Of a stretch of 32,000 nt of DNA, positions 1 to 32,000 are shown piece by piece. Made by a program: the position numbers and the translations under genes. Position 1 is the stretch's first letter; every line of letters starts with the position of its first letter. Source of the stretch: Kineococcus radiotolerans SRS30216 = ATCC BAA-149 (GTDB taxonomy: Bacteria; Actinomycetota; Actinomycetes; Actinomycetales; Kineococcaceae); assembly GCF_000017305.1 (NCBI RefSeq), contig NC_009664.2, positions 4,650,001-4,682,000 on the forward strand, written 5' to 3'. Under the pieces are notes generated by a model. The model was not told where the DNA came from and did no database searches. It was given only the letters and a program-made list of their open reading frames with translations.

Positions 1-2
1 AC

Positions 3-449
3 GTGAACGCTGGGTTGTGTGTGGACGAGGTGTTCGCTGCGGCGACCTTGCTGGGTGGGCGCAGCGTGACGTGGGCCGTGCCCGGCGACGACGCGCGACA
101 AGTCGTCTCCCAGACCGTGCGCCGCTTCGCCAGCGACGGGGCGGAGGACTACGTGCAGGTGGCTCGTGACCAGATCGCCGCGTGCGAGGCCGGTTCGCTT
201 CCCGATCTGGAGACCACCGCCTGGACCATGGTCGGTGACGGCAGCACCGGCCCGGACGTCGTTACCGCCTACGCGAAGGTTCAGGACATGGAGGGCGGGT
301 CGCTGTGGCGGGTGCGGGCGGTGCTGGAGAACGACGGGATCGTCGTCGACGTGAGCGCCGACCTCGTCCGCACCGACCCCGATGTGCTGTCGTCGACAGC
401 GGCCGGCCTGGCCGACGCGGGCCTGAAGAAGCTCACCGGGCCGCAGTGA
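3..449 (+). CDS. hypothetical protein, C-terminal part (5' end outside the window)
   Basis: Frame is open from the window edge to TGA at 447-449. Ordinary Ala/Val/Asp-rich composition with G/C-rich third positions. No family recognised. Confidence 0.5.
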   Translation: MNAGLCVDEVFAAATLLGGRSVTWAVPGDDARQVVSQTVRRFASDGAEDYVQVARDQIAACEAGSLPDLETTAWTMVGDGSTGPDVVTAYAKVQDMEGGSLWRVRAVLENDGIVVDVSADLVRTDPDVLSSTAAGLADAGLKKLTGPQ

Positions 450-505
450 GCCTCACCACCCGGCCCGCGACCCGGCCCGCGACTCTCGTCCGAGGGGTGG
501 CCGGG

Positions 506-817
506 GTGGAACTGCGCTATGAGGAGTTTGCCGCCGCTCGCGGACTGGCGCTGTAACGCCTGGCCCGCGGCCTGCTGCGTAATCCCTCCGACGCCGAAGG
601 CGTCACCCAGCGCTTCCCTGGCCGCGACGCGCTGCTCGCCGCGGTGCGCACGCTGCCGACCAAGCAGCGCTCGGTGGTCGCCCTGCGCTACCTCGACGAG
701 ATGGACGACGAGCGCATCGCCGACATCCTCGACATGACCACCGGTGCGGTGCGCGTCAACGCCAGCCGCGGGCTGGCGACCCTGCGCGCGGCCATGAAGC
801 TTCCCGCACCCGTCTGA
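506..817 (+). pseudogene. decayed partial copy of the ECF (SigE-like) sigma factor gene that is intact at 24501-24992
   Basis: Manual alignment: 506-604 matches 24501-24599 with 14 mismatches in 99 bp. A 180-bp (60-codon, in-frame) gap then follows relative to 24600-24779, removing most of sigma region 2. 622-801 is identical to 24797-24976. In-frame TAA at 554-556 where the intact copy has CAG. Confidence 0.8.
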
Positions 818-834
818 CCCCCGCACCCGTCTGA
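803..834. repeat. two copies of CCCGCACCCGTCTGA (17-bp period) spanning the pseudogene stop codon
   Basis: Copies at 803-817 and 820-834 read directly from the sequence. Counterpart of the 15-bp x3 repeat at 24978-25022. Confidence 0.8.
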
Positions 835-850
835 CCGCCGCGACGGTCAG
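831..850 (+). terminator. short GC hairpin after the sigma pseudogene
   Basis: CTGACCG (831-837), loop ccgcga, CGGTCAG (844-850). No U-tract. A weaker version (6-bp stem) follows the intact sigma gene at 25019-25043. Confidence 0.3.
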
Positions 851-1104
851 GCCTGGGCGCCGTCTGACCTGCTCCGAGTCGCTGCCCGCTGTGAAGCGGC
901 CTTCCCCGGACGGTGAGTTGGCTCCTGCCCGCGGCCCTCCAAAGCACCTCCGCCTAGTGCCATCGCAGAGATCAACCACTGGGACGAACCTGCTTGAAGT
1001 GCATGTAACAGCCACGCCACCTGATGCGTCTGACCCAATGACGGAGCCGGACACGCAGACAGTGCGACCGAACCTCCGCACCCGTTCGAAAGGTCACAAG
1101 CACC

Positions 1105-1956
1105 ATGAGCACCCAGCACCGCAAGGTTGTCACCGCCGGTGTCCTCACCGCCGCCGCGCTGCTCGCGGGCGCCGGCGTGGCCAGCGCCGCCGGCCCGGTC
1201 ACCGGCACCGGTACCGGCTCCGGCGCCCACGGCGTCCCCGCCGCCACGGTCATCCACTTCGCCCACGGCGCCACCGCTGCCAGCGTGAAGGGGACGGTCG
1301 GTCCCGGCGAGGACGACCGCTACGTCTTCGACGCCAAGGCCGGGCAGACCGCCAGCTTCCACCTGGCCCGCTCCACCTCCGCCCAGACCTGGACCCTCGT
1401 CGGCCCCACTGGTCCGGCGGTGCACGACGCGCACAGCTCCCGGCAGTCGGACTTCACCTACCGCCTGCCCGAGACGGGGCGCTACTACGTGGACATCGTC
1501 TCCACCCGCCCCTCCAGCTACCGCCTGGACCTGTCCATCCCGGCCAGCACCAAGCCCGCCAAGCCGACCAAGCCCGCGAAGCCCAGCACGGGCACCGAGC
1601 CGGGCAACGGGGGTGGGGTGCACGGGGACCTGCCGGTGGTGGCCGAGGCCACGAAGATCGACTTCCCGGCCGGTCGCACCAGCGCGTCGGTGACGGCGAA
1701 GGTCGGCCCGGCCGACCGCGCGGCGTACACCTTCGAAGCGAAGGCCGGGCAGCGGGCGCGGATCCAGCTCGACGGGTCCTCCACGGGGACGTTCGCGCTG
1801 ATCGCCCCGGACGGGACCCCGTTGCACACCACGAAGAGCCGGAACCAGAGCGACGTGACGGTGAAGCTGCCCACCAGCGGTCTGTACCGGATCGACGTGC
1901 AGGACGCGGTGCACACCGGCACCCAGCAGGTCACCTTGACCCTGCCCCGCCGCTGA
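1105..1956 (+). CDS. secreted protein with two PPC-like (pre-peptidase C-terminal type) repeats
   Basis: ATG preceded by GAAAGG. Signal-peptide-like N-terminus (VLTAAALLAGAGVASAAG). Two ~100-aa internal repeats (ATVIHFAHGATAASVKGTVGPGEDDRYVFDAKAGQ... and ATKIDFPAGRTSASVTAKVGPADRAAYTFEAKAGQ...) joined by a KPAKPTKPAKPS linker (9-bp x4, 1552-1587). Confidence 0.8.
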   Translation: MSTQHRKVVTAGVLTAAALLAGAGVASAAGPVTGTGTGSGAHGVPAATVIHFAHGATAASVKGTVGPGEDDRYVFDAKAGQTASFHLARSTSAQTWTLVGPTGPAVHDAHSSRQSDFTYRLPETGRYYVDIVSTRPSSYRLDLSIPASTKPAKPTKPAKPSTGTEPGNGGGVHGDLPVVAEATKIDFPAGRTSASVTAKVGPADRAAYTFEAKAGQRARIQLDGSSTGTFALIAPDGTPLHTTKSRNQSDVTVKLPTSGLYRIDVQDAVHTGTQQVTLTLPRR

Positions 1957-1977
1957 GACACCAGGCGGCAGTGAAGA

Positions 1978-2018
1978 CGCACGCACCGCGATCTCTAGAT
2001 GAGACCGCGGTGCGTGCG
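1978..2018 (+). terminator. strong stem-loop 22 nt downstream of the secreted-protein gene
   Basis: Perfect 13-bp inverted repeat: CGCACGCACCGCG (1978-1990) and CGCGGTGCGTGCG (2006-2018), with a 15-nt loop. No U-tract, which is common for actinobacterial terminators. Confidence 0.55.
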
Positions 2019-2405
2019 GCGGGCATCCGCGACCGTCGTCAGGACTTCGGGGGTCGTGACGGCGGTACCGGTGTCGATCAGGTGCATAGCACCCTGGTTT
2101 CCACCATCAACATTCACGCCGCCACGGTCACGGCCACCAACGCCAATGCCGCTGGTGATGCCGCCGTGGCATGGACGCTGCCCTGGCATGGACGTCGACC
2201 TGACATGAACGTTCGTCCGCGATACCTCCAACGACCAGCGCGGCTGCCGTACGCGACACCGTCGGGGGACGGCTTGGAGCTCTGCTCACCGTCAAGGCCT
2301 CTAGCTCGAATCCGGCGGGTCATCCGCGATGGGATGTGGCGGGTGTGGCCTCGCCTCGAAGAGGCGCAACACGACAGCGCAGACGGGGTTCGCCCAGGAC
2401 CGACT

Positions 2406-3557
2406 ATGTCGCGGCGGCAGATGACAGTCGCTCGACGGATGCCGTCGCGGATGTCGCTCAAGCATCCTGCTCCCGTGCCACGACCCCCTCGACTTCTTAC
2501 AAACAGGCCCTCCCTCCGGCGGTGGGTGCCCTCGGCGGCCGTCCTCGTGCTGCTGATGAGCGGCTGTTCCAGTGCACCGACGGCCGGCAGGGACGAAGCG
2601 ATGGGGGTTGCCCATGCGCCGGGGCCGGTTACGGTTGCCGTCGCCGGCGATGTTCACTTCGAGGGCTCCAGTGCGGCGGCACTGCAGCCAGACGGACTGC
2701 GTCCGGTGGCTCCGGTGCTCAGCGCCGCCGACCTGAGCCTTGTCAACCTGGAGACGGCCGTCACCGAGCGGGGTCAGCCCGCCGCGAAGCAGTACACCTT
2801 TCGGGCTCCGGCGGCGGCGTTGACGGCCCTGCGAGGCGCGGGCGTGGACGTCATCGGCATGGCCAACAATCACAGCCTCGACTACGGCAGCGTCGGGCTC
2901 TCGGACACCCTGGCTGCTGGGCGAGCCGCGAAGCTCCCCCTCATCGGCATCGGGCAGGACGCCGAGCAGGCTTTCCGGCCCTACACGGTCAACATCCGGG
3001 GTCACCGGGTGGCGGTCCTGGCCGCCACCCAGGTGCTGGACTCCTCACTGGTTCAGCAGTGGACGGCGACGAAAGAGCACCCCGGAGTTGCTGCGGTGCA
3101 GAACGCGACGGGACAGAAGCTGCTGCTAGCGGCGGTGAAGACCGCGGAGGAGCAAGCGGACTCGGTGATCGTGCTGATGCACTGGGGTCAGGAACGCAAC
3201 ACCTGCCCCCTGCCGCGGCAGGAGTCTCTGGCCGGCGACCTCATCAGCGCCGGCGCTGACGCGGTGGTGGGCTCGCACGCTCACGTGCAGCTCGGCAACG
3301 GCTGGCTCACTAAAGACGGGCGTAAAGGCTTCGTGGACTACGGGCTGGGCAATTTCGTGTTCTACGCCCGCGGTGGCGCTGCCGCACAGTCGGGTGTCCT
3401 GACCCTGCCCGCCGCTGGCGGCGTCTCCTCTGCCGCCTGGCAACCAGCGCGGATCAGTGGCGGGGTTCCGCAGCCCTTGAGTGGAGCTGACTCCGATAGG
3501 GCAGTGGCGGACAAGGAGGCGCTACGGGGATGCACCGATCTCGCGTCACGTCCTTGA
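2406..3557 (+). CDS. CapA family (poly-gamma-glutamate capsule synthesis-like metallophosphatase) lipoprotein
   Basis: C-terminal part of the 888-aa ORF. Lipobox-like signal (AAVLVLLMSGCSS), then CapA/PGA_cap-type motifs (VAVAGDVHF, VNLE, MANNHSLDYG, LMHWG, VGSHAHV). Start is unresolved among ATG 2406, 2421, 2439 and 2451. Confidence 0.85.
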   Translation: MSRRQMTVARRMPSRMSLKHPAPVPRPPRLLTNRPSLRRWVPSAAVLVLLMSGCSSAPTAGRDEAMGVAHAPGPVTVAVAGDVHFEGSSAAALQPDGLRPVAPVLSAADLSLVNLETAVTERGQPAAKQYTFRAPAAALTALRGAGVDVIGMANNHSLDYGSVGLSDTLAAGRAAKLPLIGIGQDAEQAFRPYTVNIRGHRVAVLAATQVLDSSLVQQWTATKEHPGVAAVQNATGQKLLLAAVKTAEEQADSVIVLMHWGQERNTCPLPRQESLAGDLISAGADAVVGSHAHVQLGNGWLTKDGRKGFVDYGLGNFVFYARGGAAAQSGVLTLPAAGGVSSAAWQPARISGGVPQPLSGADSDRAVADKEALRGCTDLASRP

Positions 3558-3666
3558 GCAGCCGGCACCAGTCCTCCAGCACCCATACTCCGGCAACAAT
3601 TCTGCGGTACCAATCCTCCTGGCACCGTTCGCGGGGGGCAGCACCAAGAAATAGTGGAGAGTTCGC

Positions 3667-3963
3667 ATGAGGTCAACGGCACCGATGATGAGCCCCACCT
3701 TCGCTGCCTGGGGGTGGCAACTGCAGGGTGCATGCCGGGAGGCGGACCCGGAGTTGCTCTTCCACCACGATACGGAGCGAGGGACAGGCCGCCGCCATCG
3801 CGAAGCCGCAGCCTTGGGGGTGTGCGCTGAGTGTCAGGTGCTGCGCCGATGCCGTCAGTATGCCCTGGCCCAGGGTGAGAGCAACGGCGTGTGGGGTGGG
3901 CTGACCGAGGAGCAACGGCGCCACCTGTGGGCTGGTGAGCCGCAAAGCGCATCCAGCACATGA
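3667..3963 (+). CDS. WhiB-like (Wbl) iron-sulfur transcription regulator
   Basis: 98 aa with the Wbl cysteine pattern (GACREADPELLF ... VCAECQVLRRC) and the GVWGG turn followed by a basic tail. Confidence 0.88.
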   Translation: MRSTAPMMSPTFAAWGWQLQGACREADPELLFHHDTERGTGRRHREAAALGVCAECQVLRRCRQYALAQGESNGVWGGLTEEQRRHLWAGEPQSASST

Positions 3964-4256
3964 TTGCTACCGCGTACCAGGCCTCCATCAGTCCTGGGGA
4001 GTACGCCGTCGCCGTGTCCCACGCCGTCATACGCTCGCGCGGCAGCACCGAGCGTGTCCCGCATCGTGGCGGCGCGCACTGTTGGTACCAGGTGGTTAAA
4101 GGTGGCCCCTCTGGCGATTGCTGCGAGCCCCTACCGTGGTGTCAGGCCCTGCTGCCAGGTGCGTACACGCGCCGATACCGATGCCGATACCAATACCGAC
4201 GTCGATACCGCTGCCGCGGTCGGTGCGAAGTCGACCCCACGATGAGCAGACCTTAG
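3960..4256 (+). CDS. hypothetical small Cys/Arg-rich protein (uncertain)
   Basis: ATG 3960 overlaps the WhiB stop (ATGA at 3960-3963). TAG 4254-4256 lies 2 nt before the next ATG. The first ~30 codons have G/C-rich third positions. The C-terminal RYRCRYQYRRRYRCRGRC comes from the hexamer tract and has poor codon bias. Confidence 0.35.
   Translation: MIATAYQASISPGEYAVAVSHAVIRSRGSTERVPHRGGAHCWYQVVKGGPSGDCCEPLPWCQALLPGAYTRRYRCRYQYRRRYRCRGRCEVDPTMSRP
4173..4226. repeat. hexamer-periodic tract, nine CGNNNC units (consensus CGATAC)
   Basis: Read directly: cgatac cgatgc cgatac caatac cgacgt cgatac cgctgc cgcggt cggtgc. Confidence 0.8.
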
Positions 4257-4258
4257 CG

Positions 4259-4651
4259 ATGTCTCGATCCGCGATCGATCAGGCCATGGTCACCGCGATG
4301 GTGACGTCTGCAGCGGAACGTGCTGCTGAGTGTCACCCCCGGTTCGCGGACGTGGTGCGCGCCGAGCTGACGCTTCTGCACGAACAGTTGCTGCGTGCCT
4401 CACGCTCGGTCTCCACCGGGGACGCTGCAACCAGTGCGCCGCCTTCCGCGCAGGGGTGGCAGGACTACGTGAACGCGCTGGATCGCGGGTTGAGTGAGTT
4501 GCAGGTGGAGATCGATCGCGCCGCCGAGCGTCCCGGGGCCGACCATATGCAGGGGCGTGCGGTGATGACGCTGCGCTGCCGTGCTTTAGCGTTGCTCACC
4601 CGCCCGCAGATCGGAGGAGGAGCCGAGCGGGAGGCTTCCGGGGACAGGTAG
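4259..4651 (+). CDS. hypothetical protein (130 aa, helical-looking)
   Basis: ATG 4259 lies inside the 4118..4651 ORF. G/C-rich third positions throughout. No family recognised. Contains one TTA codon (4586-4588). Confidence 0.55.
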   Translation: MSRSAIDQAMVTAMVTSAAERAAECHPRFADVVRAELTLLHEQLLRASRSVSTGDAATSAPPSAQGWQDYVNALDRGLSELQVEIDRAAERPGADHMQGRAVMTLRCRALALLTRPQIGGGAEREASGDR

Positions 4652-4673
4652 ATCGACGCGGACATCGAATGCG

Positions 4674-5207
4674 TCAGGCGGAGGAGCTGACTCCACGGGC
4701 GAAGGTGCCTCGTCCACCCGGTGGACTTCTGAGCGTCCGCAGGCTACATCGGGCGGTGTCGCTCGCCCTGCCGGGTGAACGAGTAGACCGCTGCTCGTCA
4801 TAAGGGTCGGGTAAGCGAGCATCCATCGGTCGGGGCATGTCGCCGGCCCGGTGCTCCGAAGGTGCGGAGCCGACGGTGGTGGCCCGTCGGAGGCGCGCAG
4901 CAGCCATCAGGTCAGGTAGGCGCTGCAGGTGACGCAGGGCGTTGCAGGTCACGCAGGCGCTGCGAGCGCCCGCCGCAGCGACCACGCAGAGTTGCCCGCT
5001 TTGTCGCGGTTGCTCCATCAGGCCGTCGATGTGGCCACGGGGGCGCACACCTGTCATGGCGCGCCCCGACGTCCATGTCTTCGCCGTTGCCGACGTCGTC
5101 GCGGCCACGACGAGGGTGAGCATGGTGTTCGCCAGAGTGACCTTGAGCAACCGCGACACGACAAGCAGGTGGTGTAGCTGGCCACGCAGGATGGACGCGT
5201 CGTGCAC
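4674..5207 (-). CDS. hypothetical protein (uncertain; possibly part of a frameshifted gene)
   Basis: The minus-strand frame has about 85% G/C at third positions between ~4930 and 5207 by manual count. The 3' third of the ORF has weaker bias. No family recognised. Confidence 0.3.
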   Translation of the reverse strand: MHDASILRGQLHHLLVVSRLLKVTLANTMLTLVVAATTSATAKTWTSGRAMTGVRPRGHIDGLMEQPRQSGQLCVVAAAGARSACVTCNALRHLQRLPDLMAAARLRRATTVGSAPSEHRAGDMPRPMDARLPDPYDEQRSTRSPGRASDTARCSLRTLRSPPGGRGTFARGVSSSA

Positions 5208-5351
5208 GAGCGCCTGCGACGACGCGGCACCGGCCCCACCACGACGGGCACGGGGAGGGGCGGTGCCGCCGCCACCCAGGGGGCCAGCGCACCGCCGCTC
5301 ATCAGGTGGGCTCGGCTGCTGGTGCTGGTGCTGAGGGTGCCGGCAAGGGCG

Positions 5352-5504
5352 TCAGCCGTGGCGGGCGACGACGTCGATGCTGTAGTCGTCGTGCTGCTGG
5401 TGGACGACACGCTCGACACCGCAGGCCATCGGAACCGCCGAACGCGATGCGGCTGTGATCGTTGCGACGCTTGGCTCATCTACGAGGTTCGCCCTGATCT
5501 GCAC
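5352..5504 (-). CDS. possible small ORF (50 aa from GTG 5504, or 25 aa from ATG 5429)
   Basis: Below the ORF-track size cutoff. Found by reading the minus strand downstream of the LuxR stop. The codons for MACGVERVVHQQHDDYSIDVVARHG have 23 of 25 G/C third positions. Ends at TGA (5352-5354). Confidence 0.25.
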   Translation of the reverse strand: MQIRANLVDEPSVATITAASRSAVPMACGVERVVHQQHDDYSIDVVARHG

Positions 5505-5576
5505 CTGAGGTTGCTGCGGTTGACGTGCGAGCTGGACTGCTTCCGCAAGCTCCCGTCAGGGCACCCAGGCGTGTGT

Positions 5577-8348
5577 TCAGAACTTCGTTGTCTCCCGTGC
5601 GGGCGGCATGACCTGGGCCAGCTGTTGGCGGTTGCTGATGCCCAGCTTGGGGAAGACACGGTAGAGGTGGCTTGAGACGGTCCGATGGGACAGGTAGAGG
5701 TGGTCCCCGATCTGCTTGTTGGTCAGGCCGAGCGCGGCAAGCTCGGCGATCTGCCGTTCCTGAGACGTAAGGATCTCCTCGACGGAGGAGGCAGCGTTGA
5801 CCAGCGAACGCGCTGCGCCTGATGCTCGCAGCTCCCTACGAGCCCGCTCAGCCCACGGGCGCGCCCCTTGCGCCTCAAAGACGTGCAGCGCCTCCTCCAA
5901 GTGCGTGCGGGCATCCAGTGGACGTCGCCGACGACGCAGCCACTCGCCGTACGCCAGGCTACTGCGCGCCGTTTCCAGGAGGGCGGCGCTGGTGTGCCCG
6001 CACTCGATGGATGCGACGAAGTGGCGTTCCGCCTGTTCGTCGTCGCTCAGCAGAGCACGGCTGCGGTGCACCAACGTCCATAGGTATGGCGAGGCGACTA
6101 TGGCAGCGGCCCGCTCGACAGCGTCCACGGCCCGTTGCGCCGCGGCTTCCTGCCCGCAGCGCACCGCTGCCTCTGTCAGGTCCGCCAGCGCCCACGCAGC
6201 CGTCCCAGGATGCACCGCCGTTCCCTGTAGTTCCAGCCACGCGTTGCGGTGATCCTCTTGTCCCAGAGCGGCAAGTCCTGCAGCCCAGGATGCAACTGCT
6301 GTTTCCTGCAACCGTGGCGCTCCAGCGGGCTGCCGGCTCAAACGGACGGCGGTCGATGCCGCTTCGATGTCGCCACGCCACGCGTGTGCGAGCGCGGCGG
6401 CGGCGTAGGCGACGGCCATGACGGGGCCCATCACGGATTCGGAGACCAACCGCAGCGCAAGCTCGGCGTTATCCAGCGCTGACGTGAGATCACCGAAGGT
6501 GACGTTGAACCGCGCCAGAGAGGTCAGGACCTGCGCTTCATCGCCACTTGCGCCCACCTGGTGCAACTGCTCCCTGCCTGCCAGCCAGGCGGCCATCGCG
6601 GTGGGCAGGTCGTGCAGCGCCTCGGCGGCTGCGCCGAGGGCCAGCATAACGCGCAGGTCGGTGCGTACCAGGGGCAGCAGCGCAGGCATCTGCGGCAGCA
6701 GCACTGGAGCGTAGGTCAGCGGATCGAGCATGGCGAGCGCGGTCTGTTGGGAGGGGAGAGCTGCTCCTGGGTCAAGGGCGAGCAACTCCGCAGCCACGGC
6801 CTGCTTGACGTGGTCAGGGTGCGGGCGTGAGACGCACAGCACGGCTACAGCCCAGAGCAGGTGGGTGCGTTCCATCCCTGCGTCTTTTCCGCCGGGGCCC
6901 GCAAGCTGACGCGCAGTCGCCAGCAGGCTTTCGGCGCTACGGGCCGGAACACCGGCCATGACGTCCAGACCGACCTCGCTGGAGGCCAGTTCGCTGACCG
7001 TGAAGGCGCTGGTCGCCAGCGGCACTGCTTCCCGCAATACCTGCGTCGCGAAGTGGTTGCGGCCGGCTTGGCGCGCCGTCTCGGCAGCTCGTGCCAGGCG
7101 CTCCACGCGGTCCTCTGTGCTCGGGGACAGTTGCGCGGCTCGATGGAAGGCTGTCGCCGCTTCGGCACGCGCACCACGTCGAAGCGCTTCTTCCCCGGCG
7201 CCCACCAGGGCGGCAGCGACCACCTCATCGGGGCCGTCCGCCACTGCCGCTTTGTGCCACGCCGCCCGGGCCGGGTCTAGTGCAGCGGATGCGAGCAGGT
7301 GGTGCGCCTCGGCTCGTTGCGCTGCCGTTGCGGCTGAGTAGATTGCCGAAGGAACGAGGGGGTGTCGAAAGTGGTAACGACCCTCACGCACAGCCAACAG
7401 CCCAGAGCGCTCTAGCGGGGTGAGGTCGTCACTGCGGTAGCGCTGACCGCCCAGACCACTCAGACCGGTCAAGCCCGCCAAGCGGGCGGCTGCGGCCAGC
7501 TGCGGCATGGGCAGGTCGGCGCCGGCAGCCGCCAGCAGCAGAAGGCGCCTGCTGCCTTCCGGTAGATTCTCCGCCTCGGAGACAAAGGTGGCCTCCAATC
7601 GCTGAGTGACCGGCAGACGTTGCAGCAACATCTCCGGCGGCGGGCCGCCATCGACGTGCAGACCCGCCAGAGCAGCGGGTAGCTCCCGCAGCGCCAACGG
7701 ATTGCCAGCAGCCTCCTCCAGGACTCGCTGGCGCAGCCAACCGGAGGCGGGGCCGCCGGAAGCATCCAGGAGCTCGCCAGACTGCTTCTGGTCGAGAGGA
7801 CCCAGTACGAGAACGTCTTCCGGTGGCAACCACGCCACATCTGCAAAGGGCGAGTCGGTGCGCAGGGTCATCACCAGCAGAATGGGGGCGTTGCTCAACC
7901 GTCGCGCCAAGAACTGCACCACAGTGGCGCTGGAGTGATCCAGCCACTGCAGGTCCTCCACGACGATCAGCAGAGGTTGGTGAGCGGCCACCTCCTCCAG
8001 CAGCCCCAGCGCCGCCAAGCTCGTGAGGAAGTGGTCGGGTGTCGCGGTTCCATCGTCTCCGAAAGCAGCCATCAAGGCTGTGCGCTGGCGCGCCGGCAGG
8101 GTGCGAGCCACATTGATCACCGGGTGCAGCAGGTCCCGCAACCCTTCGTAGCCTGATGCAGCCACCTGCTGCCGGCCACTGCACCGCAGCTCCTGGAATC
8201 CGGCGGCGCGGGCCATGCGGGCGGCTTCCTCCGCGAGCGTGCTCTTCCCGATCCCTGCCTCACCGGCAATGACGACCGCGCGTCCCTGGTCTTGCGTCGT
8301 GGAGACCAGGGTGTTCATGAGGGCCAATTCATGATCGCGTCCGATCAT
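5577..8348 (-). CDS. LAL-type LuxR family regulator (N-terminal AAA/STAND ATPase, helical repeat middle, C-terminal LuxR HTH), paralog 1
   Basis: Start set at ATG 8348 rather than 8609: AAGGAG lies 8 nt upstream and it aligns with the MIGRE/VIGRE starts of the paralogs. Walker A GEAGIGKS, Walker B-like LLIVVEDLQWLD, GNPLAL motif. C-terminal HTH LTSQERQIAELAALGLTNKQIGDHLYLSHRTVSSHLYRVFPKLGI. Confidence 0.9.
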   Translation of the reverse strand: MIGRDHELALMNTLVSTTQDQGRAVVIAGEAGIGKSTLAEEAARMARAAGFQELRCSGRQQVAASGYEGLRDLLHPVINVARTLPARQRTALMAAFGDDGTATPDHFLTSLAALGLLEEVAAHQPLLIVVEDLQWLDHSSATVVQFLARRLSNAPILLVMTLRTDSPFADVAWLPPEDVLVLGPLDQKQSGELLDASGGPASGWLRQRVLEEAAGNPLALRELPAALAGLHVDGGPPPEMLLQRLPVTQRLEATFVSEAENLPEGSRRLLLLAAAGADLPMPQLAAAARLAGLTGLSGLGGQRYRSDDLTPLERSGLLAVREGRYHFRHPLVPSAIYSAATAAQRAEAHHLLASAALDPARAAWHKAAVADGPDEVVAAALVGAGEEALRRGARAEAATAFHRAAQLSPSTEDRVERLARAAETARQAGRNHFATQVLREAVPLATSAFTVSELASSEVGLDVMAGVPARSAESLLATARQLAGPGGKDAGMERTHLLWAVAVLCVSRPHPDHVKQAVAAELLALDPGAALPSQQTALAMLDPLTYAPVLLPQMPALLPLVRTDLRVMLALGAAAEALHDLPTAMAAWLAGREQLHQVGASGDEAQVLTSLARFNVTFGDLTSALDNAELALRLVSESVMGPVMAVAYAAAALAHAWRGDIEAASTAVRLSRQPAGAPRLQETAVASWAAGLAALGQEDHRNAWLELQGTAVHPGTAAWALADLTEAAVRCGQEAAAQRAVDAVERAAAIVASPYLWTLVHRSRALLSDDEQAERHFVASIECGHTSAALLETARSSLAYGEWLRRRRRPLDARTHLEEALHVFEAQGARPWAERARRELRASGAARSLVNAASSVEEILTSQERQIAELAALGLTNKQIGDHLYLSHRTVSSHLYRVFPKLGISNRQQLAQVMPPARETTKF

Positions 8349-8460
8349 CGTGGCGCTCCTTGCTCGATCTTGAACCTTGACGACACTGCGGATACTCAAG
8401 GACACCGGACGGTGTGGGCGCCGCGGCGGTGCCCCAGCGAACTCGCAGGGCTGGTGGAGG

Positions 8461-8492
8461 TGCACCATGCACCTGCACCATGCACCTGCACC
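8461..8492. repeat. 13-bp tandem repeat TGCACCATGCACC x2.5 in the LuxR paralog 1 upstream region
   Basis: Units at 8461-8473 and 8474-8486, plus a partial unit. Preceded by the palindromic octamer GGTGCACC (8459-8466). Lies 113-145 bp upstream of ATG 8348. Confidence 0.85.
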
Positions 8493-8999
8493 CACGTGTC
8501 CTGCGTGCTCGGCTTGGCCGATCATAGAGGAGGGTCGGTACGTGAAGGGACGAATGCACAGAACCGCCACGCGGCCCGGCATCAATTGAGCTGATTCATC
8601 GCTGAACAACGACGACGAGATGCGGTTGTTTCCGAGTCCTGCTCACGTCAGCCGCCGCAACAATGTTTGTGCTGCACCCCGTGAGGGCGGCAGGATTTGC
8701 CACCTGGAAGCAAAATATTTCCGTCACCTGGCGTGGCTAAAACGGTAAGCCGGACAGGTTACCTCGCCACGATGATTTCGCCCGAAACAACTCGCCACCA
8801 AGCTGGGTGGGTTCAGGCCAGCTGGCTGCATGCGACGAGCGGGGCGCATCAAATTTCTCGGACCGCACCCCTCACAACACTCCCGATGCGCGTGACGTGG
8901 ATCGGCGCCTACATTGAATCGACGCGTCTGAACGCCTCATCGAATATTGAAGTCCAATACGAGCGGGTGGGTGGGCTGACTATCAGTCGGCCTTGTAGA

Positions 9000-9011
9000 C
9001 CTCAGCTGAGG
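9000..9011. promoter_or_regulatory. perfect 12-bp palindrome CCTCAGCTGAGG, candidate operator
   Basis: Read directly. About 105 bp upstream of the TetR ORF start, inside the A/T-rich divergent intergenic region. Function is inferred only. Confidence 0.3.
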
Positions 9012-9115
9012 CAGCGGAAGCTTTCTTCTATCCGAGTCATCACGCTTCGCAGAGCGACGAGTATCACGGTTAGTGCGGCTTGCTGACGACTCACTGACGG
9101 TAGCTGTCTCCATCG

Positions 9116-9853
9116 GTGCCGGGTGGGGCGGTGGGTCGTGGTTACCCTGAGCGTGTGCCGCCTCCCAGCTTTCAGCGCGCGCGGTCTGCGCTGCGCAAGC
9201 AGCAGCGTGCTACGGATCTGCTGGAAGCGGCCCGGGCCTTGGCGTGTGAGCAGAGCCTGCGCACTCTCACTCTGACCGCCATCGCCGCTCGTGCCGGTGT
9301 CCACGTCTCGGGTGTTCGTCGCTACTTCGCCTCCCGTGAAGACATCCTCTTGACCTTGGCCGGGCAGGAGTGGCGCGTCTGGGGTGCGGAGGTCACCGCT
9401 GCCGTCTTGGGTGCCCAGGCGCCGATCAGTGCGCACGATCTTGGTCGCATCCTGGCTTCTGCTTTCGTCCAGCACCCTCTCTTCTGCGATCTGATGGGTC
9501 ATGTCCCGCTCAGCTTGGAGCCGGAGGCGGCGCCGGACTGTGTTCGCACCTATGAGCTGATCCGGGCCGGTGCGCTGGGTGAGGTCGCCGACGCCGTCGC
9601 AGCGCAAGTGCCTTCGCTGGACCGTCCGCGAGCCGCTGAGCTTCTGGCGACCGCTGTGGTGCTCGCCGGCCCGTTGTGGCACCAGACGACTCAGCCGACG
9701 TCTACCCCTAAGGCGGGGGATGCCTCGGGGGATGCCTCGGGGGATGCCCTGGGAGACGGCTTGGCGGGGGGTGTGGAGGATGGCTTCACTGAACGCCTCA
9801 GCCGGGTGCTGGATGCGCTCGTCCGCGGCTTGAGCACCCCCTCCGCGATCTGA
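9116..9853 (+). CDS. TetR family transcriptional regulator
   Basis: N-terminal TetR-type HTH (LTLTAIAARAGVHVSGVRRYFASREDIL). Start uncertain (GTG 9116 or a downstream GTG). Carries an in-frame 12-bp tandem repeat (GDASGDASGDALGDG, 9715-9762). Confidence 0.85.
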   Translation: MPGGAVGRGYPERVPPPSFQRARSALRKQQRATDLLEAARALACEQSLRTLTLTAIAARAGVHVSGVRRYFASREDILLTLAGQEWRVWGAEVTAAVLGAQAPISAHDLGRILASAFVQHPLFCDLMGHVPLSLEPEAAPDCVRTYELIRAGALGEVADAVAAQVPSLDRPRAAELLATAVVLAGPLWHQTTQPTSTPKAGDASGDASGDALGDGLAGGVEDGFTERLSRVLDALVRGLSTPSAI

Positions 9854-10021
9854 GCGCACCCGGGGTCTCCTCGCTGGGGGCCTGCAGTCGATGAACGGTG
9901 CGTGGTGCACCACGGTGCCCGCTGGGTGGCGGGTGGAGCTGTCGCTGGCTGTCGTCGGTGGCTGCTGTCCACTGCTTGGTGGGCGCCAGGATTGGGCGCC
10001 AGAACTCGGTGCCAGGACAGG

Positions 10022-10044
10022 ACAACGCAAGGTCGTTGCGTTGT
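10022..10044 (+). other. stem-loop between the TetR gene and LuxR paralog 2 (terminator or attenuator candidate)
   Basis: ACAACGCAA (10022-10030), loop ggtcg, TTGCGTTGT (10036-10044), followed by the T-rich tgctgttgcc. Confidence 0.35.
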
Positions 10045-10186
10045 TGCTGTTGCCGTGGCACCCTAGGCACGGCCCGCGCCGGCGCGTGGCTTCGCCGAGC
10101 ACGAGTGGCGTGGAGTCGGCGTGTTGCCGAGACGCCCACGCGACCCACCCCTGGCCCGGCGATGGTTGAGGGGGAAGGGGCTAAGC

Positions 10187-12988
10187 GTGATCGGGCGCGA
10201 GCCGGAACTGGCTGAGCTGCAGAAGCTGCTCGAGTCGGTCACGGCCTCCGGTGTCGGCAAGGTCGCAGTGGTCGAGGGCGAAGCCGGCATCGGCAAGACG
10301 GCCCTGGTCACCGCCTTCGCCCAGACCGCCACCGCAGCGGGGGTCCGCCGGCTGCGCTGCGCGGGCTTCCAGCGTGAGGCGCTGGCTGGGTTCGCGGCCC
10401 TGCACGAGCTCCTGCACCCGGTGCTGGATCAGGCTGAGACCTTGCCTCCTCGCCAGCGTGCGGCCCTGCTGACCGCTTTCGGCTTGCAGGAGGGTCCGGC
10501 ACCGGACCGGCTGCTCATCAGCCTGGCCGTGCTGGGCCTGCTGGAGGAGGTCGCGGCCAGCCAGCCGCTGCTGCTGCTCATCGAGGACGCGCCGTGGCTG
10601 GACCCCTCCAGTGCGGAGGTCCTCGGCTTCCTGGCTCGCCGCCTGGAGGGGGCACCGATCCTGCTGGTGGCCACCGTCCGCACCGCTGGCAGTGACAGCG
10701 CTCCCGCTGAACGAGGCAGCGAGGTCCTGCAGTCCTCCGCCGCGGCCCGGATCCAACTGTCCGCACTGTCCCACGAACACTCCGAGCAACTCCTCGACAC
10801 CGTCGCCGCCTCCGGCGATCTGGCGGCGGCGATGCGTCGGCGCGTGCTGCAGGAGGCCGGCGGCAACCCCCTGGCCCTGCGGGAGTTCACCAGTGCCCTG
10901 CGCGCTCGCGGTCTCGGCGAGCAGCCCCCGACCAGCGCGCCGCTGCCCACCACCCGCCGCCTGGAAGCGGCGTTCCTTTCCGAGGTCGCGGACCTGCCGC
11001 AGAACAGCCGCACCCTGCTGCTGCTGGCCGCCGCCGGCGAGGAAGCCTCCCTGCCGCAGCTGCTCACCGCCGGGCACGTCCTGGGCCTGAGCCCTCAGGA
11101 CCTGGTGGCCCTGGAACGCGCTGACCTGGTCACCGTGATCGGTGACCGGCTCCAGCTGCGTCACCCCCTGCTGCGCTCGGCCGTCTACGGCGCCGCGTCG
11201 GTCATCGAGCGCGCCGCGGCCCACCGGGTCCTGGCCACCGCGGTCACCGACAGCGCACGCGCTGCCTGGCACCGCTCAGCGGCCACCTTCGGGCGCGATG
11301 AGTCCGTCGCGGCGGCGCTGGAGTCCTCCGCCGACCACGCTGCTGAGCGCGGTGCCCGAGCCGAAGCCGCCGCTGCTCTGCGCCGGGCCGCCGAGCTGTC
11401 CCCCGACCCCGACGAGCAGGTCCGGCGCCTGATCCAGGCCGCGGAACTGGCCCGTCAGGCGGGTCTGGTCGAGACCGTCGAGCAGACCATCCAGCTGGCT
11501 GAGCCGCTGGCCGTGACCCCCCAGCGTCGCTACGAGCTCTCGCAGGTGCGCGGGATCCTGGGCACCTACATCGGCAAGGACAACGACAACACCGCCGACC
11601 AGTTCGCCTTCGCCCACGCGCTCGCCGGCGCCTCAGGGACAGACCTGCCCCAGGTGCGGGCCCGCGTCCTGACCGCAGCGGCTTTCGGCGTCATCAACCG
11701 CACCACCGGCGACATCGCCCAGGACGCGGCGAAGCGCCGCGAGGTCTACGACGCGCTGGCCGCGATCGACCTCGGCGGCTGGGACGACTACCAGCAGCTG
11801 GGGCTCGCCGCCCTGGACCCCCTGGGCCGGGCGCAGGTGATGCGACCGGTCCTGCCCGACCTCGCCCGGTCCCTGGGCGACAACCTACCGCTGCTGCTCG
11901 GGGTGGGGCAGGTCGCGGAGCACCTGCACGACCTGACGACCGCGCGCTTCGCGTGGGCGACGACGGCGGAGGAGTTCAACCGCAGCGGCACCTCAGGAGA
12001 CGTCGGCCAGTCACTGGCCTTGCTGGCCAACCTGCGCCTCATCGCCGGTCAGGTCGGCGAGGCACGCGCCGACGGGGAGAACGCCCGTCGCATGGCCCTG
12101 GACCTGGGGCTGCCGGTCGTCGCCGCCGCTGCGGAGGCGGGCTTAGCTCGTACCTACCTGTGGGCTGGGCGCCCGCAGGAAGCCGCCGCCGCGGTGCGAC
12201 GGGCCCGCCAGCACCACTCCGGCACTCAGATCGTGCAGGCCGCCGCCAACATCTCCTGGTCGGCCGGCCTCGTCGCGCTGCACGAGCGCCGCTACAGCGA
12301 CGCGCTGGCAGAAATGCGCGCCGTCGGACTGCACCGCGCCCACGCGCAGTGGGCGGTGGCGGACCTCACCGAGGCCGCGGTGCGCTGCGGGCGCGGTGAC
12401 GAGGTCGAAGAGTTCGTCGCCCAGGTCGAGCACGCCGCGGGAGTACTGCAGTCAGGTCTCCTGGCGATGCTCGTGCATCGCAGTCGCGCCCTGCTCTCCG
12501 ACGGGCCGGCGGCCGGCGATCACTTCGAGGCGGCCCTGACCGCGGGCGAGGGCAGCGGCGCCCCGCTGGAGGTGGCCCGCACCCACCTGCTGTACGGGCA
12601 GTGGTTGCGTCGAACCCGCCGCGTCCTGGAGGCACGCAGGCACCTCGGTGACGCCTTGCGTCAGTTCGAAGCTACCGGTGGGAGCTCCAGTTCCCTCGCC
12701 GTTCGCGCTACGGCTGAGCTGCGTGCCGCCGGCAGCGCGCCCTCCCAGCGCGTCGAAGCCCCCACCACGTGGATGCTGACGGCGCAGGAACTGCAGATCG
12801 CTCAGCTGGCCGCGGAAGGTCTGACGAACAAGGAGATCGCCGACCGTCTGTACCTCTCCCACCGCACCGTCTCCTCCCACCTGTACCGGGTCTTCCCCAA
12901 GCTGGGCATCGCCCACCGACATCAACTGCGCGACGCGTTGAGCTACGCCCACGACCAAGAGAACCGGACTTCGGCATCAGGTGTCTGA
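10187..12988 (+). CDS. LAL-type LuxR family regulator, paralog 2
   Basis: GTG 10187 preceded by GAGGGGGAAGGGG. VIGREPEL start aligns with the paralogs. Walker A GEAGIGKT, LLLLIEDAPWLD, GGNPLAL. C-terminal HTH LTAQELQIAQLAAEGLTNKEIADRLYLSHRTVSSHLYRVFPKLGI. Confidence 0.9.
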   Translation: MIGREPELAELQKLLESVTASGVGKVAVVEGEAGIGKTALVTAFAQTATAAGVRRLRCAGFQREALAGFAALHELLHPVLDQAETLPPRQRAALLTAFGLQEGPAPDRLLISLAVLGLLEEVAASQPLLLLIEDAPWLDPSSAEVLGFLARRLEGAPILLVATVRTAGSDSAPAERGSEVLQSSAAARIQLSALSHEHSEQLLDTVAASGDLAAAMRRRVLQEAGGNPLALREFTSALRARGLGEQPPTSAPLPTTRRLEAAFLSEVADLPQNSRTLLLLAAAGEEASLPQLLTAGHVLGLSPQDLVALERADLVTVIGDRLQLRHPLLRSAVYGAASVIERAAAHRVLATAVTDSARAAWHRSAATFGRDESVAAALESSADHAAERGARAEAAAALRRAAELSPDPDEQVRRLIQAAELARQAGLVETVEQTIQLAEPLAVTPQRRYELSQVRGILGTYIGKDNDNTADQFAFAHALAGASGTDLPQVRARVLTAAAFGVINRTTGDIAQDAAKRREVYDALAAIDLGGWDDYQQLGLAALDPLGRAQVMRPVLPDLARSLGDNLPLLLGVGQVAEHLHDLTTARFAWATTAEEFNRSGTSGDVGQSLALLANLRLIAGQVGEARADGENARRMALDLGLPVVAAAAEAGLARTYLWAGRPQEAAAAVRRARQHHSGTQIVQAAANISWSAGLVALHERRYSDALAEMRAVGLHRAHAQWAVADLTEAAVRCGRGDEVEEFVAQVEHAAGVLQSGLLAMLVHRSRALLSDGPAAGDHFEAALTAGEGSGAPLEVARTHLLYGQWLRRTRRVLEARRHLGDALRQFEATGGSSSSLAVRATAELRAAGSAPSQRVEAPTTWMLTAQELQIAQLAAEGLTNKEIADRLYLSHRTVSSHLYRVFPKLGIAHRHQLRDALSYAHDQENRTSASGV

Positions 12989-13197
12989 GACCAATGCTCG
13001 AGGAAGGCTCCCGGCCAGTCCTCCGCCGAGGTGCTCCTCAAGCGGGGGGAACCACCACGAAACGGCCCCGCGCCCACGGCGTCACCGCTCTCTGCCCGCC
13101 TGCCCGCGTGACTGCCGGTCCAACAGCACATTTCGCGGCACGCCGCACCCCGCTGCGAAGAAGTGCTTCAGCAGGGTCGTGACGTGCTGGTCGATGC

Positions 13198-14568
13198 TCA
13201 ATCCACGCTCAGCGCAGGCGCCAGGTCCCGCCGCAGCGCCAGCAGCGTGGTAGGAACCGTCGCCGCCAGCAGCAGCAGCAGTCCCGCGCCCGCGGTCGCA
13301 GCGACCGCACCTGCACCGAACGCCGGCGTCGTGAACCCTCCCGCGTCCGCCGTGGCCCACGCCGCGACTCCCGCGGTGACGATGACGGCCACTAGACCCA
13401 GCACCGTCGCCGTGACCGCGTAGATCACCGACTCCCACACTGCACCCAGCAGGACCACGCCGTGGCTCCCGCCGGCGGCCCGCACCAGCGCTGATTCGCG
13501 ATCGCGCACCCGCCCGGACATGAACACCGTCGCCGCCGCACCGATCGCCGCTAGCAACAACGGGCCGCCGATGAGCAGCACCGCCGTCTGCAGCGGCGGC
13601 GCCGGCGGTTCCTGGCCCGTCTGCACCGCCACCGCCGCGCGCACGGTGTTCGTGGCCGCGTACAGGCCACCGGAGAAGGCCACGGCCATCACCAGCGGGC
13701 TGGTCGTGGCGCTGGTGCGGGCGGTCCCGTGCGCGGCTGCGTGGGCGGCCAGGAACCACGACGCCGAGACGTGCGAGGGCACCAGGGCGGTCCAGGTACG
13801 GAGGAAAGGCGCATAGATCAGTGGACTCAAGGTGATCACCACGCCCGCCACCAAGGGCCCCACCAGCATCAGCGGCACCTGCACCTGCTCCAGGGGGGTG
13901 TCACGGACGCTGATCACCAGCAGCACCACGAGCGCGGCGAGGACGACGGCGCCGACCCGGCGGCGCCGGCTCATGGGTGCCAGCGGTGGATCGGCCTCAC
14001 GGACCAGCGCCATCCCGCTCGTGCGCGAGGCGGCCCGGGCAGCACGCCGCCCCCCGAGGGTGACGACGAGGGTGACAACAGCGACGACAGTTGCCGCGGC
14101 GGGTGCTCCGAACCTCAAGGGCAACCCCTGCAGACCGCTCGATCCCACCAGCACCCAACGGCAGAACGGCAGCACCAGGGGCGCGGCGAGCACAGTGCCG
14201 ATCAGCGCGCCGGTCAAGGCCACCAGCAGCAGCTGGGTCAGCACGATCACACGCATCTGGCGGGGGTTCATGCCGATCAGCTGCCACAAGGCGTGGGAGC
14301 GCTGCTGGGAGCTGATTGTCAACTGCGCGATCGAGGAGAGCACCACCAGAGTGGCGACCGCGGTGAAGAAGACGACCACCCCGGCGATGGGGTACAACGC
14401 CACCGCCGCCATCGCGTCGCTCTCCGCAGCCGTTTGCAGCAGGCACGCCGCAACAGCACCCACCGCCGCCGCGGTTCCCGCTACCACCCCCGCGCCGACC
14501 CAGGTGCGCAGATCAGCCAGCAGTTCCCCGACGACCAGCCTCGCCATCAGCCCCCGTCCCGCCGTCAC
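13198..14568 (-). CDS. ABC transporter permease, FtsX-like
   Basis: 456 aa, highly hydrophobic, with two similar multi-helix halves typical of FtsX/MacB-type permeases. Downstream of a MacB/LolD-like ATPase. Its GTG start overlaps the upstream ORF stop (GTGA at 14565-14568). Confidence 0.8.
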   Translation of the reverse strand: MTAGRGLMARLVVGELLADLRTWVGAGVVAGTAAAVGAVAACLLQTAAESDAMAAVALYPIAGVVVFFTAVATLVVLSSIAQLTISSQQRSHALWQLIGMNPRQMRVIVLTQLLLVALTGALIGTVLAAPLVLPFCRWVLVGSSGLQGLPLRFGAPAAATVVAVVTLVVTLGGRRAARAASRTSGMALVREADPPLAPMSRRRRVGAVVLAALVVLLVISVRDTPLEQVQVPLMLVGPLVAGVVITLSPLIYAPFLRTWTALVPSHVSASWFLAAHAAAHGTARTSATTSPLVMAVAFSGGLYAATNTVRAAVAVQTGQEPPAPPLQTAVLLIGGPLLLAAIGAAATVFMSGRVRDRESALVRAAGGSHGVVLLGAVWESVIYAVTATVLGLVAVIVTAGVAAWATADAGGFTTPAFGAGAVAATAGAGLLLLLAATVPTTLLALRRDLAPALSVD

Positions 14569-14873
14569 GACGTCTCCCCCTCCCCGTCCCCACCGCGGCG
14601 CTGTTCACTGCGGCGCTCCCCGTCCTCTCGACGGTCTCCAACAGAGCCATGAGTGACGCCGTCACCGCTCAGGCGCAGAGACCCCGTTTTCTCGCGGCCG
14701 GTGCTGGGAGCGGCGTCCCGACCGATGCGTGACAGGGCGCCCCGACCGGTCGTGGTCATCGCACCCGCGTCACCGTGGCGAGCGACGGCAGCCGCCACGC
14801 TCACCCAGTCGTGCGCCTCAGCGAGGAGGCGGCGCACGACCCAACGCGGCAGGGTGCCCATCGGCGTCCTCAC
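14565..14873 (-). CDS. small hypothetical protein between the ABC ATPase and permease genes (uncertain)
   Basis: 102 codons, the only minus-strand ORF in the gap. GTGA overlaps at both ends (14870-14873 with the ATPase stop, 14565-14568 with the permease start). Third-position G/C is about 75-85%. No TM segment. Charged Arg/Glu/Gly-rich tail. No family recognised. Confidence 0.4.
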   Translation of the reverse strand: MRTPMGTLPRWVVRRLLAEAHDWVSVAAAVARHGDAGAMTTTGRGALSRIGRDAAPSTGREKTGSLRLSGDGVTHGSVGDRREDGERRSEQRRGGDGEGETS

Positions 14874-15607
14874 GCGTTCACGCCGGCGCGAGTGACGGCG
14901 TCGAGGACCTGCGCTGCGCTGGCATCGCGCAGTTCGCTGTGCACCGAGCCGTCCCGCAGCACCAGCACCCGGTCAGCCAGGGCCGCCGCCTCCAGGTCGT
15001 GGGTCACCATGACCACCGACCGCTGCCCGGAGGCGGCCCGGCGAAGCAGGGCCAGCACCTGCGCCCCGGCGGTGGTGTCCAGGGCGCCGGTGGGCTCGTC
15101 GGCGAAGACGATGTCGCGTTCCACCGCCAGGGCCCGAGCGATGGCAACGCGCTGCTGCTGCCCACCGGAGAGGGCGGCCGGCTTGAAGCGCGCACGTTCG
15201 GTCAGACCGACGTGGGCCAGGGCCCGGTCGACCTCGTCCTCACGCACGCGCCGGCGCGCCAACCGCGCCGGCAACGCCACGTTGTCCCAGGCGGTCAGGG
15301 AGGAGATGAGGTTGTAGGACTGGAAGACGAACCCGACGTGCTCACGCCGCAGCCGGGCCAGCGACCTGCCGCTCAAGCCGGCCAAGGCGGTGCCGGCGAT
15401 CTGCACCGAACCGGAGGTCGGCGACTCCAAGCCGGAGAGACAGTGAAGCAGCGTGGACTTCCCCGAGCCGCTGGGGCCCACGACCGAGACCAGCTCACCG
15501 GGCTGCACCGACAAGCTCACCCCCCGCAACACGGGAGTGACGCCGGTACCGTCACGGTCGGGGAAGGACTTGGTGACATCGTGAGCGATCAGGGGCAGTG
15601 CCGTCAT
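14870..15607 (-). CDS. ABC transporter ATP-binding protein (MacB/LolD-like)
   Basis: Walker A GPSGSGKST, signature LSGGQQQRVAIARAL, Walker B IVFADEPTGALD, H-loop VTHD. GGAG upstream of ATG 15607. Confidence 0.92.
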   Translation of the reverse strand: MTALPLIAHDVTKSFPDRDGTGVTPVLRGVSLSVQPGELVSVVGPSGSGKSTLLHCLSGLESPTSGSVQIAGTALAGLSGRSLARLRREHVGFVFQSYNLISSLTAWDNVALPARLARRRVREDEVDRALAHVGLTERARFKPAALSGGQQQRVAIARALAVERDIVFADEPTGALDTTAGAQVLALLRRAASGQRSVVMVTHDLEAAALADRVLVLRDGSVHSELRDASAAQVLDAVTRAGVNA

Positions 15608-15671
15608 GAGGGGCTCCAGGTCCGGGGTGGGCGGCGCGAGGCCCGGCTGAGACCCGCGCCGCGAAGGAAGG

Positions 15672-16370
15672 TCAGGCGGGTGTGGCCGCGGTCAGGCGCT
15701 GCAGCAGCCGGGAGACCTCCAACGGCATGTCCCCGGGCTTGCGGGAGGTGATGAACTGCCCGTCCTCCACCAGGGCCTGGTCCAGGTAGGTCCCACCGGC
15801 GGCGGTGATCTCCGGCGCCACCTCGTGCCAGGACGTCATGGACCGCCCGGCGACCAGACCGGCGTCGACGAGCACCTGAGGGCCGTGGCAGACCGCGCCG
15901 ATGGTGGTTCCCCACCCGGCCACGGCCTGCACGAAGGCGATAGCCCGCGGGTCGCGGCGCAGCTCTCCCGGAGCCAACCCGCCGGGGATGAACAGCAGGT
16001 CGTAGTCCCTGGGATCGACCTGGTCCAAGGCGATGGTCTCCTTCAAGCCCATGCCCTTGTAGCCGGTCAGCGCTCCACCGGAGGGGGTGATGACATCGAC
16101 GGCGTAGCCCTCTTCCACGAAGCGGTAGTAGGGGTAGAAGAACTCCACGTCCTCGACGCGATCAGCGGTGAGGATGGCGACGCGGCCGCGGGTGGCAACG
16201 TCGGGTCCAATGGCGACCCGGTTGTCACGGGCGGCGAGTTCCTCGGCGCTGGGCAGCACCGGAACGGGCCCCGCCGTGACGGTGGCGCCCGCGTCGCTGC
16301 CCAGGGCCGGAGTCGGGGCCGAGGCCAGGGTCGGGGCCGGGGAAGTTCGAGTGGAGGTGTTACTGGACAT
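15672..16370 (-). CDS. DJ-1/PfpI family protein (glutamine amidotransferase-like / deglycase-protease family)
   Basis: C-terminal 232 aa of the composite 468-aa ORF. ATG 16370. Nucleophile-elbow motif GAVCHGPQVL and DLLFIPGG. Ala/Pro/Thr-rich ~60-aa N-terminal extension. Confidence 0.88.
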   Translation of the reverse strand: MSSNTSTRTSPAPTLASAPTPALGSDAGATVTAGPVPVLPSAEELAARDNRVAIGPDVATRGRVAILTADRVEDVEFFYPYYRFVEEGYAVDVITPSGGALTGYKGMGLKETIALDQVDPRDYDLLFIPGGLAPGELRRDPRAIAFVQAVAGWGTTIGAVCHGPQVLVDAGLVAGRSMTSWHEVAPEITAAGGTYLDQALVEDGQFITSRKPGDMPLEVSRLLQRLTAATPA

Positions 16371-16434
16371 GTCATTCAGCTTTCTGACGTGCGGGGGAAG
16401 AGATGAAAAGTCGCAGCGGAGTCGCGGTGCACGG

Positions 16435-17460
16435 TCAGCGGTAGTTGGCCCGCAACCCGGCGGCGGTGTCGCGCTCGCCGGCAACGGCGTCGGGGGTGAA
16501 GACGGCATCGAGCTCGGCGAGGTGCTGCGGGCTGAGGTGCACTCCGGCCGCGGCGACATTGTCCTGCAGGTAGCGGCGGCGCTTGGTGCCCGCGATCGGC
16601 ACGACGCCTTGGGCCATGACCCACGCCAAGGCGATCTGGGAGGCGCTGACGTGCAGGCGCTCGCCCAGCGAGCGCACGACGTCGACCAGGCGCTCGTTGG
16701 CGGCCAGGTTCTCGGAGGAGAAGCGGGGCAGGTAGCGGCGCGCGTCGTCGGGGGCGAGGTCGTCGGGGGTGGTGATGGCCCCCGACAGCACCCCGCGCCC
16801 CAAGGGGGAGAATCCGGCGAAGCCGATGCCCAGCTCCCGGACCGTCTCCAGCACACCGTTGCGTTCGACGTCGCGGGCGAAGAGGGAGTACTCCGACTGC
16901 ACGGCGGTGAGCGGGAAGGTGGCGTGGGCGCGTCGGATGGTGTCGGGAGCGGCTTCGCAGATCCCGATGAAGCGCACTTTCCCGGCGGTGACGAGCTCAC
17001 CCATGGCCCCCACGGACTCCTCCACCGGGACCTTCGGGTCGACGCGGTGCAGGTAGTAGACGTCCACCGCCTCGACACCGAGGTGGGTCAGGGAACGTTC
17101 GATGGCGCGCCGGCAGTGCTCGGCGCTGCCGTCCTGGCCCAGCGAGGTCCCGTCGGGGGCGAAGTCGGTGCCCCACTTGGTCGCGACGGTGGCTTCGGCG
17201 CGGCGGGTGTTCAGCACCTGGGCGAGCAGCTGCTCGTTGCGGAAGGGACCGTAGGCCTCGGCGGTGTCGAAGAAGGTGACCCCGGAGTCCAGGGCCTGGT
17301 GCAGCGTGGCGAGGGACTCGGCGTCGTCACGTGGCCCGTACCAGACGCTCATCCCCATCGTGCCCAGCGCCTGGGCCGACACCCGCAGGCCCTGGGAACC
17401 GAGCGCGACCTCCTGCACCCTCGAACTCGTCTGCTGTGGTGTCTGCTGTGGCGTCTGCAT
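16435..17460 (-). CDS. aldo/keto reductase
   Basis: ATG 17460 with AAGGAGAGG upstream. AKR motifs DTAEAYG, VATKWG, YYLHRVD, GAMGELVTAGKVRFIGI. N-terminal QTPQQTPQQT arises from a 12-bp tandem repeat. Confidence 0.9.
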   Translation of the reverse strand: MQTPQQTPQQTSSRVQEVALGSQGLRVSAQALGTMGMSVWYGPRDDAESLATLHQALDSGVTFFDTAEAYGPFRNEQLLAQVLNTRRAEATVATKWGTDFAPDGTSLGQDGSAEHCRRAIERSLTHLGVEAVDVYYLHRVDPKVPVEESVGAMGELVTAGKVRFIGICEAAPDTIRRAHATFPLTAVQSEYSLFARDVERNGVLETVRELGIGFAGFSPLGRGVLSGAITTPDDLAPDDARRYLPRFSSENLAANERLVDVVRSLGERLHVSASQIALAWVMAQGVVPIAGTKRRRYLQDNVAAAGVHLSPQHLAELDAVFTPDAVAGERDTAAGLRANYR

Positions 17461-17544
17461 CGTTGTCCTCTCCTTGCCCGACCGGGGTCCTCGGTGTGGA
17501 GGGCGGCCGGTCGATCCGTCCACGTCCACCGCTGCAGCGTCGAC

Positions 17545-17562
17545 CCTGGAGCGCGCTCCAGG
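17545..17562 (-). promoter_or_regulatory. perfect 18-bp palindrome CCTGGAGCGCGCTCCAGG overlapping a TTGACC -35-like hexamer; candidate operator/promoter of the aldo/keto reductase gene
   Basis: The minus strand reads TTGACC-tggagcgcgctccagggtc-GACGCT, with a 19-nt spacer. Lies ~70-105 bp upstream of ATG 17460. Dyad placement resembles MerR-family operators (inference). Confidence 0.4.
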
Positions 17563-17620
17563 TCAAGGGGAGGCAGGGCTGTTCGCGGTGAGCGTGACGA
17601 CCCGCGGACAGCGTCCCTAC

Positions 17621-17664
17621 TGCCTGATGGGTGCCTGATGACTGCCTGACGACTGCTTGATGGC
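17621..17664. repeat. four phased 11-bp direct repeats (TGCCTGATGGG, TGCCTGATGAC, TGCCTGACGAC, TGCTTGATGGC)
   Basis: Read directly. Located between the esterase stop (17740) and the candidate reductase promoter. Confidence 0.85.
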
Positions 17665-17739
17665 CGCGCCCGTGCTCACCCGTCACGCCAGGGGCCGGCC
17701 GGAGTCCCCCGATCTCAGCCGGCCCCCTCGTTCCCGACG

Positions 17740-18705
17740 TCAGTCGGTGCCCAGCACCCCGGCGAGGAAGGCGATGCCCTGGGTGATGGCGGCCTGGGCG
17801 GCGAAGGTGTGGCGCAGCGGGTTCAGGCCCACGAAGTCGTGGATGATCCCCCCGTAGCGCACCGCGGTGACCGGGACCCCGGCCGCGCGCAGCTTCGCGG
17901 CGTAGGCCTCGCCCTCATCGCGCAGGACGTCGGCCTCACCGGTGATGACCAGTGCTTCGGGCAGGCCGGCGAGGTCCTCGCTGCTGGCGCGCAGGGGGGA
18001 GGCGGTGATCTCCGCGCGCTGGGCGGGGTCGGTGGTGTACTGGTCCCAGAACCACTTCATGCCCTCGCGGGCGAGGAAATAGCCCTCGGAGAACTGCTCG
18101 TAGGAGCCGGTGTCGAAGTTGGCGTCGGTGACGGGGTAGAACAGCAGCTGGCCCTTGAAGTCGACGCCGCCGCGCTGCTTGGCGAGGATGGTGGCGACGG
18201 TGGCCATGTTGCCGCCGACGGAGTCGCCGGCGACGGCGATGCGGGTGGTGTCCAGGGACTGCTCGGGGCCGTTCATGGTGATCCAGTTCGCCACCGCGTA
18301 GACCTGCTCGATCTGGGTGGGGTACTTCGCCTCCGGGGCGAGGTCGTAGTCGGGGAAGACGACCGCGGCGTTCACCCCGACGGCGATCTCGCGCACGAGG
18401 CGGTCGTGGGTGACGGGACCGCCGAAGACCCAACCCAGGCCGTGGACGTAGAGGACGACGGGCAGGACGCCGGTGGCGCCCTTGGGGCGCACGATGCGGA
18501 CGCGGATGGTGCCAGTAGGCCCGCCGTCGATCATGAGGTCGGAGACGTCGGCCTCGGGCAGGGTGGGGGTGGGGTCGGTCTGGACGGTCTCGGCGATCTT
18601 GCGGCCCTGCTCGGGAGTGAGCTGGTACAGGAACGGGGGAGTGGAGTTGGCGTCGGCGAACGCCTGCGCGGGCCCTTCGAGAACGGGCTTGACGGGTTCG
18701 GACAT
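17740..18705 (-). CDS. alpha/beta hydrolase, hormone-sensitive-lipase-type esterase/lipase
   Basis: HGLGWVFGG (HGGG-type oxyanion motif), GDSVGG nucleophile elbow, DVLRDEG and IHDF catalytic Asp/His contexts. GAAGGAG upstream of ATG 18705. Confidence 0.9.
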   Translation of the reverse strand: MSEPVKPVLEGPAQAFADANSTPPFLYQLTPEQGRKIAETVQTDPTPTLPEADVSDLMIDGGPTGTIRVRIVRPKGATGVLPVVLYVHGLGWVFGGPVTHDRLVREIAVGVNAAVVFPDYDLAPEAKYPTQIEQVYAVANWITMNGPEQSLDTTRIAVAGDSVGGNMATVATILAKQRGGVDFKGQLLFYPVTDANFDTGSYEQFSEGYFLAREGMKWFWDQYTTDPAQRAEITASPLRASSEDLAGLPEALVITGEADVLRDEGEAYAAKLRAAGVPVTAVRYGGIIHDFVGLNPLRHTFAAQAAITQGIAFLAGVLGTD

Positions 18706-18910
18706 GGGGGACTCCTTCTACGGGGCGGACGTGACGTTGAATCCCGGGCGGTGCTCGAGGTGGTGCAGTCGAGGCGCCACCGCTGGAACCGAGATCGAAG
18801 TTGCCCTAGCTGAGATAGCCGGTGCATCCGTCAGGTGACTGCACACATCCCGCGTCAGTACGCAACTCGAACGCGGTGGCGTCTACGAACGGATGATAGG
18901 AGTGGCGTGC

Positions 18911-18932
18911 GCCAGCGGTGTGCCAGCGGTGT
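18911..18932. repeat. 11-bp tandem repeat GCCAGCGGTGT x2 (plus a degenerate third unit) upstream of the esterase gene
   Basis: Units at 18911-18921 and 18922-18932. About 205-230 bp upstream of ATG 18705, in the esterase/HD divergent region. Confidence 0.8.
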
Positions 18933-19152
18933 GCAGCAGGGTGTGAGTGACCATCGCCAGGAGTCACGGCGCAGCAGTGCTCTGGATGCCATCTCTCGTC
19001 CACCGACAACAGCTGTCTCACCCATCGGGGCCGGTCGCTGCGCCAGCAGGATCACCCGGACGTGCTCCCGGATCACCGGTGGAGCGGGGTCCGGTGAGTG
19101 AGGCAGCAACGCACCATCGACGCAGTCATACCCGAGGGGCAGGATGTGAGGC

Positions 19153-19872
19153 GTGGCTGAACCCGACGCTTCGTCCGAGCCGGTACCGAGCGTTCCCCCT
19201 GGCGCTGCCGCTACGTGGCGTCAGGTCAGTTGGCTCCAGCAGGCAGCGCAGTCGGTCCGAGGTGGGCTCCAGGTCCTCGACGTCATCACAGAGGCCGTCG
19301 CACCCGCCATCGCCAGTCACAGCGTTCGCGTCCTCCGCTACGCCCATGCACTGGCCTGCTCGGAGATGGCCCAGGAGAGACTGCAGGTGAGTCGTTCCCC
19401 GGCCGCGTTCGCCAGCTACCTCGACGACGGGACCTTGCTGACGGCGTGCTTGCTGCACGACGCCGGCGCCACCGCCGTGGGGGCGAGCTGGCAGCGTTTC
19501 GAGGTCCAGGGAGCCGACCGGGCCGCAGCGTTCGCTCGAGCCCACGGCTACTCCGAAGATCAGGTCCGGCACATCTGGGAGGCAGTGGCCCTACACACCT
19601 CCCCGCACATCGCCGAACGCATCCATCCGCTGGCGCGATGGGTGCGAGGCGGGGTCCTAGCAGATTTCGGGACCGACTTGATCCCTCCAGACCTGCGGAG
19701 ACGGACCGAGGCCGAGGTGCCGCGATTGGACGTCGAGCGCACCCTTAGCGGCATCGTCGTCGAACAGGCCTTGCGGGACGAACGGCGCGCTCCCTCGGGC
19801 AGCTGGCCGGCGGACCTGCTGGCGGCTCACCGAGCCTCAGCAGACGCTGATGCCCGGCTGTCCGCCTTCTGA
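19153..19872 (+). CDS. HD domain-containing protein (metal-dependent phosphohydrolase superfamily)
   Basis: His (ASHSVRVLRYAHAL) and HD (CLLHDAGA) motifs with a later His (ALHTSPH). Start uncertain (GTG 19153 or downstream). Confidence 0.75.
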   Translation: MAEPDASSEPVPSVPPGAAATWRQVSWLQQAAQSVRGGLQVLDVITEAVAPAIASHSVRVLRYAHALACSEMAQERLQVSRSPAAFASYLDDGTLLTACLLHDAGATAVGASWQRFEVQGADRAAAFARAHGYSEDQVRHIWEAVALHTSPHIAERIHPLARWVRGGVLADFGTDLIPPDLRRRTEAEVPRLDVERTLSGIVVEQALRDERRAPSGSWPADLLAAHRASADADARLSAF

Positions 19873-19887
19873 TCCGCAGGCCGGCCA

Positions 19888-19903
19888 GGCCGGCAAGCCG
19901 GCC
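19888..19903 (+). terminator. GC hairpin just after the HD gene stop
   Basis: GGCCGG (19888-19893), loop caag, CCGGCC (19898-19903), embedded in a 9-bp repeat (CAGGCCGGC x2, 19877-19894). Confidence 0.35.
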
Positions 19904-20061
19904 AGGCTGGTAAGGGTTGCCCGGTCTCGCCGCCGCACGGTGGTTGCCGGGTCGCCCCGCTGAGGGCCGTCGTGCTCTAGGCCCGCCCGGTCACTCCGCG
20001 CTCCGGTCCCGTCACGTCCCACGGTTCCGACACCTCGTCTGGACCGGCGTCCGTCCCGCTG

Positions 20062-20355
20062 GCACGGAGCACGGAGCACGGAGCACGGAGCACGGAGCAC
20101 GGAGCACGGAGCACGGAGCACGGAGCACGGAGCACGGAGCACGGAGCACGGAGCACGGAGCACGGAGCACGGAGCACGGAGCACGGAGCACGGAGCACGG
20201 AGCACGGAGCACGGAGCACGGAGCACGGAGCACGGAGCACGGGGCACGGGGCACGGGGCACGGGGCACGGGGCACGGGGCACGGGGCACGGGGCACGGGG
20301 CACGGGGCACGGGGCACGGGGCACGGGGCACGGGGCACGGGGCACGGGGCACGGC
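20062..20355. repeat. heptanucleotide minisatellite: 25x GCACGGA, 16x GCACGGG, 1x GCACGGC (42 units, 294 bp)
   Basis: Counted unit by unit: 20062-20236, 20237-20348, 20349-20355. No other substitutions or indels. Confidence 0.98.
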
Positions 20356-20583
20356 GTGCCCGTGCGCCGGTTCGGTGGTCCTTCAGGAGCCGGGTGTGCT
20401 CAGTCACGTGACGGATGCGTCAGCCATCGGTACCGGGCACGATCGTCTGGTCGTCGAAGCCCGATCAAGCACCGCGAGCGGTGTGGGCGCGCGCGGTGGC
20501 CCAAAAAACCATCACGACGGCGGGTAGCTGTCATGCACCAGCGGCGAGCCGCCGATGCACCTCGCGGACTGCGCGCACGATCG

Positions 20584-20610
20584 ATGACGCATGATCAATG
20601 ACGCATGATC
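20584..20610. promoter_or_regulatory. direct repeat ATGACGCATGATC x2 (14-bp period) in the MerR upstream region
   Basis: Copies at 20584-20596 and 20598-20610, 42-68 bp upstream of the MerR ORF start. The core TGACGCA also occurs inverted in the palindrome TGACG-gatg-CGTCA at 20409-20422. Confidence 0.4.
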
Positions 20611-20651
20611 GGCGATGAGTACACGGTGGGATCGGCAGGAGTCAGCGCAAG

Positions 20652-21248
20652 GTGATGATGAGGCACTCGGATGCTGATGAGCTGGTCACTGACGGACTGG
20701 TGATCCCTGACACGACCCCCTTGCCGCCAGTCAGCGTGGAGGTGCCGGCTGAAGGGTTGTCGATCGGGGAAGCAGCAGCCGCCTGTGGACTCAGCGTCGA
20801 CGCGTTGCGGTACTACGAGCGTGAGGGATTGACCAGGACCCCGCCGCAGAGGGCTTCCTCTGGTCAACGCCGCTACCACGCGCGAGACCTCGAGTGGCTC
20901 TCTGGAGTGATCATGCTGCGTGCTACCGGGATGCCCGTCCGCGACGTACGAGAATTCGCCGAACTGACCCGCCGCTCCGGCACTCAGGCCCAGGTGCTCG
21001 CAATCTTCGAAGCGCACCGGGAGAGAGTGATCGAGCAACTGCAACGCACCCAACGTCACCTAGCTGCCATTGATCAGAAGATCAGCTTCTACCGCAGCCA
21101 GGTGGGCTACGAGGATCGGCGCGGCCCGTCGCGACCGGCCCACGGGCCCACAGGTGGCGGCATGGACACCGGCGACGTCGGTGGCGACGTCGGTGGCGAC
21201 GTCGGTGACGGAGGCGGCATCGATGGCGGCACGGTTGGCAGGCCTTGA
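20652..21248 (+). CDS. MerR family transcriptional regulator
   Basis: MerR-type HTH (LSIGEAAAACGLSVDALRYYEREGL...RRYHARDLEWL) followed by a helical dimerisation region. Start GTG 20652 or ATG 20655/20658. C-terminal GDVGGDVGGDVG from a 12-bp x3 repeat (21171-21206). Confidence 0.85.
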   Translation: MMMRHSDADELVTDGLVIPDTTPLPPVSVEVPAEGLSIGEAAAACGLSVDALRYYEREGLTRTPPQRASSGQRRYHARDLEWLSGVIMLRATGMPVRDVREFAELTRRSGTQAQVLAIFEAHRERVIEQLQRTQRHLAAIDQKISFYRSQVGYEDRRGPSRPAHGPTGGGMDTGDVGGDVGGDVGDGGGIDGGTVGRP

Positions 21249-21490
21249 GTTCGTTCACAAGACCACTGGGTACCCGCCCGCCACAATGCGTAGCGGACCG
21301 GTCGGCCTCCGGCTCAGGGCTGTAGTCCCGGCTACGCAGCCCATGACTGGCATACTGAGGGGTTCACTTCGTCTGCATCACTGCATGCCTCCGGGAGCGC
21401 AGTCACCATCTCTCGCGGTCCGCTCCCTTCCAGCCTCCTCAGGCGCCGCTACCTGCACAGCCTCCGGGGCCAAAGCCTCCAGGACCCACG

Positions 21491-24259
21491 ATGATCGGCC
21501 GTGAGGTAGAGGTCGAGCGCATTCTGGGGCACCTGTACACCGTCCGAGACGCTTCCTCGTCGGCGGAACCAGGCACCGCCGTCCTCATCACCGGGGAAGC
21601 CGGCATCGGCAAGACCACGCTGCTGCACCACATCACCTCCCTCGCCCAGGCGGCGGACTTCAGCGTGCTGCGGTGCACCGGGGTTCAGCAGGAGCTCGGC
21701 ACCGGGTTTAGCGCCCTCCATGAGCTCCTGCGTCCCACCCTGGGACGCCTGCACCTGCTGCCGCACCAGCAGCGCGCCGCGCTCATGACGGTCTTCGGAC
21801 TCGACGACGGCACCAGCCCTCCGCCAGACCGGTTGCTGATCAACACAGCCACCCTGACCCTGCTGGAAGAGATCAGCGCCCAACAGCCATTGCTCGTGCT
21901 CGTGGAAGACCTGCAGTGGCTGGACCGCTCCAGCGCCTCCGTCTTGACCTTCCTCATCCGGCGCCTGGCCCACACCCGCACCCTGCTCCTGGCCACCATG
22001 CGCACCGGCGAAGGATCACAAGAGCGCTGGGCTGGACTCGGCATGGTCCACCTGCCCCTCGCAGCGTTGAGCCCGCAGGCCTGTGAGGCACTGATGGACG
22101 AGCTGACCCCACCTATCGACGCACGCACCCGCGAGGTGCTGCTACGAGAAGCCGGCGGCAACCCACTAGCGCTGACGGAGTTGGCCGCAGTCATCCAGGA
22201 CACGGACCTGCAATCCGGGGCGACGCTGCCGTTGCGCCTGCCGCTGCCTCAGCGGCTGGAGAAGGCGTTCCTGCAACAGCTCGCGCCGCTGCCCGAAGCC
22301 ACCCGACGCACCCTGCTGCTGGCTGCGGCCGGGGAAGACGCTCGACGCTCAGAAGTGATAGCCGCCGGCGCAGAGCTTGGATTGGTCCCCCTCGACCTCG
22401 ACCTCGCCGAAACCGCGGGCCTGATCAACGTCGAGGGTGAGCACCTGCGCTTCCGCCACCCACTGCTGCGCTCAGCCATCTACTCCTCCGCGCCCTACTC
22501 AGTGCGCCTGCAAGCACACCTGGTCCTGGCGGGAGCCATTCAGGACCCTGTCCGCGCAGCCTGGCACAAGGCAGCCGCCACACCCGCGCCCGACGAGGAG
22601 GTCGCCGCCGAACTGACCACCGCGGCCGACATCGCTCGCGCTCGCGGGGCTCTCATCGAGGCATCAGCCGCCTACGAGCGCGCCGCCGCCCTCTCGCCCA
22701 GCCCGCGTCAGAGACTGCAGCGTCTGGTCCAGGCCGCTGAGCTGGCGCGCCTGGCCGGGCGGCCTTCCCAGGCGAGCCGGCTGGGCGAGGAGGCCATGCC
22801 CTTGCTGATCGATCCCACCCGGCAACCCTCAGTGGCGGTGATGGCCGCGGTCACCCGCTGGCGCCTGAGCGCTGGCCGAGGAAGCTGGATGGAGCGGGTC
22901 ACCGACCTGGTAGACCTGGCTGAGCAGTTGAGGGGCGCGCAGCGCGATCAGCACCCCCTCGAACGGCTTTCCGCATTGACCGCTGCAGCGGTCGGCGTGT
23001 ACGTCCTGCAGCCCGCGGGAGCGCTGGCCGAGCGGGTCCGCGACGGGCTGCGTTCGCTGCAGCTGCCCGCGCCCGGCGATCCGACCGCATGGGCTGATCA
23101 ACAGGTCGGACTGATCATGCTTGATCCCCTCCGCTATGCCTCACGGTGGCGTGGGCGCCTAGCCGAGTTGACCTCGACGGTGAGCGGACCCAACCGGCTG
23201 GCGTCGGCGGCGGAGGCGATCCACGACCTCCCCTCCATGGCCAGCGCCTGGTCGGAGGCGGTCGAGCGCGCCCACTACTCCCGTGCCGTCAGCGAGGAGT
23301 GCCTAGCGTTGCACGGGCGAGCGTTGTCTCGAGTGCTGGGCGGTGATCTACCCGGCGCTCTCGCTGATGCGGGCCTGGCGCAACGGATCGCAGCCGACGC
23401 GCAACTGCCCATCATCCGCGCCGCGGGGCAGGTCGTGGCTTCCCGCATCCACACCTGCCGTGGTGACCTGCAGGCTGCTGCGAGGGCGCTGGGGGAAGCC
23501 GCGCAGGTCATCGGTCCCAGCCCAGTGGGCAAGCTGAACGCGGAGCTGAACTGGGCTGCCGGCCTGCTGGCTCTCACCGAGCACCGGCACTGGGACGCCT
23601 GGGTCCACCTGAACCAGACGCACTCCCACCCGGTCATCGCCGCGTGGGCCATCGCCGACCTGGCGCAGGCCGCCGTGCAGGTGGGGAAGGCAGCTGACGT
23701 CATCCCCCGGGTCCAGGTGCTGGCCGAGGCGAACCTGACCTACGGCTCCCCGCACCTGAGCCTGTTGCTCGAGCGCAGCCGAGCACTTCTCAGCCAAGGA
23801 GAACGCGCCGAAGCCGCCTTCCAGCGTGCTTTGACACACGGATCGGCAAGCGGCACCCCCATCGAGCTGGCCCGGACGCAGCTGGCCTATGGGCAGTGGC
23901 TGCGGCTGGCTGACCGCCCTGAGGAATCTCAGACCCACCTGAGCGCAGCTTTGCGGGCCTTCGAGGGGACCTCATCACGCCTGGGCATCGCCCGCACTGA
24001 GGCTGCTCTGCGCACGGCCGGCGTCGTCATGGCGCGGGGGCGGGGCGGGGCCTTGGACCCCGTGGACACCCTCAGCCCGCTGGAGCTGCAGGTTGCCCAG
24101 CTGGCAACGACGGGATTGAGCGAGGAGGAGATCGCGGATCGCATCTACCTCTCCCACCGCGCCGTGAGCAGTCACTTGCACCGAGCGTTGGCCAAGTTGA
24201 ACCTCACCACTCGAGCTGAACTACGCCAAGCCTTCGCTCCGCGTGCACGGCCGATGTGA
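21491..24259 (+). CDS. LAL-type LuxR family regulator, paralog 3
   Basis: MIGREVEV start, Walker A GEAGIGKT, LLVLVEDLQWLD, GGNPLAL. C-terminal HTH LSPLELQVAQLATTGLSEEEIADRIYLSHRAVSSHLHRALAKLNL. Confidence 0.9.
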   Translation: MIGREVEVERILGHLYTVRDASSSAEPGTAVLITGEAGIGKTTLLHHITSLAQAADFSVLRCTGVQQELGTGFSALHELLRPTLGRLHLLPHQQRAALMTVFGLDDGTSPPPDRLLINTATLTLLEEISAQQPLLVLVEDLQWLDRSSASVLTFLIRRLAHTRTLLLATMRTGEGSQERWAGLGMVHLPLAALSPQACEALMDELTPPIDARTREVLLREAGGNPLALTELAAVIQDTDLQSGATLPLRLPLPQRLEKAFLQQLAPLPEATRRTLLLAAAGEDARRSEVIAAGAELGLVPLDLDLAETAGLINVEGEHLRFRHPLLRSAIYSSAPYSVRLQAHLVLAGAIQDPVRAAWHKAAATPAPDEEVAAELTTAADIARARGALIEASAAYERAAALSPSPRQRLQRLVQAAELARLAGRPSQASRLGEEAMPLLIDPTRQPSVAVMAAVTRWRLSAGRGSWMERVTDLVDLAEQLRGAQRDQHPLERLSALTAAAVGVYVLQPAGALAERVRDGLRSLQLPAPGDPTAWADQQVGLIMLDPLRYASRWRGRLAELTSTVSGPNRLASAAEAIHDLPSMASAWSEAVERAHYSRAVSEECLALHGRALSRVLGGDLPGALADAGLAQRIAADAQLPIIRAAGQVVASRIHTCRGDLQAAARALGEAAQVIGPSPVGKLNAELNWAAGLLALTEHRHWDAWVHLNQTHSHPVIAAWAIADLAQAAVQVGKAADVIPRVQVLAEANLTYGSPHLSLLLERSRALLSQGERAEAAFQRALTHGSASGTPIELARTQLAYGQWLRLADRPEESQTHLSAALRAFEGTSSRLGIARTEAALRTAGVVMARGRGGALDPVDTLSPLELQVAQLATTGLSEEEIADRIYLSHRAVSSHLHRALAKLNLTTRAELRQAFAPRARPM

Positions 24260-24282
24260 GACGCGACCACCCCGACCCCGAG

Positions 24283-24315
24283 CCCGGTGCCCGGTGCCCG
24301 GTGCCGGTGCCGGTG
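24283..24315. repeat. short tandem repeat CCCGGTG x3 then CCGGTG x2
   Basis: Read directly. Lies in the gap between the LuxR paralog 3 stop and the sigma gene. Confidence 0.8.
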
Positions 24316-24500
24316 ATGCGGCCACAGGCAAGGAGGGGCGGCCAGGAGCTCCGGAACAGGTACGCAGGTAACAGGCGCAACGGCGCGGGTCCGCCGGAGC
24401 CGGAAGGCCATTGCGACGTCTACTGCGACGGTCATGCGTGCTTTCACCGGAAGCAAGGAGCCATCGAACACACGACCGCCGTTCGACGAGGGAACCCAGG

Positions 24501-24992
24501 GTGGAACTGAACTACGAGGAGTTCGTCGCCGCCCGCGGACCGGCGCTGCAGCGCCTGGCCCGCGGGCTGCTGCGCAACCCCTCCGACGCCGAGGACGTCG
24601 TGCAGGACGTCCTGGCCAAGGCCCTGCTGAAGTGGAACCGCATCAGCGCCGCCGACGACCCGATCGCCTACGTCAACCACATGCTGGTCAACGAGTCCAC
24701 CTCCTTCTGGCGCCGCACCGCGCGCCGGGAGGACCCCCGCGCGCCCGAGGACCTCCCCGTCTCCGCCGCCGCGGACGCCACCCAGCGCTTCCTCGACCGC
24801 GACGCGCTGCTCGCCGCGGTGCGCACGCTGCCGACCAAGCAGCGCTCGGTGGTCGCCCTGCGCTACCTCGACGAGATGGACGACGAGCGCATCGCCGACA
24901 TCCTCGACATGACCACCGGTGCGGTGCGCGTCAACGCCAGCCGCGGGCTGGCGACCCTGCGCGCGGCCATGAAGCTCCCCGCCACCGTCTGA
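24501..24992 (+). CDS. ECF-type sigma-70 family RNA polymerase sigma factor (actinobacterial SigE-like subfamily)
   Basis: GTG 24501 gives VELNYEEFVAARGPALQRLA..., the N-terminus typical of this subfamily. Region 2 (AEDVVQDVLAKALLKWNRI...YVNHMLVNE) and region 4 (LPTKQRSVVALRYLDEMDDERIADILDMTTGAVRVNASRGLATLR). Confidence 0.88.
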   Translation: MELNYEEFVAARGPALQRLARGLLRNPSDAEDVVQDVLAKALLKWNRISAADDPIAYVNHMLVNESTSFWRRTARREDPRAPEDLPVSAAADATQRFLDRDALLAAVRTLPTKQRSVVALRYLDEMDDERIADILDMTTGAVRVNASRGLATLRAAMKLPATV

Positions 24993-25022
24993 CCCGCCAC
25001 CGTCTGACCCGCCACCGTCTGA
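24978..25022. repeat. 15-bp tandem repeat CCCGCCACCGTCTGA x3, reiterating the last four codons plus the stop codon of the sigma gene
   Basis: Units at 24978-24992, 24993-25007 and 25008-25022. Each reads P-A-T-V-stop in the sigma reading frame. Confidence 0.95.
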
Positions 25023-25217
25023 CCCTGTCCCCGCGACGGTCAGGCCGGGCAGGAGCCGGTTCGTGGTGCTGACGGATGTTGCTCTGCTCACCCGTGCGTC
25101 ACGTGACGGATGCACAGGGGTCACCGCCGCTGCCACGGTGGAGCAACCCGACGCGGCGGGCCTGTCGTCGCGACGTGGCGTCTTCCAACCGGCACGTGCA
25201 CCTGCGAGGAGCAGACA

Positions 25218-25811
25218 GTGAACATCGGTATCATCGGCAGCGGCAACATCGGCAGGGCTTTCGCTGGACACCTGGTCCGCGGTGGTCACGACGTCGTGCT
25301 CAGCAACAGCTCCGGTCCCGAAAGCCTCACCGAGGTCATCGCTCAGCTGGGTGGCGCCTCGCGAGCCGGGACGGTGCTGGAAGCCGCTGCGCAGGACGTG
25401 GTGGTGTTGGCCGTACCCGGGGGCATCGCCGGTGACGTCGTCGCCGGCCTGCCGGACTGGGGCGGGCGTATCCTGATCGACGCCACCAACGACTTCGCCG
25501 CGCCGGTGCCTGGGCCCTCCGAGCCGACCAGCAGTGAGATCATTGCCCAGCGCGCCCGCGGGGCGCGCGTGGTCAAGACGGGCAACCACATGGGGGCCGC
25601 GGACCTCGCCGCCAGCGCCTCGCGCGCCGACGGCAACGTGGTCCTGTACTTCTCTGGGGACGACGCTGAGGCAAAGAAGGTGCTCACCGAGCTCTTCGAG
25701 GGTCTCGACTTCATCGTCGTCGACCTGGGGCCGCTGGGTCCCGGGAGTCGTCTGCAGCAGTTCCCCGGCGGCCCGCTGGCTGGGCGCGCCTTCGTGACCC
25801 TTCCCCTCTAG
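25218..25811 (+). CDS. NADP oxidoreductase, coenzyme F420-dependent-like (NADPH-dependent F420 reductase family), paralog A
   Basis: GTG 25218 with GAGGAGCAG upstream. Rossmann motif [17 protein letters not shown]. Family-typical VVVLAVP and FSGDDAEAKK. Paralogous to 31028-31675. Confidence 0.8.
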   Translation: MNIGIIGSGNIGRAFAGHLVRGGHDVVLSNSSGPESLTEVIAQLGGASRAGTVLEAAAQDVVVLAVPGGIAGDVVAGLPDWGGRILIDATNDFAAPVPGPSEPTSSEIIAQRARGARVVKTGNHMGAADLAASASRADGNVVLYFSGDDAEAKKVLTELFEGLDFIVVDLGPLGPGSRLQQFPGGPLAGRAFVTLPL

Positions 25812-25821
25812 GCACCGCGCC

Positions 25822-26988
25822 GTGCGGTGGGCGGTACCGCTGACTGGACGCGACCCGGCGCAGGTCAACCGCACGGTCAGCCCTCTGGAACTCTTCTACG
25901 ACCTGGTCTCGGTCATCGCCGTCGCCTTGGCCGCTGAAGGCCTGGAGGAGGTCATCGCCGAAGGGCGTCCCGGAGCGGCCGTCAGCTTCTTCGGGCTGGT
26001 CTTCTTCGCCTTGTACTTGGCGTGGGCGAACTTCACCTGGTTCGCCTCCGCGTACGACAACGATGACGTCTTGTTCCGCCTCCTGACCTTCTGCTCCATG
26101 ACCGGTGCCCTGGTGCTCGCCGCCGGGGTACCGGCCGTGTTCGAGGAGGCCGACCTGCGTGTCGGCGTCGGCGGGTACGTCTTGATGCGCATCGCCCTGG
26201 TCCTGCAGTGGAGCAGGGTGGCACGCGGTGACCCGCTGCGTCGCGTCGTCGCCCTGCGCTTCATCCTCGGCCTCACGGCCGTTCAACTCGGATGGCTCCT
26301 GGTCCTGTTGCTGCCCGCGCTGCGGTGGTTCAGCTGGATGGCCTGGATCGCACTGGCGGCGATCGAGCTGGTCTTGCCAGTGTGGGCTCAGTGGCGTACC
26401 AGTACTCCATGGCACGGTCGGCACCTGCGAGAGCGCTATGGCCTGTTCATGATCATCGTTTTGGGGGAGTCGGTCCTGGCCGGCTCCCGGGCCGTCCAAT
26501 CGGCGCTGGGCACCGCCTCTGTGGTCGCCATGGCTCCCACCTTCATCGGCGGCTTGCTGCTGCTGTTCTCGTTGTGGTGGCTGTACTTCGATCGGCCATC
26601 TGATCACCTCACCTCTTCGCGCTGGTGGCCGTTCGCATGGTCCTACCTGTACCTGCTCCTGTTCGCCTCCGTGGCTGCAGTCGGAGCTGGCCTGTCCTTG
26701 GTCATCGAGGAAACGGCCCACCCCGGCGCCATCGGAGCTCGAACGGCTGCCTGGACTGTGACGTCGTCCTACTGCGTCTGCCTGTTGAGCTTGTGGGCGA
26801 TGTACGTACGCCGCGCCGGATCGCGCGCCACTTCCGTCGTGCATCGGGTAGGCGTTCCCGTCACGGTCGTGCTCATGGTGCTCCTCACCAGTGTCGCCGC
26901 CACCGATCTACATGCCGGGGGGATAGTCCTACTGCTCGGAGCGGTTGCCGTCGCCCTCGTCAGTGTGAAGACCCGAGCCCGGCGGTGA
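25822..26988 (+). CDS. low temperature requirement protein A (LtrA)-like integral membrane protein
   Basis: N-terminal VSPLELFYDLVSVIAV and NFTWFASAYDNDD motifs typical of LtrA-family proteins. About 10 hydrophobic helices. Confidence 0.8.
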   Translation: MRWAVPLTGRDPAQVNRTVSPLELFYDLVSVIAVALAAEGLEEVIAEGRPGAAVSFFGLVFFALYLAWANFTWFASAYDNDDVLFRLLTFCSMTGALVLAAGVPAVFEEADLRVGVGGYVLMRIALVLQWSRVARGDPLRRVVALRFILGLTAVQLGWLLVLLLPALRWFSWMAWIALAAIELVLPVWAQWRTSTPWHGRHLRERYGLFMIIVLGESVLAGSRAVQSALGTASVVAMAPTFIGGLLLLFSLWWLYFDRPSDHLTSSRWWPFAWSYLYLLLFASVAAVGAGLSLVIEETAHPGAIGARTAAWTVTSSYCVCLLSLWAMYVRRAGSRATSVVHRVGVPVTVVLMVLLTSVAATDLHAGGIVLLLGAVAVALVSVKTRARR

Positions 26989-27160
26989 ATGCCAGCCACC
27001 AGGACTTCGGCGCAGTGGCTCAAAGAGCTACATGGGCCCGCCGGTCCGCTGGCCTAGGTCACCCGTGACGACCGGTCCTGTCCCCTCGCCGCCGTGATCC
27101 TGCGCGGCAGGCGGCTACAGCAACCTGATATCTCAACCTTCTGTGAAAGGTGCATTGCTC

Positions 27161-27775
27161 ATGAGCAGCGATCTCACCGCTTCGGCTGTCAGACTCTTCG
27201 AGGTGCTCGAGCACGGCGATGACGTGTTGGCCTCATACCTGGTCCACCCCAACTTCTACAACCGGGAGGCTGCCCTCGCCCCTGCTGCCTGCTCCACCCC
27301 GGGGCCCGCCGGTGTGCTCGCGTCTTCAACCTGGATGCGCGCGGCCTTCAGCGACCTGCACTTCGACATCGGCGCCACCGCTCACGAGGGGAATCGCGTC
27401 TGGATTCGTCTGCGCATGCGGGGATTGCACACCGGACCCTTCGTGCGATACCGCGACGGCGAACTCGACCAGGCGATCCCCCCGACCGGGCGTGAGATCA
27501 ACTTCGAGCAGATCCACGTTCTCACCATGCGACAGGGACTCGTGCTGGAGCACGAGGCGGTACGCGATGACATGACCATGCTCGCTCAACTGGGCGTATT
27601 TCCCCCTACCCCTGCTCTCGGCGCACGGATGCTGGCGTGGAAGGTCTCCGGCCGCGCAGCCCGCGCAGCGGAGCAGATCGCCCAGAAGGCAGCCGCCTCG
27701 GCCGCGGCCTTCGCCCACGACGTACCCGGGCCCCGTTCCGTGCCCGAGGCGGCCGTGGACCCCAGCGAGCGCTGA
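27161..27775 (+). CDS. SnoaL-like / predicted ester cyclase (NTF2-fold) protein with C-terminal extension
   Basis: ATG 27161 preceded by GAAAGGTG. Family-like core: AFSDLHFDI...HEGNRVWIRLRMRGLHTGPF...IPPTGREINFEQIHVLTMRQGLVLEHEAVRDDMTMLAQLG. Confidence 0.8.
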   Translation: MSSDLTASAVRLFEVLEHGDDVLASYLVHPNFYNREAALAPAACSTPGPAGVLASSTWMRAAFSDLHFDIGATAHEGNRVWIRLRMRGLHTGPFVRYRDGELDQAIPPTGREINFEQIHVLTMRQGLVLEHEAVRDDMTMLAQLGVFPPTPALGARMLAWKVSGRAARAAEQIAQKAAASAAAFAHDVPGPRSVPEAAVDPSER

Positions 27776-27840
27776 TCTCCCCAGGCGGCGTTCCGCCCTA
27801 CTCCTCACTGTCCTTCACCGGTCACGAACGAGGTTCGTCC

Positions 27841-28629
27841 ATGACGAGCGCCCTTCCTCCGGCGGCCGACCACGCCCTTTCGTACACGCTGCGCGGCGAT
27901 GGGCCAGGAGTCGTCCTCATCCACGGCACCGGCGGCAGCTTCGCTGACTGGAACGGCCTGCAGGACCCCCTCGCCAACGGGTTCACGGTCCTGACGCCAG
28001 ACCCGCCCGGTTCGGGAGCGAGTCCGTTACCTCCTGGACCCCTGCAGCTGGATCGTGTCGCCGACCAGATCGCTGAGCTCGCGGCGGCGGCAGGTCTGCT
28101 GCGCTACGCAGTCGTGGGTGCCTCCTTGGGTGGCGCTGTGGCACTGCGGGTGGCGACCCGCCACCCGGAGCACGTCACGAGCGTGGTGACCGTCGCCGGC
28201 TACGCACGACCCCGACCCAGCCTGGCGATGAGGCTGGAGGTGTGGGCGGGGCTCGGCGAGGGGGACACCGCCGCGTTGGGCGCGTTCTTGACCAGCGCCT
28301 CCTTCTCTGACGCCTGGCTGGCCGCCTTGGACCCTGAGGCTCTGCATGAGGTGCGCCGATACGCGAGCGGTAGCTCCACCCCCGGCGCGAAGGCACAGCT
28401 GGACATGACCCGCCGCATCGACGTGCGCGCGGATCTTCCGCACGTCGCCGCCCCCACCCTGGTGGTCTCGTGCACCGAGGACATGTTCGTCTCTCCGGTG
28501 CACTCCGCGGAGCTGGCAGCAGGCATCCCCAGCGCACGAACCGGGACTCTGCCAACCGGGCACGCAGCGGCTATCGAAGACCCTCTGCGTCTGACCGTGC
28601 TGTTGGAGGAGTTCCTGGAGCAGCGCTGA
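27841..28629 (+). CDS. alpha/beta hydrolase fold protein
   Basis: ATG 27841 within the longer ORF. VVLIHGTGGS oxyanion region, GASLGG nucleophile elbow, C-terminal PTGHAAAIEDP His context. Confidence 0.85.
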   Translation: MTSALPPAADHALSYTLRGDGPGVVLIHGTGGSFADWNGLQDPLANGFTVLTPDPPGSGASPLPPGPLQLDRVADQIAELAAAAGLLRYAVVGASLGGAVALRVATRHPEHVTSVVTVAGYARPRPSLAMRLEVWAGLGEGDTAALGAFLTSASFSDAWLAALDPEALHEVRRYASGSSTPGAKAQLDMTRRIDVRADLPHVAAPTLVVSCTEDMFVSPVHSAELAAGIPSARTGTLPTGHAAAIEDPLRLTVLLEEFLEQR

Positions 28630-28841
28630 CGTCCGCCACATCACCATGGCGCCAGTCGGTGCGCCGGACACCGGACGCAACAGACACGTCACCTGACAGA
28701 TGCGGCACGTCAGCAGCGCCGCGACGATCCCTAGATCACCAGGCGGGCCCTGACCTCCGCGGTTGCAGTGAACCGTGGTGGGTGAGGACGAACCGGGGCA
28801 TGGTCAGCAGGCGCGGCACAGAGCAGGGGAGGAGAGCCGTC

Positions 28842-30683
28842 ATGGATAGAACCGCAGGGCTGTCTCTGGCGAGCGCACCGGGGAGGTGGCTGGTGGCGGT
28901 CGCCGTCCTCGGAAGTGCCCTGGCGCAGGTGGAAGCCACGGTGGTGAACGTTGCGCTGCCCAGCATCGGGACCGGACTGGGGGCTGACGTCAGTCACCTG
29001 CAGTGGGTGCTCAACGCCTACCTGCTCACTCTGGCCTCACTGGTGCTCCTCGGCGGGTCGCTAGGGGACCGACTGGGACGCCGGCGGGTCTTCATCGTCG
29101 GGACGATGCTCTTCTGCGTAGCGTCGACTGTGTGCGCCCTGGCACCCGACCTGAGCGTCCTCATCGCAGCTCGCGCAGTACAGGGAGTCGGAGCAGCTCT
29201 GGTGGTTCCGGGCAGCCTGGCAATGCTGGAATCCATGTTGGCTCCCGGCGATCGCGCTCGCGGCATCGGCTTGTGGTCTGCGCTCGGAGGTATCGCCGGC
29301 GCCGTAGGCCCAGTCCTGGGCGGGGTGCTGGTCGAGGTGTCCTGGCGATGGGTGTTCATCCTGCCGGTGCCCCTGGGACTGCTCGCCGCAGCGGCGGCCA
29401 GGCAACACCTCCCGCAGGCTGATGACTGTGAGCTGCATGGAGCAGCGGCGAGGGAGCGTGCGGAGCAGGGGCCGGCGCCGAGCCGCGCCCGGCAGAGCCT
29501 GGACGTGGCGGGAACGCTGCTGGTCGTCCTGGCTCTGGGTGGGCTGACGTTTGCGCTGGTCCAGGCCTCAGTGGGCCCGCTGTGGATGGTGTGGGCATCG
29601 GGTGGTCTCGGACTGGCAGCGGCTGTGGCCTTCGTCCTGGTCGAGCAACACGCCCACGATCCGCTGCTACCGCTGCGCATCTTCGCCTCCCGGCAGTTCA
29701 GCGCGGCCAACCTTCTCACTTTCGTGGTCTACGCCGCCCTCGGCGGCGTGTTCTTCCTGCTCGTCGTGGTACTGCAGACAGGCTTGGGCTACAGCCCGTT
29801 GATCGCGGGGGCAGCGACGTTGCCCATCACGTTGGTGATGCTGGTGCTTTCAGCTCGTGCGGGGCAGTTGGCGCAGAAGATCGGTCCTCGGCTGCCGCTG
29901 ACCGGGGGACCGCTGGTCATCGCGGCCGGGTTGCTGCTGCTGAGCCGTCTTGCCCCCGGTTCCTCCTACCTGCACGACGTCCTGCCGGCGGTACTCGTCC
30001 TCGCGTTCGGGCTGAGCGCGACGGTGGCGCCGGTGACTGCGACGGTGCTGGCAGCGGTCCCCGCGCAGCAGGCAGGGGTGGCGGCAGGGGTCAACAACGC
30101 CGTCGCTCGCACGGCTCAGCTGATCGCTATCAGCGCGCTGCCTCTCGTCGTTGGGCTCAACGGCACGGCGTACACCGATCCCCAGGCCATCAGCGAGGCA
30201 TTCGCGACCGCGATGCGTATGTGCGCAGTCCTCGCACTCACCGGCGCAGCCATCGCCTGGGCGATGATCCGCACCCCGCCACCGCGTTCGCGAGCAATTC
30301 CTCCACGAGCAGGAGCTGGGGAATCAGACACGGTGGCCGGTCGTGCGCCCAGCAGGCCCCCCAGCGAGTCCAGTGCCCGGGCGGTGGTGCCTCCGGCTGC
30401 GGGGCCGATCGGTGGCCCAGCCGAGCTGATGGCGGATCGGCGGTCAAGCCGACCGGTAGGCAGGCAGGCGCCCGAGGTGACGCACGGACCGATATCAGCG
30501 GCGATGGACGCGGCGATGGACGCGGCAACGGGTGAGGCACCCCTTGTAGGGAAGAGGCAACTCTGGCACTGCGCCGTCGCCGACCCGCCACCTCTCACGG
30601 CCGTGCTGCTGGGGGAGCCTGCACCGCTCAGCGCCCCCCGGACCTCCTCTCCAGGTCCTGACGGGCAACGCCACCATGGCTGA
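28842..30683 (+). CDS. MFS transporter, DHA2 (EmrB/QacA-like, 14-TMS) drug:H+ antiporter type, with a long non-membrane C-terminal tail
   Basis: ATG 28842 with GGGGAGGAGAG upstream. Motifs LNVALPSI-type N-terminus, GSLGDRLGRRRVF, RAVQGVGAALVVPGSLAML. About 14 hydrophobic segments, then a ~140-aa Pro/Ala-rich tail. Confidence 0.88.
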   Translation: MDRTAGLSLASAPGRWLVAVAVLGSALAQVEATVVNVALPSIGTGLGADVSHLQWVLNAYLLTLASLVLLGGSLGDRLGRRRVFIVGTMLFCVASTVCALAPDLSVLIAARAVQGVGAALVVPGSLAMLESMLAPGDRARGIGLWSALGGIAGAVGPVLGGVLVEVSWRWVFILPVPLGLLAAAAARQHLPQADDCELHGAAARERAEQGPAPSRARQSLDVAGTLLVVLALGGLTFALVQASVGPLWMVWASGGLGLAAAVAFVLVEQHAHDPLLPLRIFASRQFSAANLLTFVVYAALGGVFFLLVVVLQTGLGYSPLIAGAATLPITLVMLVLSARAGQLAQKIGPRLPLTGGPLVIAAGLLLLSRLAPGSSYLHDVLPAVLVLAFGLSATVAPVTATVLAAVPAQQAGVAAGVNNAVARTAQLIAISALPLVVGLNGTAYTDPQAISEAFATAMRMCAVLALTGAAIAWAMIRTPPPRSRAIPPRAGAGESDTVAGRAPSRPPSESSARAVVPPAAGPIGGPAELMADRRSSRPVGRQAPEVTHGPISAAMDAAMDAATGEAPLVGKRQLWHCAVADPPPLTAVLLGEPAPLSAPRTSSPGPDGQRHHG

Positions 30684-31027
30684 TCGGGTTCCATGAGGCC
30701 CCCTCGGCGGGACGCACGGGCCGGCCTGGCGTGGATCGGCGCCTCACTGGCTCGCGCCCGCAGTCCACGGCCACGCAGACGGCGTCTTGGAAGCAGTCAG
30801 GTAACGGATGCCAAGAGGATCTGGGTGCGCCACGCTAGGGCGAACCTGCCGGGGCGGTGAGTCGAGCTTGACCGCTGTCGAACAGACTGCACGGGGCCTT
30901 AACACCCATCCGCGTGGGCGCGGGCAACGAACACATCGCCAGTGAAATACGGAACAGAAGCGCATATTGCTTCTGCAGATACGGCTACATTTCAGCACCG
31001 TGGAACAATCGAGCACGAGGAGTGCAC

Positions 31028-31675
31028 ATGACAGTCGTCGGTATCATCGGTAGCGGAAACATCGGCGCACAGGTCGCGCGCCGCGCGGTCAGCGTCGGCT
31101 ACGACGTGGCCATCGCAAATTCCCGGGGCCCGCAGACCCTTGAAGGTCTCATCGAGGAGCTCGGCCCGCGAGCTCGAGCGGTGGATGTCGAGGAAGCCGC
31201 CCGAGCCGCGGACGTCGTCGTGGTGGCCATCCCCATCGACAAGTACCCCCAGCTGCCAGCTGATGCCTTCGCCGGCAAGGTCGTCCTGGACGCCGGCAAC
31301 TACTACCCGGACTGGAACGGCCGCTTCCCCGCCCTCGACGACGAATCGACCACGACAGCGGAGCTGCTGCAGGAACACTTGAGCGCCAGTCACGTGGTGA
31401 AGGCGTTCAGCAACATCGCCGCAGCCGACATCACCACCGACGGGCAGCCGGCGGGGAGCCCGTCCCGGCGCGCGTTGATCATCGCCGGCGACGATGAAGC
31501 AGCCAAGGAGCAGGCGACGCGGCTGATCAACGCCTTCGGCTTCGACGTCGTCGATGCAGGCAAGCTGGCGGAGGGCTGGCGCTACCAGCGCGACACCCCC
31601 GCCTACGGCGCCCGCTTGGATGTCGACGGCGCCCGGCGCGCACTGTCCGAGGCGCGGCGCTACCGGGACATGTGA
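31028..31675 (+). CDS. NADP oxidoreductase, coenzyme F420-dependent-like, paralog B
   Basis: ATG 31028 with GAGGAG upstream. [18 protein letters not shown] Rossmann motif, [17 protein letters not shown]. Paralogous to 25218-25811. Confidence 0.8.
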
Positions 31676-31683
31676 GGCAGGCG

Positions 31684-32000
31684 GTGGACTACCGCACGCT
31701 GGGGCGCACCGGCGTCAGCGTCAGCACCACATGCCTGGGGGCCATGATGCTCGGGCCGTGGGGCAACCCCGACCCGGAGGAGGGCGTAGCCATCGTCCAG
31801 CAAGCCCTCGACGCCGGTATCAACTTCATCGACACCGCCGACGTGTACTCCGCCGGCGAGTCCGAGCGAATCGTCGGCAAAGCCTTGGCCGGCGGTCGCC
31901 GGGAGAACGTCGTCCTGGCCACCAAGTTCCACAACGCGATGGGGCAGGACCGCAACCAGCGGGGAAACTCCCGCCGCTGGATCATGACGGCGGTAGAAGA
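31684..32000 (+). CDS. aldo/keto reductase, N-terminal part (3' end outside the window)
   Basis: Not in the ORF track (no stop inside the window). GTG 31684 lies 8 nt after the previous stop, preceded by GAGGCAGG. Translation [27 protein letters not shown]...[23 protein letters not shown]...VVLATKF carries AKR signatures. Confidence 0.75.

Follow-up and report, generated by a model that had tools for sequence, protein, structure and literature searches.

An unusually long, pure heptanucleotide repeat in Kineococcus radiotolerans with a newly arisen block predicted to be quadruplex-capable

A run of 42 contiguous seven-nucleotide units separates an HD-domain gene from a MerR-family regulator gene in Kineococcus radiotolerans SRS30216. 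The question raised by this locus is whether such an array is a repeat of a new kind, a switch that acts on the regulators beside it, or a product of the way in which simple repeats mutate. We find that the array is an unusually long and pure example of the known heptanucleotide simple-repeat class, within which a block that is predicted to be quadruplex-capable has newly arisen. How far this answer accounts for the structure, variability and folding potential of the array, and where other readings have to be weighed against it, is set out below.

Structure and setting of the array

The window, by which we mean the whole 32,000-nucleotide (32-kb) stretch of DNA that was analyzed, holds the array at positions 20062–20355. 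Direct reading and a script-based unit count both give (GCACGGA)25 (GCACGGG)16 (GCACGGC)1 with zero further substitutions or indels, a total of 294 bp and 42 units with two single-position variants. On the + strand the first block (20062–20236) consists of 25 perfect copies of the A-type unit GCACGGA, which in close relatives is the sole repeated unit type besides the terminal C-type unit. The second block (20237–20348) consists of 16 perfect copies of the G-type unit GCACGGG, equivalent to (GGGGCAC)16, and is specific to the reference strain. The terminal unit GCACGGC (20349–20355) is kept in every allele and forms part of a hairpin at the 3′ edge of the array.

Tandem Repeats Finder reports the array at 20062–20354 with period 7, 41.9 copies, 99% matches and a score of 474, against a score of 96 for the runner-up repeat in the window. 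A three-unit pattern allowing at most two mismatches gave 40 matches, all within the array, where 0.00 were expected from 100 dinucleotide-preserving shuffles. The window contains this one array of the GCACGGR unit, and outside it GCACGG occurs 23 times on the + strand, against approximately 25 expected from base composition. The density of tandem repeats in the window (5.6 per 10 kb) is not unusual when set beside the 4.7 per 10 kb of the other loci examined.

The array lies in a non-coding spacer of 779 bp between two genes on the + strand, beginning 189 nt past the stop codon of the HD gene and ending 296 nt before the start of the MerR gene. The upstream gene (19153–19872) encodes an HD-domain protein (Pfam HD, E 1.3e-06) that is 100% identical to ABS03795.1 / WP_012087987. 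The downstream gene (20652–21248) encodes a MerR-family regulator, recognized by Pfam MerR_1 (E 3.4e-15) and by alignment with relatives; a start near 20652 is credible because an 82%-identical homologue shows protein-level conservation of the 30-residue N-terminal extension. The unit counts, coordinates and purity given in the original prediction are exact by reading, script and shuffles, and the flanking genes and 779-bp gap that it described are likewise as stated here.

The next gene after MerR (21491–24259) encodes a LuxR-type regulator with an AAA_16 ATPase domain, and the three large regulators found nearby carry only AAA_16 and GerE (LuxR-type) domains. Other neighbors are accessory in character: an aldo-keto reductase, an alpha/beta hydrolase, an ECF-type sigma factor, oxidoreductases and an MFS transporter. 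Neither an integrase nor a transposase was found among the genes of the window, which leaves a mobile element or island context unsupported. The K. radiotolerans genome comprises 4.76 Mb at 74.2% GC (PMC2587704), and the window, at 69.4% GC, falls below this genome mean. The orientation of the window is opposite to the GenBank gene order.

Two further features of the spacer flank the array. Directly past the HD stop codon, a GC-rich hairpin of 9-bp repeats (CAGGCCGGC; 19880–19911, + strand) has a predicted energy of −28.2 kcal/mol (z −3.3); its sequence differs among relatives, and it is the more likely end of the HD transcript. On the other side, 41 nt 3′ of the array, the block GTGCTCAGTCACGTGACGGATGC (20396–20418, + strand) contains the palindrome GTCACGTGAC (20403–20412), and this block is kept in an 82%-identical relative that carries no array (L135). 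The blocks conserved with this relative upstream of MerR (20396–20418 and about 20540–20650) all lie 3′ of the array. A search of Rfam at a permissive threshold across 19000–21500 returned one chance-level match, outside the array, and scans for sigma-70 promoters and intrinsic terminators across 19700–20800 found none, which is weak evidence in an actinobacterium.

All six frames are open through the array, and four ORFs of 122–171 aa span it. These open frames, together with GenBank accession numbering that implies a further annotated CDS, in addition to MerR, in the interval from the HD to the LuxR gene, are what could speak for a coding repeat, in which a heptad peptide, ARSTEHG on the + strand or SVLRAPC on the − strand, would be part of a small and possibly phase-variable protein. 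The remaining evidence makes this extremely improbable. The array-spanning ORFs match no Pfam family above threshold, and all four are absent from a collection of 15 billion proteins. The codon-position GC signal is weak and collapses across 19873–20651. Furthermore, the allele lengths found in the reference strain and its relatives (28, 35, 49, 56 and 294 nt) differ modulo 3, and therefore no reading frame is conserved through the array.

Copy number in relatives and in independent assemblies

The locus was reached in relatives through members of the same 90%-identity protein clusters, which led to metagenome contigs of project PRJEB13142. Four contigs carry the array, each with a different number of units: (GCACGGA)3 plus GCACGGC, or 4 units, in run ERR1353139 (L131); (GCACGGA)4 plus GCACGGC, or 5 units, in ERR1353138 (L133); (GCACGGA)6 plus GCACGGC, or 7 units, in ERR1358755 (L134); and (GCACGGA)7 plus GCACGGC, or 8 units, in ERR1358754 (L125). 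The reference strain, with (GCACGGA)25, (GCACGGG)16 and GCACGGC, has 42. The flanks of the four contigs are 96.2–97.3% identical to the window and the array junctions are identical; in the 7-unit contig the 642 nt upstream of the array are 99.7% identical. The 8-unit contig extends over 3951 bp, and its gene order (hydrolase, HD, MerR and the beginning of the LuxR-type gene) matches that of the window. None of the four contigs contains a G-type unit. In the relative without an array, whose MerR protein is 82% identical, the HD and MerR genes are retained as a pair with a spacer of 338 nt.

The presence of 4, 5, 7 and 8 units as opposed to 42 at one locus, with identical junctions, therefore identifies a genuine variable-number tandem repeat. 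As none of the four close relatives has the G-block, both this variant and the large expansion are recent and specific to the lineage of the sequenced strain. The original prediction had proposed both that the array changes in copy number and that its two variants expanded separately and recently; the alleles of the relatives bear out the first proposal and their lack of a G-block backs the second. Other short repeats in the window are likewise variable among the same close relatives. The right-hand junction of the array had no match when JGI metagenome contigs were scanned.

The short alleles come from contigs of short-read metagenome assemblies (MEGAHIT, k127 names), and a de Bruijn assembler could collapse repeats. 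The minimal traversal of the repeat is 27 nt at k = 27 and 48 nt at k = 47, values that coincide with two of the periodic lengths; the other two, 34 and 55 nt, match no k of the series. The four alleles also carry different linked SNPs and come from four runs, and assembly collapse of the short alleles is unlikely.

Independent sequencing of the same organism bears on the long allele. Logan contigs, which are Illumina assemblies made at k=31, are available from SRR5887249, SRR5887262, SRR5887284, SRR9436870, SRR1137094 and SRR1151096, and all of them break inside the array, stopping about 30 nt into it. Contigs on the left-hand side (L001, L127–L130) end in GCACGGA units, while those on the right-hand side (L002, L004) start with GCACGGG units, after which come GCACGGC and the unique flank. 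These independent contigs confirm both edges of the array and both variants; the count of 42 rests on the reference genome, which was finished by the Joint Genome Institute (PMC2587704).

It could be argued that the array is real and that its length is wrong, either in the reference (42) or in the metagenome contigs (4–8), through cloning slippage or assembly collapse. Every assembly at k=31 breaks in the array, hence the figure of 42 is unconfirmed by short reads, and the coincidence of two short alleles with minimal traversal lengths would also suit this explanation. The reference was presumably finished with Sanger reads, and 294 bp fits within one Sanger read. As independent Illumina contigs bear out the two-block structure at each edge, and as four different short alleles appear in four runs with different linked SNPs, two of them breaking the rule expected of collapse, we consider an artefact of copy number very unlikely.

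Variability of this order, in an array that precedes two co-oriented regulator genes, is also what a regulatory contingency locus might be expected to display. Changes in copy number would then affect the spacing or structure of the region ahead of the MerR and LuxR-type genes and switch or tune their expression, a form of population-level bet-hedging. Several pathogens have simple repeats in promoters or 5′ regions that act in this manner (reviewed in PMC4679880 and PMC4692102). The original prediction had seen in the array the hallmark of contingency repeats. The position of the array argues against it: there is no conserved spanning ORF and no promoter or terminator consensus, and the conserved blocks upstream of MerR are all 3′ of the array, whose end is separated from the MerR start by 296 nt. 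Contingency loci have their repeat inside a coding region, or within or overlapping a promoter or operator, so that copy number switches expression; at this array neither a conserved ORF nor a promoter-like site was found. The sigma-70 scan found no promoter consensus overlapping the array, a result that carries little weight in an actinobacterium. The neighboring genes are not surface or host-interaction genes, and the relative without an array keeps the same HD–MerR gene pair. Moreover, comparable G-rich heptamers studied by Rehm et al. showed no connection with phase variation (PMC4692102). Taken together, these observations render a contingency locus unlikely.

Folding potential of the G-type block

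The change from A to G in the second block has consequences for the structures that the repeat may adopt. The G-block (20237–20348) presents 16 GGGG tracts separated by CAC loops, where quadruplex-forming heptamer repeats require at least four consecutive tracts of at least three Gs with short loops. Folded as RNA with the G-quadruplex model of ViennaRNA, the block is predicted to form four tandem 4-layer quadruplexes, with an energy of −124.3 kcal/mol as opposed to −29.9 kcal/mol when quadruplexes are disallowed; the energy model gives a similar result for DNA. The A-block gains nothing under the quadruplex model, and both it and the alleles of the relatives contain GG tracts only. The G-rich strand is the sense strand of both neighboring genes. 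On these predictions (GGGGCAC)16 could fold into up to four tandem G-quadruplexes, either as DNA in the sense strand or, should the spacer be transcribed, as RNA; such structures might hinder transcription or replication through the spacer.

A selected role for this element, either in separating the HD gene from the regulators as a terminator or insulator or in signaling during replication or recombination, would draw on the sixteen G4 tracts with their 3-nt loops and on the predicted stabilization of approximately 94 kcal/mol. It would further draw on the placement of the array on the sense strand, past a stop codon and between co-directional genes, which recalls the heptamers described in PMC4692102, and a quadruplex element is possibly relevant in a radiation-resistant organism. 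Against this, the G-block is missing from four of four close relatives, whose arrays have no predicted quadruplex, and the strong hairpin directly past the HD stop codon already offers a transcript end. A selected quadruplex element is therefore improbable. Since the relatives lack the G-block, a quadruplex role is not an ancestral or conserved function and would be at most a new property of this strain.

It is also conceivable, albeit unlikely, that the 42-unit expansion and its quadruplex block are adaptive and specific to the strain of this radiation-resistant actinobacterium, forming a sense-strand barrier or insulator between the HD and the MerR/LuxR-type genes that is tunable by copy number. 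Such a barrier would act on transcription, or on replication and repair, and if this were true the locus would represent a contingency-like switch in a free-living, non-pathogenic bacterium.

Known heptanucleotide repeats and the origin of the array

The original prediction had also held that the array fits no known class. This part does not stand, as simple repeats with long heptanucleotide units, heptamers that form quadruplexes (PMC4692102) and at least 120 arrays of GCACGGR already exist. It was right in setting the array apart from CRISPR, MIRU and REP elements. A CRISPR array, which requires repeats of approximately 24–48 nt and unique spacers of similar length, was rejected because the 7-nt units are contiguous and without spacers. 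Binding sites of the SARP type were also considered; these are heptamers at 11-nt spacing near the −35 region with a SARP-domain regulator nearby (PMC5930380), and they were rejected as the array has period 7 and the nearby large regulators are of AAA_16/GerE type.

According to Mrazek 2007, as cited in PMC4679880 and PMC4692102, heptanucleotides are the most abundant of the long-unit simple repeats (5–11 nt) in large, high-GC genomes, including those of Actinobacteria. In the same cited account, such repeats characterize non-pathogens with large genomes, three of the ten richest genomes being actinobacterial, and polymerase slippage over a 7-nt contact is the proposed cause. The Kineococcus array agrees with this class (LSSR5–11, or VNTR): its perfect iteration is far beyond chance, its copy number varies between relatives, and it is non-coding in the large, high-GC genome of a free-living host. 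As far as the class of Mrazek, Guo and Shah (2007) is described in the citing papers, the likeness extends to the perfect head-to-tail 7-nt repeat, the non-coding position, the large high-GC non-pathogenic host, the variation in length between relatives and slippage as the proposed origin. Within the limits of that description, Kineococcus differs in having 42 units, compared with at most 26 in the best-studied case and 21 in the longest GCACGGR array among the matches listed, in its clean two-block variants, and in abutting an inverted copy of its own unit.

The best-studied G-rich heptamers are those of Xanthomonas (GGGAATC) and Nostoc (GGGGA(C/T)T), for which Rehm et al. 2015 reported arrays of 2–26 units that form G-quadruplexes in vitro (PMC4692102). 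These favor gaps between co-directional genes and vary between close relatives, with no identified function or link to phase variation (PMC4692102). The Kineococcus array resembles them in its G-rich 7-nt unit, in its position between co-directional ORFs on the sense strand past a stop codon, and in its extensive variation in copy number and sequence between close relatives without a known function (PMC4692102). It differs in its unit, GGGGCAC or GGAGCAC, which provides tracts of at least three Gs only in the derived G-block, and the preference for four units reported for the Rehm heptamers (PMC4692102) is not seen at this array.

Other heptamers show a looser correspondence. The cyanobacterial STRR sequences and the TAACTGA repeats of Beggiatoaceae are likewise intergenic tandem heptamers that occur in compound arrays and break assemblies, but they form hundreds of short sets (2–6 copies) per genome, often directly upstream of start codons (PMC4679880), whereas the present locus is a single very long array approximately 300 nt from the next start codon. 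The MLVA VNTR loci of bacteria such as Coxiella and Vibrio cholerae, with units of 6–9 bp, also differ in copy number between close strains while their flanks are conserved; these are typing markers of pathogens, whereas the present array is found in an environmental actinobacterium. In neuO of Escherichia coli K1, long pure 7-nt arrays change copy number at high frequency (PMC13001214, PMC9659370), but that repeat is intragenic and in frame only at copy multiples of three, and no gene spans the Kineococcus array. A literature search on this array and on PRJEB13142 found nothing, and the genome paper does not mention repeats (PMC2587704).

The unit itself is widespread. A scan of one genome per species for at least three units of GCACGGR returned at least 120 stretches from many phyla, and among the matches listed the hosts include Streptomyces and other Actinomycetota, Lysobacterales, Planctomycetota, Bacteroidota, Myxococcota, Alicyclobacillus and others. 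Among these listed matches most arrays have 3–8 units, and the longest have 21 (Alicyclobacillus, L093), 17 (L104) and 13 units (Streptomyces, L040). The Streptomyces array has its own A/G block pattern, A8 G4 A1, and many GCACGGR arrays belong to compound arrays, with blocks of differing heptamers side by side. Of the 96 GCACGGR arrays in high-GC loci among the matches listed, 95 are not intragenic, having no coding signal on at least one side. Among arrays of other units, period 7 was the commonest in about 0.9 Mb of loci from the matches listed; more than 300 nt away from the GCACGGR arrays of these loci it still led, with 14 arrays compared with 8 of period 8 and 4 of period 6.

A hairpin across the 3′ edge of the array (20338–20369, + strand; −24.7 kcal/mol, z −2.2) offers a clue as to how the array may have started. 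Its right arm GTGCCCGTGC (20356–20365) is an inverted copy of approximately 1.5 units, which pairs with the last array units across the loop GGC; the version in the 8-unit relative is predicted at −21.4 kcal/mol (z −2.5). The hairpin would make a natural seed for slippage because its left arm, GCACGG(A/G)GCAC, already holds the unit 1.5 times. The right arm is also predicted to be able to pair with any unit of the G-block, which would give many looped-out intermediates. An inverted copy beside the array as a general trait of such repeats was considered and rejected, being found at 4 of 128 GCACGGR arrays elsewhere among the matches listed.

From these features we infer a history in which slippage is the mechanism, the edge hairpin is the seed, and the array is mainly a mutational by-product without a dedicated function. 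A small hairpin, GCACGG(A)GCAC-GGC-GTGCCCGTGC, would have given rise to the array from its 5′ arm, and during replication or repair the array would have grown and shrunk through slipped-strand mispairing or unequal exchange. The relatives have 3–7 A-type units; in the lineage of the sequenced strain the array would have expanded to 42 units. There, one A-to-G change in a unit may have been copied locally to generate the 16-unit block; the two blocks would be pure because slippage copies neighboring units only. We consider it probable that the array is a hypermutable heptanucleotide simple sequence repeat, a VNTR of the 5–11 nt unit class, that is best regarded as a mutational by-product in a poorly conserved spacer.

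Among the longer simple repeats of many bacteria, 7-nt units predominate. The only cited proposal for this dominance is that 7 nt matches the segment of DNA held by the polymerase (PMC4679880, PMC4692102). The Kineococcus locus provides a clean natural example, with one ancestral unit type and five allele sizes (4–42) in sequences that are approximately 97% identical, and it combines a dated variant block with a culturable organism and many public resequencing runs. It could be used to obtain slippage rates of a heptamer directly, and to follow the effect of a new tandem quadruplex block on the neighboring genes. In practical terms, the array may serve as a typing marker for strains resembling Kineococcus radiotolerans, and it is a predictable break point of short-read assemblies. 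Its perfect purity over 294 bp and its sense-strand position between co-directional genes would also suit a selected role.

Compound arrays and the GCACGGR unit in other genomes

Abrupt changes from one pure heptamer block to another are found, among the loci recovered by the one-genome-per-species scan for at least three GCACGGR units, in L093 from Alicyclobacillus sp. ALC3 (1031-1264), L115 (20-158) and L051 (1368-1695), with TGGGCAC x13 giving way to GCACGGA x21 and GAGCAGG x20 to GCACGGA x6 as examples. Thus, a two-block architecture is common in this class of heptamer array.

Several Lysobacterales MAGs (L032, L036, L061, L062, L073, L075, L095, L098 and L100) have a common sequence, AAAGGCTAC/G..., directly 3' of their GCACGGG arrays. 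Arrays with this shared sequence occur at many loci per genome, with at least eight in JALHRS01 and at least six in JBFWOF01, and in these genomes the array seems to be one component of a larger, dispersed element. Six separate GCACGGR arrays lie within the 8 kb of L085, from Streptomyces youssoufiensis, the 5.7-kb contig L066 has arrays at both ends, and Streptomyces sp. HSW2009 has them on at least four contigs, so that the GCACGGR unit seems to be very abundant in some Streptomyces genomes.

Sequence around the main array and upstream of MerR

The metagenome contig L134, which contains the main locus, matches the window at 99.7% identity on the upstream side of the main array (20062-20355) and at 97.0% on the downstream side. 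This step in identity suggests either that recombination took place at or close to the array or that the contig is a metagenomic chimera joined at the repeat.

Between the array and the MerR gene, the block GTGCTCAGTCACGTGACGGATGC at 20396-20418, which includes the perfect palindrome GTCACGTGAC, is kept in the window, in the 97% identical relatives and in the more distant L135 (82% identical), with the surrounding sequence not conserved; the block may be a protein-binding site. Closer to MerR, 40-80 nt 5' of its start, lies an imperfect 14-bp direct repeat (CGCATGATCGATGA x2.7, 20574-20611), which is partially conserved in L135 and could be an operator or promoter region.

Character of the region and its other repeats

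The GC content of the window was computed as 69.4%, compared to 74.2% for the K. radiotolerans genome (PMC2587704). Sequenced genomes hold no close homologue of the HD gene, whose next best match is metagenomic and 75% identical, and the region contains three large LuxR-type regulators that are paralogues. It may be an accessory region that is fast-evolving or was acquired horizontally, although no mobility genes were noticed in the window.

The C-terminal tail of MerR is itself repetitive, with a perfect in-frame 12-bp repeat (GGCGACGTCGGT x3.1, 21171-21207) encoding GDVG repeats, of which there are three copies in the window and in the related contig L125 (198 aa) and two in L133 and L134 (194 and 192 aa). 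The ECF sigma-factor gene has at its end a perfect tandem repeat (CCCGCCACCGTCTGA x3.2, 24978-25025) that shares a core motif with another near the window start (CCCGCACCCGTCTGACC x2.3, 803-841), and the two may be members of a dispersed repeat family.

The LuxR-type gene is followed, 23 nt past its stop codon, by a second small array at 24282-24315, (GCCCGGT)3 and then (GCCGGT)2. This array is also variable, because in the relative L136 all units at this position are hexamer-like (GCCGGT GCCGGT GCCAGT); judged from these units, the heptamer here seems to have originated from a hexamer.
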